From contig CBDHEC010000008.1 in the NCBI GenBank assembly GCA_965261975.1, forward strand, positions 3,095 through 67,094: 64,000 bases of DNA, written 5' to 3'. The notes under the pieces are model-generated. The model saw nothing but the letters and a program-made list of their open reading frames with translations, did not search any database and was not told the origin of the DNA. The translations under genes and the position numbers were made by a program. Numbering within the stretch: the stretch's first letter is position 1; each line of letters starts with the position of its first letter. Positions 1 through 64,000 of the stretch are shown here, one piece after another. Origin of the DNA: Alphaproteobacteria bacterium (lineage in GTDB: Bacteria; Pseudomonadota; Alphaproteobacteria; UBA6615).

Positions 1-1461
1 GGCCAGCAGGTGCGGGATGCCCTCATAGATGGAGAGCTCCAGCATCTTCGGGTCGATCATGATGAAGCGGCACTGGTCGGGCGTCATCTTATAGAGCAGC
101 GACAAGATCATCGCGTTGACCGAGACCGACTTGCCGGAGCCGGTGGTGCCGGCGACAAGCAAGTGCGGCATCTTGGCGAGATCGGCGACGACGGGGGTGC
201 CGCCGATATCCTTGCCGAGCGCCAGGGGCAGCTTGGTCTTGCCCGTCTGGAAGGTGTCGGACTGGAAGACCTCGCGCAAATAGACCGTCTGCCGCTTGGC
301 GTTGGGCATCTCGATGCCGATGACGTTTCGGCCCGGCACCACGGCGACGCGCACCGAGATCGCGCTCATGGAACGGGCGATGTCGTCGGAAAGGCCGATG
401 ACCCGGCTGGTCTTGGTGCCCGGCGCCGGCTCCAGCTCGAAGAGGGTGACGACGGGCCCGGGGCGGGCGCGGACGATCTTGCCGCGAACACCGAAATCCT
501 CCAGCACCGTCTCCAGCAGCCGGCCGGTCTGTTCCAGACTGTCCTTGGTCATGCCGCCATTGCCCGTCGAGGTGCCCTCGGCGAGGAGGCTGTTGGGTGG
601 CAGGCGGAACCCTTCCCCGGCGAGGTCGAGGCTGCGCTGCTTCGGCTTCGCGGCCGGCTTCTTCTTCGGCTTGGGCGGTTCCGCCAGCACAACTTCGGCC
701 GGCAGATCCGGTTCCTCCTCGACGATCGGGGCGGCGTCTTCCTCGTCTTCCGCCTCGTCGAGCACCAGCAGCGGCTCGGCCCTATCCTTACGTCGGCCGA
801 GGCCGGAGAGTCCGTCCCGCACCAGGCCCGCACCTTGGCGGACCGCGCCGACGACGCCTCGCCCGGCGCCCATGACCAGGGCCGCCGTCGCCCGCACGGA
901 TAGGCCGGCCGCCCAAATATAGAGGAGGCCCGCCAGGGCGCCGAAGGCGGCGGCCAGCGGCCAGGCGCCCCAGATGGCGAGAAGCGGCGTGTGATAGGCG
1001 ATGCGGGCGAGGATGAGGTCCCCGGCGAGCCCGCCTAGGCCGCTCAGAAGCAGCCATTTCTGCGGCGCCGGCAAAACCGCCAGCGCGGTCGCCGCCAGCA
1101 GCAGCGCCAGCGGCATGACGGAGAATCTGAGCCACATCGGGTCCAGGGGCCGGTGCGCCAGGAGCCGCATGCCCCAGAAAACCGGCGCCAGCGCCAGAAG
1201 CGCGGCGGCGAGGCCAAGGCTCTGAACCAGGATATCGGCTAGATAGGCGCCGGGGGCGCCGAGGAGATTGGCTACAGGCCCGGCGGCGGCGGTGTTGAAG
1301 GACGGGTCCCCCGGATTGTAGCTGGTGACGGCGAGCAGCAGGGCTGCGCCGATGCCGATGGCCGCGACCCCGCCGGCCTCGGTCGCCCGACGCTTCAGGA
1401 ACTGTCCGACCCCGCTCGGAAGAAACCCTCCCTTCGGCGCCGTCTCCGCACTCTCCGCCAT
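1..1461 (-). CDS. ftsK: DNA translocase FtsK (5' portion; gene runs off the window start)
   Basis: Reverse complement of 121-180 encodes LAKMPHLLVAGTTGSGKSVS (FtsK Walker A). An N-terminal multi-TM region lies upstream of it, with the start codon near 1459-1461 (MAESAETAPKGG...). The frame runs open to position 1. The listed + ORF 10..903 is its antisense. Confidence 0.9.
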   Translation of the reverse strand, partial: MAESAETAPKGGFLPSGVGQFLKRRATEAGGVAAIGIGAALLLAVTSYNPGDPSFNTAAAGPVANLLGAPGAYLADILVQSLGLAAALLALAPVFWGMRLLAHRPLDPMWLRFSVMPLALLLAATALAVLPAPQKWLLLSGLGGLAGDLILARIAYHTPLLAIWGAWPLAAAFGALAGLLYIWAAGLSVRATAALVMGAGRGVVGAVRQGAGLVRDGLSGLGRRKDRAEPLLVLDEAEDEEDAAPIVEEEPDLPAEVVLAEPPKPKKKPAAKPKQRSLDLAGEGFRLPPNSLLAEGTSTGNGGMTKDSLEQTGRLLETVLEDFGVRGKIVRARPGPVVTLFELEPAPGTKTSRVIGLSDDIARSMSAISVRVAVVPGRNVIGIEMPNAKRQTVYLREVFQSDTFQTGKTKLPLALGKDIGGTPVVADLAKMPHLLVAGTTGSGKSVSVNAMILSLLYKMTPDQCRFIMIDPKMLELSIYEGIPHLLA

Positions 1462-1736
1462 CGTGCCCTCCCGCTGGCCCTCCCACTGGACCGCCCGCCA
1501 TCGGGCGGCGATCCAATCCGACCGGCCCGCACCCTCCGCCGCGATCCGATCGGTGGCATTCCTGTCGCCCGCCGTGCCGGCCCGAGGCCGAACGGCGCCT
1601 CCAGGCTCGGCAGTGAGCCGAGAGAGATATGAAATAAAATCAGAGGTTTGAAGTCAAGTCTTATGATAGAGATTTAGGTATTCAAGGGGGTTGAAGCCCG
1701 CCAAGCAGCTCCTTTTCCGGACTCGCTCTCGGCGGT

Positions 1737-2948
1737 TTAGCTCCGCACCAGCACCCGCGCGACGCGGGCGAGGGCGGCGTCGGTGGTCTTCTCGTCATAG
1801 ACCAGAGCGAGGCGCAGATAGTCGGTGCCGGGGTTCTGGCCGGCGGCGTCGGGAAGCGAGATATAGGCGCCGGGAACGCTCTTGATCGCCGCCTTCTCCC
1901 AAAGGAGGCGGCAGGCGGATTCGCCATCGCCGGCCACCGTCCGGCTCACATCCAGCCACAAGAAGAAGCCGCCAGCCGGGATGGCGAAGCCCGGCAGATG
2001 GCCGAGATGCCGCTGGGCGATCTCGAAATTCCGCCGGTAGACGTCGCGCACCTCGGCCACATGGGCGTCGTCCTGCCAGAGCGCGGCGGCGGCCGCCTGC
2101 ACCGGCAGCGGCATCTGCACGCCGCCATAGTTGATCATCTTCAGCATGGCGGCGACGATTGCCGGGTCGCCGGCGATGAGCCCGCCACGCATGCCGGCGG
2201 CGCTGGACCGTTTGGAGAGCGAATGGAAGACGAGGAGATTGTCGAGGGAGCCGCCGGCGGCGGCCGCCTCCAGCCCACCCATGGGCGGGGCGGCGGTATA
2301 GATTTCCGCATAGCACTCGTCGACGGCAAGAACGAAGCCGTGCGCGCGGGCGAGCTCAAGGGCGCGCTCGAAATAGGCGGCATCGGCGGAGGCGCCCTGG
2401 GGGTTGGAGGGGGTGCAGAGATACATGAGGGCGGTGCGGCGGAGGAGCGCCGGGTCCAGCGCCTCCAGGTCCGGGAGAAAACCGGTCTCGGCGCCGGCGG
2501 TGAGCGGCACCGGTTCGCCCCCCGCGGCGACGGCGGCGCCGTAATAGGCGTGGTAGAGGGGGTTCGGCATCAGGACAGCCGGCTTTTCGCCGTTCTTCGC
2601 CGTCGGCACCGAGACGAGGGCGCTCAGAAACAGCGGCTGCCGGGAGCCGGGGGACGGCAGGATGTTCCGATCCCTGTCGATGAACCCGTCGGGAAGGTCG
2701 TAGCGCCGGTTGAGATAGCCGTGCATGGCGAGCCGCAGATCGGCGGTGCCGTCCGCCGGCGCGTAGCGGTTCCAGTCGGCCGCCTCGCTTGCCACCTTCT
2801 CGGCGATCATCGGCGGCGCCGGCAGCTTCGGCTCGCCGATGGAGAGGAGAATTGGCGCATCGTTCGACGACGGCGTCACCGGGTCCAAGAGGGCGGCGAG
2901 ACGCACGAAGGGGGATTCCAGAAGGTCGTCGAGGCGGTCGTTCAACAT
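1737..2948 (-). CDS. PLP-dependent aminotransferase, class I/II fold (possibly succinyldiaminopimelate/aspartate aminotransferase-like)
   Basis: 403-aa ORF with an SLSKRSSAAGMRGG PLP-lysine motif and aminotransferase-fold conservation throughout. Confidence 0.8.
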   Translation of the reverse strand: MLNDRLDDLLESPFVRLAALLDPVTPSSNDAPILLSIGEPKLPAPPMIAEKVASEAADWNRYAPADGTADLRLAMHGYLNRRYDLPDGFIDRDRNILPSPGSRQPLFLSALVSVPTAKNGEKPAVLMPNPLYHAYYGAAVAAGGEPVPLTAGAETGFLPDLEALDPALLRRTALMYLCTPSNPQGASADAAYFERALELARAHGFVLAVDECYAEIYTAAPPMGGLEAAAAGGSLDNLLVFHSLSKRSSAAGMRGGLIAGDPAIVAAMLKMINYGGVQMPLPVQAAAAALWQDDAHVAEVRDVYRRNFEIAQRHLGHLPGFAIPAGGFFLWLDVSRTVAGDGESACRLLWEKAAIKSVPGAYISLPDAAGQNPGTDYLRLALVYDEKTTDAALARVARVLVRS

Positions 2949-2981
2949 GGTGCGATTCCGTTCAGCTTCGGTTCGGTCGTA

Positions 2982-4511
2982 TCAGTTATCGGCGGGATAG
3001 AGAATGGCCCAGCCAATCGGTACCGGCCGATGGTCGCCGGGAGCGTCCCAGGGAAGATGCAGCAACGGTTGCGGGACCGCCTCCGGAAACTGCTCGAGGA
3101 ACTCTTCCCGGGGGCTTCCCTTTTCCCAGTCGCCGCGATCCACGATGACCGCGCCGGCGCGGCGCAGATCGTCGGCGTCTACCCAGGGGCTGTGCCTCGG
3201 GTCGGCATCGATCAGAACGTGTGGCCTGTCTGGGTGATAGAAGGCGACGTTCCCCGCTTGCCACAAGGGGCCGATGACATAGCGAAGCGGGCGCCCGGTC
3301 TCCTTTTCGAACCCGGCGGCGATGGCGGCGGAAAGGGCCGACACCGGATAGGTCGCCCGGTGCGGCCGGTCGAGAAAGTGCCCCTGCAAGAGGACATGCC
3401 CGCCCCAGGCGGCAAGGGAGAGGAAGAGAAGGAAACCGGCGAAGCCGAGAAATCGCTTCAATCGCGAGAGGGTGATTGTCGGCCTCAGATGGACCAGGAA
3501 CAGCAGCGGCACGAAGAACAGCATCGGCGAGCCCCAATGGGATTTGAAGTCCTGGCCGTTCGCCGCCGACAACAGAAGCGTGGTCGCGACGGGGCCGAGC
3601 GCGATCCAGGCGAGGAACCTCCGATCCGCCGCCTCGATATCGGGAAGCCGCATGGTCGCCGGAACGCCGGAATCGCGGCCGCCAAAGCCGAGTAGCCCTA
3701 TGAGAAGAAGCGCCGGGGCGGCGGCGATCGCCTGATCGCGCAGGAATTTCGCGGGAAACAGGAGATGGTCCAGCGGCCCGGCGGCGTAGTGTCCCCGGCC
3801 GAGGGCGTATCGGAAGGGCAGGTAATCGTTCTCCAAAAGCCAGTAGAGATTGGGCGCCGTCGCCGCCAGGAACACCGCCATGGCGAGGTAGGGGCCGGAT
3901 GTGCGCCAGACAGGCCGGGCCACGGGATCGGCGAGCGTATAGAGCATCAGCGGCAGGATCAGCACAGGCACGCTGTATTTGCCGTAGAGCACCGCCGCCA
4001 ATACCAGGCCGAGGCCGGCCCAGTCGAACCACCGCCCCTCCCGCGTCGCCCGGTGCAGCAGCCATCCGGCGGCGGCCCAGAAAGGATACTGCACCACATT
4101 GGCGTTGAACTCGGCGCTCATAAAGTTCGCGTAGTAGAGCCCCTCGATGGCGATGGCGGCGAGCACCGCCGGGCCGATGCCGACGATCCGCCGTGCCAGG
4201 GCGAAGACCCCGAGCGCGGTGCCTAAGACGAAGAGCTGCGAGAGGAGGAAGGTCGACCAGGAGCGGCCGCCGGACAGGAGTTGCGCCGCCTCCGACAGCC
4301 AGCCGGCCAGGGGCGGGTGCTTGGCGTTGCCGATAAGCCAATAGCGCCCCCAGGTGATCTGCTCGATCACGTCCATCGGCATGATGGGGTGGAGCAGTGC
4401 CGGTACCGCCGTCCACGCCGCCAGATGAAGGGCGAGCGCGATCCCCAGGAGGCGCAGCGGCCTATCGGACCAGGAGAGCCGGGACGGTCCGGGGTGCGGC
4501 ATTGCCGTCAT
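2982..4511 (-). CDS. Membrane glycosyltransferase, family 39/PMT_2-like (ArnT-like)
   Basis: 509 aa with many predicted TM helices. N-terminal loop motif ...EQITWGRYW...KHPPLAGWL... is typical of the dolichyl-phosphate-mannose/ArnT glycosyltransferase family. Confidence 0.65.
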   Translation of the reverse strand: MTAMPHPGPSRLSWSDRPLRLLGIALALHLAAWTAVPALLHPIMPMDVIEQITWGRYWLIGNAKHPPLAGWLSEAAQLLSGGRSWSTFLLSQLFVLGTALGVFALARRIVGIGPAVLAAIAIEGLYYANFMSAEFNANVVQYPFWAAAGWLLHRATREGRWFDWAGLGLVLAAVLYGKYSVPVLILPLMLYTLADPVARPVWRTSGPYLAMAVFLAATAPNLYWLLENDYLPFRYALGRGHYAAGPLDHLLFPAKFLRDQAIAAAPALLLIGLLGFGGRDSGVPATMRLPDIEAADRRFLAWIALGPVATTLLLSAANGQDFKSHWGSPMLFFVPLLFLVHLRPTITLSRLKRFLGFAGFLLFLSLAAWGGHVLLQGHFLDRPHRATYPVSALSAAIAAGFEKETGRPLRYVIGPLWQAGNVAFYHPDRPHVLIDADPRHSPWVDADDLRRAGAVIVDRGDWEKGSPREEFLEQFPEAVPQPLLHLPWDAPGDHRPVPIGWAILYPADN

Positions 4512-4540
4512 AAGGGTTCGGTTACCGGTCGTAAGGGAGA

Positions 4541-5347
4541 TCAGCCACCGACAACGCTAATCTGGTCCAGTGGTTCGCCGATTTCGCGGATTTCCGACAA
4601 CCGTCTTATGACCGAGCGGGTGAGGCGCTGCCCGGCCCGCAGCAGGGGAGCGCCGGAACTGGAGAAGATGTCCTTGGCAAGGATGGCGTTTTCCGGGACC
4701 TGTTCGAGGCGCACATCGACGGCGGCGCTCAACTGTTCGGGCGTCACGCCGGGGCCCCCCGACCCGCCGAAGGTCTTCTGCACCATGCCGGCGACATCGG
4801 CTTGCGACAGGTCGGTGCCGGGGAATGTGCTGCCTCCGGCCGGCTTCTCCTCGGCGGCCCGCGCCGCCTGCTCTCGCAGCACATCCTCCATGGTGAGGGC
4901 GGTGATCACCTGATAGGCGATGGCGGGCCGGATCGGCGGCGGCTCGTTCAGCACCTGGCGCACCCGATCAGCCAGCTTCTTCTGGGACACGGGCTTGACG
5001 ATGAAGCCGCTGGCATCGAGCGCGAGGGCGGTGCCGACCAGTACCGCATCGGACCGGGAGGTCATGAGAATGACCGGGGTTTCCCTCGGTATCGCCGAAA
5101 TGCTGCCCGTGCGGATCGCCTTCAGCATCTCCAGCCCGTTCATATTGGGCATGATGAAGTCGGTGATCACGCAGTCGAAGGGGAGGCGCGCCGTCTCCAG
5201 CGCCTGCAGGGCCAACGCCCCGTCGAAGGCGATGGTGACGTTGCCGTATCCCGAGTTCTTCAAGCCGAGCCGTACCGCCTCGACACTGAAACTCTCGTCG
5301 TCGACGATGAGAAACCGCTTGCTGTTGTTCAAGGGGGCCTTGTTCAT
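4541..5347 (-). CDS. Response regulator: REC receiver domain plus C-terminal DUF3391-like domain, no output domain
   Basis: N-terminal CheY-like receiver (LIVDDE..., ITDFIMPNMNG, IVKP). C-terminal ~130 aa (ILAKDIFSSSGAPLLRAGQRLTRSVIRRLSEI) resembles the domain normally found N-terminal to HD-GYP, but no HD-GYP follows. Confidence 0.7.
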   Translation of the reverse strand: MNKAPLNNSKRFLIVDDESFSVEAVRLGLKNSGYGNVTIAFDGALALQALETARLPFDCVITDFIMPNMNGLEMLKAIRTGSISAIPRETPVILMTSRSDAVLVGTALALDASGFIVKPVSQKKLADRVRQVLNEPPPIRPAIAYQVITALTMEDVLREQAARAAEEKPAGGSTFPGTDLSQADVAGMVQKTFGGSGGPGVTPEQLSAAVDVRLEQVPENAILAKDIFSSSGAPLLRAGQRLTRSVIRRLSEIREIGEPLDQISVVGG

Positions 5348-5450
5348 GCCCGGTGCTCCGCAAACCCATTTCCGTCGGCCGAAACGGGCCGTCCCCTAGG
5401 ATTACATGGATTGGAAACGGGTGAGAAGCCGATTGACGCGCCTCCCAGGC

Positions 5451-6905
5451 TCAATGGGAAATCCGAACGCACCCGCCGACCGCCAGCTTGGCCGCCGCCT
5501 CGCCGTCGAGCCCGGCACTTTTCGCCGCCTGCGCGGCGGCCTTGGTGTCGCCGAGAACGCAGAACTGCCGAAGCGCCCCGTTGACGTCGATCATCCGATG
5601 CAGCCAATCGGTGCCGTCGCCGATCCGCTCCAGCTCGACGATCCCGAAGACCACCTCCATGGTCCACCAGCCGCCGCCCGTGTAGGGCGCGCCATCGGTG
5701 TGAATGCCCACCGGCCATTCATAGATGCTCGGCCAGTATTCGACGGTGTCCAATTGGGTCGCGCCATTGCCGGCGGTGATCTGCGTCGGCCATCCCGGAA
5801 GTTTGGATTTGGTCCACTGCCAGATATGGATGTCGCCGGAGAGTACCGTTCCATAGGTGAGCTTCTCGCCGGCCTTTATCCTGTCGTCGGCATACCAGCG
5901 GACGTACCCGGCCGGGTCGAACTTCTTACCCTTGCAGGGATCCTCCCTGACGGAAGCGTTGTCGCCCTCGGAGTACCACCAGTAGACCGGCTCGTGGGTG
6001 ATCGCCCAGCGGCGGCGTCCCGGCGCCGGCGGCGTGTCGAGGAGCTCCGCCGTCTGCGCCATCCAGGCCCGGCAGTTCGCCACGTCGACGACTGGTTTTC
6101 GCCGCTGCGAGCTGTCCATCACCGCGAACTCCAGATCCGCGCCGATGGGGGTCAGGTATCCGTCCGTATAGCGGTCGCAGCGCTTGAACGCCTCGTCGGG
6201 CTTGCCGTGGCCCATGAAGAGGAACCAGCCCTGGGGCGCGCGCTTGCAGTTCTCGTGGTTGCCGCGCACGAAGACCCAGGGCGCGTCGCCGAGGATCGGC
6301 CGCGCCGGATCGAACCAGTCCTGGCGCCAGCTCTCCCAATTGTCGCCGTAGACGGTGCCGGCGCACTTCTTCTCTCCCTCGGCGCAGGGGAACTCCCGAT
6401 AGTGGTAGTCGCCGACATGCAGGATGATGTCCTTCTCGGCCTTATCAATAAGGGCGGCGATGCGCTTGAAGGGCCAGCCCTTGGCCGGGTTCGGGTTGTC
6501 CGGGTCGTTGCAATCTTGAGTCCAGCCCTTGGCGACGCGGCAGCCGGTATCGCCCACGACGACGATGCGGTCGACGAAGCGGGGCAGCGGCGGCAGGGCC
6601 TCTCCCAGAACCGTCGCCGGCGCGTGCGCGTCCCAGAGACCGGCCGAGCAGACGGTGACGGGAAACGCCACCTGGTTCGCCGGCAGTCGCCGATGCATCT
6701 CGATTTTCTTGCCGTCTTCCATGTCGATTGTAGGGCAGGGCTTGCCCTGGTCCAGGACCACGCGGACGATGCGCTCCCCCTTGGGGCCGTACTGGCTCCA
6801 GATGTAGGGAAACCCGCTCTCCTCGGCCGATGCCGCGGGAATGGCGGCGGTCAACGCCGAAAGACCCAGGACGGCGGATAGGATCGATCTCACGGACGGT
6901 TTCAA
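5451..6905 (-). CDS. Secreted metallophosphoesterase (calcineurin-like) with C-terminal extension
   Basis: Signal peptide MKPSVRSILSAVLGLSALTAAIPAASA. Motifs GDTG, GDYHY and GNHE match the calcineurin-like phosphoesterase signature. 484 aa. Confidence 0.75.
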   Translation of the reverse strand: MKPSVRSILSAVLGLSALTAAIPAASAEESGFPYIWSQYGPKGERIVRVVLDQGKPCPTIDMEDGKKIEMHRRLPANQVAFPVTVCSAGLWDAHAPATVLGEALPPLPRFVDRIVVVGDTGCRVAKGWTQDCNDPDNPNPAKGWPFKRIAALIDKAEKDIILHVGDYHYREFPCAEGEKKCAGTVYGDNWESWRQDWFDPARPILGDAPWVFVRGNHENCKRAPQGWFLFMGHGKPDEAFKRCDRYTDGYLTPIGADLEFAVMDSSQRRKPVVDVANCRAWMAQTAELLDTPPAPGRRRWAITHEPVYWWYSEGDNASVREDPCKGKKFDPAGYVRWYADDRIKAGEKLTYGTVLSGDIHIWQWTKSKLPGWPTQITAGNGATQLDTVEYWPSIYEWPVGIHTDGAPYTGGGWWTMEVVFGIVELERIGDGTDWLHRMIDVNGALRQFCVLGDTKAAAQAAKSAGLDGEAAAKLAVGGCVRISH

Positions 6906-7015
6906 GGGAGGTGCCTCCGAAGGTCGTTCTCAAAGCGATGGGCGATGAATTCTCGCGTGTTCGATAAAGATAGACCAAGATTGCCCACCTTGGGAAAGAC
7001 GGGGGGTCGGTCGCC

Positions 7016-8269
7016 ATGAGTTCTGACAAGATCATCGCTTTCCTGGCGCAGATATTGGCGGCAGAGCCCACCGCCGACGCCTTCCCTACGCTGACGGACG
7101 GTGGCGCCGACCCGCGATACCCGGTCGCCGTCACGGATTGCCCGCGCCCCATCGGCACCTTCGATATCGAAGGCCGGACTATGATCTGCGGCCTGGTGAA
7201 CGTGCCGGAGAACCATGCCGAGCCCGACGGCCGCCGCATCGATCTCAGCTTCGTCGTGCTGAAGTCCCATTCCCTCTCGCCGGCGCCGGACCCGCTGGTT
7301 TATCTCCATGGCGGGCCGGGCTACGGCACGGTGGAGAACCTTCGAACGCTCGACGATCTCTTCGATCAATGGCGCCAGCGACGGGACATCGTCACCTTCG
7401 ATCAGCGGGCGGCGGGCCTTTCCGCCACGTCGGTCTCCTGTTTCGACACCACCTCCCGGAACGCCCTCGGCCTTTCGGGCCTCGATATGGGCGCGGTGGA
7501 GGCCGGTGCCGAGGGGCCCGGCGTCGCCGAGCCGAATGCGGTGGCCTACGCGCTGGTGGGTCCCTGCATCGAGGAGCTGGCGGCGCGGGGCGTCGACCTG
7601 CCGCGCTACAACACGACGGAGAACGCCCGCGACGTGCGCGCCGTCCTCTCCGCCCTCGGCTATCCCACCTACAACATCTACGGCATCTCCTACGGCACCA
7701 TCCTCGGGCTGGAGGTGATGCGGACAGCGCCGGAAGGCGTGCGGAGCGTGGTGCTGGACAGTGTCTGGCCGCCGGACAAGGCCTTCTACGACGAGCTCGC
7801 CGGCCCCCACGACGAGGCGGCGGCGGCCATCTTCGACCAATGCGCCGCCGATCCCGACTGCGCCGCCGCCTACCCGGATCTCCTGAACCGGTTCAACGCG
7901 TTGATGGATAAGCTGGCGGAAGAGCCGATCCCCGCCGGGCGGGTGACGCCGCCGATCTCCCCGACGACGGTCGTCGAGATCATCCAGAGCCGCAATTTCG
8001 ATGGCTCCTATCCGGGCCTCACCGGGCTCATCCCCCTGATGGTGCACCAGCTGGAGCGGGGCGATACCGACCTGGTGGATGCCTTTTTCCTCAGGAGCCT
8101 GCCGCCGCCGCCGGGCAGCCACGACGCCGCCATGGGGGCGATCGACTCGGGCCTCACCGACGACGAGACGGCGATGGCCCTCGCGGTGCTGCGCCTCGCC
8201 GAGCAACGGCGCGCGGGCGACGAGGCGACCTTGTACCAGACCATATGCGTGACGACAGGCGCACGATGA
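7016..8269 (+). CDS. Alpha/beta hydrolase, S33 family (tripeptidyl/prolyl aminopeptidase Tap-like); 3' end probably truncated at a rearrangement junction
   Basis: GISYGT nucleophile elbow and Tap-like overall similarity. The last ~14 codons (about 8228-8269) are antisense of an M16 peptidase N-terminus, so the native C-terminus, which normally carries the catalytic His, is apparently lost. Confidence 0.65.
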   Translation: MSSDKIIAFLAQILAAEPTADAFPTLTDGGADPRYPVAVTDCPRPIGTFDIEGRTMICGLVNVPENHAEPDGRRIDLSFVVLKSHSLSPAPDPLVYLHGGPGYGTVENLRTLDDLFDQWRQRRDIVTFDQRAAGLSATSVSCFDTTSRNALGLSGLDMGAVEAGAEGPGVAEPNAVAYALVGPCIEELAARGVDLPRYNTTENARDVRAVLSALGYPTYNIYGISYGTILGLEVMRTAPEGVRSVVLDSVWPPDKAFYDELAGPHDEAAAAIFDQCAADPDCAAAYPDLLNRFNALMDKLAEEPIPAGRVTPPISPTTVVEIIQSRNFDGSYPGLTGLIPLMVHQLERGDTDLVDAFFLRSLPPPPGSHDAAMGAIDSGLTDDETAMALAVLRLAEQRRAGDEATLYQTICVTTGAR

Positions 8270-8418
8270 TTTTCGATCACGACGACCTGCATGCCGTTGT
8301 CGAGTTCGAACGTCGTGGGATTGAAAACCTGCGCGTTTGCCGGGTTCACGAATGACAGCAGAATGGCAGCCGGCAGCAGCAGAGCACGAAGAGCTCTCGA
8401 ACAGGGGTTCCAGGTCAT
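8228..8418 (-). pseudogene. Remnant of an M16 (insulinase/pitrilysin) zinc peptidase gene: signal peptide plus first ~35 mature residues only
   Basis: Minus strand encodes MTWNPCSRALRALLLPAAILLSFVNPANAQVFNPTTFELDNGMQVVVIENHRAPVVTHMVWYKV, a canonical M16 N-terminus. Similarity stops abruptly at about 8227, where the sequence becomes antisense of the hydrolase gene. Confidence 0.7.
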
Positions 8419-8550
8419 TGGATTCGTCCTCACGGGTAGCGCCTCTGGGTCGACAACAGATATGGCGCACAAATTGTTTCCTGCAACGCCGAATACCGGC
8501 GATGCAGTCACTTTACCGCGACATTTGGCGTAATTGGGGCGACGCGACGT

Positions 8551-9198
8551 CTAGAAGATGTCGAACAGGCCGTTGCGTGTGCGCGAGATGGTCGGCGTTT
8601 CGCCTTCCGCCGGCGAAATGCCGAGCGCCTGGTTCTCGCGCAGTCGGCGCGCCTCGGACTCCGCATCGACTTCTTCGTCGATCGGGTCTTGTTTCAGACC
8701 CAGCAACTTGCGGACGAAATTCTGATTCTCTTCGGCAAGAATCGAGCTTTCCCGGTCAATCTGCGAGCGGACCAGCGGATCGGTTTCCAGTGCGCCTGCA
8801 CGCGACAGAAATGCCGCTTCGCCCGCCGTCGAGCGCGCCACATCTGTGCGCGGTGCCGGTTGCGCTGCCGGTCCGGTGGTTCCGCGCGCCGCGCGTTCAT
8901 CGTCGTCACCGCGGAATACCGCCTGGCGAGCCTGCTCACGCGCCGAAACCGTGGTCAGGTCTTCCGCGCCCGGCCGCGGCGGCCGCAGCTTGTAATCCGG
9001 AGGCTGCGAGAGCGGCGCACGCGGGGCAACGGCGAATTCGTCAGGTGCACTGCGCTGAAGTCCGAGTGCGCGTTTGGTCGAATCACCGCATGCAGCAAGC
9101 GTCATGGCGGCGACCATCAGCAAAACAATTCCGCGCGGCGTGCTGGTGATCCTGCCGTTGCGCGAGGGCGTCTGTGTCATGCCGGTCATATGCATCAA
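8551..9198 (-). CDS. DUF3035-like lipoprotein (conserved neighbour of lspA in alphaproteobacteria)
   Basis: Lipobox LAAC after a signal peptide. Low-complexity Pro/Ala-rich linker. Position immediately downstream of lspA matches the conserved alphaproteobacterial arrangement. Confidence 0.55.
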   Translation of the reverse strand: MMHMTGMTQTPSRNGRITSTPRGIVLLMVAAMTLAACGDSTKRALGLQRSAPDEFAVAPRAPLSQPPDYKLRPPRPGAEDLTTVSAREQARQAVFRGDDDERAARGTTGPAAQPAPRTDVARSTAGEAAFLSRAGALETDPLVRSQIDRESSILAEENQNFVRKLLGLKQDPIDEEVDAESEARRLRENQALGISPAEGETPTISRTRNGLFDIF

Positions 9199-9247
9199 AC
9201 CATTGCCTGGATCTGCGTGGGCGTGAGTAACGATTCCAAACCTAGCA

Positions 9248-9718
9248 CTATTTTAGCGAACGCGGAGAACCGAACAAGCCATCGTACAACAGTATCGCGG
9301 TCCCGAAGACGATGGTCATGTCGGCCACATTGAACGCCGGCCAGTGCCATCCAAATGCATGGATATCGATAAAGTCGACAACCGCACCGTAGACCACCCG
9401 GTCGATCACATTGCTCAGCGCACCGCCAATGACGAGCACAAGCGCGAAGCGGACGACCCCCTGTCCCGACCGCACCAGCCAGATGACGAGAAACACGACG
9501 ATCACAAGTGCGAGCGCCACGAGAATCCACCGTGACGTCTCCGCACCGCCAAGCAACCCGAAGCTGATCCCCCGGTTCCACACCGGCACCAGGTTGAAGA
9601 AGGATGTGACGGGAATGATCGACGGTGGATCGAAAACGAGACCCAGCATCACGCGTTTTGAGACTTGATCAACGGCGATCAGCACAACGACAAAGAGCAA
9701 GGCCCATCGCGGCATCAC
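9248..9718 (-). CDS. lspA: Lipoprotein signal peptidase II
   Basis: 156 aa with four TM segments and the FNVAD motif conserved in LspA. GTG start followed by ATG. Confidence 0.9.
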   Translation of the reverse strand: MMPRWALLFVVVLIAVDQVSKRVMLGLVFDPPSIIPVTSFFNLVPVWNRGISFGLLGGAETSRWILVALALVIVVFLVIWLVRSGQGVVRFALVLVIGGALSNVIDRVVYGAVVDFIDIHAFGWHWPAFNVADMTIVFGTAILLYDGLFGSPRSLK

Positions 9719-9730
9719 AAACCCGTCCGC

Positions 9731-12571
9731 CTACTCGGCGGCCTCCTGATGACCGTCGACCGCCGCGGCGCAGCGGCCGCAGACATCCGGATGGGCATGC
9801 TCACCTACATCGGTGAGGACCTGCCAGCAACGCGCGCATTTCTCGCCATCTGCGAGCCCCGGCTCGACGCCAATTGTCTCCACCTCCGGCAATTTGAATG
9901 CCGATGCCGGCGCCTCACCCTCGACCAGCGTGCCACCGGATGTGATGAAAATTTCCGCCAGGTCGAGGCCCGCCATCGCGGCAACGGTTTCGCCGTCGGC
10001 ATAGACGGTCGGTGCCGCTTGCAGGCTGGAACCGATGCGCTTCTCCGCGCGCTCGATCTCGAGTGCCCCGGTCACAACGCGCCGCAGGGTCCGGATTTTT
10101 TCCCACTTGGCCGCCAACGCGTCGTCGCGCCAGTCATCCGGCGCTTCGGGGAAGGTCCGCAAGTGAACGGATTCGGCATCGGCCTCGCTCCGTCCCGACA
10201 ACCAGGCCTCTTCCGCCGTAAAGCACAGGATCGGCGCCAGCCAGGCGGTCAGATGCGAGAACAGGGCGTCCAGAACCGTGCGCGCCGCCCGGCGGCGCAG
10301 GCTATCGCTGGCATCGCAATAAAGCGCGTCCTTGCGAATATCGAAATAGAAAGCGGAGAGTTCGACCGCGCAGAAATTATGCAACGCCGTCCACTGCGTG
10401 TGGAACTCGAAATCGTCCGTCGTCTGTCGAACCAGCGCATCCATTTCGTGGATTCGGTGAAGGACCCAGCGCTCCAGCTCCGGCATGTCGGCAACGGGCA
10501 CGCGCTCGCTCGCGTCGAACCCGTCGAGATTGCCCAGCAGGAAACGCAACGTATTCCGGATTCGCCGGTAGAGGTCGGCCTGATGCTTGAGGATTTCCGG
10601 GCCCAGCCGCAGATCCTCGGAATAGTCGGAACTGACCACCCAGATGCGCAGGATGTCCGCGCCGAGACTATCCACCGTGTCTTGAGGAGAGACGTCGGTG
10701 CCGCGTGACTTCGACATCTTGCGGCCGTCCTCGGCCATGACGAAGCCATGGGTGAGGACGGCGTCATACGGGGCACGGCCACGCGTGCCGCAGGATTCCA
10801 GCAGCGACGAATGGAACCAGCCGCGATGCTGGTCGGACCCTTCGAGATAAAGCGACGCGGGCCACTCGAGGTCATCGCGATCCTCGAGCACGAAGGCATG
10901 GGTCGAGCCCGAATCGAACCAGACGTCGACGATGTCGCGAACCTGTTCATACTCCTCGGCGTCGTAATCCTCGCCGAGAAAACGCGACGGCTCACTCGCA
11001 AACCAGGCATCGCCGCCCTCGGCCTCGAAGGCCTCGGCGATCCGGTCGAAAACCGCCTGGTCGCGCAGCAATTCGCCGCTCTGTTTGTGGACAAACACCG
11101 GAATCGGCACGCCCCAGGCGCGCTGGCGCGAAATACACCAATCGGGGCGGGATTCGATCATCGAACGCAGGCGGGTCTGCCCGGCCTGGGGCACGAACCG
11201 GGTCTCGCCGATCGCCGTCAGCGCCTTGTCGCGCAGATCGTTCGTCTCCATGGAGATGAACCACTGGGACGTGTTGCGGAAAATCAGAGGCGCCTTCGAG
11301 CGCCAGGAATGAGGATAGGAGTGTTCCAGACGGCGGCGGCCAAGCAGCGCATTCTCGCCTTCGAGCACGCTCATCACCGCGCCGTTGGCCTCGCCCTCCT
11401 CACCATCGGCGGTCAGGACGGCCATGCCTGCGAACAACGGAACATGGGCAAAATAGCAGCCGGCCTCATCGACCATGTCCGGCACCGCCAGAGCATGGGC
11501 ACGGCCCAGATGGAAATCGTCCTCACCATGGCTCGGCGCAATATGAACGAAGCCCGTGCCCTGCTCGGTCGTGACGAAATCGGCCTCATAGACCGGAACT
11601 TCATGATCGAAGCCCTTCTGGTGCAACGGGTGCGCGCAAACGCTTCCCACGATCGCGCTGCCCTTGATGCGGGCGACTTCCTCGGACGCCTCGATGCCCA
11701 TTTCCTGGCACGCGGTTTCGCGCAACGCGTCAGCCATGACCAGTTCGTCACCGACCTGGACCCGGCTCTTCTCGCCGACTGCCGTAACCCGCACGCGCAG
11801 ATATTCCAGATCGGCCCCGACCGCGATCGCCCGGTTGCCCGGGATGGTCCACGGCGTCGTGGTCCAGATCACAATCGCCGCACCATCGAGCGCCGGGTCC
11901 GCGGGAGCGGTGACCGGGAATCGTACATAGATCGACGGCGAGGTGTGATCTTCATATTCGACTTCGGCGTCCGCGAGTGCCGTCTTCTCCACCACCGACC
12001 AAAGCACCGGGCGTGCGCCGCGATACAGGCCGCCATTCATCGCAAACTTCGAAATCTCGCGGGCGATCTGGGCCTCGGCCGCAAACGCCATGGTCGTATA
12101 GGGCTGGTCCCAGTTGCCGATAACGCCGAGGCGCTGGAATTCATCCGACTGGATGCCGACCCAGTTCTCGGCGAACTCGCGGCATTCGTTGCGGAATTCG
12201 AGGATCGGCACGTCGTCCTTGTTCTGGCCCTCGGCGCGATACTTCTCTTCGATCTTCCACTCGATCGGCAGGCCGTGGCAATCCCAGCCCGGCACATAGT
12301 TGGAATCCTTGCCCATCATCTGCTGGGAACGGCTGATAACGTCTTTGAGAATCTTGTTCAGCGCGTGCCCGATATGAAGATGCCCATTCGCATAAGGCGG
12401 GCCGTCATGCAGCACGAACGGCGGTCGCCCGGCCGACTCGGCGCGCTGGCGCGCGAACAGATCGAGCTCAGCCCAGCGGGCGAGCAGCTCGGGTTCCTTC
12501 TTCGGCAACCCGGCGCGCATCGGAAATTCGGTCTTCGGAAGGAAGACGGTGTCCTTGTAATCAATGGTCAT
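9731..12571 (-). CDS. ileS: Isoleucine--tRNA ligase
   Basis: 946 aa with class I HIGH motif (PYANGHLHIGHALN) and KMSKS. C-terminal Zn-binding Cys cluster. Confidence 0.95.
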   Translation of the reverse strand: MTIDYKDTVFLPKTEFPMRAGLPKKEPELLARWAELDLFARQRAESAGRPPFVLHDGPPYANGHLHIGHALNKILKDVISRSQQMMGKDSNYVPGWDCHGLPIEWKIEEKYRAEGQNKDDVPILEFRNECREFAENWVGIQSDEFQRLGVIGNWDQPYTTMAFAAEAQIAREISKFAMNGGLYRGARPVLWSVVEKTALADAEVEYEDHTSPSIYVRFPVTAPADPALDGAAIVIWTTTPWTIPGNRAIAVGADLEYLRVRVTAVGEKSRVQVGDELVMADALRETACQEMGIEASEEVARIKGSAIVGSVCAHPLHQKGFDHEVPVYEADFVTTEQGTGFVHIAPSHGEDDFHLGRAHALAVPDMVDEAGCYFAHVPLFAGMAVLTADGEEGEANGAVMSVLEGENALLGRRRLEHSYPHSWRSKAPLIFRNTSQWFISMETNDLRDKALTAIGETRFVPQAGQTRLRSMIESRPDWCISRQRAWGVPIPVFVHKQSGELLRDQAVFDRIAEAFEAEGGDAWFASEPSRFLGEDYDAEEYEQVRDIVDVWFDSGSTHAFVLEDRDDLEWPASLYLEGSDQHRGWFHSSLLESCGTRGRAPYDAVLTHGFVMAEDGRKMSKSRGTDVSPQDTVDSLGADILRIWVVSSDYSEDLRLGPEILKHQADLYRRIRNTLRFLLGNLDGFDASERVPVADMPELERWVLHRIHEMDALVRQTTDDFEFHTQWTALHNFCAVELSAFYFDIRKDALYCDASDSLRRRAARTVLDALFSHLTAWLAPILCFTAEEAWLSGRSEADAESVHLRTFPEAPDDWRDDALAAKWEKIRTLRRVVTGALEIERAEKRIGSSLQAAPTVYADGETVAAMAGLDLAEIFITSGGTLVEGEAPASAFKLPEVETIGVEPGLADGEKCARCWQVLTDVGEHAHPDVCGRCAAAVDGHQEAAE

Positions 12572-12644
12572 ATTCTATTCCCAGGCGACCGGGCGGCTTA
12601 TAGAGCCGCCTGCACTTGACGGCAACAGCCGGACATCCGGTGTT

Positions 12645-13623
12645 TTACATATCCTCGCCGATAAAATCACCCGCGCCGAGCGCGCGGGCCTGCAACAACT
12701 CACGCGCCTGGCGTGAATCTTCGGCGATTTGCGCCTTCAACGCATCGATTCCATCGAATTTCTGCTCCGGCCGCAGGAAGTCGACGAAGGCCACACGCAG
12801 ATACCGTCCGTAGATATCTTCGTCGAAATCGAACAAATGTGCTTCGAGGACCAGTGTCTCACCGTCGACGGTCGGCCGCACGCCGATATTCGCAACGCCG
12901 TCATACCAGCGGATGGTCTCGCCATCCCGCACGCCGCCACGAATCGAATAGACACCGCGCGCCGGGCGGATGGCTTCACCGAGATCGACATTGGCGGTCG
13001 GAAACCCAATCGTCCGGCCCAGCTGACGACCGGTCCCGACCCGGCCTTCGACTTCCCAAAGATGCCCCAGCAACGCGGCGGCGCGTTGGGGCTGGCCGTT
13101 GGTCAGATATTTCCGGATCAGCGTGGACGAATAGACTTCGTTCACCTCGTCACGAGCCGGCTCGACGCAGGTGACTTCGAAGCCGAGCTCCTTGCCCCGC
13201 GCCGCGAGCAAATCGAAATCACCGTCCCGACCCGACCCGAATTTGAAGTTGTAGCCGACGACGACATGCGCGGGTGCGATGCCCTGGTGCAGAAGTTCGG
13301 AGAGAAAATTCTCGGCCGTCCGTTGAGACAAGGCCTTGTTGAAGCGCAGCGTGAAGAGCAGCTCGACCCCCAGCGCCTGAAATTCACGGACCTTGATTCG
13401 GAACGGCGGTCAGCCGAAACGGCGCGTCAACACGGCCAAAAAATGCGCGCGGGTGCGGTTCGAACGTCAGGACACCGAACTGGCGAGACTGCGTGCGTGC
13501 AATATCCCGCGCGGTCGCGATCACCTGCTGGTGGCCACGGTGCAACCCGTCAAAATTTCCGATGGCGACGACCGCCCCCTTGGCGGAGTCCGGAAGTTCG
13601 CCCACATGTCTGAAAATCCGCAT
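12645..13623 (-). CDS. ribF: Bifunctional riboflavin kinase/FMN adenylyltransferase RibF, split by an apparent 1-nt frameshift near 13345-13375
   Basis: ORF 13384..13623 encodes the FAD-synthetase N-terminus (GNFDGLHRGHQ). ORF 12645..13331 continues RibF (VVVGYNFKFG...), and its frame extends upstream as EFQALGVELLFTLRFNKALSQR with no gap. The two parts sit in different frames. Confidence 0.8.
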
Positions 13624-13714
13624 GCGCGGGATTTACGCGCCGACCGGTCGTCGATCAAGCCTGACCGTTCGCCTCGACCGCGCGTTGCAGCTCCGCCGCG
13701 TGGCCCAAAAGGGC

Positions 13715-14215
13715 TCAGGCGCCGTTCTTGGCCCGGCGTGGCACCAGCACTTCCGCCTCGCCGGAGATCACGACAGTGCTCCCGACCGTGCAGACGGTTT
13801 CCAGCGTGACCCGGGATTTCTCCGGATTCGTGTCGACGACGGTGGCGCGCGCGGTCACCGTGTCCCCGGGGCGGACCGGCGCCTTGAACTTGAGAGACTG
13901 GCTGATATAGACGCAGCCCGGGCCCGGCAGCCGGGTGCCGACGACCGTGGAGATGAAGCTCGAACACAGCATGCCGTGGGCGATCGTGCCCTCGAACATC
14001 GTCCGCTCCGCATATTCCTCATTCAGGTGCATCGGATTGGTGTCGCCTGAGATGCCAGCAAACATGACCAGATCGGCAGGACCGATCGTCCGCGCATATG
14101 CCGCGGTCATTCCCGGTTCAAGATCCTCGAAAAAATACCCGCTCAGTTCTTCGATCGGATCGGCAGAAACGGGGGCCTGGGGCTTTGCGACCGGCGCAAT
14201 AACATCAACCGACAT
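13715..14215 (-). CDS. MaoC-like (R)-specific enoyl-CoA hydratase/dehydratase (hotdog fold)
   Basis: MaoC dehydratase signature region GISGDTNPMHLNEEYA...GTIAHG. Probable start MSVDVIAP, internal to the listed 188-aa ORF. Confidence 0.8.
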   Translation of the reverse strand: MSVDVIAPVAKPQAPVSADPIEELSGYFFEDLEPGMTAAYARTIGPADLVMFAGISGDTNPMHLNEEYAERTMFEGTIAHGMLCSSFISTVVGTRLPGPGCVYISQSLKFKAPVRPGDTVTARATVVDTNPEKSRVTLETVCTVGSTVVISGEAEVLVPRRAKNGA

Positions 14216-14409
14216 GTGGGAAACCTCTGGACTGATTTGTGCAATGCAAAACATGGTGCACCGCACTATTGCGAAACGCAAGGCTTCCCGAACAAAATGT
14301 TAATTCATTGTTTTGATTGTATTTTTTTCGACATTTCGGAAGATCGTTGCGACTCAAAGGAATGCTTCGCCGCAATAGAAACTTTGTGCCCCGCAACAAG
14401 AACCCTGCC

Positions 14410-15834
14410 TCACGCGTCTCCGGCCCGGGGATCGATCGGCACCTGGCCACGCAGTCCGAAGACTTCCTCGGCCGCGGCGGCCATCGAAAGCAACGACGCT
14501 TCGCTCCGGGGCGGGGCAACAAGCTGCAAACCGACGGGTAGTCCGCTCGATGTAAACCCACAAGGCACCGAGATGGCCGGACAACCGGTCAGCGTGATGG
14601 CCGCTACGATGTAAAGCCAATCGACATAGTTGTCGAAGCGATGATCGCCGACACTCTCCACATAGCGGATGTCCACATCGAAGGGCGGCACGATGGCGAC
14701 GGGACAGGCCAATACATCATGACTCTCGAACCAAAGCGCGGCCCGCTCGCTCAGCCGGGCGCGTTCATTCAGCGCGCGGCCGATCTCGCCCGCGGTCAGC
14801 TTCATGCCCTTCTCGATGTTCCAGATCATTTCCGGCTTGAGCTTATCGCGATGATTCTCGAGCAATGATGCCCGACCGGTCACGAACAATGCCGCGCGCA
14901 ATACCTGGAACGTGTCCAGCGCGCCGGTGAAATCCGGGCAGGAATCTTCGACCGCCGCACCCGCGCCCGCGAGTTTTTCTGCCGCTGCACGGCAGATATC
15001 AGCCACTTCCTTGTCCACGGGGCCGATCCCGAGATCGGGCGAGAAACCGATTCGTTTCGGCAGAACGGGACTCAGCGCCGCGGATTCAAACGACGTCTCC
15101 GGCGTCGGCAGGGCCATCGGAAAATAGGGATCGAGCCCGGTTTCCGCGTCGAGCATCAGCGCCATATCGGCCACATCCCGCCCCATGGGACCGTTGACCG
15201 ACAATGTCTGGAAGGGGTCGCTGCCCGGACCGCTCGCCACGCGGCCGGGCGTGGGCCGCATGCCGACGACCGAACAAAAGCTTGCCGGTGTGCGCAGGGA
15301 CCCCCCCAGATCCGAACCGGTCGCGAGCCACGTCATGCCGGTCGCAAGCGCCACGGCCGCACCACCCGACGAACCGCCGCAGGTCATATCCGTGTTCCAT
15401 GGATTGCGGGTCTTGCCGAACACTTCGTTGAACGTGTTCGCCCCGGCGCCGAATTCCGGCGTGTTGGACTTGCCCATGACAATCGCGCCGTTGCGCTTCA
15501 GCCGGGCGACCATCAGATCATCCCTGTCGGGCACATGATCGGCAAAAATGGGCGAGCCGTAGGTGGTTCGGACCCCGGCGACATCACTCAGGTCCTTGAC
15601 CAGGATCGGTAATCCCGCCAGCCATCCGGGGCCCGGATCCGCCGGGGTTTCCACCTTTTCCGCCGCTTCGCGAGCCATATCGAGACACAGCGTGGGGACC
15701 GCATTGACCGCAGGATCGACGGACGCAATCCTGTCTGCAGCGGCATCAACCAGTTCACGCGGCGACACCTCACCACGCCGCAACAATCCCACCGCCTCAC
15801 GTGCGCTCAGCGATATCAGGTCCGAAGATGTCAT
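14410..15834 (-). CDS. Amidase (amidase-signature family)
   Basis: 474 aa with CGGSSGGAAVALATGM amidase-signature Ser/Gly-rich motif and Ser-cisSer-Lys context. Confidence 0.85.
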   Translation of the reverse strand: MTSSDLISLSAREAVGLLRRGEVSPRELVDAAADRIASVDPAVNAVPTLCLDMAREAAEKVETPADPGPGWLAGLPILVKDLSDVAGVRTTYGSPIFADHVPDRDDLMVARLKRNGAIVMGKSNTPEFGAGANTFNEVFGKTRNPWNTDMTCGGSSGGAAVALATGMTWLATGSDLGGSLRTPASFCSVVGMRPTPGRVASGPGSDPFQTLSVNGPMGRDVADMALMLDAETGLDPYFPMALPTPETSFESAALSPVLPKRIGFSPDLGIGPVDKEVADICRAAAEKLAGAGAAVEDSCPDFTGALDTFQVLRAALFVTGRASLLENHRDKLKPEMIWNIEKGMKLTAGEIGRALNERARLSERAALWFESHDVLACPVAIVPPFDVDIRYVESVGDHRFDNYVDWLYIVAAITLTGCPAISVPCGFTSSGLPVGLQLVAPPRSEASLLSMAAAAEEVFGLRGQVPIDPRAGDA

Positions 15835-15915
15835 TCACCACTCCTAAACATTTACCGGTGCATACTAGCAAAGGCTTGCGGGCAATGGGCCCGAACCGTT
15901 CAACGGATAGAGACA

Positions 15916-16134
15916 ATGGCTGTTCGCTTACCGAAGATTCCCAAGGTGCGTGTCCGCGCCGACCTGGTGTTGCAGGGTGGCTCAGGGATGCGCGGGCAAG
16001 TGTTCGTCGAGGCAACGTCACGCATTCAGGATCTCCTGAATGCGCCGGAGCCGTTTTTCCCGTTCGTCGATGCATCGGGCATCGTTCACCTGATCAACAA
16101 GAACGCCGTCGTACAGATCACCCCGCACGACTAG
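15916..16134 (+). CDS. Small hypothetical protein (72 aa)
   Basis: Good high-GC third-position codon usage. Non-overlapping, and lies 26 nt upstream of the hydrolase gene. No family recognised. Confidence 0.45.
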   Translation: MAVRLPKIPKVRVRADLVLQGGSGMRGQVFVEATSRIQDLLNAPEPFFPFVDASGIVHLINKNAVVQITPHD

Positions 16135-16159
16135 TTCGCACCCAAGACTCGATCCGAGA

Positions 16160-16786
16160 ATGCTGACCGACGGCCCCCTCCAACCCCGGGCCCGGTTCCT
16201 GTTCACACATGGCGCGGGCGCGCCCATGGACACCGCGTTCATGGATGCGGTCGCGGAGGGTCTGGCCGCGGCTGAAATCCTGGTCCTCCGTTTCGAATTT
16301 CCCTACATGGCCAAGCGCCGAGATGACGGCAAACGCCGCGGGCCGGATCGCATGCCCGTCCTGCTCGAAACCTGGCATATGACGCTCGGCGGCCTGCCGC
16401 CGACGGACGTCCCGACATTGATCGGCGGCAAATCCATGGGCGGTCGCGCGGCAGCAACATTCGCCGCCGATCCGGACAATGCCAGCCTGGTCGATGGCGT
16501 GATCTGCCTGGGCTATCCCTTTCATCCCCCGGGGAAACCCGAGAAGACCCGCCTAGAGCCTCTTCGCGACGCGCAACGGCCCACCCTCATCATACAGGGC
16601 GAGCGCGACCGGTTCGGCACGCCGGAGGATGTCGCATCCTATGCGCTGACCGCGCCGATTGAGATCAGCTGGATTCCCGACGGCGATCATTCCCTCGTGC
16701 CCCGGAAATCCTCGGGACGGACGGAAAATCAAAATATCGAACTCGCTGTGCGCCAGATCACAGCCTTCGTGGACCGCATGCTTTAG
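16160..16786 (+). CDS. Alpha/beta-fold hydrolase, KANL3/Tex30-like (predicted dienelactone-hydrolase-like)
   Basis: 208 aa with a GGKSMGGR nucleophile elbow and a short alpha/beta fold typical of this bacterial family. Confidence 0.7.
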   Translation: MLTDGPLQPRARFLFTHGAGAPMDTAFMDAVAEGLAAAEILVLRFEFPYMAKRRDDGKRRGPDRMPVLLETWHMTLGGLPPTDVPTLIGGKSMGGRAAATFAADPDNASLVDGVICLGYPFHPPGKPEKTRLEPLRDAQRPTLIIQGERDRFGTPEDVASYALTAPIEISWIPDGDHSLVPRKSSGRTENQNIELAVRQITAFVDRML

Positions 16787-16890
16787 GCGTGTCGTAAGCC
16801 CACCAACGCTGGACTTCACACAACGCAGCAATGTTATAAAGTCGCCAGATTATCGCGGTATCTCAAGACCGCGTCGGGGAGAAAGTTTCT

Positions 16891-17952
16891 TTGATGGACA
16901 GTTCATCATCAAGCATGCGGGCCCGTCGTTTCGCCGCGGCGATGACCGTCCTGTGTTCATTGTTTCTGGCCGGACCGGCGGCCGCGGATTTCGGCAAGGC
17001 ATTCGATCTTTACGTCGCCAAGGAGTTCGACCAAGCACGCCGGCTGGTCGAGCCGGACGCTGCGCGCGGCAACCCCGCCGCCCAATGGCTGCTGGGCACC
17101 ATGTATTTGCTCGGCCGGGGCTTCGATGAGAATCCGGAGGTCGCACGTGACTGGCTGGAGAAATCTGCATCATCGAATTATCCGCCCGCCCAGGCTGTTC
17201 TCGGCCGTATGTATGAGCAGGGCATCGGCGGCGTGCGTGACGCCGAAGAAGCCCATATCCTCTACCGGATGTCCGCCGAACAGGGATACGCCGACGCAGC
17301 CTATCTGCTCGGTCGGCAATATTATCGCGGCGAGGGTGTCCGCAAGGACGGGAAGAACGCCGTCAAATGGCTGACCATCGCCGCCGACGACGGCAATGCC
17401 GATGCACAGTATTTGGGCTCGCGCATCCTGCTGACCGACGAGATTGTCCGCAGCAATCCCGAACAGGCCGCCGAATGGCTGGCCGAAGCCGCGCGCGCCG
17501 GCCACGCAAAAGCGCAACTGCTCTTCGGCAACACCCTCATGCTCGGGCTTGCCGGAGACTACGATCCCGAAAAGGCGCTGACCTGGATCAAGCGGTCCGC
17601 AGAGAGCGGGCTGGCGGAGGCTCAGCTCCGGCTCGGCGACCTCTACAATTCCGGCGTCGGCAAAGAACCCGACTTCGAGCGCGCCTATGAGTGGTGGATC
17701 CGCGCGGCCACCCAGTCCGACGCCGCAGCACAGCTTCGCCTGGCTCGGGCCCATTCGAAGGGTGCGGGCACCGAGGAGGACCCTCTCGTGGCCTATATCT
17801 GGGCGTCCCTGTCGGCCCTCCATGGCAACGAGGCCGCGCGCGAGTTGCGCAAGCGCGTCATCTCCCGGCTGACGCCGGAGGAAATCGAGGAGGCCGACCG
17901 CCTCGTCGAGGCGCGATTCCAGGCCGATGCGGCCGCAGCCGGCAGCAGCTAG
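16891..17952 (+). CDS. Secreted Sel1-like repeat (SLR/TPR-like) protein
   Basis: Signal peptide AAMTVLCSLFLAGPAAA. Multiple ~36-aa repeats with A-x-x-A-Q/GN-L-G-x-Y-x-x-G-x-G-V-x-x-D consensus. Confidence 0.8.
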   Translation: MMDSSSSSMRARRFAAAMTVLCSLFLAGPAAADFGKAFDLYVAKEFDQARRLVEPDAARGNPAAQWLLGTMYLLGRGFDENPEVARDWLEKSASSNYPPAQAVLGRMYEQGIGGVRDAEEAHILYRMSAEQGYADAAYLLGRQYYRGEGVRKDGKNAVKWLTIAADDGNADAQYLGSRILLTDEIVRSNPEQAAEWLAEAARAGHAKAQLLFGNTLMLGLAGDYDPEKALTWIKRSAESGLAEAQLRLGDLYNSGVGKEPDFERAYEWWIRAATQSDAAAQLRLARAHSKGAGTEEDPLVAYIWASLSALHGNEAARELRKRVISRLTPEEIEEADRLVEARFQADAAAAGSS

Positions 17953-18014
17953 CGCCGGGCGAATGCACTTGCCCCTTCTCCGCGCCCGCGATCTGCGGTA
18001 GCTTCCGCGCCGTT

Positions 18015-19076
18015 TTGGGCAGCATTCATCAAATCGCCAATCTCGCCTTGCGACCGCTCCCCACAGAGACCGGTCACGGCCTCGCGCTGCGCGGCCTGTC
18101 CGCCGGTCTCGGTCCGCGCGAACGCGCCGATGACCTGCCCGCCCTCGACCAGACACTCTTCGGCCTGCGCTTCGCCAACCCAGTGGGTGTCTCGGCGGGC
18201 TTCGACAAGAACGCCGTCGCCATCGCCGGCGTCGCGCACCTCGGCGGCGGCTTCATAGAAGTGGGGGGCGTCACCCCGTTGCCGCAGACAGGCAACCCGC
18301 GGCCACGGCTGTTCCGCCTGACGCCTGACCGGGCGGCAATCAACCGCATGGGTTTCAACAATGACGGTGCGGAGGCTGTCCTGCAGCGTCTCCTGCGCCA
18401 CAGAAGCAATGCCGACCGCCCGATCGGGGTCAACATGGCGGCAAACGCGACCAGCGACAACCCGGCGCAGGATTTCGTTGATCTGGTGACGCTCTTCTCC
18501 CCGGCCGTCGACTACCTGACGATCGACGTCTCCTGCCCGAACACCGAAAACGGCCAGGTCTTTCTCGAGCCGCGCGCGCTGGAAGATCTTCTCTCGCGAC
18601 TGAACACCGCGCGCGATGACACAGGCGCGCGTCCGGCCATGGTGGCGAAACTCGCCCCCGACCTCGAGGCCGCACATCTGACGGAACTGATCGAGATCAT
18701 CACGGCCGCGCATATCGACGCGATCACCCTGTGCAACACGACAACCGCGCGACCGGCTTCCCTGAAAAGCCCGCACGCGAATGAACGCGGCGGCCTGTCC
18801 GGCACGCCCCTGTTCGAGATGTCCAATGAGATGCTGCGCACAGTCTACCGGCAAACCGACGGTGCGATCCCTCTCATCGGTGTGGGTGGAATCATGAATG
18901 GTGCGGACGCCTATACCAAGATTCGTGCGGGCGCGAGCCTGGTGCAACTCTACACCGGGATGGTCTATGGCGGGCCGGGCCTTATTCAGGACATCAAACG
19001 CGATCTCGCTTCGTTCCTGGCGCGGGACGGCTATGCAAATGCTTCACACGCCGTCGGCAGCGAACACCGCGCGTGA
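18015..19076 (+). CDS. pyrD: Dihydroorotate dehydrogenase (quinone), class 2
   Basis: Strong PyrD similarity throughout (LFGLRFANPVGVSAGFDKN, NRMGFNNDG, FIEVGGVTP). Start inferred as in-frame TTG after the Sel1 stop; the listed longer ORF overlaps the Sel1 gene. Confidence 0.9.
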   Translation: MGSIHQIANLALRPLPTETGHGLALRGLSAGLGPRERADDLPALDQTLFGLRFANPVGVSAGFDKNAVAIAGVAHLGGGFIEVGGVTPLPQTGNPRPRLFRLTPDRAAINRMGFNNDGAEAVLQRLLRHRSNADRPIGVNMAANATSDNPAQDFVDLVTLFSPAVDYLTIDVSCPNTENGQVFLEPRALEDLLSRLNTARDDTGARPAMVAKLAPDLEAAHLTELIEIITAAHIDAITLCNTTTARPASLKSPHANERGGLSGTPLFEMSNEMLRTVYRQTDGAIPLIGVGGIMNGADAYTKIRAGASLVQLYTGMVYGGPGLIQDIKRDLASFLARDGYANASHAVGSEHRA

Positions 19077-19130
19077 CGATTAAGACGTGTGCCTCGCAAA
19101 CTGAGTGCAGACACATCAGCAGGACGCACG

Positions 19131-19574
19131 ATGCTTAAGAAACGTCGAGAAATTCTGATCATCGCATTCATCGCGGCGGCCGTTGTCCTCGCCGGCCGGT
19201 TCTTCGCCACCGAGACCACTGAATCCGCAACCACGGAAGCTTCAGATACCCCCTTCTCCACGATCAACCAGCGGGCTGAACCCGCTGAGCGACACGGCGA
19301 TGCGATTATCGTGTCCCTGGACGGCAGCGCGCCCAGCACGCCGGTTCGCGTGGGCAGCAACCAGTGCCTCCAGTGGTGGGGCGAGCACCCGAAAGCCTAC
19401 CGGGTCGAGGTCGCCGGGATCGACGGCGACGACTGGCAGCCAAACGAGGCATTCCTGGCAAAGAAAAAAGCCGGTAATCCCGAGTATAATTTCCCGGCCT
19501 GGTATCGCTTCTTCGCCGCAGACAATCGGCCCACGCAAATCTCCTATCAGGTGCTGCGCGGACTTTGCCAATAG
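19131..19574 (+). CDS. Hypothetical membrane-anchored periplasmic protein
   Basis: N-terminal TM helix ILIIAFIAAAVVLAG followed by a soluble domain with two conserved Cys. Good codon usage. No family recognised. Confidence 0.5.
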   Translation: MLKKRREILIIAFIAAAVVLAGRFFATETTESATTEASDTPFSTINQRAEPAERHGDAIIVSLDGSAPSTPVRVGSNQCLQWWGEHPKAYRVEVAGIDGDDWQPNEAFLAKKKAGNPEYNFPAWYRFFAADNRPTQISYQVLRGLCQ

Positions 19575-19782
19575 GCACGGTTGAAGAGGCGGCAAACCCC
19601 CGACTTTCAAGACCAAAACTTGTGCCGCGTTAAACGCGCCGTGAGCCGGGCTTCGCGTTGACTCCCCCCGGGTGGTTACCTACAGTCCGCGCGAAATTTG
19701 GCCGGGGTATGTTCCGGGCTTTTTCTGACCCCATAACAACCGTCCGGCGCAATGATTTAGGGCGCGCGAGGAGGCAAAACTC

Positions 19783-21009
19783 ATGACTGATACACCCTGG
19801 AAAACAGACGACTGGTTCACCAGCCCCTGGAACTTCGCTCCCGAAGTGACCAAAGACTGGAAATTCCCCGACAACATCCGCATCCATGACGTCACCCTGC
19901 GTGACGGCGAGCAGCAGGCGGGCCTTGCGTTCAACTTCGACGACAAGATCCGGATCGCCGAGGGCCTCGCGGAAGTGGGCGTCCAGCGCATCGAGGCCGG
20001 CATGCCGGTCGTCTCCAAGGACGACGCCAAGGTCGTGCAGGAGCTCGCCAAGCGCGACTTCGGCCCGACCGTTTACGCATTTGCCCGCTGCATGGTCGAA
20101 GACGTCCAGCGCGCGGTCGATTCCGGCGTCGGCGGCGTCATCATGGAAGTCCCGGCCAGCCCCCATCTGATCCAGTATGGCTATCAGTGGGACCTGGAGC
20201 GGGCGATCGACCTGTCGATCGAATCCACCAAGTTCGCCCATGACAACGGCCTCGAGGTCGTGTTCTTCCCGATCGACTTCACCCGTTCGGACCTGAAGTG
20301 GGTGATCGACCTGATCGACCGCGTCGGCAAGGAAGGCCATATGGACGGCCTGGCCCTCGTCGACACGATGGGCGCCACCTCGATCCACGCGATGCAGTAT
20401 TTCGTGCGCTCGATGAAGGAACGCTTCCCGGATATCCCCATGGAAGCCCATTTCCACATGGATTACGGCATGGGCGTGGCGAACACGATCATGGCCCTGT
20501 CCGAGGGTGTGGAAGTCATCCAGTCCACCGTCCTGGGTGTCGGCGAACGCGCCGGCAACGTGCCCATGGAAGAGACCGTGATGGCGCTGCGCACGCTCTA
20601 TGACATCGACATCGGCATCAAGCTCGACAAGCTGAAGTGGCTGGCCGACCTGGTCCGCGACGTTACCGGCGTCGTGGTGCCGTCGAACCGTCCGGTCGTC
20701 GGCGACGATCTGTTCAAGGTCGAGTCCGGCATCATCGCCACCTGGTTGCTGAACTGCGGCGACGAGTACCAGACCGAGGTCATGCCGTTCCGCCCCCGTA
20801 TGGTCGGCCAGGACGAGCCGGTGACGGTCATGGGCAAGGGCTCGGGCATCGACACGGTCAAGGAATGGCTGGAACGCAACCAGATCCGCGTCGAAGAGAC
20901 CAAGGCCATGGAAATCCTGATGGCCGTCAAGGACTGGGCGCTGATCCACAAGCGCTTGATGACCGAAGATGAGTTCAAGGCGCTCGCCGAGAGCCTTCTC
21001 GACGACTAA
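19783..21009 (+). CDS. HMGL-like DRE-TIM metallolyase (homocitrate/2-isopropylmalate synthase family, catalytic domain only)
   Basis: LRDGEQ motif near the N-terminus and an HFHMDYGMG H-x-H metal site. 408 aa with no LeuA regulatory domain. Strong RBS AGGAGG. Confidence 0.75.
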   Translation: MTDTPWKTDDWFTSPWNFAPEVTKDWKFPDNIRIHDVTLRDGEQQAGLAFNFDDKIRIAEGLAEVGVQRIEAGMPVVSKDDAKVVQELAKRDFGPTVYAFARCMVEDVQRAVDSGVGGVIMEVPASPHLIQYGYQWDLERAIDLSIESTKFAHDNGLEVVFFPIDFTRSDLKWVIDLIDRVGKEGHMDGLALVDTMGATSIHAMQYFVRSMKERFPDIPMEAHFHMDYGMGVANTIMALSEGVEVIQSTVLGVGERAGNVPMEETVMALRTLYDIDIGIKLDKLKWLADLVRDVTGVVVPSNRPVVGDDLFKVESGIIATWLLNCGDEYQTEVMPFRPRMVGQDEPVTVMGKGSGIDTVKEWLERNQIRVEETKAMEILMAVKDWALIHKRLMTEDEFKALAESLLDD

Positions 21010-21039
21010 CGCCTGCGCTTCTCAAGGCAAGTTGCGAAG

Positions 21040-21066
21040 CCCCTCCCCTCGCGGGGAGGGGTTTTT
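21040..21066 (+). terminator. Rho-independent terminator after the HMGL-like gene
   Basis: Stem CCCCTCCCC, loop tcgc, stem GGGGAGGGG, then TTTTT. Sits between convergent genes. Confidence 0.8.
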
Positions 21067-21071
21067 CGTTT

Positions 21072-24000
21072 CTAGTCGCCGAACGCCTCGTTGCCGAACG
21101 AAGGGTCAGGCGCCGATGCCGGGGCCGGCGCACGCTCTGCGGACGGCCCGCGACGCGCCTTGAACGACGCACTTCCTGCCGGAATCTTGAAATCGCCGCC
21201 CTCACCAATCAGGCTGAAGGGCGCCCAGAAGATCGGGTGGGCGTAGGAGAAGGCAGGCTTGCCCGTCTTCGGATCGACGAAACCAGGCCCATCGATCAAC
21301 GCGACCTGGGACTGGCGAAGGGCCTCGGCACGGGTGAGACCCGGCGCCGACTTCTGCCGCGCGAATACGTCCGTGGTCAGCAACCGTGCCGACGTCGTCT
21401 CGACCGGCCAGTTCGAGACCAGCAATGCGCGCGTGCCGGCATAGAAAAACGCACGGCCCAGCCCCGAGACCGCTTCCGCACCGGCGCCGGACGCCGTGCC
21501 GGTGTTGCAGGCCGACAGCACGACCCAGTCCGCGTTCATCTCGAGCTCGAAGATCTCGCCCATTTGCAGCAGGCCGTCGCCATTCTTGTCGCCGGCAATC
21601 TGCGGCGCCGTCAGCGCCAGCGCAGGCTCGACCAGGCCATCGAGGTCACCGGGCACGAGCCCGTGAGTTGCAAACGCCACCACCCGATACGCATCGAGCG
21701 CGGCATCACGCACCGACTGCTCATTCGCCTGCTTGCCGATGAACACATCGCGGGAAAGGTCCGCATCCAGTGCGCCGGCCATGGTGCGGATCTCATCGGC
21801 CGTATCCGGCAGCCGCGGCAGCTGCGAGAACTGGGCAGCATCGACCTCCTGGGTGCGCGGCAGAGAACGCAGGCGCACCGGGACGTTGCGCAGCTGCAGG
21901 CCACCCCGGCTGATGAGTTCCGCCTGGGCGCCGGGCACCGGTGTCTGGGCGAGTTGCGATTCGTCGAAGACGGGGTCGCCGAAGCCCAGGAACGCACGCT
22001 CCGCTTGAGTCGTGCCCGAGAGCGAACGCAACGCAACCAACGAGGCCACCGACGGCATCACCGTCACCGAATGGGTCCGTGTGAGCCAGGCCACGTCGCG
22101 ATAGCGGTCGAAGAGCTGGGCGCTGTCATCGGTGGCTGCGGCCGGCGCCGTCGGCAAAAGCGAGAAGGGAATCTGGCCCAAAGGGCCATCGGCCACCACA
22201 ATCAGATTGGGCGTTTCCTTCCAGCCCGACGCCACCGGCGCCAGCAGGTTCTGGTACAGGCGATGGGCGAGCCGGGTGTCGAAATCGTGGATATCGGCCA
22301 GTGTCGCCGCCTGCGGGTCCAGTGCGCGCCGGAGCTGCGTCGCGGCGGCGTCGAGGCGCACGCGTCCGATCTTCGAGACCTCGAAGCCGACATCGCCGGA
22401 TTTGCCGAAGGCCCAGACATAGGTTCGGTCGTCATCCACATAGGACACGAAGATGGACTCATCGTCGGCCAATGCGCCACGCACCTCCGCGAGTTCCGAG
22501 GGCGGCGGGTCGATCAGGCGAATATAGTCGGGAAACTGGTCCTCCAGCGCCTCACGCGCCCGGGCCCGTTTGCCACGCAGGTCGTCGATATCGTCGCGAA
22601 GCGCGCGTATGTCGCCGGAATCGCTCTGCCCCTCCGGCGCGGCCTGCAACGATGTAAGCAATCCGAAAAGCGCCCCAATCTGGCGAAGCAGGTCCTGCTC
22701 CTCGCGCACCAGCTTGGCGAGCTCGGGGTCGCGCGCGGCTGCCCGCGAGCTCGACTGCGCCACCGCACGCTGGACAGAACTACCGCGCGCCGCATCCGAG
22801 ATCCGGAAAGCTTCTGCCGCGATCTCCGCGCGCTCATCCGGCGCGGAGACATTGCCATAAACATGGGCGAGCACACCCATATAGCCCTCGAGTACGGCGC
22901 GCAGGCGAATGGCCTGGGCCGTGGCGGTCGCATCCTCCTCCTCGACGTTGCGCGAACTGGAGAGCAGGGTCGGCACCGCGTTGCGGAAGTCCGCAAGCGC
23001 CGCTTCATCTTCGCCCTTGAGATGCCGGCCGATCCCCACGTAACCGCGTGCCAGCGCGGTCTTCGCATGCTTGCCGCCAAGGCGCTGCAAACTCCGCTCC
23101 GCAAGGTCGCTTGCGATCGCAAGGTCAGCGTCCACCTCACCGACCTTGTAGAAGATGAGCGCGGAATCCACCGTCGACGCGATGCTGCGCCGGCGCAGCA
23201 GATTGTCGCCGGCAGTGAGCCGGTCAACATCGCGGACAATCTCGGCAGCCTCGTCCCATTTCTCCTGGCCGGCGAGCGCCCGCGCGAGCCCAATCCGAAT
23301 CCGCAGGAGGTGCGACGACGTATCCCGCGCGCCGATCTGCCTGAGGATATCCTCGGCCTCGCGGCCCAGGTCAGCTGCCTCCGCGAACCGACCTTGCGCA
23401 AACAGCGTGCGTCCCAATATGTCGATGGTATTCGCGGAGAGGGGCGTGAGTTTACCGTAGTCGCGAATGTTGCGGGCGACGGCCTCGCGCATCTGGCTTT
23501 CCGCCTCGATCTCCCGGCCGAGCGTCATCAGCAGCCGCGCGCGCACCACCTGGACGCTCGTCAGGCGGATGTCAAAGAGCACCTTCTGCTGGCCGGACCC
23601 AGGAAGCGCCACAAGAGCACGCTCGAGCTCCTCCATCGCCTCCACGATGACCTTTTCCGCATCCTCATGCTTGCCACGCGACGCCAGTATGCGCGCCTCG
23701 ACATCCAGAATCAGGTGGTTCGTGAAACTGCGAATATGCGTCGGAACCCTCTCGGGAAATCGTCGATAGATCCCCCGCATGTCCTTGACCAGGTCTTCGG
23801 CCCGTCCAAGCCGGCCCATGGAGAGCTGAGCGCGCGCCAATTGTGCCATCCCGCCAATCCGGCGCCCCGGACGCTCCGCGCGTTCATTGTCGACGCGTTT
23901 CTGGGATGCCTCGAGAGAGCCGCGCAGGTTGCCCGCACGCGCTTCTGCGGCGCCGAGGTCGCGGGCGATCCGCGCCACCGGGCCGCCATGACGTTCCGCC

Positions 24001-24302
24001 AGAGCGAGCGCCTGGCGCAGATCTTTCACGGACTGCTGAACTTTGCCGATCGCGCCTGCCGCGTTTCCGCGTTGCTGATAAAAGCGGGCGAGCGCCGGGC
24101 CCCGCATGCTTGCCGGCGGCTCCTTGTCCGCCGTCGCCCGGAGGTTACCCTGTTGCGCCATTGCCGACGGCGGTGCGATTGCCACGGCTGCCAGCAGGAA
24201 CACCAGCAACATTGGCACAAGCCAAAGAGCGGCCGCGCCCTTTCTCACTCCCGGTTTCGTCTCAAACAAGTTCGTCATCAGTTTTCCCCGACTGATAGAC
24301 AC
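21072..24302 (-). CDS. Secreted TPR-repeat protein with C-terminal CHAT (caspase-like) protease domain
   Basis: 1076 aa. N-terminal signal peptide and a long TPR-like helical region. C-terminal CHAT His/Cys dyad contexts VVAFATHG and VVLSACNTG. Confidence 0.8.
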   Translation of the reverse strand: MSISRGKLMTNLFETKPGVRKGAAALWLVPMLLVFLLAAVAIAPPSAMAQQGNLRATADKEPPASMRGPALARFYQQRGNAAGAIGKVQQSVKDLRQALALAERHGGPVARIARDLGAAEARAGNLRGSLEASQKRVDNERAERPGRRIGGMAQLARAQLSMGRLGRAEDLVKDMRGIYRRFPERVPTHIRSFTNHLILDVEARILASRGKHEDAEKVIVEAMEELERALVALPGSGQQKVLFDIRLTSVQVVRARLLMTLGREIEAESQMREAVARNIRDYGKLTPLSANTIDILGRTLFAQGRFAEAADLGREAEDILRQIGARDTSSHLLRIRIGLARALAGQEKWDEAAEIVRDVDRLTAGDNLLRRRSIASTVDSALIFYKVGEVDADLAIASDLAERSLQRLGGKHAKTALARGYVGIGRHLKGEDEAALADFRNAVPTLLSSSRNVEEEDATATAQAIRLRAVLEGYMGVLAHVYGNVSAPDERAEIAAEAFRISDAARGSSVQRAVAQSSSRAAARDPELAKLVREEQDLLRQIGALFGLLTSLQAAPEGQSDSGDIRALRDDIDDLRGKRARAREALEDQFPDYIRLIDPPPSELAEVRGALADDESIFVSYVDDDRTYVWAFGKSGDVGFEVSKIGRVRLDAAATQLRRALDPQAATLADIHDFDTRLAHRLYQNLLAPVASGWKETPNLIVVADGPLGQIPFSLLPTAPAAATDDSAQLFDRYRDVAWLTRTHSVTVMPSVASLVALRSLSGTTQAERAFLGFGDPVFDESQLAQTPVPGAQAELISRGGLQLRNVPVRLRSLPRTQEVDAAQFSQLPRLPDTADEIRTMAGALDADLSRDVFIGKQANEQSVRDAALDAYRVVAFATHGLVPGDLDGLVEPALALTAPQIAGDKNGDGLLQMGEIFELEMNADWVVLSACNTGTASGAGAEAVSGLGRAFFYAGTRALLVSNWPVETTSARLLTTDVFARQKSAPGLTRAEALRQSQVALIDGPGFVDPKTGKPAFSYAHPIFWAPFSLIGEGGDFKIPAGSASFKARRGPSAERAPAPASAPDPSFGNEAFGD

Positions 24303-24332
24303 GCGTTTACAAACTGCTCCGTCAAAACAATC

Positions 24333-26444
24333 CTATTTCTCATCCAAGGCGAAGACGCCATCCCAATCTTCCGGAGCATTCACCGCCAGCCGTCTGGACC
24401 GCGCAGCCATAGCCGCAGCCGCCGGATCGTCACCGGCGATCGTCTCCCACTGGCTCACCGCAGCCTCGAACCGGCCCTCAGTGTAATCCGCCTTTGCCCG
24501 CGCATACATCTCAAGCACCTCACCGGGCGTTCCGCCCACCGGGATGTGAAGCGTCACGGGCTCCGCGCGGCCGACGACCCTGACCGTATCGATCTCGCGC
24601 AACATCACCCCATCCGTGCCGCGAGCGCGGGTGTCGCCGGAGATCAGCAGGCCGGTTCCGTAGACCTTGTTCGCACCCTCCAGGCGCGCGGCGAGGTTCA
24701 CGGCGTCGCCCATGACCGTGTAGTTGAACCGGCGCGCCGAGCCGATGTTGCCGACCAGGATGCGACCCGTGTTGATCCCGATGCGCTGACGCAGCGCGAT
24801 CCCGTGAGCCGCCTCCAGGTCGCGGTTGAGTTCATCCAGGCGCTGCTGACACTCGACCGCCGCGGCGATCGCACTGTCGGCATGTCCCGGATCGTTATGC
24901 GGCGCGCCGAACACCGCGACGATGGCGTCGCCGATATATTTGTCGACGAAGCCGCCATGACGCTCGATCACATCGGTCATCGCCGACAGATATTCGTTCA
25001 GCACCCGCACCAGCTGTTCGGGCGACATTCCTTCTGACATCGCGGTGAAACTCGCGAGGTCGGAGAAGAAGACGGTCAGCTCCCGCGTCTCGCCCCCCAG
25101 CGCCGGCATCTCGCTGCGCTCGACCATCTGCTCGATCACGGACGGCGCAAGATAGAGGCCGAACATCTGGCGCAGCAGCCGCTTGTCCCGGTCTGCGACG
25201 GTGAATCGATATGCGCCCATCAGCGCGAAAACAATCGCGATCGCGATCGGCGGATCAAACAGCGGGAAGACGGTGCCGCCCTGGAACAACAGGACAGCCG
25301 TCGCCGTCCACAGCGCCGCCGCAGCAATTGCGATAATCCCCGCCAGCCAGGCACTGACGCCGATCGTCACGAGTGCGATCACGATCGCGAGGGCAAACGT
25401 CAGCCCGTATACCTGCCAGGGCGCAGCCGCCGAGAGCAGGTTGCCGCGAACCAGGTTGTTGACGGCGAATGCATGCATATAGACGCCGGGCACGCTGTCG
25501 CGGGCGACCGTAGCGTCGAGGACATCCGGCAGCCTCTCCAGCGCGCAGCGGCGCGAGAACGCGGCCCCGTCCGGCGCCGCCGCGAAACGCAGGGAAGAGA
25601 GCTTTCGGTCCTCGACGTCGAGCACCCCGCCCAGGAGAACGACCTTGCCGGCGAAGTGACGGGCGAAGAAATCGTTGTCCCCGGCTGCAGCGCAGGCTTG
25701 TAAATCGGCGAAGGAATAGGTCGGGATGCCGCGTTGGTCGTCATCGAAGTTGATAAGCAGGTTGTTCCCGCCCACCGTCGGCAACGGGACCCCGTCGCGC
25801 GTTGCGCGGCCGTCCGGATCGAAGGCAAGGCGGTCGCCGAGCGTGCGGGCCGCCAGCTCGAGTGCCAGCGAGGGTTCGAACGCACGCCCGTCACCCGTCC
25901 GCGCGAGACTGACGGGCACGCCGCGAACGATGCCGTCGGCATCGGAATAGAGGTTGGCGGCACGAATATTCGCCCCATGGCCGACGGCGAAACGCTGGCC
26001 CACATTCGGCAGGATCGGTTGAGTCGAGTGCTGCGCCTTGCTCTACACCATCTGCCCTGCACGACCGTGCCGACGAAGACTGAGAAGGAAATCCCGATCG
26101 AACCCGCGGATCTGCGAGGCCGCGCTCGTCGGCAGGATGACGTCCATCCCGATCACCGCTGCACCGCCGTCGATCACGGCATCGAAAACCTGCGCAATCT
26201 CGGGCGTCCACATCACCTTCGGCGTGGTGTCGAAGGGTTTGCGGCGGTAGGTCTCCTCATCGATGGCAATGACAACAGTCGGTGACTGCGCACGCTCATG
26301 TTGCGGGCCAAAGGCGGCCTGGCGCAGCCACACCAGGCTGTCGGAGGACAGACCGTCGAGCGTGTCAGACCATGGGCCCGCGACCGCGACGGTGGCGATC
26401 AGCGCCGCGATCACGGCGGCCATCAGGGCTTTTACGCGCGGCAA
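24333..26444 (-). pseudogene. CHASE2 sensor-domain class III adenylate/guanylate cyclase, interrupted by a single in-frame TAG (about 26043-26045)
   Basis: ORF 26043..26444 holds the N-terminal TM and CHASE2 start (VVIAIDEETYRRKPF..GAAVIGMDVIL). ORF 24333..26003 holds the rest of CHASE2, TM helices and the cyclase domain (FSDLASFT, YIGDAIVAVFGAP). Both are in the same frame, separated only by TAG plus 13 sense codons (SKAQHSTQPILPN). Confidence 0.8.
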
Positions 26445-26445
26445 G

Positions 26446-27120
26446 TCAGAACCTGATCAGCCGCGAGAGCTTGGGCTGGTCGCCCGCCTCGGCAAAAGCG
26501 TCAATATCGAACACCAGCATACGTTCCCCGTCCGCTGCACTGAAACGGGCGCGGTAGACCCCTCCGGCCTCCAACGCGACATCCTTCGTGGCCAAATCGG
26601 TTGCACCCGGAGGGATGTCCATCTCGACCGGATCCCCCGGACGGTCAACACGTTCGATCAAAAGGCTGCCGGCCACGCCGCTCCGCACCAGAGGACTCGC
26701 GCCGTAGAGCGTCAGCTCCGGCCGGACGCCGGGTTTGGCGGCTGCGTCACCGGTGCCGCGAAAGGCCACGACCCCGCTGTCGTTGGCCTGGCCCCGGGAG
26801 AGCTCGACTTGACCGCCGTCACACGGCACCTCGACCTTGCGCACGGTACCGCCGGCCACCGCGCTCGCTTTCTTGCCGATCGTGACGGTGCCGCCGGTGA
26901 TGGTCTCCTGCATACAGCTCGCAAAGTAGCCGAGCACCAGCCGCTCGCCTGCCGAGAGCTTCACCACGTCGCCGGGCTCCACATAATCCATGAACGAAAG
27001 GTCGGATCCAGCAGCCTGGATATCCTCGACGAGGGCGCTCGGTTGCGCCGCGGCGGGCAGCGCGAGCAGGCTCACCGCGGCGGAAATGACGACATATCGG
27101 ACAACCGGTATCGATGACAT
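26446..27120 (-). CDS. Secreted/periplasmic hypothetical protein, possibly FecR-domain-like; first gene of the CHASE2/CHAT operon
   Basis: Signal peptide MSSIPVVRYVVISAAVSLLALPAAA. Stop abuts the cyclase start with a 1-2 nt gap. Beta-rich region GDVVKLSAGERLVLGY...GGTVTIG is compatible with a FecR-like fold; that assignment is unverified. Confidence 0.5.
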   Translation of the reverse strand: MSSIPVVRYVVISAAVSLLALPAAAQPSALVEDIQAAGSDLSFMDYVEPGDVVKLSAGERLVLGYFASCMQETITGGTVTIGKKASAVAGGTVRKVEVPCDGGQVELSRGQANDSGVVAFRGTGDAAAKPGVRPELTLYGASPLVRSGVAGSLLIERVDRPGDPVEMDIPPGATDLATKDVALEAGGVYRARFSAADGERMLVFDIDAFAEAGDQPKLSRLIRF

Positions 27121-27244
27121 GACGCTTCTCCCCGACTTCGGGCGGCGATTCGGCCGCGTATGGAACCAACAAGGCTCCATTTCTCGATTATCGAAGATAT
27201 CGTCTGGGGAGACAATCGGCAGTGACCACGGTCACAAAGTTGTT

Positions 27245-28231
27245 CTAGCCCCCAAACTCCGCCACCAATGCCCCGGTCGTGGTGCGTGAATCGAGCGCCA
27301 CATGGGCATCGGCGATATCCGCCAGCTCATAACGGCCGGTGATATTGGATTTCACGGTTCCGTCCGCGATCGCGGCCACCACCTCTTCCATCATCGCCGC
27401 CTTCTCCTCCGGCGTCGCCGCGTAGTCCTTCATCGATGCCTTGGTGAAGATCAGGGATTTCTGGTTGAGCTCCAGCGCGTCGATCGGCGGCGGACCCGAC
27501 GCGTGGCCGTAATTCACGAACCAGCCCCGCGGTGCCAGCGCGCGGAGATTACCCTGATAGGCATCCGCGCCGACCGCGTCATAGACCACCGGCACCCCCG
27601 CACCGCCCGTGATGTCGAGGACGGCGTCGGCGAAGTCTTCCTTGGTGTAATCGATCACATGGGCGCAGCCATTCTCCTCGGCCGCCAGGAACTTGTCGGG
27701 TGAACTGACGGTGCCGATAACCTTTGCGCCCACGCTTGTCGCCCACTGGGTCAGCAGACTCCCCATGCCGCCGGCCGCGGAATGGACCAGGATGGTCTCC
27801 CCGGCCTCCACCCGGTACAGCTGCCGCAGCAGATACTGGGCGGTCATGGTCCGCACGAAGGCCGCCACCACCGTCGCATCGTCGAGGTCGGCGGGCGGCG
27901 TGTAAAGCTGCTCGGCGGGAACAATGCGCGCGTCCGCATAGGCGCCGACGTTGAACAGATAGGCCGCCCGGTCGCCTTCCTTGTGGTCCGCAACCCCCTC
28001 GCCCACCGCCGCGATGGTCCCGACACCCTCGAGGCCGAGCACCGTCGGCAATGGCGGCTTCAGGAAGTAGCGTCCCTGTCGCATATAAGAATCCGCGAAA
28101 TGAATCGCCGATGCGGTCTGTTTCAACACGACCTCCCCCGGGCCCGGCTCGGCCAGGGTATCGGTCTCGATCTTGATGACCTCGGGGTCACCATATTCGT
28201 GGATGCGGGCGACGCGTGTCTGCATGGCCAA
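27245..28231 (-). CDS. qor: NADPH:quinone oxidoreductase (MDR/zinc-free alcohol dehydrogenase superfamily)
   Basis: 328 aa. GroES-like N-terminal domain plus Rossmann motif AAGGMGS. Confidence 0.8.
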   Translation of the reverse strand: MAMQTRVARIHEYGDPEVIKIETDTLAEPGPGEVVLKQTASAIHFADSYMRQGRYFLKPPLPTVLGLEGVGTIAAVGEGVADHKEGDRAAYLFNVGAYADARIVPAEQLYTPPADLDDATVVAAFVRTMTAQYLLRQLYRVEAGETILVHSAAGGMGSLLTQWATSVGAKVIGTVSSPDKFLAAEENGCAHVIDYTKEDFADAVLDITGGAGVPVVYDAVGADAYQGNLRALAPRGWFVNYGHASGPPPIDALELNQKSLIFTKASMKDYAATPEEKAAMMEEVVAAIADGTVKSNITGRYELADIADAHVALDSRTTTGALVAEFGG

Positions 28232-28333
28232 ATCCTCATGCTGAATTGGAAGGCCCCTGCATTATTCGCGAAACACCGACAAATTCAGGCGACTGATCGA
28301 TTTCGCTCACAATGTGAACAGAAGATCGACGGC

Positions 28334-29317
28334 TTAAGCCACCCGCAGATAGTGCAGCGAGAACAGGTCGTTCGCATCCGTCCAGTGACGGAAGGCGCGC
28401 CAGCCGGCCTTGGCCGCCAGCGCGTGGAACTCCTCGATGTCGTATTTGTGGGAATCCTCGGTGTGGATCGATTCACCCGCCGCAAACGCGAAGCTGTGGC
28501 CGTTGATCCGGACTTCCTGATCCCGCTCACTCACGAGGTGCATCTCGATCCGGCCCTGATCCGCAACCCAGCGTGCGTCATGCGAGAACGCGTCGATATC
28601 GAAGTTGCCATCCAGCTCCCGGTTCACCCGGCGCAGGACGTTGAGGTTGAACTGGGCCGTCACGCCGGCCGCATCATTGTAGGCCGCGTGCAAGATGCCC
28701 GTGTCCTTGCGCAGATCGACACCGATCAGGAGCCCGTTGTCGGTCCCGAGATCGGTGGCCGCGGCGCGCAGGAAATCCACCGCGGCGGCGCGCGTGAAGT
28801 TGCCGATGGTCGAGCCCGGGAAGAACCCGATGCGCGCCGCGCCGCCCGCGATCTCCGGCAGCTCGAACGGCTGGGTGTAGTCGGCAGCGATAGGCACGAC
28901 GGGCAGATCGGGATAGGCGCCCGCCAGCGCCTTGGCCGAGGCCAGCAAATGCTCGCGTGAAATATCGACCGGGATATAGGCCGCCGGGGTCTCCAGCGCG
29001 TCCAGCAGAATGCGGATCTTGGTGCTCGACCCACTGCCGAACTCCACCACGCTGGCGTTGGCGCCGATCAGCTCGGCGAACTCCGCTGCATGGGTGCGCA
29101 GCAACGCGGTCTCGGTGCGGGTCGGGTAATACTCCGGCAGTTCACAGATATCGTCGAACAGCTGCGAGCCGCGCTCGTCGTAGAAATACTTGCTCGACAG
29201 CTTCTTCTGGGTCTGGGCGAGCCCATCGAGGACATCGTCGAGAAAGCTGTCGGCCGCGTGGTCATATTCTACATAATCATGAAGCGGGCCGAGGCTCATC
29301 ACTGCCGCGTCGTTCAT
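28334..29317 (-). CDS. egtD: L-histidine N-alpha-methyltransferase (ergothioneine biosynthesis)
   Basis: YFYDERGSQLFDDICELPEYYPTRTE and EFGSGSSTK motifs characteristic of EgtD. 4-nt overlap with egtB. Confidence 0.9.
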   Translation of the reverse strand: MNDAAVMSLGPLHDYVEYDHAADSFLDDVLDGLAQTQKKLSSKYFYDERGSQLFDDICELPEYYPTRTETALLRTHAAEFAELIGANASVVEFGSGSSTKIRILLDALETPAAYIPVDISREHLLASAKALAGAYPDLPVVPIAADYTQPFELPEIAGGAARIGFFPGSTIGNFTRAAAVDFLRAAATDLGTDNGLLIGVDLRKDTGILHAAYNDAAGVTAQFNLNVLRRVNRELDGNFDIDAFSHDARWVADQGRIEMHLVSERDQEVRINGHSFAFAAGESIHTEDSHKYDIEEFHALAAKAGWRAFRHWTDANDLFSLHYLRVA

Positions 29318-30690
29318 TGTTCGGCCCCGTCATCGGCCAGACGCACGCCGGCGAACACCCAGCGCATCGCGGGGTAGAAGAAGTTCCGATAGGTAGCGCG
29401 GGTGTGTCCGTCGGGAGTCACACAAGCGCCGCCGCGCAAGACAAACTGATTGGCCATGAATTTCCCGTTATATTCGCCGACCGCGCCCGACACGGGCTTG
29501 AACCCCGGATATGGCACATAGGGGCTCTGGGTCCACTCCCACACGTCGCCAAACATCTGTTCCGGCCGGTCGGATGGCTCGCCGGTCGCCGGCGCGGTGC
29601 GCAGCAACCCGGACCCGACGAAGTTGCCCTCGACAGGCTGGTCGCGGGCAAACACCTCCCACTCCCCTTCGCGCGGCAGGCGCTTGCCGGCCCAGCGCGC
29701 GTAGGCATCGGCCTCATAGAGGCTGACATGACAGACAGGCGCCTGATCGTTGACCTGCTGCAGGCCCGACAAAGACATCGCACACCATTCGTCGTCGACC
29801 ATCTGCCAGTAGAGCGGCGCGTTCCAGCCCTCCGCACCCACGGCGGCCCAACCATCGGACAGCCAGAGCTCGGGTCGCCCATAGCCATTGTCGGCCATGA
29901 ACGCCTTCCATTCGCCGTTGGTCACAAGCCGTGACGCCAGCCGGAAGGGAGCCAAATGGACGTTGTGGCGCGGTCCCTCGTTATCGAAGGCGAATTCCGT
30001 GCCGTCATGGCCGATCTCGACAAGCCCACCGGCGTGATCGAACCAGCGCAGCTCGGGCGCCTTGCGCGCCGGCGCGGCGCGATAAGTCTGATAGGCGGGC
30101 GCCACGCTGTTGAAGGAAAAGGCGTGGAGAATATCCATCAGGATCAGCTCCTGATGCTGCTGCTCATGATGCAGCCCCAGCGCAATCAGCGGAGCGACCC
30201 TGTCCCAGGTCTTCTCGTCCGCATCGTTGATCAGGGCCCGCATCGCGTCATCGACATGGTTGCGATAGGCCTTCACTTGTTCCGCCGTCGGGCGGGTCAG
30301 GAGGCCTCGCTCGGGTCGCGGATGGCGCGCGCCGACGGCGTCGTAATAGGAATTGAAGAGAAATCGGTAATGCTCATCGAGCGGTTCATAACCGCCCGCA
30401 AAGTCCCGCAGGATCATGGTCTCGAAGAACCAGGTGATATGCGCACGATGCCATTTGGTCGGGCTCGCATCGGGCATCGACTGCACGACCTGGTCTTCCG
30501 CCGACAGGGGTGCTGCAAGGCGCTCGGTCTCGCCGCGCACCCAGTTGAAATGATCGAGAACCTGTCCCCGGTCACGCGGATGCGCATCGAGGATCACCGG
30601 CTCGGACCCCAAGGATGTCACGGCGCTTCTCCTGTTGGCGCCCGCGTCCCGCACGACCGTCTTTCCGGGACACTTCACACCGCAGCGCAA
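29314..30690 (-). CDS. egtB: Ergothioneine biosynthesis sulfoxide synthase EgtB (DinB_2 plus FGE-sulfatase domains)
   Basis: DinB-like N-terminus (HFNWVRGETERL, HRAHITWFFE) and C-terminal FGE-type domain (GDVWEWTQSPYVPYPGF). Exact start uncertain. Confidence 0.85.
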   Translation of the reverse strand: MRCGVKCPGKTVVRDAGANRRSAVTSLGSEPVILDAHPRDRGQVLDHFNWVRGETERLAAPLSAEDQVVQSMPDASPTKWHRAHITWFFETMILRDFAGGYEPLDEHYRFLFNSYYDAVGARHPRPERGLLTRPTAEQVKAYRNHVDDAMRALINDADEKTWDRVAPLIALGLHHEQQHQELILMDILHAFSFNSVAPAYQTYRAAPARKAPELRWFDHAGGLVEIGHDGTEFAFDNEGPRHNVHLAPFRLASRLVTNGEWKAFMADNGYGRPELWLSDGWAAVGAEGWNAPLYWQMVDDEWCAMSLSGLQQVNDQAPVCHVSLYEADAYARWAGKRLPREGEWEVFARDQPVEGNFVGSGLLRTAPATGEPSDRPEQMFGDVWEWTQSPYVPYPGFKPVSGAVGEYNGKFMANQFVLRGGACVTPDGHTRATYRNFFYPAMRWVFAGVRLADDGAEQ

Positions 30691-30850
30691 GATCGGCCAC
30701 GGATCGAATTCCGTCCGGATCGCGTGCCGGACGTGACGGTCGGCGCCAAGTAAACCAAGCCGGCTCGCGCGCCGTCAACCGAAAGCCCGGAGAATTTGAG
30801 AAGTTGAAGACCGCGCCCGACATTGACGCAACGGACCGTCCGACTATGTT

Positions 30851-31228
30851 GTGCCCATGAGCGCGAACACACCAACACCCGAAGGCTTCCACGCCCACGT
30901 CTATTACGACGCCGAGAGCAAGGCCGAAGCCGAAGCGCTGCGCGCGGAGATCGACGCGCGCTACGACGTTGAACTGGGCCGCTGGCACGACAAGCCCGTC
31001 GGCCCGCACCCCTTCTGGAGCTACCAGGTAGCGTTCAAACCCGAACTGTTCGGCGAGATCGTGCCCTGGCTGGCGATGAACCGTCGCGATCTGTCGATTC
31101 TGGTGCACCCCGAGACCGGCGACGACCTGACGGATCATTCGACCTACGCCATATGGCTGGGCGAAAGCGCAACCCTGGATCTGAAACGCTTCCGCGAGCG
31201 GGCTGCCGAACGGGCCGCAAAACGCTGA
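30851..31228 (+). CDS. DOPA 4,5-dioxygenase family protein (YgiD-like)
   Basis: 125 aa with HAHVYY...HPFWSYQVAF...ILVHPETGDDLTDH pattern of the DOPA-dioxygenase family. Confidence 0.7.
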   Translation: MPMSANTPTPEGFHAHVYYDAESKAEAEALRAEIDARYDVELGRWHDKPVGPHPFWSYQVAFKPELFGEIVPWLAMNRRDLSILVHPETGDDLTDHSTYAIWLGESATLDLKRFRERAAERAAKR

Positions 31229-31359
31229 ACAAGCAGGCCTGACGGTTCCCAAACGAACGGTTTCCAAGCCCCGCGGGGACCGCTACAACACCCGCAAGCA
31301 TTCCATCCACCCGGCCACGCTCTCGTACCGGAACCAATCAACATCAGGGGGAACCCAGC

Positions 31360-32202
31360 ATGAAACTCGTACGCTATGGCTCACGCGGCAAGGAAAAGCC
31401 CGGTCTGATCGACGCCAACGGCAAGCTTCGCGACCTGTCTCGGGTCGTCGTCGATATCAACGCCGAAACCCTCTCGCCGAAGGGTCTCGCGGCCATCCGC
31501 AAGCGCGACCCCAAGCGCCTGCCGCTGGTCAAGGGCAACCCGCGCCTCGGACCCTGTGTGGTCGAGCGCCGGGTCTTCGCCATCGCGCTCAACTACAAGG
31601 AGCATGCCGAGGAGGCCAACGCGGCCATCCCTTCGGAGCCGTTTGTCTTCACCAAGACATGCCCGCCCACCGGCCACCGCGATAACATCGTGCTGCCGAA
31701 GGGGTCAGTGAAGACCGACTGGGAGGTCGAGCTTTGCCTGGTCATGGGCCGTAAGGCCAAGCATGTGTCCAAGAAGGACGCGCTCAAATACGTCGCGGGC
31801 TATTTCGCCGGCAACGAGGTCTCCGAGCGCGAGTTCCTGATCGAGCGCGGCGGCCTGCAGTGGATCAAGGGCAAGAGCCCCGACACCTTCGCACCGATCG
31901 GCCCCTGGCTGCTGACGGCCGACGAGGTGGCGAACCCGAACAATCTGCACATGTGGCTCGAGGTGAACGGTGAGCGGAAGCAGGACAACAACACCAAGGA
32001 CATGATCTACGACTGCAAGACGATCGTCTCCAACCTGAGCAAGACGATCACACTGTATCCGGGTGATATTATCATGACCGGCACGCCCCAGGGCGTGGCC
32101 TATGGTCAGAAAAACCCGAAATACCTGCGCGCGGGTGACGTTGTGACCTTGGGCATCGAGGGCCTCGGCGAACACCGCAACAAGGTCGTGAAGTCCAAGT
32201 AA
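31360..32202 (+). CDS. Fumarylacetoacetate hydrolase (FAH) family protein
   Basis: 280 aa with FAH-fold C-terminal domain (WEVELCLVMGRKAKHVS, MTGTPQGV). Typical of 2-keto-4-pentenoate hydratase or fumarylpyruvate hydrolase-like enzymes. Confidence 0.8.
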   Translation: MKLVRYGSRGKEKPGLIDANGKLRDLSRVVVDINAETLSPKGLAAIRKRDPKRLPLVKGNPRLGPCVVERRVFAIALNYKEHAEEANAAIPSEPFVFTKTCPPTGHRDNIVLPKGSVKTDWEVELCLVMGRKAKHVSKKDALKYVAGYFAGNEVSEREFLIERGGLQWIKGKSPDTFAPIGPWLLTADEVANPNNLHMWLEVNGERKQDNNTKDMIYDCKTIVSNLSKTITLYPGDIIMTGTPQGVAYGQKNPKYLRAGDVVTLGIEGLGEHRNKVVKSK

Positions 32203-32278
32203 CGAGATTCAACTTCTCGAATTGCAGCGGGCCGCGCACACCAGCGCGGCCCGTTTTGCATTCCCGCGCGCCTCGGCC

Positions 32279-33283
32279 TCAGGCCAGCGCCGGCATGACC
32301 TCGTCGCGGAACAGCCGCAGGGATTCCCGCGAACCGGTGATATCAATCAGCAGAACATATTCAATCCCACCCGCACGCATGCGCTGCAACCGATCGACGA
32401 TTTCCTCGGGCGGTCCGATCAGCGCGCCTTCTTCCGTGGCCAGCCGGGTGTCGTTGTACTGCAGCATGGTCGATTGCGGTCCACCCCCCTCGCGGATGCG
32501 CGACAGGCGCGAGATACCACTCAGCAGCCGTGCGCGTTGCTGGTGTGCCGCCTCGCGTTCGGATTCGTCGTGGGTGATGTGGAGCGCGCGGGCCACGGCC
32601 ACGTTCATGGGGTCGAAAACACGGCCCGAACTCTCGATCGCCGCGCGGTAGGTATCGAACCGTTCCTGAATCAGATCGAATGATGCGATCTGGTCGAGCA
32701 GCAGGTTGAAATTGTTGTCCGCCGCCCATTGGAGCCCGCCCGGGCTGCCCGCGGCGAGCCACATGGGCGGGTGCGGCCGCTGGATCGGCGGCGGTTCCAC
32801 GACGATGTCCTGGAACGTCCAATGCTTGCCGATATGGGTGAAGCGTTCTTCCGAGGTCCAGGCACGGCGGATCACCTCCAGGGATTCCTCGAACAGCTCC
32901 TGCGCGTCGGCCGGCCGGACGTTGAAACCGTTGAACTCGTTCGGCCGGTAGCCCTTGCCGACACCAAACTCCAGCCGACCGCCCGACAGCAGATCCACCG
33001 TCGCCGCCTGCTCGGCGAGCAACACCGGATTGTGCCAGGGCAGCACGACGACCGCCGTGCCCAGGCGCATCCGTGTGGTGCGCGCCGCCAGATAGGTCAG
33101 CAGGTTGAGCGAGGCGGACACCTGACCGAAGCCGGTGAAGTGATGCTCGACCAGGAACACCGAGTGATAGCCGAGCTCCTCGGCCTCCTCGACATAGCCG
33201 ATGAAATCCCGGTAGCCCTGGGTGCTGTCGCGGGCCACACCGCCGCGTCGCGACGAGGCACCGCCAAACAGTCCGAACTTCAT
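32279..33283 (-). CDS. LLM-class flavin-dependent oxidoreductase (luciferase-like monooxygenase)
   Basis: Starts MKFGLFGG. Luciferase-like TIM barrel conservation. The listed longer ORF has an Arg/Ser-rich spurious N-extension. Confidence 0.8.
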   Translation of the reverse strand: MKFGLFGGASSRRGGVARDSTQGYRDFIGYVEEAEELGYHSVFLVEHHFTGFGQVSASLNLLTYLAARTTRMRLGTAVVVLPWHNPVLLAEQAATVDLLSGGRLEFGVGKGYRPNEFNGFNVRPADAQELFEESLEVIRRAWTSEERFTHIGKHWTFQDIVVEPPPIQRPHPPMWLAAGSPGGLQWAADNNFNLLLDQIASFDLIQERFDTYRAAIESSGRVFDPMNVAVARALHITHDESEREAAHQQRARLLSGISRLSRIREGGGPQSTMLQYNDTRLATEEGALIGPPEEIVDRLQRMRAGGIEYVLLIDITGSRESLRLFRDEVMPALA

Positions 33284-33302
33284 CGCGACCTCAATCCAAC
33301 GC

Positions 33303-34304
33303 CTAGTTGCGCACGCGCTCGCGCTTGCCGCTCTTGGCGGACTTCGCCAGCGCTTCAAGCACGGCGACATTGCCGATCCGCTCGACGTCGGTGAACGGAT
33401 AGTCCTTCTTGCCGGCAACGGCGTCGGCCCAGGCCTCGAAGTTCATCTTCACCGTGTCACGCGGCTTGTAGGTCTTGTGGGTGCGCTTGCCACCGGCAAT
33501 GCTGATCGTCATATGCGTGTCGTCCCAGTCTTCGGGGTGCGCTGTGTCCACGATCTCGACCCAGCCCTTGCTGCCGAACACGGCGAAACGGGCATAGTAA
33601 GGCGTCTTCGACACGACGTTGATGGTCCCCAGCGTCCGGTCCTTGAACTGGAACTGCGTGCTCACAACATCGCCCGACGGCAGTTTCAGTACCCGGCGAT
33701 CGCTGGCCGCGTTGACCCATTGGATCGGCCCGAACAGGCTGATCATGAAATCCGTGAGATGCACACCCATGCCCGTCCAGCCTGCAGCCGGCGCATCTTT
33801 CGGGTTGCCGCGCCAATTGTCCGCCTTGAGCGGAGTAAACTTGTCGTGGGAGTTGTTGGCCTCGACCGCGATGATGGTGCCGAGTTCCTTTTTGGCGACC
33901 ATCTCGGCCAGCTTCATCCAGGCCGGCTCATAACGGCGTTCATGGCCGAGCCCGAGGATAATCCCACGGTCGCGACACGCCTTGACCATCTTCTTCGCGC
34001 TGGCAGACGTCAGGGAGAGCGGCTTTTCACAGAAGATCTGCTTCTTCGCCCGGGCCGCCTGCATCAGCAGCGCCTCATGAGTGGTGTGCGGCGTGGTCAG
34101 GATCACGCCCTCGACATTCGGGTCCTTGAGGGCCTCGGCATAGTCGGTCGTCAGCGGCACGCCATGTTCCTTGGCGAGCCTGCGGGCGGCGGCCGTGGGC
34201 TTCACCTCAACGATCCGCACGACGCGAATCTTGCGGCTCTTGTCCAGGGTCTTGACGACATGGCTGCCCCACCAGCCCAATCCGATAACGGCGACGTTCA
34301 ACAT
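33303..34304 (-). CDS. Gfo/Idh/MocA family NAD(P)-dependent oxidoreductase
   Basis: N-terminal Rossmann VAVIGLGWWG and the EKP motif typical of the family. Confidence 0.8.
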   Translation of the reverse strand: MLNVAVIGLGWWGSHVVKTLDKSRKIRVVRIVEVKPTAAARRLAKEHGVPLTTDYAEALKDPNVEGVILTTPHTTHEALLMQAARAKKQIFCEKPLSLTSASAKKMVKACRDRGIILGLGHERRYEPAWMKLAEMVAKKELGTIIAVEANNSHDKFTPLKADNWRGNPKDAPAAGWTGMGVHLTDFMISLFGPIQWVNAASDRRVLKLPSGDVVSTQFQFKDRTLGTINVVSKTPYYARFAVFGSKGWVEIVDTAHPEDWDDTHMTISIAGGKRTHKTYKPRDTVKMNFEAWADAVAGKKDYPFTDVERIGNVAVLEALAKSAKSGKRERVRN

Positions 34305-34396
34305 GCTGATCCACTCCTGCGAATAAGGTCTCAAATCCGCCCCGCGCGGGGCGGCCAGAACCTAGCATGGCGTGTATCGGGCCAAAAGCGGCAGAC

Positions 34397-35293
34397 CTAC
34401 TCCCCGCCGGTGCGCGCCACCAGCACGATCGCCCCCGACACGATAAGCGCTGCGCCGGCAATGGCGATCCAGGACGGCAGGACGGCAAATGCGGCGAAGT
34501 CGTAGACCGCCGCGAAAATCAGCACGGAGTAGAAGGCCGGCATCACGAAGCTCGCATCGCCGCGCCGGAGGGCCTGCATGTAGAAGACCTGGGCCGACAC
34601 CATGACCGCGCCGATCGCCGCCAGGAACACCCACTGCAAACCGCTCGGCCAGACCCAGACGAGGCTCGCCGCCGATAATGATATGCAGGCGCCGATCGTG
34701 TTGTTGATGATCAGGATCCGCAACGCCGGCTCGGTGTCGGCGAGCCGCTTGATGAAGATCGTCTCCAGCCCCATGAATCCTGCGGCCGCCAGTGCCAGTA
34801 GGCCCGCGACCTGGAAGGCGTCGGACCCGGGCCGCAGGATCAGCGCGGCACCGGCAACCGCGAGCGCGGCGGCGATGATCTTCCGCGCCCCGACCCGCTC
34901 GCCGAGCATCGGGATCGCAAGCGCCATCGCCACCAGCGGACTGAGGAAACTGATCGCGGTCGCCTCGGCAATCGGCATCCGGGACACCGCGGCGAACATG
35001 GCGGTCACGCCAAGCCAGCCGCAAATCACCCGCATGAGATGCCATTGCCATTTTGCGCCGCCGAAACGCGGTCGCGCCTTCGGAACGGCACCGACAAACA
35101 GCAGGAGCGTGGCGAGGCCGAACACGAAACGTCCGGCGCTGATCTGGAACGGATTCAGGCCCGCCGATGCACCGTCGGGCAAGCCCAGCACCTTGGCGAA
35201 CAGGGACGTTCCGGCGACCAACGCACCCGCAGCGAACATGAGAGCGACGGCAAGGGAGGATACCGCGCTCGGCTTATGGGTTACGAACAGCAC
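34397..35293 (-). CDS. DMT-superfamily transporter (EamA-like)
   Basis: 298 aa with 10 predicted TM helices and a duplicated EamA-like halves pattern. Confidence 0.75.
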   Translation of the reverse strand: MLFVTHKPSAVSSLAVALMFAAGALVAGTSLFAKVLGLPDGASAGLNPFQISAGRFVFGLATLLLFVGAVPKARPRFGGAKWQWHLMRVICGWLGVTAMFAAVSRMPIAEATAISFLSPLVAMALAIPMLGERVGARKIIAAALAVAGAALILRPGSDAFQVAGLLALAAAGFMGLETIFIKRLADTEPALRILIINNTIGACISLSAASLVWVWPSGLQWVFLAAIGAVMVSAQVFYMQALRRGDASFVMPAFYSVLIFAAVYDFAAFAVLPSWIAIAGAALIVSGAIVLVARTGGE

Positions 35294-35366
35294 TGAACCA
35301 AGCTACAGGACACGCACGAGTTTGCTAAGCTCAATGCCGCTTGCCGGCCGAATTGTCAGGGACAAC

Positions 35367-35792
35367 ATGACGAAGACCACACCCGAAACCTTCAACGCGC
35401 TGACCGACCGCGAACTGCCGATGGCGGCCAATCTCGGCTTCCGGGCCGAGGCCATCGGCGAGGGCACGGCGCGGGTGCGCGCGCCCTTCAACGAGGCCTT
35501 CACACGGCCGGGCGGCACCATCAGCGGGCCGGTGATGATGGCGCTCACGGATTTCGGCATGTATGCGGCCGTGATGGGGGCGATCGGCGAGGTGTCGCTC
35601 GCCGTGACCACGAACCTGAACATCAACTTCCTGCGCCTGCCGGCCCCGGTTGACGTCGTCGCGGACTGCAATGTCATCAAGCTCGGCAAGCGTCTCGCCG
35701 TGATCGAAGTGACGCTTTATTCGGACGGCGACGACGCGCCCATCGCCCATGCGACCGGCACCTACTCGATACCGCCGGATGCCGCGCGTTAG
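35367..35792 (+). CDS. PaaI-family hotdog-fold thioesterase
   Basis: 141 aa with PaaI/4HBT-like motifs (GGTISGPVMMALTD, hotdog core). Start is internal to the listed 396-aa ORF. Confidence 0.75.
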   Translation: MTKTTPETFNALTDRELPMAANLGFRAEAIGEGTARVRAPFNEAFTRPGGTISGPVMMALTDFGMYAAVMGAIGEVSLAVTTNLNINFLRLPAPVDVVADCNVIKLGKRLAVIEVTLYSDGDDAPIAHATGTYSIPPDAAR

Positions 35793-35896
35793 CGGCACAA
35801 AACCCGTGCGCAGGGCCAACTGGACAAGGCCCGGATCGACTGATACGAGTCCGGCCAGAAACTGTTCAACAACGATAATCTCAAAGGAGAGATCTT

Positions 35897-36871
35897 GTGG
35901 CTGATAGCTCGATCTTCGCCGTCGCAGACTCGCCGTTCCCCTCGCTGGAACCCGTCGAAAACGTCCTCGCGGACTTCAACCCGACCATCAACATGGCGGC
36001 CGACACGTCCGAGGATGCCATCATCGAGGCGGCCAAGGGCGCCAAGGCCTTGTTCGTCACCTACGCCCAGATCACCGCGAAGGTTATCGATTCCCTCGAC
36101 GGTTGCGGTGCGATTGGCCGCTTCGGCATCGGGCTGGACAATATCGACCTCGACGCCGCCACGGCGGCGGGCATTCCGGTGGTCTACGCGCCGCAATACT
36201 GCCTCGACGAGGTGTCGGACCACACCATGGCGCTGCTGCTGACCGCGGCCCGCAAGACCGCGCTGGCCGACAAGCTGGTCAAGGAAGGCCGCTGGGAGAT
36301 GCCGGCGGTCGTGCCGATCATGCGCTTCCGGGGCAAGACCATGGGCCTCGTGGGCTTCGGCAACATCGCCCAGCTGGTAGCCGAGAAGGCGCAGGCCTTC
36401 GGTATCAACGTCATTTCGTCCGACCCCTTCGTGAAGCCCGAAGTCGCGGCGGCGAAGGGCGTGGAGCTGGTCGAATTCGATGCGCTGCTCGAGCGTTCCG
36501 ACTATGTGTCGGTCCACGCGCCCCTCACACCGGCGACCGAGAACATGTTCTCGACCGACGCCTTTGCCAAGATGAAGAGCACGGCGTTTATCGTGAACAC
36601 CGCGCGTGGCGGCCTGATCGACACCGCGGCCCTCGTTGCCGCACTCGACGCCGGCGAGATTGCCGGGGCGGGTCTCGACGTGCTGCCCCAGGAGCCGCCG
36701 GCCGAAGACGACCCGATCCTGTCGCGCGACGATGTGGTGATCAATCCGCACACCTCCTTCTATTCGGAAGACGCGCTGCTCGATCTGCAGACCACCGTCG
36801 CGGGCGATGTTCGGTCATTGCTGAACGGCGATCAGCCGAAATGGCCCGCCAATCCGGACGTTTTCAAGTAG
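35897..36871 (+). CDS. D-isomer-specific 2-hydroxyacid dehydrogenase (NAD-binding)
   Basis: GLVGFGNIAQ Rossmann motif, a catalytic Arg/Glu/His arrangement and the HTSFYSEDA C-terminal signature. Confidence 0.85.
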   Translation: MADSSIFAVADSPFPSLEPVENVLADFNPTINMAADTSEDAIIEAAKGAKALFVTYAQITAKVIDSLDGCGAIGRFGIGLDNIDLDAATAAGIPVVYAPQYCLDEVSDHTMALLLTAARKTALADKLVKEGRWEMPAVVPIMRFRGKTMGLVGFGNIAQLVAEKAQAFGINVISSDPFVKPEVAAAKGVELVEFDALLERSDYVSVHAPLTPATENMFSTDAFAKMKSTAFIVNTARGGLIDTAALVAALDAGEIAGAGLDVLPQEPPAEDDPILSRDDVVINPHTSFYSEDALLDLQTTVAGDVRSLLNGDQPKWPANPDVFK

Positions 36872-36925
36872 GGCCTCCGTACCCCACCCCGCGTTACCAC
36901 CACATTCCAATTGGAGGGTTCATTC

Positions 36926-37717
36926 ATGTCGCAGCCCGACACCGGTTCCAGTTCAGACATCCTCGACAGTTTCCGTCTCGACGATCGCGTGGCGATCGTG
37001 ACGGGCGCCAGCGAGGGCATCGGTCGTGCCCTGTCACTGGGCCTGGCCAGCGCGGGGGCAGACGTGGTCGTCTGCAGCCGCGACAAGAGCAAGCTCGAGG
37101 GACTTGTCAGCGAGATCAAAGCGCTCGGCCGGCGCGCCGAGGCGTATTCGATCGATCTGTCACAGGTCGACCAGATCGCGGGCCTCAGGGATTTCGTCAA
37201 GAGCGAGTTCGGCCGACTGGACATTCTTATCAACGGTGCTGCCTATACGGTCGAGGCGCTCGCCTGGGATACCACCGAACCTGAATGGAACAAGTCCATC
37301 GACACCAGCCTCAAGGGCACCTTCTTCGCCTGCACGATTCTCGGCGAGCTGATGCGCGAGGCCGGTTACGGCAAGATCATCAACCTGAGCTCGACCTTCG
37401 CCCGTTCAACCCAGCCCACCCGTTCGGTCTACGCCGCCATCAAGGCAGCGATCAGTCACCTGACGGAAGCGCTCGCGGTCGAGTGGGGACCGGAGGGCAT
37501 TCGCATCAACTCGCTGGCGCCGACTGCAGTGCGCACGCCCAGCCGCCAGGAGTTTCTCGCGAAGTTCGAAGACAACATTGTCAGCCGCGTGCCGCTCGGC
37601 CGCATCGCGGAAACCGAAGATCTGCTGGCGGCGGCGGTGTATCTCGCCAGCCCGGCATCCGACTTTGTGACCGGACACACGCTCTTCGTCGACGGCGGTT
37701 TCGTCGCAAAGGGATAA
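36926..37717 (+). CDS. SDR-family short-chain dehydrogenase/reductase
   Basis: TGASEGIGRA cofactor motif and catalytic YxxxK (YAAIKAA). Confidence 0.85.
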   Translation: MSQPDTGSSSDILDSFRLDDRVAIVTGASEGIGRALSLGLASAGADVVVCSRDKSKLEGLVSEIKALGRRAEAYSIDLSQVDQIAGLRDFVKSEFGRLDILINGAAYTVEALAWDTTEPEWNKSIDTSLKGTFFACTILGELMREAGYGKIINLSSTFARSTQPTRSVYAAIKAAISHLTEALAVEWGPEGIRINSLAPTAVRTPSRQEFLAKFEDNIVSRVPLGRIAETEDLLAAAVYLASPASDFVTGHTLFVDGGFVAKG

Positions 37718-37773
37718 CGGCCTTTGGGTTCGATGCCTTGTCGGCATCGATCACCGAGGCAAGGCGACCGAGC

Positions 37774-39261
37774 TCAGCCCGGGGAGCGCAGCTCGCCCGG
37801 ATGCATCATCGGCATCGGCTGTTTCTCGTTCAGTTCCGGCTTCAGCCAACGCACGATCCCCGCGACACCGTCGACGCCAACCGTGGAGCCGTCGGGTATC
37901 TGCTGGGTCGCACCGGCCACGCCGAGGACCATCGGGATGCCCCGCTCGCGGCCGAGCGACGCCAGATGCGAGGTGCTGCCGCCGAGTTCGGCGACGATCG
38001 CAGAAACCCGCGGCAGAATACCGACCAGCGCGGGACCGGCAACGTTGGTCACCAGAACATCGCCGTGGTTCAGCCGTGAAATCTCGCATTCGCAGTTGAT
38101 CACACAAGCCCGGCCCGAGCCCCAGCCCATGCCGCCGGGATGGCCACGCAGGCCAGGGCGACCGCGCCAGACTTCGTCGAGCACAATCGGCTCTTCGACA
38201 TGCAGTGGGCGCGCCTGCAACATCTTGATGCCGACATCGTCCTTGGCCCACTCGACCTCGACCGAGAGCCCCATCATTTCCTCTGCCACCTTCATGTAGC
38301 GGGCGAGTTCGTGGACCTCATCGGTGGTCAGGCACTGACGGCGCGGTTCCGCGTCCTTCTTGGGGGCGTGGTCATGCTGATGATCATGTTCGTGGTTGTG
38401 ATCGTGATCATGGTCGTGGTCGTGGTCATGACTGTGATCATGCGCATGGTCATGATCGTGATCGTGGCCCTGCGCGCGGGTTGCCGCCACCGCGGCCATC
38501 GGGTTCTGGGGCGGGGCCTGGTGGGTGTGGCAATAGGCGCTGTGCTCGAAGTCCTGTCCGCCGACCGCCTCGATCAGCTTGCCTTCGGGTGTAAGATCGT
38601 AGCGATCGGGTACGACCTCGCCCTGGGCGAGCGCTTCGCCGAGCCCCCAGGTCGCGCTCACGGACATGCCGCCATCGGCGGTCTGGCTCAGGCCACCGCC
38701 CGATGCCTCGGCCTCGATCAAAGGCTGGACCAGCACCGACATCGCGGTGTCGATCGCACTGATATCCTTGTCTTCCATGTAACGCATGGCCTGGGGCGAC
38801 CAGAGGGCCCCCCAACAGGCACGTACCGCGGTCAGAAAATCCGCTTCGCCCTCGATCCCCAGGAAGGTCTGGAACTGGCCCGCGAAGGACGACCCTTCGG
38901 TGTCCTCCATCAGTGACGATGAGCGCACGGCCAGGCGCATGCCTGACTCCGCCGTCAGCACGCGGTAGGCATCGAGCAACTCGGATTCGATTTCAGGCGC
39001 GATGGGTTCGGAGAACAGGCCGATACGCACTTCGGCAATTGGCCCGCGCGATTCCATGAACGGCAGGCTGACGGCCTGATCGGCTGCTTCCACAAGGCCG
39101 AGAGATTCCAGCTGATGGAAATAAGCATCCGCGCCAAGCACAAAACCACCGGGGGTCGGCAACCCGGCATGGCCGAGAGCCGCCTGGTTGGCAGCCTTGG
39201 GACCGAATCGTTCCGCATCCGTCGCCGCCTTGTCAGACAGCGGCACAACGAACTTCGCCAT
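37774..39261 (-). CDS. PEP-utilizing-enzyme-like protein: N-terminal PPDK_N-type nucleotide-binding domain plus C-terminal phosphohistidine swivel domain, with internal (His-Asp)n tract
   Basis: N-terminus resembles PEP synthase/rifampicin-phosphotransferase ATP-binding domain (LRSSSLMEDTEGSSFAGQ). C-terminus is a mobile domain with GGSTSHLASLGRERGIPMVLG. The two are separated by HDHDHDHAHDHSHDHDHDHDHDHNHEHDHQHDH. Confidence 0.7.
   Translation of the reverse strand: MAKFVVPLSDKAATDAERFGPKAANQAALGHAGLPTPGGFVLGADAYFHQLESLGLVEAADQAVSLPFMESRGPIAEVRIGLFSEPIAPEIESELLDAYRVLTAESGMRLAVRSSSLMEDTEGSSFAGQFQTFLGIEGEADFLTAVRACWGALWSPQAMRYMEDKDISAIDTAMSVLVQPLIEAEASGGGLSQTADGGMSVSATWGLGEALAQGEVVPDRYDLTPEGKLIEAVGGQDFEHSAYCHTHQAPPQNPMAAVAATRAQGHDHDHDHAHDHSHDHDHDHDHDHNHEHDHQHDHAPKKDAEPRRQCLTTDEVHELARYMKVAEEMMGLSVEVEWAKDDVGIKMLQARPLHVEEPIVLDEVWRGRPGLRGHPGGMGWGSGRACVINCECEISRLNHGDVLVTNVAGPALVGILPRVSAIVAELGGSTSHLASLGRERGIPMVLGVAGATQQIPDGSTVGVDGVAGIVRWLKPELNEKQPMPMMHPGELRSPG
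38380..38470 (-). repeat. Coding hexanucleotide microsatellite (GATCAY)n, ~15 units, encoding the His-Asp repeat
   Basis: Plus strand reads gtgatcgtgatcatggtcgtggtcgtggtcatgactgtgatcatgcgcatggtcatgatcgtgatcgtg. The reverse complement gives in-frame HD dipeptide repeats. Confidence 0.85.
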
Positions 39262-39392
39262 ATTCCGTTACCTCTAATCCAGATGCCCGAAACATAAAGC
39301 CGGGCTCAATTATCAATTCGGCCGGGCGATCAAGCCGCCCGGCCGAACCAATTCATATTCTAAGCTCCGTTGCGGAGCGCAACAACGCGTAC

Positions 39393-40652
39393 TTAGTGCG
39401 GCATCGGGTCCACGACCGTGATCTGGTTCACCGGGAAGTTGGTGATGACCTCGGTCTCGTCTGCATGGACGATCTGCATCTCCTCGATGCGGACGCCGAA
39501 CTTGAACGGAATACCGTGCTGCGTCTCGAGCGCGAAGACCATGCCTTCCTGGATCTCGATCGGGTGATCGAGGGACCAGATGCGCGAGATGACGGGCGGA
39601 TCGTACTGGGCAAGACCCAGGCCATGGCCCCACAGGTTCGCCGCGGCCTGATCTTCTTCCTCGTAGCCCCAGGCTTCCTTGGCCGACGGCCATTTCAGCG
39701 CGATGTCACGGGTCGAGGCACCAACCTTGACCGCTTCCATCGAGGACTGGAGCCAATCGAGCGCCTCGGCGTAGACGTCCTTCATCTCCTGCGTCGGCTC
39801 GCGGCCCACGCAATAGGTGCGGTAGTAGCAGGACTTGTAGCCATTCCATGTCAGTGCGGCCAAATCCATGAAGACGATGTCGCCCGGCTGGATGATGCGG
39901 TCACCGAAGTTGCGCCAGTTCGGCCATGTGTTCGGACCCGAGGAAACGATGACGTCCTCGACGTCTTCCATGCCAGGAATGTCGTACAGGAACTTCATGA
40001 TGTGCGCGGTCACCTGGTTCTCGGTGATACCCGGCTTCAGGAACTTCATGCACTCCCAGTGAGCGGCATCGCCGATCGCACCAACGATACGGGCACATTC
40101 CTGCTCGTCCTGGCTCTTGACCGCGCGGGCCTCCATCATCGGCGACATGCCGTCGGCCCACTCGATGCCCTCTTCGGCGAAGTGGTTCATCATGTTGATG
40201 TCGACGAAATCGACGCCCAGCTTCTCGCCGGCCACACCGAAACGCGCCATCTCTTCCTTGATGGCGTTGGTGAACTTGGTGACCTGCTGCTTCGAAGCAC
40301 CGCCGGCCGCGCCCTTGATCCAGGCATAGGAGTAGCGGATGTTCTCGGGCGGGATCCACGGCGCGTGGCGCTCGACCTGCATGCCGATATCGCCCTGCTC
40401 GAACAGGACCGGTGCGGCATCGCCACACAGCAGCGCATAGCGCAGACCCGGCTTCAGGCGGTTCCAGCCCGGGGTCAGCGTTCCCGTAATGTAGCGAACG
40501 TTTTCGTCATACATCACCAGCATGGCGCCAAGGCCAGCCTTCTTCATCATGTCGCGGGCGCGTTCGAGCCGATAATTACGCAGGCGGTCCCAGTTGACCT
40601 TTTCCTGCCAATCGACTCCGGCAATGCCGAAATTCGCCGTTCCGTATCGCAT
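39393..40652 (-). CDS. M24-family metallopeptidase-fold enzyme (creatinase/prolidase N-domain plus pita-bread domain; DoeA/DddP-like possibilities)
   Basis: 419 aa. Metal-ligand pattern D..D (DIVFMDLAA), H (GHGLGL) and E/E (ALETQ, RIEEMQ). Confidence 0.75.
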   Translation of the reverse strand: MRYGTANFGIAGVDWQEKVNWDRLRNYRLERARDMMKKAGLGAMLVMYDENVRYITGTLTPGWNRLKPGLRYALLCGDAAPVLFEQGDIGMQVERHAPWIPPENIRYSYAWIKGAAGGASKQQVTKFTNAIKEEMARFGVAGEKLGVDFVDINMMNHFAEEGIEWADGMSPMMEARAVKSQDEQECARIVGAIGDAAHWECMKFLKPGITENQVTAHIMKFLYDIPGMEDVEDVIVSSGPNTWPNWRNFGDRIIQPGDIVFMDLAALTWNGYKSCYYRTYCVGREPTQEMKDVYAEALDWLQSSMEAVKVGASTRDIALKWPSAKEAWGYEEEDQAAANLWGHGLGLAQYDPPVISRIWSLDHPIEIQEGMVFALETQHGIPFKFGVRIEEMQIVHADETEVITNFPVNQITVVDPMPH

Positions 40653-40816
40653 GTTTTACTCCTCGCATATTCAATGCGTCTGGGTTTTCTAACCAGGCAC
40701 CCCGTACCGCTAGGGCCGTCTCGATAAAACGATGCGGGCGGACGAAAGCACTGTTCGGCGCGGATCATATCCGCAAACGAACTGCAGTAAAAGGCAAGTA
40801 TACAGAAAAACAGTCG

Positions 40817-40886
40817 GTTTCGAACGTCGAAACGAAAAGTAAAAAAGTAACGTTATAACGTTTAGATAATGTTACGTTATAACGTC
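40817..40886. promoter_or_regulatory. Cluster of three palindromic sites in the AT-rich region upstream of the M24 gene: GTTTCGAACGTCGAAAC and two copies of (A)ACGTTATAACGT(T)
   Basis: A perfect 14-bp palindrome AACGTTATAACGTT lies at about 40849-40862. A second copy ACGTTATAACGT lies at about 40874-40885, 24 bp centre to centre. A 17-bp near-palindrome lies at about 40817-40833. All share an AACGT core. Confidence 0.6.
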
Positions 40887-40895
40887 TTGTCTTTT

Positions 40896-42620
40896 CTACT
40901 CTGCCGCCGCCGCATCGTTCTTCACGGGATCGGTCGAGAACTCGATTCCACCCTCATCTGTACGATGCAAACGCGTCACCTTGCGCCAGTCGGCATCGTT
41001 GGTGTCAGGATAGTCGAGGCGGTAATGGGCGCCACGGCTTTCCTTTCGTTCCACCGCCGCGGTCGCGAGAATTCGGCCCAGAAGCGCCAGGTTGCGGATC
41101 GAAAGCGCACTCTCGATTTCCTCGCCACGCCCCTTGCCGGTCTCACGGGCCTCTTCCGACAAACGCAGGTTCGGCAGATCCTCATTCTCGATACGCTCAT
41201 ATTCCGTGAGCGCTTCACGAAGCGTGTCCTCGTCACGGATCGGGCCCAGCTTGTCATGGGCCAGCATCCGGCAATGCATCCGCACATCACCCTGATACGG
41301 GCCCTCGGCCCGCTCCAGGAGACCGCTCAGCCATTCACGCTCTTCTTCGGGAATGGCGTTGTCGCCAAGGGTCGGGACCGACACGGGCTCGGCATTCACA
41401 AGCTCTGCCGCCTTGCGGCCTGCACGGCGACCGAACGCCAGCGACGCGGCCAGGGCTGACCCGCCGATGCGGTTGCCGCCATGGATACCGCCGGCCGTCT
41501 CGCCCGCAGCAAACAGACCCGGGATGGAGCTCTGACCATAGGTGTCCACATCGAGGCCACCGAGCCATGTATGGCTACCCGGGGCAACCTCGAGCGGGGT
41601 CTTGGTGATGTCGATGCCGCGGTGCAGGCAGGTCTTGTAGACATGCGGGATCTGCTTCTGGATGGTCTCGATCGGAATCGCCGTCGCATCCATGTAAATG
41701 CCGCCCGTGGAACCGGCGCGGCCCGCGTGGATTTCCTTGGCCATCGCCAGGATCACTTCCGAACGCGATGATTTTTCCGCCGTGTCCGGGAAGTAACGCT
41801 TGAGGAACTCCTCGCCCTCTTCGTTGCGGAACACCGCACCGGCGTTGATGAAGCCTGTGGGATGGGGTGCGAAACCGAACAATTCCTCGGGTGAACAGCA
41901 CATGGCCTGGAAATCGATCATCTCGATCCCCAGCAGATCCGCACCCGCGCGGAAGCCCATGACATAGCCGTCACCGGTCACCTGCGGCGGGTTGTCATTC
42001 ACATAGAACAGACCGCTGCCGCCGCCCGTCGCGAGGATCACCTGCTGGGCGGTGTAGGTCACCAGCTTGGCGTTGCGATAGTCCACGCCCCAGGCGCCGA
42101 CGACACGACCCTCATGCTTCACCAGGTCGACGACCGCCGTCAGGGAGTGTTTCTCGATCCGGTCGTCGCCGCGCAGGCGTTTCGACAGGACCTTCGTCAC
42201 CATGTTGCCGGTGGTGTCATAGTGATGACACGCGCGTGGATGGGAATGGTTGGGGAACATCTTCAGGTCGAGTTCGCCATCCTCGCCGCGGATGAACTCG
42301 CCACCCCATTCCTCGAGGTCCTTGACGATCTGGACGATATCCTCGCACCAGGCCCGTGCCATCTCGGGGTCGATCAGCTCGCCACCATATTTCAGGATGT
42401 CTTCCAGATGCTGGGCAGGGCTGTCGTCCTTGCCCATCGCCGCGGCAAAACCGCCGCGCGCCACCGTCGTCGTGCCGCTGGTCGCACGACCCTTGGTCAC
42501 CTGGATCGTCTTGACGCCGGCCGTGGCGCACTCAAATGCGGCCATGGTCGCCGCGGCGCCGCCGCCGACAATCAGGACGTCGGTCTCAAAATGTTCGACC
42601 TCAATGGAAAGGCTCATCAC
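40896..42620 (-). CDS. FAD-dependent oxidoreductase, succinate dehydrogenase/fumarate reductase flavoprotein-like (FAD_binding_2 family)
   Basis: N-terminal DVLIVGGGAAATMAA FAD motif. Internal and C-terminal flavoprotein-family conservation, including the RGAHYRLDYP region. 574 aa. Confidence 0.8.
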   Translation of the reverse strand: MMSLSIEVEHFETDVLIVGGGAAATMAAFECATAGVKTIQVTKGRATSGTTTVARGGFAAAMGKDDSPAQHLEDILKYGGELIDPEMARAWCEDIVQIVKDLEEWGGEFIRGEDGELDLKMFPNHSHPRACHHYDTTGNMVTKVLSKRLRGDDRIEKHSLTAVVDLVKHEGRVVGAWGVDYRNAKLVTYTAQQVILATGGGSGLFYVNDNPPQVTGDGYVMGFRAGADLLGIEMIDFQAMCCSPEELFGFAPHPTGFINAGAVFRNEEGEEFLKRYFPDTAEKSSRSEVILAMAKEIHAGRAGSTGGIYMDATAIPIETIQKQIPHVYKTCLHRGIDITKTPLEVAPGSHTWLGGLDVDTYGQSSIPGLFAAGETAGGIHGGNRIGGSALAASLAFGRRAGRKAAELVNAEPVSVPTLGDNAIPEEEREWLSGLLERAEGPYQGDVRMHCRMLAHDKLGPIRDEDTLREALTEYERIENEDLPNLRLSEEARETGKGRGEEIESALSIRNLALLGRILATAAVERKESRGAHYRLDYPDTNDADWRKVTRLHRTDEGGIEFSTDPVKNDAAAAE

Positions 42621-43897
42621 GCTGCTCCGGATGTGCGGGTGCCGCCCGATGCGGACCCGATGATTTCAAGAAAAGCCGCCACGCAGGCATCTGCGAAGGC
42701 GGCGTCGTTGATATGACACGGGAGTTCTTCGACCGTGCCAGTGGTCAGGTTTTCACTCAGGGTCTGGCTGAACATACGGTCGGTCTCGGGCTGTTTCCAC
42801 GATCCCAACTCGTTCTCCGCCAGGTCATATGTCTTGCGCTTGGTGTGCTCGCTATATCCCTCGAGCGGGATCAGCACCCGGACCGGCCCGCTGGCGGCGT
42901 TCAGCCGTTCGGCGAAGGCCCGGCCGAGCTCGGCCATCTCCTCGCCGTTGGTCCGCATCAGAAGATTCTGCGCGTTGTACTGGAAGAACTCACGGTCGCG
43001 ATAGCGCTCCGGCGCCTGCCCGGCCCAGAAATTCGAATGGTCGATCGCGCCCGGCACCACGACCTGTGGCAGCCCCATGGCGCCGGCGCCGGTCAGGCGT
43101 TCGCCGCCCGCGTCATACACGCCATTGGTCACGAAATCCGTAAGCTCGTGGGTGGTAATGTCCAGAACACCGGCCAGCTCGCCCTCGCGTGCCAGCCGTT
43201 CGAGTGCGCGTCCGCCGATGCCGGAGGCGTGGAACAGAATGACCTCGAAACCTTCTGCCTCGAGCAGCGCCTGCGCGCGGTCGACACAGCCTGCCGTGCC
43301 GCCGAAGGACGAAACCGCCGCAAGCGGCGGATGACCTTCGGTCTCGGCGGCCTTGTTCGCCCGGTGGCTCGCCGCAGCGGCCACCCCAACGGCGGCGTTC
43401 TCCATCGCGGCCTTGGTGATCCGGTTGAGCGCCACATCGCCGATCGAGGCGTGCATGGCGATATCGGCCTCTGCCACATACCATTGCACGGCGGCCGTCG
43501 CCGCAACCGCGCTCACCATCGCTTTCGGAACCAGATACGGCAGCGCGCGCATGATTGCGCATGCCATGGTCGTGCCGTTGGCACCGCCGAGGCCGATCGC
43601 GCCGTCCAGTTCGCCGGCATCGAAGCGGCCGCGCACGACCTTGATGGCGCCGTCCAGCATGGCGTCCGACGCCGCGCGCCGGTCCATGTTCGCCAGGCCG
43701 TCCCAGCTATGCCCGCCGGCTTCGGCGACATCACCGCCGGTCATGTCCGCGCCGGCGCTGTCATGGGGCATCAGGGAGAGGTCGACGATCCATGGCGTGG
43801 CACCGGCGTCGGCCAAGCATGACGCAACAAACAGCGCTTCGGGAGCCTTGGTGTCCATGGTCACCAGGATGGCGACAGTCGGTTTGGCGGCTGACAT
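42617..43897 (-). CDS. UPF0261 family (Tm-1-like) ATP-binding protein
   Basis: MSAAKPTVAILVTMDTKAPEALFV N-terminus typical of UPF0261. 4-nt overlap with the upstream flavoprotein gene implies an operon. Confidence 0.65.
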   Translation of the reverse strand: MSAAKPTVAILVTMDTKAPEALFVASCLADAGATPWIVDLSLMPHDSAGADMTGGDVAEAGGHSWDGLANMDRRAASDAMLDGAIKVVRGRFDAGELDGAIGLGGANGTTMACAIMRALPYLVPKAMVSAVAATAAVQWYVAEADIAMHASIGDVALNRITKAAMENAAVGVAAAASHRANKAAETEGHPPLAAVSSFGGTAGCVDRAQALLEAEGFEVILFHASGIGGRALERLAREGELAGVLDITTHELTDFVTNGVYDAGGERLTGAGAMGLPQVVVPGAIDHSNFWAGQAPERYRDREFFQYNAQNLLMRTNGEEMAELGRAFAERLNAASGPVRVLIPLEGYSEHTKRKTYDLAENELGSWKQPETDRMFSQTLSENLTTGTVEELPCHINDAAFADACVAAFLEIIGSASGGTRTSGAA

Positions 43898-44111
43898 TTC
43901 GGGCCGTCTCTTCCCTGTTGTTTTTCTGCGTGCGGGTTTATCACATGCCGCAGAGCTAATCGCGACGCTCAACCGCAATAAACTTGTTCCGATTATTCCC
44001 GGACAAGTCCCGCTTTTCGCGGATCATAGCGAATGAGAGAGCGTCTCGAAACATGCGCAAGAAGTTTGCGTGCTTTAGTATCTACGAACCATAACCGCGT
44101 TGAGATCACCC

Positions 44112-44978
44112 ATGCCTGCACCCATTCAGCCGCGCCGCAGCTTCATCTTCTCTCCCGGCACCGACCCGTCGATGTTCACCAAGGCCATCGGCTCGGGTGC
44201 AGATATCGTCTGCGTCGAACTCGAAGACGGTGTCGCGCCCCACGACAAGGACGACGCGCGTGAGAACATGCTCGGTATTTTCGCCGAGCCCCAGGCTGAC
44301 GACGGGGTGGAACGCATCGTCCGGGTCAACGAACTGGGCAGCGACTATGGTCGCGCCGACCTGGCGGCGATCTACGAAGCCAAGTCACCGCCCCCGGCCC
44401 TGATGCTGCCCAAGGTCAACACCGCCGAAGAAGTCCGGGGCGTGTCGGACAAGCTCGACGAACTGGGCCTGCCTGTCCGGCTGCAGATCATCATCGAGAC
44501 CAATCACGGGCTGGAGGCCGCCTACGACATCGCCCATGCCAGCCACCGCATCGACTCGCTGCTGTTCGGTGGTGTCGACCTCGCCGCCGACCTGCGTTGC
44601 GAATATGCCTGGGAGCCGCTGCTCTACGCCCGTTCACGGGTGGTGCATGCCGCCGCCGCGGCCGGGGTCGACGCGATCGACGTGCCCTGGCTCGACCTCA
44701 AGGATTTCGACGGCCTGCGCCAGGAGGCAGAGGCCAGCGCGCGTCTGGGCTTCACCGGCAAGGGTGCGATCCATCCCAACCAGATCGAGATCATCAACGG
44801 GATCTTCTCGCCCAGCGCCGAAGAAATAGCCCACGCCCGCAAGATCGTGGCGGCCTTCGAAGAAGCCAACACAGGCCTCGTCGTCGTCGACGGCAAACTG
44901 ATCGAGCGACCGGTGCTGCGGACGATGGAGCGAATTATTGCCGTGGCCGACCGGGCCGCGGAACGGGCCGGCACCTGA
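44112..44978 (+). CDS. HpcH/HpaI aldolase/citrate lyase beta-subunit (CitE)-like lyase
   Basis: IFSPGTDPSMFTKA...ADIVCVELEDGVA and DLRCEY/IHPNQIEI motifs typical of CitE/malyl-CoA lyase-like enzymes. Confidence 0.8.
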   Translation: MPAPIQPRRSFIFSPGTDPSMFTKAIGSGADIVCVELEDGVAPHDKDDARENMLGIFAEPQADDGVERIVRVNELGSDYGRADLAAIYEAKSPPPALMLPKVNTAEEVRGVSDKLDELGLPVRLQIIIETNHGLEAAYDIAHASHRIDSLLFGGVDLAADLRCEYAWEPLLYARSRVVHAAAAAGVDAIDVPWLDLKDFDGLRQEAEASARLGFTGKGAIHPNQIEIINGIFSPSAEEIAHARKIVAAFEEANTGLVVVDGKLIERPVLRTMERIIAVADRAAERAGT

Positions 44979-44986
44979 CCGCCGGG

Positions 44987-46429
44987 TCAGCCGACCGCAG
45001 GCGGTGTCCCGAGGCGTTGCCGCGCCGCTCCCAGGACCTTCTCGAAGGCCCGTGCGATGGCTATCGCCTGTGCATCTGCGCCGCCTGCACACATGACCTG
45101 CAGGCCGACCGGCATCCCCGCCGCGTCGAGCGCCACAGGGATCGTCACCCCATTCATCGCCAGCAGGTTCGCCACTGTCGTGTTCCGGGCCGCCATCAAA
45201 TTGGCCTTCATATAAGCCTTCGGATCCTGCACGTCGGCAATCTTCGGCGGCGTAATCGGCACCGTCGGCCCAACCACCCCATGCACGCCCGCGATCGCGG
45301 CATGCGCGGTCGTTGAAAGCACCGACATCCGTCGCAACCGGCTGCGATAGTCGCTCGAGGTCATCGCCGCCATCTTGTCGAAACGCGATCCCACCATCGG
45401 ATCGATATCCTCGAGGAAGTCCGGCAATTCATCCTTGATAAAGCTGGCAAATTCGAAGGCCGACAGGCCGCCACTGCGGAAAATCCGATCGACTTCGTCG
45501 AGGCCGGGAATTTCAACCTTGGTAATCCGCGCGCCGGCCGCCTCAAGCTCCGTCAGCGCTGACTGCACGGCTTCGGCGATACCCGGGTCGCAGTCGGCGA
45601 AGAATGTCTCGCAGACGCCGATCCGGAAATCACCGACCACCGCCGCCTCAACATCGGCCATAAAGCTCCCGGGATCCGGGCTGACGACGGGATCGATCAC
45701 CGAGAATGCCAATGCCGCGTCGGCGACCGATCGCGCGAGCACGCCGGGCGTATCGAGCGTGCTGCTCAGCGGCGTGATGCCCTCGATCGACCAACGGTCC
45801 TGGGTGGTCTTGATGCCAACAGTCCCGGTCATGCTGGCGGGCATGCGTACCGACCCCGCCGTGTCAGTGCCCATTGCCACCAACGCCGAACCTTCCCACA
45901 GGCTCACACCCGCACCCGCGCTGGAGCCGCCGGGCGCGCGATGATCATTGGCATCCCACGGGTTGCGCGGTGTGCCCCAATGAGGGTTCGTGCCCAGCGC
46001 ACCGAAGGCGAACTGCACCGTATGGGTCTTGCCCGAGAATGTGGCGAGCTGTCCCCGCAATGCGCGTATCACCGGACCTTCGTGGCGCCACGCCTCGGGC
46101 AGTTCACGCGGTGAGCCGGCGAAGGTCGGGTATCCACGAACGCCGTACAGATCCTTCACCGATACCGGTATGCCCTGCAGCGGCCCGAGGTCGATGCCGG
46201 TCGCAAACGCGCCGTCGGCAACATCGGCCTCGGCGCGAAAGCGCGTCGAATCCCAGGTTTTGTACGCGCCGAAGGTGGCATCACCCGCCTCATGGTTGGC
46301 GATGGCGGCGTCCGCAAGCGCAGCCGCACTTGTTCTGCCTTCCCGCAAATCAGCGGTTAATTCGACAATAGTGCGGTCTTCGAGTTTGATTTCAGGCATC
46401 GGTGGGCGCTCCTCGCTCACATGCTGCAT
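44987..46429 (-). CDS. Amidase (amidase-signature family), second copy
   Basis: GGSSAGAGVSL signature with the VKDLYGVRG Lys context. 480 aa. Confidence 0.85.
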   Translation of the reverse strand: MQHVSEERPPMPEIKLEDRTIVELTADLREGRTSAAALADAAIANHEAGDATFGAYKTWDSTRFRAEADVADGAFATGIDLGPLQGIPVSVKDLYGVRGYPTFAGSPRELPEAWRHEGPVIRALRGQLATFSGKTHTVQFAFGALGTNPHWGTPRNPWDANDHRAPGGSSAGAGVSLWEGSALVAMGTDTAGSVRMPASMTGTVGIKTTQDRWSIEGITPLSSTLDTPGVLARSVADAALAFSVIDPVVSPDPGSFMADVEAAVVGDFRIGVCETFFADCDPGIAEAVQSALTELEAAGARITKVEIPGLDEVDRIFRSGGLSAFEFASFIKDELPDFLEDIDPMVGSRFDKMAAMTSSDYRSRLRRMSVLSTTAHAAIAGVHGVVGPTVPITPPKIADVQDPKAYMKANLMAARNTTVANLLAMNGVTIPVALDAAGMPVGLQVMCAGGADAQAIAIARAFEKVLGAARQRLGTPPAVG

Positions 46430-46537
46430 TCTTCGTTCCCGCGAGAACAGGAGTAATTTGCGCCGACCACTCGCCCGGCGCTCGGTTTATTGTCTATGCT
46501 GCGCCCAGCGAGTAACCCGCTCTTGGAGAGAGTGAAC

Positions 46538-47605
46538 ATGCCCAACGACGCGAAGACGATGCAGCGCTATACACGCGACCAGATAGAGGCCTTCATGACG
46601 CGATGCTTTGTCGCGACGGGCATGCCCGATGGCGATGCCGCGACGGTGGCCCGTCTGATGGCCGAGGGCGACATGCTCGGCAAGGACTCCCACGGCATCT
46701 TCCGACTGCCCGGCTATATCGGACGACTCAAATCGCAAGGCTTCAACGCGACCCCCGAGATCAAGATCGAGAAAGAACGCACCGCAATGGCGCTGATCGA
46801 TGGTGACAACGCGATGGGTCATCTGGTCGTCAACCGGGCGGCAGAGGTCGCCATCGAAAAAGCGAAACAGACCGGCGTCGCCTGGGTCGGGATGAAACAT
46901 TCGAACCATGCCGGTGCGGCGGGCGTCTATTCGAACATGGCGCTCGAACACAATATGATCGGCCTCTATGTCGCCGTCGGCAGCGCAAACCATCTGCCAC
47001 CGTGGGGCGGCACCGAGGCGCTGCTGTCGACCAATCCGATTGCGGTATCCGTCCCGGCCGACAAGGAAGACTCGATCGTCCTCGACATGGCGACGACCGT
47101 GACCTCCTACGGCAAGGTAAAGGTCTATGCCCAGCGCGGCATCGAGATGCCGGAAGGCTGGATGGTCGGCCCCGATGGTGGACCGCTAACCGACGCCAGC
47201 AAGGCGGGTACCGGTTACCTCCTGCCCATCGGCGGCCCCAAGGGTTACGGGTTGGCACTGATTTTCGGCATCCTGGCCGGCACGCTCAACGGCGCGCATT
47301 TCGGCAAGAATGTCGTCGACATGAACGCCGACCCGTCATCGGCCACCAACACCGGCCAGTTCTACCTGGCGGTCGACATCGCGGCCTTCATGGATGTGGA
47401 TGATTTCAAGAAACAGGTCGATGCCGTCGTCGCGGAAATGCATGGCTCACCGACCCTGCCCGGAGTCGACAGCGTGCGCCTGCCCGGCGAAGGCACCCAC
47501 GCCGCCTATGCGGACCGCTCGGCCAACGGCATTCCGTTGCCCGACCCCCTGCTTGAAGACCTCGCCAGCGTCGCGGACGATCTCGGCGTCGACAGGCTGA
47601 GTTGA
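46538..47605 (+). CDS. Ldh2-family (malate/L-lactate dehydrogenase family 2) oxidoreductase
   Basis: DSHGIFRLPGY and MKHSNHAGAAG motifs typical of Ldh_2 (AllD/ComC-like). GGAG RBS before ATG. Confidence 0.8.
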   Translation: MPNDAKTMQRYTRDQIEAFMTRCFVATGMPDGDAATVARLMAEGDMLGKDSHGIFRLPGYIGRLKSQGFNATPEIKIEKERTAMALIDGDNAMGHLVVNRAAEVAIEKAKQTGVAWVGMKHSNHAGAAGVYSNMALEHNMIGLYVAVGSANHLPPWGGTEALLSTNPIAVSVPADKEDSIVLDMATTVTSYGKVKVYAQRGIEMPEGWMVGPDGGPLTDASKAGTGYLLPIGGPKGYGLALIFGILAGTLNGAHFGKNVVDMNADPSSATNTGQFYLAVDIAAFMDVDDFKKQVDAVVAEMHGSPTLPGVDSVRLPGEGTHAAYADRSANGIPLPDPLLEDLASVADDLGVDRLS

Positions 47606-48549
47606 ACCCGGATCGGCCGGATGACACGGCCGTCCACGAGGATGAGTTCGACATGACCGGCCCGGCGCCGCCGGCGAAATCCCCGGCACCGCTTTTTCAG
47701 GCGGTCGCCTGGATGACGGGCACGCTGCTGTCGTTCACGCTGATGGCCATCGCCGTTCGTGAGCTATCCGGCGAGATCCACAGTTTCGAAATCATGCTGT
47801 TCCGAAGCATCGGCGCGCTGGTGATTTTGATGCCTTTTGCCCTGAAAATGGGTCACGCGATCTGGCGCACGAGCAATCTCAAGCTTCAATTCGGCCGTAA
47901 CTTTGTCCATTTCGCAGCCCAGCTTGGCTGGATAACCGGTATCGGCCTGTTGCCCTTGGCTGAAGTCTTCGCGATCGAGTTCACGGCCCCGATCTGGGCA
48001 ACGATCCTGGCCGTGCTGTTCCTGGGGGAAAAGTTGAACCGTGGCCGGGTCGTCGCGGTGGTCTTCGGATTCATCGGTATTCTGATCATCCTGCGTCCCG
48101 GGGTTGCCGTTATCGACCACGGCACGCTCGCAGTCCTCGGCGCGGCAGTCGGCTTCGCCATGACCCTGTCGATCACGAAGTATATGACCCGCACCGACGC
48201 CCCCATCGCGATCCTGCTCTACATGTCGGTGATCCAGTTGCCGATGGGTATCGCGCTGTCGGCGTTCGTCTGGGTCACACCCGACTGGCTGCAACTGTTC
48301 TGGCTTTTCGTTGTCGGCGCCGTCGGCCTGTCGGCTCACTATTGTACGGCCAAGGCCCTCTCGATCGCAGACCAGACCATCGTGGTGCCGATGGACTTCA
48401 TGCGCCTGCCTCTGATCGTGGCGGTCGGGCTTCTGCTCTACAACGAAACCGCTCAGCTGCCGGTGTTGGTTGGCGCGCTGATAATTTTCGCCGGCAATTA
48501 CTACTCGATCCAGCTCGAGAACAGGCGGCGCAAGGCAAGCGGGAGCTAG
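47602..48549 (+). CDS. DMT-superfamily transporter (EamA-like), second copy
   Basis: 315 aa with 10 TM helices. 4-nt overlap with the Ldh2 gene stop implies an operon. Confidence 0.75.
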   Translation: MNPDRPDDTAVHEDEFDMTGPAPPAKSPAPLFQAVAWMTGTLLSFTLMAIAVRELSGEIHSFEIMLFRSIGALVILMPFALKMGHAIWRTSNLKLQFGRNFVHFAAQLGWITGIGLLPLAEVFAIEFTAPIWATILAVLFLGEKLNRGRVVAVVFGFIGILIILRPGVAVIDHGTLAVLGAAVGFAMTLSITKYMTRTDAPIAILLYMSVIQLPMGIALSAFVWVTPDWLQLFWLFVVGAVGLSAHYCTAKALSIADQTIVVPMDFMRLPLIVAVGLLLYNETAQLPVLVGALIIFAGNYYSIQLENRRRKASGS

Positions 48550-48906
48550 TCAGCGCACGCGGACGACCCGGAATGTTCGCAACACGCCGTCATGTTCCGT
48601 GATCGAGACATATTCGCCTTGAACCAGGATGTGCCGGTCGAGCTTGAACAGCGGTTCGTCCTCATCCGCCGGCTCGTCATCATAGTGGAACGCCCAGCCG
48701 CTGCCGCGATGGACCAGATGTCCATGTTCGTCCGGCTCATTGTGCCAGAAACGGCGCACGGTGCATTTGTCGCGCACGTCGTGCCATTCGCTGCGGTCCA
48801 GATGTCCGTCATCCGTGAGCGGGGCCGCGAATTCGTAGCCACGCTCCACGCTGCCGTCGGGAAAATCATGGTCGCGCCCGAGTTCAAGGCGGATGTGACG
48901 TAAGGT
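48550..48906 (-). CDS. Hypothetical protein (118 aa, acidic, His-rich)
   Basis: Good codon usage. Start MTLRHIRL is internal to the listed ORF. No family recognised. Confidence 0.45.
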   Translation of the reverse strand, partial: TLRHIRLELGRDHDFPDGSVERGYEFAAPLTDDGHLDRSEWHDVRDKCTVRRFWHNEPDEHGHLVHRGSGWAFHYDDEPADEDEPLFKLDRHILVQGEYVSITEHDGVLRTFRVVRVR

Positions 48907-49037
48907 CATCGATCGAAATCCTCCGGGAAATTTCCAAGGGTCGACCGCAAGCCTATGCCGCACGTGACGGCAACGCGTTGACGCACGTCAAGATCGTTGG
49001 GAAAAGTTAGCCGACCCGCCCCGGGCGGCAACAGTCC

Positions 49038-50225
49038 CTAGGCCGCCTCGGCGACGTCTCGCACGGCGTCGATGTCGGGGAAGATGACGTGGTTAGGATT
49101 GGGCAATTCGATCAATCCTTCATCGCGCAAAGCGGTGAAAGTACGGCTGACAGTCTCGATGGTCAGGCCGAGATAATCCGCGATGTCCGTGCGCGACATT
49201 GGTAAATCGATGCTCGCATCCCGGCCCGTCGGGTCCAGATGCTTGTGGCGGTAGAGCAGGAACGACAAAATCTTCTCGCGCGCGGACTTGCGACCGAGCA
49301 GCAGCATCTGCCCCTGCGCAGCGAGCCCATAGAGCACGCGCGAACCCATGATGATCTGTATCAGCGCCCCGTTCACAATTGCCAGCGTTCCTATGAACAC
49401 AATCGGCAGCGGCGATGCGCCGGTGGCGCGGGCATAGATATCGGCCAGGGGTGCGTCGCTCTGCCCAAGCGCTTCACCGGATGCACCCAACAACGCGACC
49501 AGCGACACAACAAAGTAGAGGAACGCGGTAATCAGCAGGGTGAGTATGATCGCCCGCGGCATCGTGCGGCGAACATCGCGCACTTCCTCCGCAACATTCA
49601 CCATGTCCTCAAAACCGATGAAGGCGAAGAATGCCAGAACGGTGCCGGAAGCCAGCAAGGCAAATGCCGGACGCCGCGTGTCGTCGAGGAGCGTGTCGAC
49701 CCAGGCACCGGTTTCCATCAGTCCATCGCGCGCCACCCAAACCACCAGAAGCAGGCCGGCGACCTCGACGGCCGTGATGATCGCGGCGACCATCACCGCC
49801 TCGCGGATTCCCCAGATCGCGATAAAAACCAGACCCGCCAACAAGATCGCCGTGAACACGGGCGCTGGCCAATCGAGCACGAGCCCCAGATAGCCGGTGA
49901 ATCCCTTGGTCAGCACAGCCGACGAGATAACACCCGACGCCGCGACCAGCAGCCCCACCACCACCGACAGGCGGGGCATGCGCAAGCCCTCGCGGACATA
50001 GAGCGCCTCACCCGCCGACCGCGGCATGCGCGTGCTGAGTTCGGCGAAACTCGCGGCGCTCAGCCCGGCGAGGCAGGCCGCAGCCAGAAAACTTAGTGGC
50101 GCGAAGGCGCCCGCGACCTCGATGACCGTGCCGGTCAGCACATAGATACCCGCCCCCACCGTGGTGCCGACGCCGTACATCGTCAGAAGCGGTAGCGTCA
50201 GCACCCGGTTGAGTTGCGGTGTCAT
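49038..50225 (-). CDS. Chimeric ORF: APC-family amino-acid permease N-terminal ~310 aa fused in frame to C-terminal HTH domain (~85 aa) of a Crp/Fnr-family regulator
   Basis: N-terminus has permease TM helices (GVGTTVGAGIYVLTG..., SRVLYGLAAQG). After the junction near 49297-49303 it reads LGRKSAREKILSFLL...MSRTDIADYLGLTIETVSRTFTALRDEGLIE, a typical Crp/Fnr HTH. Confidence 0.65.
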   Translation of the reverse strand: MTPQLNRVLTLPLLTMYGVGTTVGAGIYVLTGTVIEVAGAFAPLSFLAAACLAGLSAASFAELSTRMPRSAGEALYVREGLRMPRLSVVVGLLVAASGVISSAVLTKGFTGYLGLVLDWPAPVFTAILLAGLVFIAIWGIREAVMVAAIITAVEVAGLLLVVWVARDGLMETGAWVDTLLDDTRRPAFALLASGTVLAFFAFIGFEDMVNVAEEVRDVRRTMPRAIILTLLITAFLYFVVSLVALLGASGEALGQSDAPLADIYARATGASPLPIVFIGTLAIVNGALIQIIMGSRVLYGLAAQGQMLLLGRKSAREKILSFLLYRHKHLDPTGRDASIDLPMSRTDIADYLGLTIETVSRTFTALRDEGLIELPNPNHVIFPDIDAVRDVAEAA

Positions 50226-50249
50226 GAGGGTACTTCGGACCTGGTCGAG

Positions 50250-51059
50250 CTAGTGAGACAACAAGGTCGGGACCGTCATGTGTTCGAGGACATTGCGCGT
50301 CACACCGCCAAATGCCAGCTCGCGCACGCGGGAGTGCCCATAGGCCCCCATGACGACAAGGTCGCAACCTTCATCGGTGACCGTATTCAGGACGGCATCT
50401 CCGACCGAGACTTCCTTGGCAGCCACATGCTTGATCTCGGCCTCCACCCCGTGGCGGGCCAGATATGCCCCCAGCCCGACATCCCGATTGTCACCGTCGG
50501 CATTGGCGCGAAAGACGATCACCCGTTCAGCGGCCTGGAGCATTGGAATGGCGTCACGCACGGCGCGCGCGCATTCGCGTTTCGGCGTCCAGGCCAGCAG
50601 AACCGTCTTGCCGATCTGCTCGAAGTTTCCGGCCTCGGGAATCGCCATGATCGGCACGCCGAGTGCCAGGCTGGCCTCGCCGATCAACCAGCTATAGTCG
50701 CCACCGCCATGTTGGGTGAGAACAAACAGGTCGGTTACCGGTGCGATATTCTGAAGACTTTCCACGATATTCTGCGAGCTGCCTTGCCACTCGGCCGACG
50801 CGACACCCGCCGCACGGCAACCATCCTCGAACACGGTGCGGAATTCCTCGGCTTCCTTGTCCGCGTCTTCATAGTAATTGCTCATGACATCGTCCGGCAG
50901 CGGGATCGCGGCATAGACCGGGATGTTCAGCGGCGGAATCAACAGCATGCCGGTCAAATGGGCGTCCTGCGCCGCCGCCAACCGGGCCGCGGCATCCAAC
51001 GTATCGGAATTTCGGGCATCGCCGCGCAACAGACCAACGCAAATGGATCGATAGCTCAT
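50250..51059 (-). CDS. Universal stress protein, tandem UspA domains
   Basis: Two Usp domains (ICVGLLRGDARN..., VLLAWTPKRE...DLVVMGAYGHSRVRELAFGGVTRNVL). Confidence 0.85.
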   Translation of the reverse strand: MSYRSICVGLLRGDARNSDTLDAAARLAAAQDAHLTGMLLIPPLNIPVYAAIPLPDDVMSNYYEDADKEAEEFRTVFEDGCRAAGVASAEWQGSSQNIVESLQNIAPVTDLFVLTQHGGGDYSWLIGEASLALGVPIMAIPEAGNFEQIGKTVLLAWTPKRECARAVRDAIPMLQAAERVIVFRANADGDNRDVGLGAYLARHGVEAEIKHVAAKEVSVGDAVLNTVTDEGCDLVVMGAYGHSRVRELAFGGVTRNVLEHMTVPTLLSH

Positions 51060-51199
51060 TTCGGTCTCCTTCAAATGGTGTTTCCTCACCATCACCCGGA
51101 ACGGCGCGTATTTCATTGATCCTCCTCAAAAGATCCGCCCATGAAAAAGGGCGGCCCCAGGGGCCGCCCTCGATATTCGTCTGACAGATTACGATGCCG

Positions 51200-51778
51200 T
51201 CAGGCGGCATCCACGCCGGCGGTAAACCGCATGCCGCGTTCTTCGAATTGCTCGACCACATTGTCGCCGAAGCCGGACAGTTTCTCCGCGATCGCAGGCG
51301 TGAAGGCGATGTCCGTCATGTCGTGAACGCCGCCGCTTATCACCACCTGCAGGACACCTTCTTCATCACCGATATTGCGGAACGCCCGGCACACGCCCGG
51401 CGGCACGGAGATCGTGTCGAACTCTTCGAGCTCGATGCGCTCGCCGCCGTCGTCGTTCCAGGTCACTTCGAAGCGACCCCGCAGAACCGTGAATGTTTCA
51501 TAGGTTTGCTGATGGTTGTGCAACTCCGGTCCGGTGCCCGGCGGGCACACGGCGTGGGTCATGGTAATGCCCCCGGAGCCCTGGATCGGTGCCCCCTGAT
51601 TGACCGGCGTGTCTTCCGTCCCGCCCAGGCCGATCACCGACAACAGCTCTCGGGCGTAAATGACGTCCTTGGCTTCCTGCGGAATGTCGAGGCTCTCGGC
51701 TGCGCGGAGCGGCTTCAACTCCCGAAAACGGGACACACGGCTCTGCATGTCCTCGGGGGATATCTCGATTGTCTTCAT
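51200..51778 (-). CDS. Cupin-domain protein
   Basis: Cupin motifs HNHQQTYETFTVLRGRFEV and PPGVCRAFRNIGDEEGV. ~190 aa single cupin. Confidence 0.7.
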   Translation of the reverse strand: MKTIEISPEDMQSRVSRFRELKPLRAAESLDIPQEAKDVIYARELLSVIGLGGTEDTPVNQGAPIQGSGGITMTHAVCPPGTGPELHNHQQTYETFTVLRGRFEVTWNDDGGERIELEEFDTISVPPGVCRAFRNIGDEEGVLQVVISGGVHDMTDIAFTPAIAEKLSGFGDNVVEQFEERGMRFTAGVDAA

Positions 51779-51852
51779 CGTGACCTCCATGTCTTTTCGT
51801 TGTTCCGTGAAGTGATTATGGCACGCCTGGGAGCGGGATCGCGACCCGGCAA

Positions 51853-53049
51853 TCAGAAATCCTGTTCGCTCGCGCTGAGCCCCGTGCTGCCGTAAAGCCA
51901 GGCCAGCCGGTCATAGTAATCTTCCACGCCCATCGAGCGCATGATCTCGTTCCGGACCCGGGCGTGCATACCGTCGGGATGAAAGACGAGATCCCCGATC
52001 TCCCGCGAACCGATTTGAACCCGCGCGGTGCGCACCAGTCGCTGGTCCTGATAGGCGATCAGCCCCTCATGGGCATTCGAACGATGGACATCGAGATTGT
52101 GCGCCAGGCACACGGCATCCTCCATCGCCATACACGCTCCCTGCGCGTAGTACTGCATCATCGGATGGGCGGCATCCCCCAACAACGCCACCTGGCCGTC
52201 GACCCAGTTTTCGACCGGTTCCCGATCGCACAACACCCAGAGTCGCCAGTCATTCCCGATCTCGATGATCTGCCGTGCGCTCTCGTTGATATGAGCAAAC
52301 CCACGGCGGACCTCGTCTTTCGACACCGGCTTGCCCGCGACCGGTTCGGGCGCATCATTGTGGTAGGTGACGACGAGGTTGAAATACTTCCAGTCAGACA
52401 AGGGATAGTGGACGATGTGACATTTGGGTCCGGCCCAAAGCGTGGCGGCATTCCAGCGCAATTCCTCGGGCATTTGCGCAAAAGGAATTACCGACCGGTA
52501 GGTCGAGTGCCCCGAAACCCGGGGCTCTCCGTCGCCCACCACGCTGCCGCACAGGTTCGACCAGAGCCCATCCGCGCCGATCAGGACGTCGGCCGCAAAT
52601 TGCTCGCCACCGGCCAGCTGCACTGACACACCTGCGGTTTCGTTGGTGTATCCAACGACCTCGGCGTTAACCCGCAGTTCGATATTCTCTCGCGACCGGC
52701 AGGCATCCAGCAGGACTCCGTGCAGATCCGCCCGGTGGATCACGGCATAGGGGTTCCCGAACCGTTCCCGGAACGGTTCATCGAGCGGTATGTGAATGAT
52801 CTCCTCGCCGCTGACCGCATCCATCAGGCGCAGCATGTCGATGAAAACGGCCTTGTCGCGCGCGGCGGTGCCGACACCGAAATAATCGAGTGCGTGAAAC
52901 GCGTTCGGCCCGAGCTGGATACCGGCCCCGATCTCGCCCAGTTCGGACGCCTTCTCGAGGACGATGACGTCGAAACCCTTGTTGGACAAACCCAATGCCG
53001 CCGACAATCCGCCGATGCCGCCGCCCGCAATTGCGATTGTCTTATTCAC
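51853..53049 (-). CDS. FAD-dependent aromatic-ring monooxygenase (salicylate/3-hydroxybenzoate hydroxylase-like)
   Basis: IAIAGGGIGGLSAA GxGxxG, DVLIGADGLWS, and GDAAHPMMQYYAQGACMAMEDA C-terminal FAD motif. Confidence 0.85.
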   Translation of the reverse strand: MNKTIAIAGGGIGGLSAALGLSNKGFDVIVLEKASELGEIGAGIQLGPNAFHALDYFGVGTAARDKAVFIDMLRLMDAVSGEEIIHIPLDEPFRERFGNPYAVIHRADLHGVLLDACRSRENIELRVNAEVVGYTNETAGVSVQLAGGEQFAADVLIGADGLWSNLCGSVVGDGEPRVSGHSTYRSVIPFAQMPEELRWNAATLWAGPKCHIVHYPLSDWKYFNLVVTYHNDAPEPVAGKPVSKDEVRRGFAHINESARQIIEIGNDWRLWVLCDREPVENWVDGQVALLGDAAHPMMQYYAQGACMAMEDAVCLAHNLDVHRSNAHEGLIAYQDQRLVRTARVQIGSREIGDLVFHPDGMHARVRNEIMRSMGVEDYYDRLAWLYGSTGLSASEQDF

Positions 53050-53123
53050 CGCTGCCCCGTCCCGTTACGCGCCGCCGCCTGAACCATCGCCGGACACCCG
53101 GCAATTGAGTGCAAATGGGGAAT

Positions 53124-53197
53124 TGGAGCGGGTGAAGGGAATCGAACCCTCGTATGCAGCTTGGGAAGCTGCCGTTCTACCATTGAACTACACCCGC
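53124..53197 (-). tRNA. tRNA-Gly (anticodon CCC)
   Basis: Reverse complement GCGGGTGTAGTTCAATGGTAGAACGGCAGCTTCCCAAGCTGCATACGAGGGTTCGATTCCCTTCACCCGCTCCA folds as a cloverleaf: 7-bp acceptor, GTTC/GAAC D-stem, GCAGC/GCTGC anticodon stem with loop TTCCCAA, T-arm GAGGG/CCCTT, and encoded CCA. Confidence 0.9.
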
Positions 53198-53344
53198 ATT
53201 GGGGGGCCGACTCTATAGTAAACGCCCCCTGTCCGCGCAACCGGCGCCGGTATGCGCAAGGCAACAATGTTACAGTCTGACAGGGTGGACTTTTGCGCCG
53301 TCATGTAGCCAAATCGCCCCGAAATTTGCGTTGAGGCGCATAAA

Positions 53345-53795
53345 TATGCGGCACAACACCGGATTCAGGCGCAAACAGATGTACGAACAAATATACGACC
53401 AGATGTACAATCAGACGACCAAGGACATCTCGGTCACCGTCACTCCCATCTTTCTCGAGGACCAGTCGGAGCCCGACGAGGACCATTTCGTATGGGCCTA
53501 CCAGGTGCGCATCGAGAATTGCGGGCCCGACACCGTGCAACTGCGTTCACGCTACTGGCACATCACCGATGCCAACGGGCTGGTCCAGGAGGTGCGCGGG
53601 TCGGGAGTTGTCGGCGAACAACCGGTTCTCGAGCCGGGAGAGACATTCGAATACACGAGCGGCACGCCGCTCGCCACGCCGTCGGGAATCATGGTCGGCT
53701 CCTACCAGATGCAGACCGATGATGGCGACCTGCTCGAGATCAATATTCCGGCGTTCTCACTCGACAGCCCGCACCAGGTCGTGCGCCCGAACTGA
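53345..53795 (+). CDS. apaG: ApaG domain protein (DUF525)
   Basis: [31 protein letters not shown]...[38 protein letters not shown] matches ApaG. Start may be the second ATG at 53378. Confidence 0.85.
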
Positions 53796-53839
53796 CGTCC
53801 CGCTCGCCGCACACGCAACCCGAACCGACGGATAGCAAC

Positions 53840-54457
53840 ATGCCAGATGACAAGCCGCAGAACCCGATGTTGGCGCCCAACCGCACGGAGGCGGAAGAGG
53901 CCGTCCGGACTCTTCTTCGGTGGGCGGGTGACGATCCGACCCGCGAGGGACTGGTCGACACCCCGGCGCGGGTGGCCCGCGCCTTCGAGGAGTTCTTCGC
54001 CGGCTATCATGTGGACCCGCTGGAGTATCTTGAGCGCACCTTCGAGGAGGTAGACGGGTATGACGAGATGGTCGTACTCCGCGATATCCGCCTCGAATCC
54101 CATTGCGAGCACCATCTGGTACCGATCATCGGCAAGGTTCATATCGGCTATTTGCCCGATCGCCGTGTCGTCGGCATCAGCAAGCTGGCGCGAGTCGCCG
54201 AGGCATATGCCAAGCGTCTGCAAATTCAGGAGAAACTGACCGCACAGATCGCCAACTGCATCAATGACGTGCTGCGCCCGAAAGGTGTCGCGGTCGTGAT
54301 CGAGGCACAGCATCAGTGCATGACAACCCGCGGGGTCCACAAGACCGATGTGGCGATGGTCACCAGCCGCATGCTGGGCGCGTTCCGGGAATCTTCCGAC
54401 ACACGGCGCGAGTTCCTGTCCTTCATCGGCAATGTCTCGCCGGGCAGCTCCGCCTGA
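53840..54457 (+). CDS. folE: GTP cyclohydrolase I
   Basis: [11 protein letters not shown] and RLQIQE...HQCMTTRG motifs of FolE. 205 aa. Confidence 0.9.
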
Positions 54458-54565
54458 TCTGGTTCCGGCGCTGGACAGGCTGCGGGTTTTCACCAATCAT
54501 CCGCCGCATACCGGCCCGACCGCAGATTCGAACCACGGGCACCAACCGGGCGACGAGAGATCCAA

Positions 54566-56014
54566 TTGCTAGATTTCCGACCCATTCTCTTCATTCTGGG
54601 CATTCTGCTCACCACATTGTCCATCGCCATGTTCCTGCCGGCGCTGGTCGATGCAGCCAGCGGTAACGACGACTGGCAGGTCTTTCTCGCGTCTGCGGGA
54701 CTAACGCTGTTTATCGGCGTCTCGCTGATCCTGACCATGCGCGGCGGCGATATGAAGGTCGGCATCCGGGAAGCCTTTGTCCTGACCACGGCAAGCTGGC
54801 TCGGCCTGACCGTGTTCGCAGCACTACCGTTCGTGTTCGCCGGGCTGAATCTGAGTTTCGCCGACGCCTTCTTCGAAGCCATGTCCGGGATCACGACAAC
54901 AGGCTCCACGGTGATCATCGGGCTCGACGCCGCGCCGCCGGGAATTCTGCTCTGGCGCGCCCTGCTCCAGTGGCTCGGCGGGATCGGTATCATCGTCATG
55001 GCGATTGCCGTGCTCCCGATGCTGCAGGTCGGCGGCATGCAGATTTTCCGCCTCGAAAGCTCGGATACTTCCGAGAAGGTCCTGCCGCGGGCGGCCCAGA
55101 CCTCAACGGCCATCGGGTCGATCTATCTGGCCCTGACACTGGTATGCGCGCTCAGCTACTGGCTGGCCGGTATGCCCGGCTTCGATGCCATCGCCCACGC
55201 GATGACGACCATCGCAACGGGCGGCTTCTCGACCTCCGACAACAGCATCGGCGTGTTCGACCGAACCGGCATCGACATCATCGCGATCGTCTTCATGATC
55301 GTCGGCTCCCTGCCTTTCGTTCTCTATCTTCAGGCGGCACGCGGCCGCCCCATGGGCCTGCTCCAAGATTCCCAGGTTCGCTGGTTCCTGGCCATCGTCG
55401 TCGCGATCATGGCCATCCTGAGCGCGAGCCTCTACTTCGCGCAGGATATGCCGCTCGGCGCGTCGATCCGTGCCGCGACCTTCAACGGCGTGTCGATCGT
55501 CACCGGGACCGGGTATGTCTCGGCAGCATTCGACAACTGGGGCAGCTTCGCACTGATCGTTTTCTTCGTGATCATGTTCATCGGCGGCTGCGCCGGTTCG
55601 ACCACCTGCGGCATCAAGATTTTCCGCTTCCAGGTGCTCTATGCAATCGCAACGATGCAGGTCAAACGCCTGTTGCAACCCCATGGCGTGTTCATTCCCC
55701 ACTACAACCGAAACCCGATCACGGAAGAGATCGCCCTGTCGGTGCTCGGGTTCGTGTTCTTCTACATCCTCGTTTTCATCCTGCTGGCCCTGGGCTTGAG
55801 CGTGCTCGGCCTGGATTTCCTGACGAGCCTGTCGGGTGCCGCGACGGCAATCTCCAATGTGGGCCCGGGCCTCGGCCCGACGATCGGACCCATGGGCACG
55901 TTCGCGGACCTGCCCGATGCGGCGAAATGGATGCTCTCGATCGGCATGCTGCTCGGCCGGCTTGAACTGTTTACGGTTCTGGTGATCCTGACGCCCGCTT
56001 TCTGGAGAAGCTGA
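54566..56014 (+). CDS. trkH: TrkH-family potassium uptake protein
   Basis: 482 aa multi-TM with repeated selectivity-filter-like GxTxTGS/GTGY motifs (TTTGSTV, TGTGYVS). TTG start. Confidence 0.85.
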   Translation: MLDFRPILFILGILLTTLSIAMFLPALVDAASGNDDWQVFLASAGLTLFIGVSLILTMRGGDMKVGIREAFVLTTASWLGLTVFAALPFVFAGLNLSFADAFFEAMSGITTTGSTVIIGLDAAPPGILLWRALLQWLGGIGIIVMAIAVLPMLQVGGMQIFRLESSDTSEKVLPRAAQTSTAIGSIYLALTLVCALSYWLAGMPGFDAIAHAMTTIATGGFSTSDNSIGVFDRTGIDIIAIVFMIVGSLPFVLYLQAARGRPMGLLQDSQVRWFLAIVVAIMAILSASLYFAQDMPLGASIRAATFNGVSIVTGTGYVSAAFDNWGSFALIVFFVIMFIGGCAGSTTCGIKIFRFQVLYAIATMQVKRLLQPHGVFIPHYNRNPITEEIALSVLGFVFFYILVFILLALGLSVLGLDFLTSLSGAATAISNVGPGLGPTIGPMGTFADLPDAAKWMLSIGMLLGRLELFTVLVILTPAFWRS

Positions 56015-56016
56015 TC

Positions 56017-57207
56017 ATGCCGGGCGTGCCGAACCGCACCATCGAAATTCTGGCCCACCTCGTCGGGTTCGACACGACATCCCACAAATCGAATCTCGAA
56101 CTGATCGATTTCATCGAGGAGTATCTGGCGCGCCACGGCGTGAAGTCTCAACGTATCGAAAGCGATGACGGCAACAAGTCCAACCTGTTGGCCACGATCG
56201 GACCCGACCGCGAAGGCGGCGTCGTGCTGTCGGGCCACACCGACGTGGTGCCGGTGACCGGCCAGGACTGGACCAGTGATCCCTTCGAGTTGACGGCCCG
56301 CAACGTCGACGGCGAAGCCCGCCAGTATGGGCGCGGTTCCGCGGACATGAAGGGTTTCATCGCCGCCGTGCTCGACAAGGTACCGGCACTGGCAGCGGCC
56401 GAGTTGCAAACACCGGTTCACATCGCGCTGTCTTACGACGAAGAGGTCGGCTGCCGGGGGGTCGGGCGGATGATCGCACGGCTTGGCGATGCCGTGCCGA
56501 TGCCCGCGCTGGCGATTGTCGGCGAACCCACGTTGATGCAGATCGTTACGGCCCACAAGGGTATCCGCGGTTTCGAGACCGTATTCACGGGCGTCGCGGC
56601 CCACTCCAGCGCACCGCAGCTCGGCGCGAACGCCATCGGTTTCGCCGCTGAGTTCATCGCCTTCCTGTCCGACATGACCGCCGAAGCCGAGGCGGCCGCG
56701 ATGCCGGAAAGCGGCTTCACCCCACCCTGGACCACCTTCAACATCGGCCAAATAGAAGGCGGCGAGGCGCTCAACATCATCGCCGAGCGCTGCAGCGTGT
56801 CCTGGGAATTCCGCCCCCTGCCCGAAGCCGATCCGGACGCGATCGAAGCGCGGGTGCGCCGCTATCTCGACGAGGAACTGCGCCCGCGAATCAAATCCGT
56901 CCACGCCGATGCCGATGTAGAGCTGTCGCCCCTCGCGGCCGTGCCGCCTCTGCGCGCCGATCCCGGTTCCGCGGCCGAACGGCTCGTACGCCACCTGACC
57001 GGTGCGAACGCGACCCACACGGCGGCCTATGTGGCCGATGCCAGCCAGTTCCAGCAGCATGGGATTCCCACGGTCCTGTGCGGCCCCGGAGACATCGCCC
57101 AGGCGCATCAAGCCGATGAATGGATTGCCGAGAAGGAACTGGACGCTTGCGCGACGTTCCTGGAACGCTTGCAGGATTGGTGCGTATCCGGTGCGCCGGT
57201 CCCCTGA
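56017..57207 (+). CDS. argE: M20-family deacylase, acetylornithine deacetylase (ArgE)-like
   Basis: SGHTDVVP metal-binding motif and the ArgE/DapE dimerisation-domain pattern. Lies in the neighbourhood of argD and argF. Confidence 0.7.
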   Translation: MPGVPNRTIEILAHLVGFDTTSHKSNLELIDFIEEYLARHGVKSQRIESDDGNKSNLLATIGPDREGGVVLSGHTDVVPVTGQDWTSDPFELTARNVDGEARQYGRGSADMKGFIAAVLDKVPALAAAELQTPVHIALSYDEEVGCRGVGRMIARLGDAVPMPALAIVGEPTLMQIVTAHKGIRGFETVFTGVAAHSSAPQLGANAIGFAAEFIAFLSDMTAEAEAAAMPESGFTPPWTTFNIGQIEGGEALNIIAERCSVSWEFRPLPEADPDAIEARVRRYLDEELRPRIKSVHADADVELSPLAAVPPLRADPGSAAERLVRHLTGANATHTAAYVADASQFQQHGIPTVLCGPGDIAQAHQADEWIAEKELDACATFLERLQDWCVSGAPVP

Positions 57208-57216
57208 GCGCCGACC

Positions 57217-57816
57217 CTAAGACGCCGGGAACAGAAACGGCTGCAGGAAGGAGCGAATGGCGGTTTCAAGTTCGCCGTTCATATCCATGACCAGGTTCTC
57301 GCTCATCTGGAACCAGATTTTCTCGCGCTCGTTGAGCGACAAGCCCTCGATCACGGTACGGCTGCGCATTGCTTCCGCGCTCACATCGCCGCGGCGTCGG
57401 TTGTCACCGCCATCCACGGAGATACGCACCAGCAGCTTGGCGTCATAACGCTCGGACTGATCCTTGGTAACGACACCGCGCACGCCGGGCGTCGGTGCCA
57501 GGTCTGTTTCGATGACGGCTGCATCGGCGATCGTGAAAACGATCCGTCCGCCACGGCCAACCGGCTTGAGCCGATCCATCGCCCAGCGACGCATGGCCGC
57601 CGCCGGCGACACCGGCATCAGATGTTCGACATTGGGGGCGGCGAAGGACGGTTTGAACTCATCCACGATCTCCAACGATGCGGCATCGAGCCGAATGGGC
57701 GGCAGATGGTTGAAGGTCAGTTCCGGATACCGCGGGGCGGGTGACGGCGTCGTACAACCGGCAAGAATGAGGCCCGACAGCCCGACCAGCGCGGTACGCC
57801 TGTTTAATCGATACAT
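57217..57816 (-). CDS. Hypothetical lipoprotein
   Basis: Signal peptide with lipobox LILAGC. 199 aa. No family recognised. Confidence 0.55.
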   Translation of the reverse strand: MYRLNRRTALVGLSGLILAGCTTPSPAPRYPELTFNHLPPIRLDAASLEIVDEFKPSFAAPNVEHLMPVSPAAAMRRWAMDRLKPVGRGGRIVFTIADAAVIETDLAPTPGVRGVVTKDQSERYDAKLLVRISVDGGDNRRRGDVSAEAMRSRTVIEGLSLNEREKIWFQMSENLVMDMNGELETAIRSFLQPFLFPAS

Positions 57817-57858
57817 GAACCACCCTCCGCTGATGCCCGTAAATTGATCTCTAATAGA

Positions 57859-58875
57859 TCACCTAGCGGGAGATTCGGGCGATTCGATGACCGGGTTACC
57901 GGTTTCTCCGGAGGCTGCTTCCGCAGCCCGCGTTTCTACGGCCTCGGGGGTGAAGCTGTAGACCTCGCTGCAGAACTCGCAGGTCACCTCGAGATTGCCA
58001 TCGACCGCCAGCTCGTAGAGATCTTCACGTGGCAACTGGACCAGAACATTGAACACCCGTTCCGACGAGCAACGACATCCCCGGGCAACCGATCGGGGGT
58101 CGGTTACGCGCACGCCCTCCTCGTGGAAAAGACGAAACAGATAGCGCTCGGCGCTCAACGCGGGGTCCAGCATTTCGGTTTCGGTCCCCGTCGCCATCAG
58201 CATCATCACCCGGCGCCAGGTGTCATCGCCATCATCGGACGGGAGCTGGATATTGGGATCGTCGGCGATCCGCTGCACCATAATGGCGCCGGCGCGCCAC
58301 GTACCATCCGGCCCCGTTCGGCCAGCCGACACGGTGATGGCGGCATCCATCTGCTGGGACTGGCGGAAATAATGCTGGGCGCATTCCGCCAGGGTCGCGC
58401 CGGTGATCTCGACCATCCCCTGATAGCGATCGGTGTGCGTGCCCTGATCGACGGTGAGTGCGAAATACCCCTTGCCCAGAAGGCTGTCGCCAGCCGTGTG
58501 TGCCTCCAGCGCCTCTTCGTCATATTTCGCGTAACCACGCACCAGGTAACGTTCGGCCCCGTCGGTGGTCTGCACATCCGCCAAAAGCAGGGAAACCGGG
58601 CCGTCGCCCTGGATTTGCAGGGTGAATATCCCGTCGAACTTGAGTGCGCCCGCGAGTGTGGCACTCAGCGCCAACGCCTCCCCGAGGAGCGTCGCGACGG
58701 GTTCGGGATAATCGTGCCGGTTCAAGGCATCATCGACAGCATCGCCGAGCCGCGCCAGGCGGCCGCTCAGTTTCGCTTCGCCGTCTTCGCCGGAGTCCAG
58801 CTGGAACGGCTGAATCAGATCATCAACCGGCCGGTTCGGGCCACGCCGATCGGGCTCACCCCCCGCATCAGGCAA
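57859..58875 (-). CDS. hslO: Hsp33-family redox-regulated chaperone
   Basis: DDLIQPFQLD N-terminal region and C-terminal zinc centre CRCSSER...CEFCSEVY. Start set at TTG (about 58873-58875) preceded by GGGAG, which avoids overlap with the argF stop. Confidence 0.8.
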   Translation of the reverse strand: MPDAGGEPDRRGPNRPVDDLIQPFQLDSGEDGEAKLSGRLARLGDAVDDALNRHDYPEPVATLLGEALALSATLAGALKFDGIFTLQIQGDGPVSLLLADVQTTDGAERYLVRGYAKYDEEALEAHTAGDSLLGKGYFALTVDQGTHTDRYQGMVEITGATLAECAQHYFRQSQQMDAAITVSAGRTGPDGTWRAGAIMVQRIADDPNIQLPSDDGDDTWRRVMMLMATGTETEMLDPALSAERYLFRLFHEEGVRVTDPRSVARGCRCSSERVFNVLVQLPREDLYELAVDGNLEVTCEFCSEVYSFTPEAVETRAAEAASGETGNPVIESPESPAR

Positions 58876-59789
58876 AGGCTGCACTCCCGAGCAAGCACCA
58901 CAGAAGAATACCCTTCTGCGCATGGAGCCGGTTCCCGGCTTCCGTCCAGACAACGGATTGCGGGCCATCCACCACCTCGGCCGTTACCTCGTCGCCGCGA
59001 TAGACCGGCAGACAATGCATGAACACCGCCCCGGGTCCGGCTTTCGCCATCAACGCCGCGTCGACCCGATACGGCGCGAGCAAGGCCCGGCGCTTGTCGG
59101 CCTCCTTGTCACCCATGGACACCCAGGTATCGGTGACCACACAATCCGCACCCGACACGGCGGCCACCGGATCGTCTCCGACGGAAATATTGCCGCCATT
59201 CGCCGCGGCCCAGTCGAGAATTTCCTGCGGCGGACGCAAATCTGCCGGTGACGCGACACGAAACTCGAAGCCGAAATGGACGGCGGCTTGAATCCAGGAA
59301 TTCGCGACATTGTTGCTGTCGCCGCTCCACGCGATCACCTTTCCGGCGATCGGGCCAACCTCTTCTTCGAAGGTCATGATGTCAGCCATGATCTGGCAGG
59401 GGTGCGACCGGTCCGTCAGCCCGTTGATCAAGGGCACGGTTGCTGCGCCCGCCATCTCCTCGAGGTTCGCCACCGACGACGTCCGATACATGATGACATC
59501 GACATACTGGGACAGAATGCGGGCTGTATCTGCCACGGTCTCGCCACGTCCGAGTTGGGAGCCGTTCGGCTCGAGCAGAATGACATTGCCTCCGAGGGTC
59601 TGCATCGCCACCTCGAAAGATACCCGGGTGCGTGTGCTGGGCTTTTCGAACACCATCGCAAGGGTCCGGTCGGCGAGCAGCGGCGTACGTTCGCCGGATG
59701 CCTTTATCCGGGCGCTGACATCGATGATGTCCCGCAATATGGCGGCGTCGATCTGATCCAGATCGAGAAAATTCCGGAGCTCAGGCATC
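58868..59789 (-). CDS. argF: Ornithine carbamoyltransferase
   Basis: STRTRVSFE, HPCQIMAD and HCLP motifs. Start MPELRNFLDLDQ. Confidence 0.9.
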
Positions 59790-60968
59790 GCCGGCACTTG
59801 CGAGTGCAGCGCAAGCCTTTTCGATGGCATCGATCGCTTCGGCGATCTCGTTCTCGCCGATGATCAGCGGCGGCAGCATGCGCAAGACGTTCTCCCCAGC
59901 CACGACCGTGAGCAAACCTTCATCACGCGCCGCATCGCCCAGCTGCCCGTTGGTGAAGGACGGGTCGACGACCATCCCGATCATCAGTCCCTGGCCGCGC
60001 ACATCGGTTATGATTCCCGGATACCGGCCTGAGATATCGCGCAACCCTGCCCGCAGGGCATCACCCGAGCGAACGACATTGTCGAGGAAACCCTCGCCGG
60101 TCAGCACATCAAGGTTCGCATTCGCCACGGCCATCGCCAGCGGATTGCCACCGAAGGTGCTGCCATGGGATCCCGCCGTCATGGCGGACGCAACCGCATC
60201 GGTCGCCAGCACCGCACCGCACGGGAAACCACCCGCGATGCCCTTTGCACACGCCATTACATCGGGGGTCACACCGGACCATTCATGGGCGAAAAGCTTG
60301 CCGGTCCGGCCAAACCCGGTCTGGACCTCGTCGAAGACCAGGAGCAGCCCGAACTCATCTGCAGCGGCACGCAGGTCACGCAGATAGGATTCCTCGAGGG
60401 GCCGCAGTCCACCTTCACCCTGGATCGGCTCGGCGACGATCGCGCCCGTCTCCGGCGTGATCGCGTCGCGCAGCGCATTCATGTTGTGGACCGGCACAAT
60501 ATCGAACCCATCTGCCGGGTCACCGAAACCGTCCAGATGCTTGGGATTCTTGGATGCCGAAAGCATGGCGATCGTCCGCCCGTGGAACGAACCCTCGAGG
60601 GTAATCGAGCGCCATTTCTCCGGCTGACCGTTCTGGGCATGGAACCGCCGGGCCGCCTTGATCGAACCCTCCATCGCTTCCGTGCCGGAATTACAGAAAA
60701 ACACGCCGTCGGCAAAGGACAGCGCACACAGACGTTCGGCCATCCGGACCTGATCGGGAATGGCGTAGAGGTTGGACACATGCCAAAGCCGTTCGGCCTG
60801 GTCCTTCAACGCGTTCACCAGCGCCGGGTGACTGTGACCCAGTGAATTCACGGCAATGCCGGCCGCGAAATCGAGATAGCGTCGGCCATCCGTGTCGAAC
60901 AAATAGGCGCCTTCGCCCCGCTCGAACGAGACGGTCGGATAACCGTAATTCGGCATCACCGCATTCAT
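59781..60968 (-). CDS. argD: Acetylornithine aminotransferase
   Basis: Class III aminotransferase (FCNSGTEAMEGSIKAARR, LLVFDEVQTGFGRTG). Start MNAVMPNYG. Confidence 0.9.
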   Translation of the reverse strand: MNAVMPNYGYPTVSFERGEGAYLFDTDGRRYLDFAAGIAVNSLGHSHPALVNALKDQAERLWHVSNLYAIPDQVRMAERLCALSFADGVFFCNSGTEAMEGSIKAARRFHAQNGQPEKWRSITLEGSFHGRTIAMLSASKNPKHLDGFGDPADGFDIVPVHNMNALRDAITPETGAIVAEPIQGEGGLRPLEESYLRDLRAAADEFGLLLVFDEVQTGFGRTGKLFAHEWSGVTPDVMACAKGIAGGFPCGAVLATDAVASAMTAGSHGSTFGGNPLAMAVANANLDVLTGEGFLDNVVRSGDALRAGLRDISGRYPGIITDVRGQGLMIGMVVDPSFTNGQLGDAARDEGLLTVVAGENVLRMLPPLIIGENEIAEAIDAIEKACAALASAGDA

Positions 60969-61073
60969 GATCTCAATCTCCAAACTCGCCGATACGCGCG
61001 GCGCCCAAATGCGCCCGCGAAAAAGGCGGTGACTATCGAAAAAGGCGCTGCGGAAGTCAACGGCGCAGGAGCC

Positions 61074-61895
61074 CTAGGTCTTCATCCTGTAACCCGCTGC
61101 AAACAGCCGATACACGATGATCCAGAGAACCAAGATCACGGCAATGCACACGCCCGCACCGACCCAGGGATTCGCATCCGCGCGGCCGGTGATCGCGAAT
61201 CGGATCCCGTCGACGATGTAGAAGACCGGGTTGGCCCGGGCAAATGGCTGTGCCGCGGCCGACAGCTCATCGATCGAAAAGAACACGCCCGACAGGAAAA
61301 CAAAGGGCATGAAAATGAAGGTCTGCACGGATTCCAGATAGTCCCATTTACGTGCCCAAAGGCCGGTGATCTGGCTGAACAGCCCGATCATCAGGGCACC
61401 AATCGCGATAAAGAACACCAGGGTCAGGAGCGACACAGGTACCGCACCGCCCACCAGCAGCAACGCGGCCCAGACGACAGCGCCCACGATGAGGCTCGCC
61501 GAGACCGACGCCGCCGCGTAGCCAAACACGATCTCGCCCGGCGTGAGCGGCAGCATGGCCAGATCCACGAATATCCCTTCATTCTTGTCGTAGACGATGG
61601 AGAAGGCGCTGGACTGGAATGACCGTTCCAGCGCAGCCACCGCAACGAGACCCGGCAGGAGGAAATCGATGAAGGGCATGCCGCCCATCATGGCGCCCGG
61701 CCGGTCGATCGCCAGCCCGAACACGCCGGCGAAAAGCAGTGCACGGACCGTCGGTGCCGCCAGGGTGATGCCCCAGATTTTGAACCCGCGCAGCATCTCG
61801 CGCATATACATCGTCGCCAGGCCACGATAATTGACGACGCCAAAACGGCGCGCGACCGGCCGGCCACCAAGGATTATGCCTTCGCGCGAGGACAT
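61074..61895 (-). CDS. ABC-2 type transporter permease (NodJ-like)
   Basis: Six TM helices and the ABC-2 family pattern. Start MSSREG is internal to the listed ORF. Confidence 0.75.
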   Translation of the reverse strand: MSSREGIILGGRPVARRFGVVNYRGLATMYMREMLRGFKIWGITLAAPTVRALLFAGVFGLAIDRPGAMMGGMPFIDFLLPGLVAVAALERSFQSSAFSIVYDKNEGIFVDLAMLPLTPGEIVFGYAAASVSASLIVGAVVWAALLLVGGAVPVSLLTLVFFIAIGALMIGLFSQITGLWARKWDYLESVQTFIFMPFVFLSGVFFSIDELSAAAQPFARANPVFYIVDGIRFAITGRADANPWVGAGVCIAVILVLWIIVYRLFAAGYRMKT

Positions 61896-61902
61896 CGCGC
61901 GC

Positions 61903-62742
61903 TCAGGATTTGAGTTTGTAGCCGGTGACGAGCATGCGGTAGACAATCAGGAACAACACCAGGTCGGTGCCAAGCATCACGGCGGCGCCGAGCCAGAAGC
62001 CGGCGTCCCCCTGCCCGATGAATCCGTAACGGAAGCCGTCGATGGCATAAAAGAACGGGTTGAACTGAGCGAAGTATTGCCACGCTTCGGGCAGCCGCTC
62101 GATCGAGTAAAACGTGCCCGACAGGAACGAGAGCGGCACGATGACGAAGTTCGTGATCGCAGCCATATGGTCGAACTTGTCGGCCCAGATCCCGCCGATC
62201 ATCCCGAGCAACGCCAGCATGACCGAGGCCGACAGCGCGAAAAAGGCGATCGCCGCAGGATACGCGAACGGCAGGTCGACCAGAAAAAACATCGCCGTGG
62301 TCGATGCAGCCGCAACGATCATGCCTCGGGTCACACCGCCGGCGATATACGAACACATCATCTCAAGCGGGCTGATCGGCGGCATCAGCACATCCACGAT
62401 ATTGCCCTGCACCTTCGAGACCATGATCGAGGATGACGTGTTGGCGAAGGAGTTCTGCAGAATCGTCATCATGATCAGGCCCGGAGCCAGAAACACGACA
62501 AATGGCACCGACCCGACCGTACCGACGCGATTTTCGAGCGCCACGCTGAAGATGGTGTAGAACAATAACGTGGTGACAACGGGGGCTGCTATGGTTTGGG
62601 TGAACACCTTCAGAAAGCGTTTGACCTCGCGGTGATACAGCGTCCACACACCCCGCCGGTTCACGTAGCCGAAACTGCGCACGCGCGGCGCCGTGCTCGT
62701 ACCTGCCCGGCCCCTCGTCATTTCCGTCATACCCGTTTCCAT
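61903..62742 (-). CDS. ABC-2 type transporter permease (NodJ-like), tandem paralogue
   Basis: Same architecture, paralogous to the downstream gene (for example FYAIDGFRYGF versus FYIVDGIRFAI). Start uncertain between three ATG codons. Confidence 0.7.
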   Translation of the reverse strand: METGMTEMTRGRAGTSTAPRVRSFGYVNRRGVWTLYHREVKRFLKVFTQTIAAPVVTTLLFYTIFSVALENRVGTVGSVPFVVFLAPGLIMMTILQNSFANTSSSIMVSKVQGNIVDVLMPPISPLEMMCSYIAGGVTRGMIVAAASTTAMFFLVDLPFAYPAAIAFFALSASVMLALLGMIGGIWADKFDHMAAITNFVIVPLSFLSGTFYSIERLPEAWQYFAQFNPFFYAIDGFRYGFIGQGDAGFWLGAAVMLGTDLVLFLIVYRMLVTGYKLKS

Positions 62743-62789
62743 GGGGCGGAACTTATGCGCGTGACCGGCACACGGCAAGCGGCGGGCCG

Positions 62790-63428
62790 ATGAGCGACGA
62801 ACAGACGAATGACGAGTTTCCGACGGAAGAGCGCGCCGTCAGCGGACGCGACGGCAAACCGCGCCGCAAGCCCAAGCCCGCGACCCAGGAACGCCTGCGC
62901 AAGGCCGCCCTGTCCTATATCGATCGCTACGCCACCTCGGCGGCCAACCTGCACGAAGTTCTGATGCGCCGGGTCCGCAGGTCGACGCGCCTGCACGGCA
63001 CAGACATGGAAGAAGCCACACGGTGGGCAGACGACATCGTCGCGGACTTCGTCCAACGAAAGCTGGTGAACGACAGATTATACGCCGAGAACCGGGCAGC
63101 GAGCCTGCATCGGTCCGGTGCCTCGAGGCGCAAGATCGAGATGTCCCTGAAGATGAAGGGCGTCGGCCAAAGCGATATCGCGGCCGCCATGCTGGCGTTG
63201 GAAGAATCCGACCCGGACGCCGAGTTCACGGCCGCGTGCCGTCATGCCCAGCGCCGCCGCCTCGGCCCGTGGCGGCGCGACGACCGGGACGCACGGCGCG
63301 ACCGCGATCTCGCGGCGATGGCTCGCGCGGGTTTCGGATACCGATTGGCAAGCCACGTAATCGATGCGACTGACACCGAGGCCCTGGAAGACGAGGCGGT
63401 GCGACGCGCGGAAGAACGCCGGGGCTAG
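62790..63428 (+). CDS. recX: Regulatory protein RecX
   Basis: Three-repeat helical RecX pattern (LRKAALSYIDRYATSAANLHEVL...). 212 aa with a basic N-terminal extension. Confidence 0.8.
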   Translation: MSDEQTNDEFPTEERAVSGRDGKPRRKPKPATQERLRKAALSYIDRYATSAANLHEVLMRRVRRSTRLHGTDMEEATRWADDIVADFVQRKLVNDRLYAENRAASLHRSGASRRKIEMSLKMKGVGQSDIAAAMLALEESDPDAEFTAACRHAQRRRLGPWRRDDRDARRDRDLAAMARAGFGYRLASHVIDATDTEALEDEAVRRAEERRG

Positions 63429-64000
63429 CCCTCGCCGTCTCCCGACACGTTACCGACAGCGGCGGCGGCCTGAACGGCGGCGGATGCCGACGGCGTGTCG
63501 ACGGGTTCATCGGGCGGGGTGTAGGTCTCCGGACCGCTGCCGGGCAACGCCTCGACATAGAGTGAGCGGCTCGGGAAAGCGAAACCGGAGCCCGCGCCCT
63601 CGACGATGGCCTTGATCCGGTAGGCGAGCGCTTCCTTGATCACCAGCCATTCGCCCCAGTTTGTGGTCTTGGTGAAGCAGTAGACCATGATGTCGATGCT
63701 GCTGTCGTTGAAGCTGTCGATACGCACGAAGGTGGCGACATCCTTGGGGTCTGCGAAGGCCTCGTCGCCAATGATATAGGCCTCGATCCCCTCGCGAATT
63801 TCGCGCAGCTGGGCCGCCGAGGTGTCGTAGAGCACGCCGATCTTCCAGTAGATGCGCCGATGGGTCATCTCCGAGAAATTGATTACCGCGGTGTCGGCGA
63901 GCTTTGCATTGGGCACCTGGACGGCCGCCTTGTCGAACTGGCGTACCATCGTCGAGCGGAAGCCGATTGTCTCAACCGTGCCTTCGACGACACCGTCCAC
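63425..64000 (-). CDS. MscS-family mechanosensitive channel (3' portion; gene continues beyond window end)
   Basis: GTVETIGFRSTMVRQFDKAAVQVPNAKLADTAVINFS matches the MscS beta-domain. Frame runs open to position 64000. Confidence 0.8.
   Translation of the reverse strand: MDGVVEGTVETIGFRSTMVRQFDKAAVQVPNAKLADTAVINFSEMTHRRIYWKIGVLYDTSAAQLREIREGIEAYIIGDEAFADPKDVATFVRIDSFNDSSIDIMVYCFTKTTNWGEWLVIKEALAYRIKAIVEGAGSGFAFPSRSLYVEALPGSGPETYTPPDEPVDTPSASAAVQAAAAVGNVSGDGEG

Follow-up and report, generated by a model that had tools for sequence, protein, structure and literature searches.

An exported protein of a new family, a CHASE2 cyclase and a TPR-CHAT protease: a candidate envelope-sensing module in an alphaproteobacterium

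Results

Three adjacent ORFs lie on the minus strand of the window (the 64,000-nucleotide stretch of alphaproteobacterial DNA analysed here) and encode an exported protein that we call X, a CHASE2 class III cyclase and a TPR-CHAT protein (Table 1). This confirms the three co-oriented genes of the original prediction and their operon-like look: the genes are closely packed on the same strand, with 1 nt between X and the cyclase (TGA-C-TTG, where 2 nt had been counted) and, in line with the earlier figure of about 30 nt, 30 nt between the cyclase and the TPR-CHAT gene. Neither gap holds a terminator-like hairpin. A promoter-like −35/−10 pair lies just 5′ of the ATG (27180) of a longer X ORF, a position compatible with a start at 27120, and the strong hairpin downstream of the TPR-CHAT gene is likely a bidirectional terminator; the numbers of promoter and terminator matches are not above chance expectation (for the promoter-like site, 3 seen versus 1.7 expected in the consensus scan, which is not a statistical enrichment). 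The locus is surrounded by syntenic housekeeping genes (egtBD, a Zn-dependent alcohol dehydrogenase family gene, an HMGL-like gene and pyrD), and no mobile elements were found around it.

Table 1. Genes, domains and sites of the locus, in coordinates of the window.
Feature	Position	Strand	Remarks
Promoter-like site upstream of X	27187..27215	-	TTGTCT-17-GATAAT; consensus scan
Gene X, exported 224-aa protein	26446..27120	-	longer ORF extends to 27180
X signal peptide, aa 1-25	27046..27120	-	MSSIPVVRYVVISAAVSLLALPAAA/QP; hydrophobic N-terminus
X N-terminal beta domain, aa 26-105	26806..27045	-	invariant C69 (26914..26916) and C100 (26821..26823)
X flexible linker, aa 106-134	26719..26805	-	R121 (26758..26760), F120 just before
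X C-terminal Ig/FN3-like beta-sandwich, aa 135-224	26449..26718	-	L-x-x-G-x-x-Y motif, L183..Y189
CHASE2 class III adenylate cyclase gene, 703 codons	24333..26444	-	interrupted by nonsense codon
CHASE2 periplasmic sensor domain, aa 15-356	25377..26402	-	Pfam PF05226
In-frame TAG, codon 134 of cyclase	26043..26045	-	replaces invariant Leu in motif G-x-x-V-L-(G/S)-x-x-Q-H
Class III cyclase catalytic domain, aa 453-628	24561..25088	-	Pfam PF00211
Exported TPR-CHAT caspase-fold protease gene (predicted)	21072..24302	-	1076 aa from GTG; internal ATG at 24278
TPR-CHAT signal peptide	24153..24278	-	…AALWLVPMLLVFLLAAVAIAPPSAMA/QQ
CHAT domain, aa 677-1034	21201..22274	-	Pfam PF12770
Catalytic H880	21663..21665	-	in FATHG
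Catalytic C932	21507..21509	-	in LSACNT
GC-rich 13-bp hairpin	21036..21065	.	between convergent TPR-CHAT and HMGL-like genes

Gene X most likely starts at the ATG at 27120 and encodes 224 aa rather than the 244 aa first proposed: its homologues have about 225 aa and the deposited product has 224. The hydrophobic N-terminus supports the export signal expected for X, and this leader is variable in sequence but hydrophobic throughout the family. In the predicted structure, residues 114-127 of the linker have a pLDDT below 50. R121 is conserved in 257/257 family members, and residues 122-133 are variable and gap-rich; X copies whose only partner is Peptidase_C14 keep R121 as well. With 1,240 clusters at 50% identity and relatives in 276 species, X founds a large and previously unannotated protein family.

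Is X FecR-like, as had been considered possible? X matched nothing in Pfam and NCBIfam, even at E=10, and none of 53 family members matched FecR at E<=5. The X family profile aligned to E. coli FecR by hhalign with a probability of 0.2%; E. coli FecR itself, the positive control, matched PF04773 at 2.8e-17. Fold searches with X returned no FecR-type structure. We therefore rejected X as a FecR-domain (PF04773) protein.

The second gene was thought to encode a CHASE2 membrane cyclase, and the Pfam search bore this out, matching CHASE2 (PF05226) at E=1e-23 (84.7 bits versus a cutoff of 26.3) and Guanylate_cyc (PF00211) at E=1.9e-22 (80.2 bits versus 21.9). The motifs FFSD, VDKYIGDA and GDAVNLAARLE are present and conserved across 13 aligned homologues; from what is established for class III cyclases, we take them to supply the two metal-binding Asp, the Lys that specifies the substrate, and the Asn and Arg of the transition state. 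From the motif with this Lys, ATP is predicted as the substrate and cAMP as the product. By hydropathy, one transmembrane helix (TM1, aa ~5-24) precedes the CHASE2 domain and three (TM2-4, in a hydrophobic block at aa ~343-415) come after it, which places the domain outside the cytoplasm. The same transmembrane layout has been described for CHASE2 kinases (PMC5192318).

The nonsense codon noticed earlier in the cyclase gene is indeed an in-frame TAG (26045..26043), and the reading frame is not intact. At the same position the nearest relative (L096) has CTC (Leu) and an intact 705-aa cyclase gene. Because the TAG cuts the cyclase after 133 residues, the cAMP output of the module is probably dead in this assembly. 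Alternatively, the TAG may stem from faulty assembly or sequencing, or be a minority variant, with a module that functions in the organism, a reading to which we give somewhat less than even credence. The sequence comes from a draft contig, the lesion is single and one base from TTG (Leu), the remainder of the gene is intact, and dN/dS (0.08 before the stop, 0.12 after) resembles that of neighbouring genes. Against an error, the TAG is present in the deposited record, in which gene callers yielded a truncated 556-aa cyclase product from the same 136-kb contig, and a very recent genuine mutation would give the same picture.

The third gene encodes, as anticipated, a secreted 1076-aa TPR-CHAT protein: CHAT (PF12770) matched over its full profile length at E=3.6e-50 (171.5 bits versus a cutoff of 24), TPR_12 reached 52 bits (cutoff 30.1) with the remaining TPR models under their cutoffs, and a signal peptide is present. 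Homologues bear Sec or lipoprotein (L-x-G-C) signals. The catalytic contexts of the His/Cys dyad, already read as intact, are unchanged in 22 homologues, and the product is predicted to be a caspase-fold cysteine protease.

How conserved is the triad? A CHASE2 gene comes immediately after X in 69/79 loci and in 41 of the 44 loci with full flanks. When ORFs were clustered across 87 X loci, CHASE2 was found in 81, CHAT in 31 and Peptidase_C14 in 26, and either caspase-fold protease (TPR-CHAT or Peptidase_C14) was nearby in 47. TPR-CHAT was found in about half of the loci with full flanks. A protease gene was missing from ~40% of the full-flank X-CHASE2 loci (roughly 5-10 kb of flank per side), and the protease must therefore be dispensable there or encoded elsewhere. 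The gene neighbourhood is thus conserved, X then CHASE2 being the obligate unit; TPR-CHAT is a frequent but not universal companion, and a Peptidase_C14 caspase homologue may stand in for it or accompany it.

At least five arrangements bring TPR-CHAT close to X and CHASE2: (i) downstream on the same strand (the window, L001, L096); (ii) immediately upstream (L003, L009, L090); (iii) upstream but separated by a Peptidase_C14 gene (L084 and the Tagaea loci), which gives Tagaea-like loci a four-gene form, CHAT-C14-X-CHASE2; (iv) divergent upstream (L085); and (v) convergent downstream (L004). A CHAT homologue at 38% identity still lies within a triad (L090), and homologues at 27–31% identity lie outside it. 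The adjacency of the three genes is far above chance; dozens of species show it, in several different orders of the genes. At three loci (L053, L059, L069) the CHASE2 partner carries a SpoIIE/PP2C phosphatase output instead of a cyclase; CHASE2 persists when the output domain changes, so X is tied to the sensor domain and not to the cyclase domain. At four others (L054, L077, L072, L066) X lies beside an exported Peptidase_C14 with no CHASE2 gene, and X is therefore linked to proteases independently of CHASE2.

Discussion

What is the mechanism of the module? We propose, with confidence evenly balanced between right and wrong, that X partners CHASE2 in the periplasm and that the protease, acting on X or together with it, sets cAMP synthesis, the three genes forming one envelope-sensing module in which every sensory part would face the periplasm. 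X would be a dedicated partner of the CHASE2 ectodomain, either a co-sensor or a protein ligand, and the receptor would relay the state of the periplasm to the cytoplasmic class III cyclase. The exported TPR-CHAT protease would act on or with X, its TPR array providing substrate or signal recognition; in other genomes, an exported Peptidase_C14 orthocaspase would replace it or join it in this role. Most likely, the flexible linker between the two domains of X would be cut, either at the invariant Arg121 or beside it, which would alter X-CHASE2 engagement and switch cAMP synthesis. A proteolytic relay, as first suggested for these genes, would thus stay plausible. What we infer in this scheme is that X physically binds CHASE2, that the protease uses X as its substrate and cuts it at the linker Arg, and which way the regulation runs. 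Non-caspase C14 proteases cut after Arg or Lys (PMC5756287), and CHAT specificity need not be for Arg. In favour of the proposal, the signal for the CHASE2 cyclases of Sinorhizobium meliloti is protein in nature (PMC13001267); against it, deletion of mtxA, a gene similarly placed upstream of a CHASE2 cyclase, had no phenotype (PMC4439547).

Alternatively, X and CHASE2 alone could be the sensor. Periplasmic binding proteins dock on some sensor kinases, and X could likewise bind an external ligand and dock on CHASE2, the protease remaining outside the signal input; we find this unlikely, though worth keeping in view. With the same modest chance, the protease would then be a co-regulated output, an envelope-remodelling effector or a cAMP-regulated target. 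Adjacency of X to CHASE2 is near-universal, versus a protease in about half of the loci. Moreover, the CyaD1-associated FecR-domain protein SMc02177 (smc02177) and TPR protein SMb20495 (smb20495) of S. meliloti, the relative studied most, together with the periplasmic SMc02178, are downstream cAMP-Clr targets that proved unnecessary for perception of the plant signal (PMC5498481), and an output role is therefore favoured for such neighbours. However, X paired with an exported Peptidase_C14 in the absence of CHASE2 is hard to accommodate if CHASE2 is all that X serves, and the protease gene stays beside X through many rearrangements.

A sharper form of cleavage, which we regard as doubtful, would make X a proteolytically gated CHASE2 ligand: an exported caspase-fold protease (TPR-CHAT or an orthocaspase) would cut after Arg121 and one of the freed domains would switch the receptor. 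If true, bacteria would have a periplasmic "protease-activated receptor" cascade ending in cAMP or PP2C signalling; it would be the first mechanism by which a CHASE2 domain is activated and would give a periplasmic CHAT protease or orthocaspase its first physiological substrate.

The module could instead be centred on the protease, with X regulating, inhibiting or chaperoning it, or with the protease cutting the CHASE2 ectodomain, as had been suggested at first, so that CHASE2 would report protease activity or envelope damage. X-Peptidase_C14 pairs lacking CHASE2 and the four-gene form of Tagaea-like loci would both fit. Yet X is tied much more tightly to CHASE2 (81/87) than to any protease (47/87), and a brief look at the CHASE2 domain identified no conserved exposed cleavage motif, which leaves this explanation improbable.

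A role in conflict, defence or programmed cell death, joining a caspase-like protease to cyclic-nucleotide signalling as in Pycsar/CBASS or the type III-E Craspase, is very hard to credit: the catalytic domain of the cyclase is similar to the PycC models of PADLOC (best E=3.4e-31) and the TPR-CHAT architecture is shared with Csx29, but the similarity to PycC is of the generic kind found among class III cyclases, PADLOC models matched neither X nor TPR-CHAT, phmmer with TPR-CHAT against all PDB sequences gave nothing at E<=0.001, the protease and the sensor are predicted to be periplasmic and not cytoplasmic, and the locus lies among syntenic housekeeping genes, free of mobile elements, with dN/dS about 0.1, as in neighbouring genes.

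How does the proposed envelope-sensing module compare with known systems? The view that nothing had been characterised for such modules is partly outdated, as signal perception has been studied in S. meliloti and clusters have been noted in Campylobacterota. In S. meliloti, likewise an alphaproteobacterium, the CHASE2 class III cyclases CyaD1, CyaD2 and CyaK sense a plant protein via the outer-membrane protein NsrA (PMC13001267); there too, the cyclase has exported partners encoded beside it, and the pathway includes a large exported TPR protein (PMC13001267, PMC5498481). The S. meliloti neighbour has a true FecR domain (PF04773), unlike X, and a CHAT or C14 protease has not been reported for that system, whereas the module described here has TPR-CHAT. 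In Campylobacterota, a conserved cluster of a CHASE2 adenylate cyclase, a phosphodiesterase, a FecR-domain protein of the outer membrane and a TPR protein has been proposed as one pathway of unknown function (PMC9239204). Both combine a CHASE2 cyclase with a TPR protein and a beta-rich protein that is exported; they differ in the FecR domain of the Campylobacterota partner, in the phosphodiesterase gene, which is absent beside the triad in the window, and in the CHAT domain, which is not mentioned for the Campylobacterota cluster (PMC9239204).

In the Burkholderia "BiofilmReg" operon and in P. aeruginosa PA4035/PA4036, an exported LysM-FecR protein (COG4254) is encoded just upstream of a CHASE2 histidine kinase (PMC5192318). 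As here, the exported partner gene lies directly 5′ of the CHASE2 receptor gene at a short intergenic distance; in those systems a histidine kinase and response regulator form the output, LysM plus FecR make up the partner, and no protease takes part. MtxA comes from Magnetospirillum gryphiswaldense, a member of the Rhodospirillales in which mtxA is followed by a CHASE2 adenylate cyclase gene; MtxA begins with a signal peptide, and a beta-rich N-terminal domain, a flexible linker sensitive to protease and an Ig/FN3-like domain come next, and its C-terminal part has a crystal structure (PMC4439547). X shares this layout and genomic position, as judged from the published description (PMC4439547), but MtxA has 313 aa and an extra C-terminal TPR-like domain that X lacks. 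X profiles searched against all PDB sequences at E<=10 gave chance matches only, with no MtxA entry among them.

On the protease side, Csx29 of the type III-E CRISPR Craspase belongs to the CHAT caspase-fold group, together with other CHAT proteases such as HetF and separase-like enzymes. They share with TPR-CHAT a TPR array and, after it, a CHAT caspase-fold domain bearing a His/Cys dyad; Csx29 works in the cytoplasm under the control of an RNA-guided effector, whereas TPR-CHAT is predicted to be exported and is linked to a membrane receptor. LapD-LapG-LapA couples a periplasmic cysteine protease to cyclic-nucleotide signalling, but signals inside-out, with c-di-GMP controlling a protease (LapG) that is not caspase-fold, and the structural match to that system is weak and may be generic. 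Thus, clusters of FecR, TPR and CHASE2 proteins are known already, and the module with its X partner and caspase-like protease is a new variation on them.

Architecture of the module

Three co-oriented ORFs occupy 21072..27180 on the minus strand and encode, in order, an exported protein (hereafter X), a CHASE2 class III cyclase and a TPR-CHAT protein, as the original prediction had it. The gap of about 30 nt that it gave before the last gene was recovered, but a single base, rather than 2 nt, separates the TGA of X from the TTG of the cyclase. Its 244-aa first protein exists as an ORF. However, because X homologues measure ~225 aa, the deposited product for exactly this sequence has 224 aa (P0001) and a promoter-like site lies upstream, translation likely starts at the ATG at 27120, which would yield the shorter product.

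Features of the module and its immediate surroundings
Feature	Position	Strand	Remarks
Zn-dependent alcohol dehydrogenase family gene	27245..28231		between X and the egt genes
Promoter-like -35/-10	27215..27187	minus	upstream of X
X ORF, long form	ATG at 27180	minus	244 aa
X stop codon (TGA)	26448..26446	minus
Cyclase start (TTG)	26444	minus	1 base past X stop; frame of 703 codons, to 24333
In-frame TAG in cyclase	26045..26043	minus
TPR-CHAT ORF	GTG at 24302, end 21072	minus	1076 aa; start 30 bases past cyclase frame
GC-rich 13-bp hairpin	21036..21065		directly after TPR-CHAT ORF; between TPR-CHAT and the convergent HMGL-like gene

The module is flanked by metabolic genes: egtB, egtD and the dehydrogenase family gene on the upstream side, and genes for an HMGL-like protein and a dihydroorotate dehydrogenase on the downstream side. 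A search of these flanks for mobile elements found none. The ergothioneine biosynthesis genes directly upstream (28334-30690, minus strand) encode EgtD (Methyltransf_33, 2e-116) and EgtB (DinB_2 and FGE-sulfatase), and both are syntenic in two related loci, L001 and L096, the latter being the nearest relative. A plus-strand ORF of 161 aa (19089-19574) separates the dihydroorotate dehydrogenase gene from the HMGL-like gene; its product has a hydrophobic N-terminus and matches nothing in Pfam. L001 and L096 carry a 147-aa gene, also without a Pfam match, at the equivalent position. L001 has an additional Ribonuc_L-PSP gene (16152-16541) between the TPR-CHAT and HMGL-like genes, which is missing in the window and in L096, where the hairpin, a likely terminator, alone parts the two.

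The last protein of the module matches CHAT (3.6e-50) and TPR_12 in Pfam and begins with a Sec-type signal peptide (…AIAPPSAMA/QQ); among its homologues, Sec and lipoprotein signals both occur. The His (FATHG) and Cys (LSACNT) of the CHAT domain are invariant in 22 homologues. With this signal peptide and invariant dyad, the protein is an exported caspase-fold protease, and probably an active one, in agreement with the secreted 1076-aa protein with intact catalytic residues that had been proposed.

A CHASE2 cyclase with an in-frame stop codon

The predicted CHASE2 membrane cyclase was confirmed by Pfam (CHASE2, 1e-23; Guanylate_cyc, 1.9e-22) and by hydropathy, which places one N-terminal transmembrane helix before the CHASE2 domain and a three-helix block before the catalytic domain. 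By this layout, CHASE2 faces the periplasm and the cyclase domain the cytoplasm. The window cyclase and 12 relatives keep the motifs FFSD, VDKYIGDA and GDAVNLAARLE, which, from what is established for class III cyclases, hold the metal-binding Asp residues, the Lys that specifies adenine, and the Asn and Arg of the transition state; we infer that the product is cAMP. In the window clade, cyclases also continue past the catalytic domain into a conserved, helical C-terminal extension of ~70 aa (24336-24560, aa ~629-703), with a terminal conserved motif W…L-x-x-K.

The nonsense codon noted in this gene is indeed there: a TAG stands where 12/12 aligned CHASE2 cyclases have a Leu. It is present in the deposited assembly, because a truncated product of 556 aa has been recorded for this 136-kb contig. 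In the L096 cyclase (81% identical), the codon is CTC (Leu) and the gene is intact (705 aa), as it is in L001 (694 aa). Compared with L096, the cyclase has a dN/dS of 0.08 upstream of the stop and 0.12 downstream of it, so decay after the lesion is absent; values for X, CHAT and the neighbouring dehydrogenase gene are 0.14, 0.09 and 0.12. The TAG is thus either a very recent mutation or a sequencing error. If it is real, the cAMP output of the module would be dead: a product reinitiated at the possible start GTG at 26003 would lack the first transmembrane helix and the first third of CHASE2, and so would have the wrong membrane topology.

X belongs to a large family distinct from FecR

The first protein had been described as a signal-peptide protein, possibly FecR-like. 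Export held up and the FecR label did not. X has no match in Pfam or NCBIfam even at E=10, none of 53 family members matches FecR at E<=5, and hhalign gives the family profile a probability of 0.2% against E. coli FecR. As a positive control, E. coli FecR itself matches PF04773 at 2.8e-17. Three fold searches likewise rejected the assignment, and FecR-type structures were present in the PDB copy (6ovk, 6ovm, 4m0n, 4m0h). Sequence-profile comparison of X with solved structures returned chance matches only (RhoGDI, E=0.16; uL24, E=0.4).

What kind of protein is X? A word-indexed search found 221 homologues, all ~225 aa and all without a Pfam domain, and an exhaustive HMMER search extended the family to 1,240 clusters at 50% identity (883 at E<=1e-10), the best 150 of which are close family members only. 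Relatives occur in 276 species genomes. Thus, X founds a large family that has no model in Pfam or NCBIfam. In the AlphaFold model (mean pLDDT 84.8), a linker of low confidence joins a small beta domain (aa 28-105) to a beta-sandwich (aa 135-224). Across 257 aligned members only Y65, C69, S86, C100, R121 and R220 are 100% conserved. Both Cys lie in the N-terminal domain, where the pair would fit a disulfide, given that X is exported. R121 falls within the linker, which is disordered in the model (pLDDT <50 at residues 114-127), just ahead of a stretch variable in length and sequence.

X accompanies CHASE2 receptors and, separately, caspase-fold proteases

We compared X loci drawn from one genome per species, protein-collection contigs and plasmid records (87 after duplicate removal). 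A CHASE2 gene directly follows X in 69/79 loci with enough downstream sequence and in 41 of the 44 with full flanks. In three loci (L053, 10630-12663, Pfam SpoIIE 6.7e-52; L059; L069), the CHASE2 protein after X ends in a SpoIIE/PP2C phosphatase rather than a cyclase. Because the CHASE2 partner is kept with this other output, X tracks the sensor domain and not the output domain.

The TPR-CHAT gene lies within the flanks of 21/44 full-flank loci, in at least five arrangements: (i) downstream on the same strand (window, L001, L096); (ii) immediately upstream (L003, L009, L090); (iii) upstream with one gene between (L084 and Tagaea loci), that gene encoding an exported Peptidase_C14 (orthocaspase) homologue of caspases; (iv) divergent upstream (L085); and (v) convergent downstream (L004). 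A CHAT homologue at 38% identity still belongs to a CHAT-X-CHASE2 triad (L090), and the triad is not present around homologues at 31% and 27%. Protease genes are missing from the 5-10 kb of flank available per side in ~40% of full-flank X-CHASE2 loci, so a protease is not obligatory in cis. Gene order upheld the association of X with CHASE2, and this pair, not the triad, is the conserved core.

Clustering of ORFs across the 87 loci counted CHASE2 in 81, TPR-CHAT in 31 and Peptidase_C14 in 26, with both proteases in 10 and either in 47. In several loci where X lacks a CHASE2 neighbour, the next gene encodes an exported caspase-fold protein: one with Peptidase_C14 and PG_binding_1 (L054, L077), one with TPR and Peptidase_C14 (L072) or a WD40 protein that apparently enters a caspase-type domain at the contig end (L066; Pfam confirms the WD40 part only, and the caspase call is a reading of the last residues). 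X copies beside caspase-fold partners without CHASE2 retain the two Cys and the linker Arg. X is thus linked to caspase-fold proteases independently of CHASE2. One MAG (CAYTFW01) encodes two X paralogues, one adjoining a CHASE2 cyclase (L083) and the other the exported Peptidase_C14 and PG_binding_1 protein (L054).

Several loci showed further features. L040 (13793-20583) has two tandem TPR-CHAT paralogues on the opposite strand downstream of an X-CHASE2 cyclase pair. On the Azospirillum lipoferum 4B plasmid AZO_p3 (L093, 7875-12497), X (AZOLI_RS22655) and a CHASE2 cyclase (AZOLI_RS22650) are followed by a gene for a ShlB/FhaC/HecB outer-membrane transporter (AZOLI_RS22645). In L092 (7001-17156), the distant TPR-CHAT homologue (27% identity) precedes genes for ShlB and for a >3,900-aa protein. 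X and CHASE2 are both absent there, and the exported CHAT protein thus stands in a setting of two-partner secretion. CHASE2/cyclase pieces lie in different frames in L090 (12056-12845) and in the CHASE2 regions of L055, L056 and L058; we did not count these as pseudogenes, because 'contig_NNNN' names, the sole basis here, suggest long-read assemblies, and the splits are probably indel errors. X and CHASE2 share one frame with a single stop between them in many loci, which is uninformative since about one third would do so by chance.

A proposed model for X-dependent CHASE2 signalling

How might the module work? Its sensory parts all lie in the periplasm, X constantly accompanies CHASE2, and X has its own link to caspase-fold proteases. 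The simplest model using all three facts is that X would be a periplasmic partner or protein ligand of CHASE2, that the protease would act on X or together with it, and that the state of X would set receptor output. We judge this general model to be evenly poised between right and wrong. A candidate cleavage site would be the invariant R121 in the flexible linker: every non-caspase C14 protease characterised so far cleaves behind Arg or Lys (PMC5756287). CHAT need not share this preference. A specific relay with cleavage at R121 nevertheless seems unlikely to us. CHASE2 cyclases of Sinorhizobium meliloti respond to a proteinaceous signal (PMC13001267), in line with a protein or peptide as the ligand of CHASE2.

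In the main alternative, the protease could be an output of the module rather than an input. Consistent with this possibility, FecR-domain and TPR proteins linked to S. meliloti cyaD1 are cAMP-Clr targets and are unnecessary for signal perception (PMC5498481). A defence or cell-death system is unlikely. The defence reading was rejected on comparison with PADLOC, none of whose models matches X or CHAT; moreover, the module proteins are periplasmic, the genomic context is housekeeping and dN/dS is ordinary.

CHASE2 is a widespread extracytoplasmic sensor domain, reportedly described in 2003, for which we know of no direct ligand or activation mechanism; to our knowledge, almost all bacterial CHAT and orthocaspase proteases also lack known substrates. 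Because X genes sit just upstream of CHASE2 receptor genes and, apart from these, beside genes for exported caspase-fold proteases, X with its invariant linker Arg is a concrete candidate for both questions. Cultured, genetically tractable carriers (Azospirillum lipoferum 4B, Azospirillum sp. B510 and Bradyrhizobium centrolobii, L079) open the hypothesis to standard genetics and a cya-deficient E. coli reporter. The locus thus offers a testable handle on what CHASE2 senses and what periplasmic CHAT proteases and orthocaspases cut.

Comparison with described CHASE2 clusters

The module is one form of a known kind of CHASE2 gene cluster, with the cyclase truncated in this assembly. Clusters with an exported partner encoded upstream of the receptor have been described in several lineages: LysM-FecR with a CHASE2 kinase in Burkholderia and Pseudomonas (PMC5192318); mtxA ahead of a gene for a CHASE2 cyclase in Magnetospirillum (PMC4439547); a FecR-domain protein and a TPR protein with a CHASE2 cyclase and a phosphodiesterase in Campylobacterota (PMC9239204); and cyaD1 adjoining the FecR-domain gene smc02177 in S. 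meliloti (PMC5498481). The last two put the FecR part of the association presumed for CHASE2 cyclases on record, and the Campylobacterota cluster its TPR part as well. For the CHAT part we found no paper linking CHASE2 and CHAT; papers naming both CHASE2 and caspases concern fusions whose caspase domain is cytoplasmic (PMC3501461, PMC8195603). New here are the X partner family, its CHASE2-independent link to exported caspase-fold proteases and the candidate cleavage motif. MtxA resembles X in its signal peptide, beta N-domain, linker (protease-sensitive in MtxA) and Ig-like domain (PMC4439547), but carries an additional TPR-like tail, and profile searches of PDB sequences with X did not demonstrate sequence homology between the two. 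Together, these clusters suggest a general rule: each CHASE2 receptor would have its own exported partner, encoded upstream, which, depending on the lineage, is a FecR-domain protein, MtxA or X.

Follow-up and report, generated by a model that had tools for sequence, protein, structure and literature searches.

In the window (the whole stretch of 64,000 nucleotides analysed here) one gene on the minus strand is open over 703 sense codons except for a single internal amber codon, and we consider it probable that this codon reflects a real and very recent Leu-to-amber change which inactivated the encoded sensor. The gene would then be a new pseudogene or, in the assembled population, an allele that has lost its function. 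Judged from its sequence, the locus is a predicted membrane receptor cyclase composed of an N-terminal TM helix, a periplasmic CHASE2 domain, three TM helices and a cytoplasmic class III adenylate/guanylate cyclase. The disruption of a single codon in a gene of known type is an ordinary event and involves no new gene arrangement.

The sequence-only reading had described two open reading frames that lie in the same frame and are parted by nothing but a TAG and 13 sense codons, and this description, coordinates included, is borne out by translation. Read on the minus strand, the codons around the stop are GGG CAG ATG GTG TAG AGC AAG GCG CAG CAC TCG ACT CAA CCG ATC CTG CCG AAT GTG GGC CAG, and the GTG that follows the SKAQHSTQPILPN spacer occupies 26003..26001 (-). 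When 26444..24333 is translated as one unit, it yields 703 sense codons with exactly one internal stop, and the ORFs 26444..26043 (133 aa plus stop) and 26003..24333 (556 aa plus stop) share one frame (Table 1). Since a random frame at 63.6% G+C would be expected to hold about 0.027 stops per codon, which amounts to about 19 over 703 codons against the one seen, the cyclase frame is not open by chance but reflects selection.

Table 1. Features of the interrupted cyclase gene and of its neighbours (positions are those of the window)
Feature	Position	Strand	Detail or basis
Whole CHASE2/class III nucleotidyl cyclase gene	24333..26444	-	703 sense codons, one internal TAG, terminal TAG; translation
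N-terminal fragment, 133 codons: TM helix (residues 4-22) and first third of CHASE2	26046..26444	-	
In-frame amber TAG, codon 134, in place of an invariant Leu	26043..26045	-	
13 sense codons SKAQHSTQPILPN that carry on the CHASE2 homology, with the invariant Gln-His motif inside	26004..26042	-	
Mechanical ORF from GTG 26003, 556 codons: rest of CHASE2, TM cluster, cyclase domain	24333..26003	-	
Upstream partner gene, 224-aa protein with predicted signal peptide; stop one base before the cyclase start codon	26446..27120	-	
Downstream TPR and CHAT (caspase-like) gene, 30 nt past the cyclase stop	21072..24302	-	Pfam CHAT E 3.6e-50 plus TPR families
Weak promoter-like site ahead of the three-gene cluster	27187..27215	-	consensus match only
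Terminator-like hairpin just past the CHAT gene stop	21036..21065	+	consensus match only

The two ORFs are parts of one domain. With a cut-off of 26.3 bits, the Pfam CHASE2 profile (PF05226, 257 positions) matches the N fragment at 30.2 bits over positions 3-95 and the C fragment at 48.3 bits over positions 105-254, two pieces whose collinearity assigns both fragments to a single CHASE2 domain. As the spacer between them aligns without gaps, the earlier claim that CHASE2 homology runs continuously over the stop is upheld. The second ORF also holds a Guanylate_cyc domain (PF00211; 80.8 bits, cut-off 21.9) that finds the PDB entries 6fht (E 8e-41), 2w01 (E 4e-37) and 3r5g (E 5e-31), and the catalytic motifs FFSDLASFT, KYIGDAIV and VNLAARLE are kept, with the metal-binding Asp of FSD and of IGD and the Asn and Arg of NLAARLE, corresponding to the invariant columns D462, D506, N583 and R587 of a 43-sequence alignment. 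Hydropathy predicts one TM helix near the N-terminus (residues 4-22) and, further along the full protein, a cluster of TM segments at about 340-417, where the peaks fall at 353-417. The AlphaFold model of orthologue P0001 (84% identical, equal length; pLDDT 89.3) shows the same order of TM helix, alpha/beta CHASE2, TM helices and cyclase, with long helices (6-45 and 342-428) flanking the alpha/beta domain. One TM helix before CHASE2 and a TM cluster after it, in hydropathy and orthologue model alike, place the domain on the extracytoplasmic side. The stop itself falls within the strand formed by residues 132-137 of the P0001 model. Foldseek gave TM scores of 0.85-0.89 against 2w01 and 3r5g; here the query was the full-length model of the 84%-identical orthologue and cyclase-domain matches dominate, hence the comparison speaks for the cyclase fold and not for that of CHASE2.

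Relatives of the gene are almost without exception intact. Homologues that cover the full length (about 700 aa) share 74-85% identity with the window protein, and the best 120 database homologues are single proteins of 673-755 aa apart from two, namely the window's own 556-aa product (P0004, found on one 136-kb contig) and a 521-aa entry on a 3.6-kb contig. An uninterrupted frame over the whole gene is found at 84 of 85 related loci drawn from genome and metagenome collections. In the column of the TAG, Leu is present in all 25 homologues of a first alignment and in all 43 of a larger one, where it sits in the family motif V-L-[SGA]-K-x-Q-H, and relatives encode it by CTC or CTG and, in one case, by TTG. 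The sequence-only reading, which had expected a Gln (CAG) or Trp (TGG) codon at this position, was mistaken on this point. The spacer SKAQHSTQPILPN aligns gap-free with the orthologues' SKVQHSTQPILPN, invariant Gln138, His139 and Pro146 included, and 12 of its 13 residues are identical in orthologue P0002. Consistent with these comparisons, the window gene shares with ordinary single-lesion bacterial pseudogenes (those annotated 'internal stop') a lone nonsense codon where uninterrupted orthologues have sense, collinear same-frame homology on both sides of it and a distal part devoid of an independent start signal. It differs from them only in that the lesion, if real, is too recent for measurable secondary decay.

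The same comparisons leave little room for a genuine evolved two-gene arrangement, in which a small CHASE2 N-terminal protein would be followed by a shorter cyclase. Although the gene caller emitted the 556-aa product as a protein in its own right (P0004), we regard such an arrangement as very improbable because the gene is a single ORF at the 84 intact loci and in virtually all database homologues, the 13 codons between stop and GTG are conserved coding sequence and the GTG is not preceded by a Shine-Dalgarno sequence (see below). Nor is the split kept in relatives: among the related loci examined, none combines the same stop with a separate downstream start, the pattern that would have spoken for two genes. 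The sole other interrupted copy among the 85 loci (L041; DASXJB010000190.1, a Xanthobacteraceae MAG) has its stop elsewhere, an in-frame TAG at position 7498 that lies inside the cyclase domain (...DIIQ*QGGFVDKYIGD...). It resembles the window in being a single amber in an otherwise open frame of the same gene family, yet as it interrupts the cyclase domain rather than CHASE2 it must be an independent event and not a conserved feature. So to our minds, the earlier proposal that a recent nonsense mutation or a base-call error, rather than two genes, lies behind the two ORFs agrees well with what we see in relatives and with purifying selection on the rest of the gene.

How recent the lesion would have to be is indicated by the near-absence of other change. 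At columns invariant in 24 orthologues, the window gene deviates nowhere but at the stop itself, and among the ten closest sequences it carries 4 private changes, the others having 4-18. Measured against three relatives, dN/dS comes to 0.13 over the whole gene, with 0.09-0.12 in the N fragment and 0.13-0.15 in the C fragment, which makes the window indistinguishable from intact orthologues compared with one another (0.11-0.17). Both neighbouring genes are full length. Taken together, no excess of substitutions, a normal dN/dS and full-length neighbours imply that the disruption is either very recent or not real.

The latter option, that the TAG is a base-call, polishing or consensus error, or else a minority variant promoted to consensus, and that the organism has an intact 703-codon gene, has to be taken seriously, albeit we think it rather unlikely. 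Complete absence of secondary decay is equally expected of an artefact: the cyclase gene shows no other decay and both of its partner genes are intact. Moreover, the window sequence is known from one contig only, whose source seems to be an uncultured organism. Conspecific DNA, sought by a degenerate-pattern scan of the metagenome collection, was not recovered; the scan gave four contigs, of which the best is only 81% identical, and a genome scan gave as its best match a Rhodospirillaceae MAG with 79% protein and 75% DNA identity. With the nearest DNA at 81% and the exact product on one contig only, a consensus or base-call error would look identical to a true variant. The isolated amber in the Xanthobacteraceae copy also indicates that stops of this kind occur in about 1 of 85 such assemblies. 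Weighing against an error, some 20 further genes of the window match their profiles completely, with neither breaks nor frameshifts. This points to a low per-base error rate and to an assembly that is not error-prone for indels, which makes a real variant somewhat likelier than a random error. Substitution errors that survive consensus are in addition rare, and only a few percent of them make stops, while real pseudogenes with just one lesion are frequent among bacteria. The window has another gene-destroying lesion, a permease fused to a Crp/Fnr HTH (see below), which suggests genuine gene damage or, alternatively, assembly problems.

If the amber is real, as we favour, codon 134 for an invariant Leu in a core CHASE2 beta-strand would have become TAG, most simply by TTG -> TAG. 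As the ancestral Leu is invariant, TTG is the likely one-step precursor; this intermediate is assumed, the closest relatives having CTC or CTG. At a dS of about 0.75 to the nearest relatives, a synonymous change to TTG ahead of the nonsense change would be unremarkable. Translation would end after 133 residues and leave a membrane-anchored CHASE2 stub lacking the output domain, and in line with this the earlier suggestion that the gene, if the stop is real, yields a truncated periplasmic fragment with no cyclase output is plausible. The receptor's cyclase signalling would presumably be lost. As for the 556-codon downstream frame, it lacks both a ribosome-binding site and the signal-anchor helix needed for export of the rest of CHASE2, so a product of reinitiation would probably insert wrongly into the membrane and fail to signal. 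The mRNA left untranslated past the stop may, through polarity, also lower expression of the CHAT gene.

Alternatively, the stop could be real and some function kept, be it by near-cognate read-through of the amber, by termination-reinitiation at GTG 26003 or by a split sensor assembled from two fragments. The next in-frame start, the GTG, follows only 13 codons past the stop, a distance at which ribosomes can reinitiate, and both halves are under purifying selection relative to other family members, though this records mostly the history before the mutation. We nevertheless judge residual function to be improbable. Shine-Dalgarno pairing before GTG 26003 is absent (+0.3 kcal/mol versus -8.1 and -5.7 at the neighbouring starts), a consensus scan found no promoter-like site near this start of the distal ORF, and RNA folding over the 110 nt that follow the TAG is no stronger than in shuffled sequences (z = +0.51) and thus not unusual. 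In addition, the break interrupts a beta-strand of the CHASE2 core, with the invariant Gln-His following four residues later, the C fragment is devoid of the N-terminal signal-anchor helix, and no relative has a split arrangement. A related scenario sees the amber allele as real yet not simply dead, that is, as a tolerated or selected loss-of-function variant of the three-gene module in a natural population or, through low-level read-through or reinitiation, as an attenuated or split sensor; this, we think, has only a slim chance of being right.

There is hardly any prospect that the TAG is decoded as an amino acid, by pyrrolysine or a suppressor tRNA, in a designed read-through. What the window gene has in common with pyrrolysine-type UAG recoding is an in-frame UAG inside conserved coding sequence, and nothing else. 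Unlike there, TAG works as a terminator in the window: the cyclase gene itself ends in ...LDEK-TAG exactly where its orthologues end, and the genes for ileS, a 2-hydroxyacid dehydrogenase, Usp and an ABC-2 permease stop at TAG with complete profiles and are then followed by separate genes. The homologous residue is an invariant Leu and not a Pyl site, no structured element follows the TAG, and no suppressor tRNA was found within the window, whose only tRNA is Gly-CCC. A wider reassignment of TAG was considered and rejected, as five same-frame pairs of abutting ORFs that are parted by a stop (ileS and lspA, for example) turned out to be distinct genes with complete profiles. For this survey of other in-frame stops we relied on a stop-to-stop frame map and on Pfam searches of abutting and overlapping frames, a GC3 scan being too noisy at 63.6% G+C.

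On its own the stop is of little weight and is an annotation issue: the 556-aa database product (P0004) represents just one part of a 703-codon gene that has been disrupted, and it ought to be flagged as a pseudogene or possible sequence error. Of more interest than the stop, to our minds, is the setting of the gene, a partner/CHASE2-cyclase/TPR-CHAT module that is widely conserved in Alphaproteobacteria. The partner gene lies directly upstream of the cyclase at 79 of 86 loci, and at no fewer than 29 of the 86 a CHAT homologue is found in the vicinity of the cyclase, be it on either side of it or on the opposite strand. This conservation suggests that partner, CHASE2-cyclase and CHAT form one module. 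The partner protein has no Pfam or NCBIfam match, and those of its homologues that carry a source name are all called 'hypothetical protein'; a 'FecR-like' label was considered for the gene and dropped, since neither database stood behind it. Its AlphaFold model (pLDDT 85.6) consists of two beta-sandwich domains joined by a disordered linker and has no PDB match at E <= 0.001. In the partner family (about 225 aa) two cysteines, C69 and C100, are invariant. The partner may be regarded as a candidate co-sensor or ligand-presenting partner of CHASE2. The CHAT protein is 1076 aa long and starts with a hydrophobic N-terminal signal or anchor.

The characterised systems that come closest in kind are three CHASE2 cyclases of Sinorhizobium meliloti, CyaD1, CyaD2 and CyaK, where an external (plant) signal raises cAMP, which acts through the CRP-family regulator Clr in a pathway that also involves NsrA, an outer-membrane protein (PMC13001267). 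Like the window gene, they stand for receptor cyclases of Alphaproteobacteria that couple an extracytoplasmic CHASE2 domain to a class III cyclase, a likeness in kind. In contrast to CyaD1, CyaD2 and CyaK, the window gene is interrupted by an amber and has as its neighbours a 224-aa periplasmic protein and a TPR-CHAT protein, as opposed to NsrA. If the stop is real, the lineage would have just lost one receptor cyclase input.

Polar residues that are strictly invariant in the CHASE2 domain of 43 homologues are D62-E63, Q138-H139, C251 and D276/E278/D279/R280/K281 (numbering of the joined protein). That an alpha/beta fold with a conserved His and a conserved Cys is encoded by a gene adjoining one for a caspase-like CHAT protein is intriguing.

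Two further loci of the family deserve mention. At the contig end of a Rhodospirillaceae MAG (L003 ~8020..8131; JABJEK010000063.1, SI074_bin10), the cyclase frame ...WETISAQDPPAAMA runs directly into QQSGGG...DKEPPANMQGAGLARFYQ, a stretch that corresponds to the TPR-CHAT protein near its N-terminus. The two meet at a short shared P-x-A-M-A motif, and cyclase C-terminus, spacer and CHAT signal peptide are absent; behind it is either a deletion by microhomology or a collapse of the assembly at the contig end. A 286-kb contig labelled Leptospira interrogans strain LS0056 (L025; JBNOAI010000008.1) holds a cyclase homologue that is 47% identical, together with partner and CHAT genes; this alphaproteobacterial-type cyclase under a Leptospira label could stem from contamination or horizontal transfer.

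The second damaged gene in the window is a 395-aa ORF at 49038..50225 (-). It starts with the first ~316 residues of an APC-family amino-acid permease (Pfam profile positions 7-308 of 427), joined in frame near 49300 to the C-terminal ~80 residues of a regulator of the Crp/Fnr type (HTH_Crp_2 and Crp), without a cNMP-binding domain. As the best 150 representatives out of 1.8 billion proteins, which are ~405-415 aa long, match only residues 2-318 of its product, the permease-Crp/Fnr fusion looks unique, and it stems either from a deletion in which both genes were destroyed or from a chimeric join in the assembly.

Follow-up and report, generated by a model that had tools for sequence, protein, structure and literature searches.

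The 64-kb stretch of DNA analysed here (the window) carries a chimeric open reading frame that is best explained, with a probability of about 0.88, by a recent, lineage-specific, microhomology-mediated deletion of 1,424 bp, which would have inactivated three genes and left an open, most likely non-functional chimera in their place. The chimeric ORF lies on the minus strand at 49038–50225, stop codon included, begins with ATG and encodes 395 amino acids, of which 1–306 derive from an APC-family permease and the remainder corresponds to residues 151–239 of an FnrL-like regulator; the switch falls at residue 306/307. The permease-derived part occupies 49308–50225 (minus strand, codons 1–306) and contains TM1–TM8 of the transporter, while the Fnr-derived part occupies 49038–49307 (minus strand, codons 307–395 and the stop codon) and contains the end of the dimerisation helix and a winged helix–turn–helix (HTH). 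The original prediction described a single 395-aa ORF joining a permease to a Crp/Fnr regulator; both parts are significant by Pfam and NCBIfam, the peptides it quoted are present, and the switch it placed at about 49300 is right to within 10 bases, the AAQGQM codons of the chimera occupying 49322–49305.

The permease-derived part is recognised by the profiles of its family: AA_permease_2 (PF13520) matches residues 15–307 of the chimera with an E-value of 9e-23 over profile positions 7–308 of 427 (Pfam), and TIGR00909 matches with an E-value of 1e-33 and 117 bits, a score far under its cut-off of 557 bits (NCBIfam). These matches, together with 83–93% identity to the permease orthologs and 92.5% protein identity to the intact ortholog of the closest relative, L002, identify this part as homologous to the APC permeases (TIGR00909 2A0306; GkApcT, 5OQT; MjApcT, 3GIA; plant and mammalian CAT), to whose TM1–TM8 residues 1–306 align. 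Unlike its orthologs of 407 aa, the chimera has no TM9 onward. Judging by hydropathy peaks and by alignment to solved APC/CAT transporters, the cut falls in a conserved cytoplasmic motif after TM8, which aligns with 'MARDGLLPAFF' of a solved CAT transporter, and the later hydropathy peaks are found in the intact ortholog only, with no counterpart in the chimera. Eight TM helices are retained, where a truncated permease of about 7–8 had been proposed, and the 101 aa from TM9 onward, present in every ortholog, are gone; the complete APC core (TM1–TM10 of the 5+5 inverted repeat, in proteins of usually 12 TM helices) is not present in the chimera.

The Fnr-derived part begins at residue 151 of the regulator (MLLLGRK), at the C-terminal end of the dimerisation helix as delimited in CRP/FNR structures, and is 92.9% identical to residues 155–239 of the L002 Fnr protein. 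Its similarity to Crp-type regulators, on whose significance the original prediction depended, is clear: HTH_Crp_2 (PF13545) matches residues 317–389 of the chimera with an E-value of 3e-16 and Crp (PF00325) residues 341–372 with 8e-16 (Pfam), residues 303–392 match positions 128–214 of 215 of the FixK model with 6e-26, and the FnrL model is also matched over positions 140–233 of 245 (NCBIfam). The last 89 aa hold the winged HTH of FnrL/FnrP-type regulators (R. sphaeroides FnrL, RSP0698; D. shibae FnrL) with the recognition motif E--SR (TIETVSRTF), which is the same as in the orthologs, but the sensor domain, Cys ligands and dimerisation helix of FnrL-type regulators are missing, and the cNMP-binding-type sensor domain PF00027 is absent from the chimera in the Pfam search. 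The intact orthologs share with the FnrL/FnrP type the Cys-x2-Cys-x7-Cys N-terminus and a central Cys; unlike them, the chimera has lost residues 1–150 and is better regarded as a remnant than as a regulator of that family. The N-terminus of APC-family proteins is usually inside, and with eight helices following it the HTH of the chimera should face the cytoplasm. This arrangement has a formal likeness to ToxR and CadC, in which a membrane domain is combined with a cytoplasmic DNA-binding domain, but in ToxR and CadC, which belong to conserved families, the DNA-binding domain is N-terminal and there is one TM helix, whereas in the chimera the HTH follows eight TM helices at the C-terminus, and the protein has no homologs of the same architecture and no dimerisation element.

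Alignment to related genomes, which had been proposed as a check, found the permease and crp/fnr genes intact and separate, in identical synteny. Five related loci (L001–L005) share the gene order of the window and have a separate permease gene, antisense ORF and Crp/Fnr gene; L001 comes from a 796-kb contig of GCA_039980135.1, and L002 has 88–90% DNA identity to the window. The order in the relatives is FAD monooxygenase, cupin, usp (269 aa), permease (407–409 aa), a convergent ORF of 171–180 aa (orf171-180), Crp/Fnr (239 aa), orf119, EamA and Ldh_2, and the window has this order in reverse orientation, with the chimera replacing permease, orf171 and fnr. DNA alignment of the window with the relatives gave two collinear BLAST blocks whose query ends overlap by 11–22 bases (16 in L003–L005, 14 in L001 and 22 in L002), and the window is shorter by exactly 1,424 bp than all five. 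The missing segment encodes 101 aa of the permease and Fnr residues 1–150 (150 of 239 aa), and it includes orf171-180 in full along with the orf171–fnr intergenic region. A deletion of the permease 3′ end and of the 5′ sensory and dimerisation part of the regulator gene had been predicted and is now sized against the five relatives; the deletion of the whole antisense orf171-180 and the position of the breakpoints in an in-frame microhomology go beyond that prediction. The deleted DNA and the protein parts lost with it have no copy elsewhere in the 64-kb window, which rules out a moved copy of the segment inside it, and both flanks are collinear with the relatives across the whole region, without Ns or other discontinuities. 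Since the intact state is found both in the nearest lineage (L002) and in more distant ones (L001, L003–L005), the polarity, as read from these comparisons, is that of a deletion in the window's lineage.

The wider neighbourhood differs in other respects. A histidine kinase (Tll0287-like, HisKA, HATPase_c) is encoded at L001:13447–14991 between the Ldh_2 and amidase genes, which adjoin directly in the window (about 46430–46490) and in L003, and this is a further presence/absence difference. A tRNA-Gly(CCC) at 53124–53197 (minus strand), the sole tRNA or Rfam match in the 64 kb, sits between the FAD monooxygenase gene and an apaG-like gene (DUF525); the same interval is unannotated in the relatives.

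The deletion junction occupies 49306–49322 on the minus strand and reads GCTGCGCAGGGGCAGAT, a patch common to both parental genes. The permease copy of the patch reads GCn GCn CAr GGG CAG AT, which encodes AAQGQ followed by I or L; the fnr copy reads GCC GCG CAG GAG CAG ATG, which encodes AAQEQM; and the window reads GCT GCG CAG GGG CAG ATG CTG over 49322–49302. The junction patch equals the crp copy, GCCGCGCAGGAGCAGAT, in 15 of 17 bases, and the crossover lies inside GCAGAT (49306–49311), a run of 6 exact bases. Both parental genes read the patch in the same codon phase, and 1424 mod 3 is 2, the value required to put fnr into the permease frame; it is because of this shared phase that the microhomology yielded an in-frame fusion and that the chimeric frame is open. 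The flanks are collinear, a short direct repeat stands at both breakpoints in the relatives and one copy is left in the window, which points to the signature of a microhomology-mediated deletion. RecA-independent microhomology deletions that give rise to in-frame gene fusions or pseudogenes in bacteria likewise have a short imperfect direct repeat at the breakpoints, one hybrid copy, collinear flanks and a kilobase size; the only oddity in comparison with the usual case is the matching codon phase of the repeat in the two genes, which keeps the frame open.

The fusion is a one-off among the sequences searched. A protein search covering 5.8 billion protein clusters gave 7,178 hits, and among the best 120, which were examined, only the window's own protein (P0001, a 1-member cluster from one 136-kb contig) has both domain sets. 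In the same 120, the closest homologs (83–93% identity) are permease-only proteins of 405–425 aa that cover the first 77–78% of the query, and all homologs from 93% down to about 50% identity are full-length permeases. The exact 33-base junction string has no match in the genome representatives of 185,579 species, and junction patterns found no other fusion in these genomes or in 241 million metagenome records. A degenerate back-translated pattern encoding AAQGQMLLLGRK matched three genome loci and two metagenome loci, which were rejected as fusions; they are ordinary Fnr/FixK-type genes that read AAQGQMLLLGRK natively, four of the five being full-length (245–269 aa) with the motif at residue 150–178 and the fifth having its frame cut by the end of the locus. 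These native copies belong to Fnr-type regulators of Brevundimonas (L007, L008), a Geminicoccaceae MAG (L006) and two metagenome contigs (L009, L010), and since they equal the chimeric junction peptide, that peptide alone is no marker of fusion. A genuine, recurrent permease–HTH fusion family, the possibility that would have overturned the original prediction, was rejected, as the same architecture is absent from the independent genomes searched.

The retained parts bear on the age of the event. Compared with L002, the window has a dS of about 0.37–0.58 and a dN/dS of 0.10 in the retained permease part and 0.06 in the HTH part; comparisons of intact orthologs give 0.086 and 0.05, respectively, and the neighbouring usp gives 0.10. 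Because the retained parts have evolved without decay, with dN/dS as in intact orthologs, and because neutral evolution over a modest fraction of the L002 branch would add tens of nonsynonymous changes, the substitution pattern argues for a very recent deletion, the alternatives being a population variant or an artefact. The deletion could be one variant within a population, not fixed, since the relatives are mostly metagenome assemblies and the window contig may be one too. Absent decay is also expected from a sequencing or assembly artefact, or from selection on the chimera.

The regulator that was lost can be characterised from its intact orthologs, which score 210 bits with the FnrL model and 170 bits with the FixK model of NCBIfam, the former being under the FnrL equivalog cut-off of 300 bits; in the L002 ortholog, PF00027 is matched at residues 45–127 with an E-value of 3e-19. 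The intact proteins have the cysteines C16, C19 and C27 plus C114/C115, all within the deleted residues 1–150, and this pattern is that of an FnrL/FnrP-type [4Fe-4S] oxygen sensor. Of the earlier description of the regulator as fnr/fixK-like, the assignment to the Crp/Fnr family stands, and the protein is of FnrL type (an Fe–S oxygen sensor) instead of FixK type. It has been reported that the Fe–S cluster is needed for Fnr dimerisation and for binding to TTGAT-N4-ATCAA (PMC5398030). The other gene that is absent from the window as a whole, orf171-180, lies at L001:9221–9739, L002:2443–2985 and L003:9221–9736, convergent to the permease, whose stop codon it overlaps by 4 bp, and divergent from fnr. 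It matches no Pfam or NCBIfam family; a dN/dS of 0.20–0.32, GC content distributed as in coding DNA and a highly conserved C-terminal end (WSDPGGRVFRLPVEC...TTVVDFRRR) indicate that it is a real gene under purifying selection. Between orf171-180 and fnr, 86.5–87.5 bp before fnr, the relatives have a conserved TTGAs-N4-CTCAA box, with TTGAG in L001 and L002 and TTGAC in L003.

Upstream of the chimera on the minus strand, usp (50250–51059) encodes a 269-aa universal stress protein, which starts with MSYRSI after a GGAG Shine–Dalgarno sequence; the start at 51059 is conserved in all relatives, and the listed ATG at 51116 (288 aa) is over-extended and overlaps the Fnr box. Only the C-terminal Usp domain is significant by Pfam (residues 218–286 of the 288-aa form), and the length suggests a tandem Usp protein. 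The usp stop codon is followed after 24 nt by the ATG of the chimera, and because of this short distance the two are probably co-transcribed. The predicted Fnr box, TTGAGGAGGATCAA on the gene strand, lies at 51116–51129 (minus strand), with its centre 63.5 bp before the ATG of usp; with one mismatch, it is the only match to TTGAT-N4-ATCAA with at most one mismatch in the 64 kb, and it stands at the same position (62.5–63.5 bp from the ATG) in L001, L002 and L003. If centred near −41.5, it would fit a class II-like promoter with a 5′ UTR of about 22 nt, and a sigma-70 consensus scan of 48500–51900 found no promoter, as expected for an activator-dependent promoter. The search for Fnr/FixK boxes before usp and the cupin gene, which had been proposed as a check, thus succeeded for usp, with one mismatch and conservation in the relatives, but not for the cupin gene, upstream of which there is no Fnr box. 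An intrinsic terminator hairpin after the cupin gene (51142–51171, minus strand; an 11-bp GC stem, then UUUUU), conserved in the relatives, stands between that gene and the usp promoter with its Fnr box. FnrL activates uspA (RSP0697) in R. sphaeroides, where this gene lies beside fnrL (RSP0698), both with boxes and bound by FnrL (PMC2908626), much like the box-bearing usp next to fnr at this locus, and FnrL directly activates several usp genes in D. shibae (PMC5398030); together with the conserved box, these reports agree with the view of usp as a typical Fnr/FixK target.

On the other side of the chimera, a second Fnr-core box, TTGACGTGCGTCAA, lies at 48978–48991 (minus strand); this perfectly palindromic box precedes the ATG of orf119 by 75.5 bp, and both L001 and L002 conserve it. 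The core pattern TTGA-N6-TCAA has two matches in the 64-kb window against a chance mean of 0.41, and both flank the remnant; over as much as 17 kb of the relatives, core boxes occur solely upstream of usp, in the divergent region of orf171 and fnr, and upstream of orf119. The conserved boxes before usp, fnr and orf119 suggest that the locus is a compact Fnr regulon. The conserved orf119 (48550–48909, minus strand; the listed ORF is over-extended to 48963) lies downstream of fnr and has a dN/dS of about 0.05; it has no Pfam or NCBIfam match and no PDB sequence match. It probably belongs to the local Fnr regulon and is a candidate low-oxygen-response gene. A hairpin at 48999–49038 (minus strand), directly after the stop codon of the chimera (fnr), is a possible terminator, albeit a weak one (z = −2.2); hairpin calls were based on folding and conservation, and the count of the terminator scan is not above chance (3 found, 2.6 expected). 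In L003 (L003:10735–10800), L004 and L005, orf119, which is at L001:10743–11102 in L001, was lost independently when a deletion of about 320 bp joined its first codons to its last at a 7-bp overlap around CACAT (BLAST), and the Fnr box upstream of the deleted orf119 is degenerate in these three loci, TTGCCGTACGTCAA. The small regulon has thus been struck by erosion a second time.

Among the other explanations of the chimera, the one with most weight is that the contig carries an artefact of assembly or sequencing, or else a minority allele taken as consensus, and that the organism itself still has the permease, orf171 and fnr genes in intact form. In favour of this, the fused protein comes from one contig only and forms a cluster of its own, its lack of decay is what an artefact would also give, and the close relatives are largely from metagenome assemblies; however, the longest exact identity of the two parental sites is 6–7 bp within the 17-bp patch, and since assembler joins need overlaps or k-mers far longer than this, a graph mis-join is unlikely and the junction should be in the reads. 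The unbroken sequence and the collinearity of both flanks also speak against an artefact, as does the comparable orf119 deletion in three assemblies of another lineage, from which it follows that such events do occur at this locus. An artefact or minority allele is therefore considered improbable, with odds of roughly one in a dozen. The reverse history, in which the fused state is ancestral, or arose by rearrangement or horizontal transfer, and the relatives gained the 1.4-kb segment by insertion, has hardly any probability left; it has the formal symmetry of insertion and deletion in its favour, nothing more, while all relatives from 93% to about 50% identity among the best 120 of 7,178 hits have full-length permeases, the intact arrangement occurs in the closest lineage and in distant ones, the parental families are complete elsewhere while the chimera lacks defining parts of each, and an insertion would have had to bring with it precisely those ends that two genes lacked. 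Insertion in the relatives is effectively refuted by the outgroup comparison.

It is also very doubtful, more so than an artefact, that the chimera is a functional new gene, that is, a membrane-anchored, oxygen-insensitive binder of Fnr boxes or a transporter-coupled regulator kept by selection. Its reading frame is open and its dN/dS low, its HTH retains the E--SR motif and should face the cytoplasm, and two Fnr boxes lie nearby as potential targets; but the low dN/dS reflects the history before the deletion, and a singleton fusion without orthologs gives no sign that selection acted on the chimera. Fnr-type DNA binding needs a dimer and dimerisation needs the Fe–S cluster (PMC5398030), and the cluster ligands and most of the helix have been deleted; on the transporter side, TM9–TM10 of the 5+5 fold are missing and the core is incomplete. 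There is an equally slim chance that an expressed chimera acts as a membrane-tethered, oxygen-blind Fnr-box binder, for example at the usp–chimera and orf119 boxes, if the truncated permease self-associates; if true, this would be a newborn regulator caught right after its origin.

The preferred reading, a recent deletion, can be put together as follows. The ancestor would have had usp and the permease gene, a convergent orf171-180 and an fnrL-like oxygen-sensor gene, like the relatives. A single 1,424-bp deletion would then have taken place between two chance copies of the short patch, GCnGCnCArGGGCAGAT in the permease and GCCGCGCAGGAGCAGAT (AAQEQ) in fnr, probably by RecA-independent slippage or illegitimate recombination. 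With the patch in the same phase, it would have produced an in-frame ORF of permease TM1–TM8 followed by the Fnr winged HTH, at the cost of the transporter from TM9 onward, of orf171-180, of the fnr promoter and the Fnr-type box in it, and of Fnr residues 1–150, which include the [4Fe-4S] Cys ligands, the beta-roll of the sensor and the greater part of the dimerisation helix. The product would combine a transporter whose LeuT-fold core is incomplete with a monomeric HTH, and from this domain anatomy the chimera is most likely a non-functional remnant. It lies behind usp in a probable operon with an Fnr-box promoter, and its expression probably depended on the very regulator that was destroyed, unless the genome has another Fnr paralog. 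In this account the comparisons show the deletion itself, with its size and breakpoints, and that the fusion is unique, while the mechanism, the loss of function, the operon and the dependence on Fnr are inferences.

For annotation, this means that the ORF is to be treated as a fusion pseudogene, neither a transporter nor a transcription factor. The event is of an ordinary kind, gene loss, and opens no long-standing question, and it provides a clean example of an in-phase microhomology giving an open chimeric frame. For the organism, it would mean the very recent loss, in its lineage, of the local FnrL-type oxygen sensor together with a permease and a gene without a family match, and the independent orf119 deletion in a sister lineage hints at an erosion of the low-oxygen response module in this group of Alphaproteobacteria.
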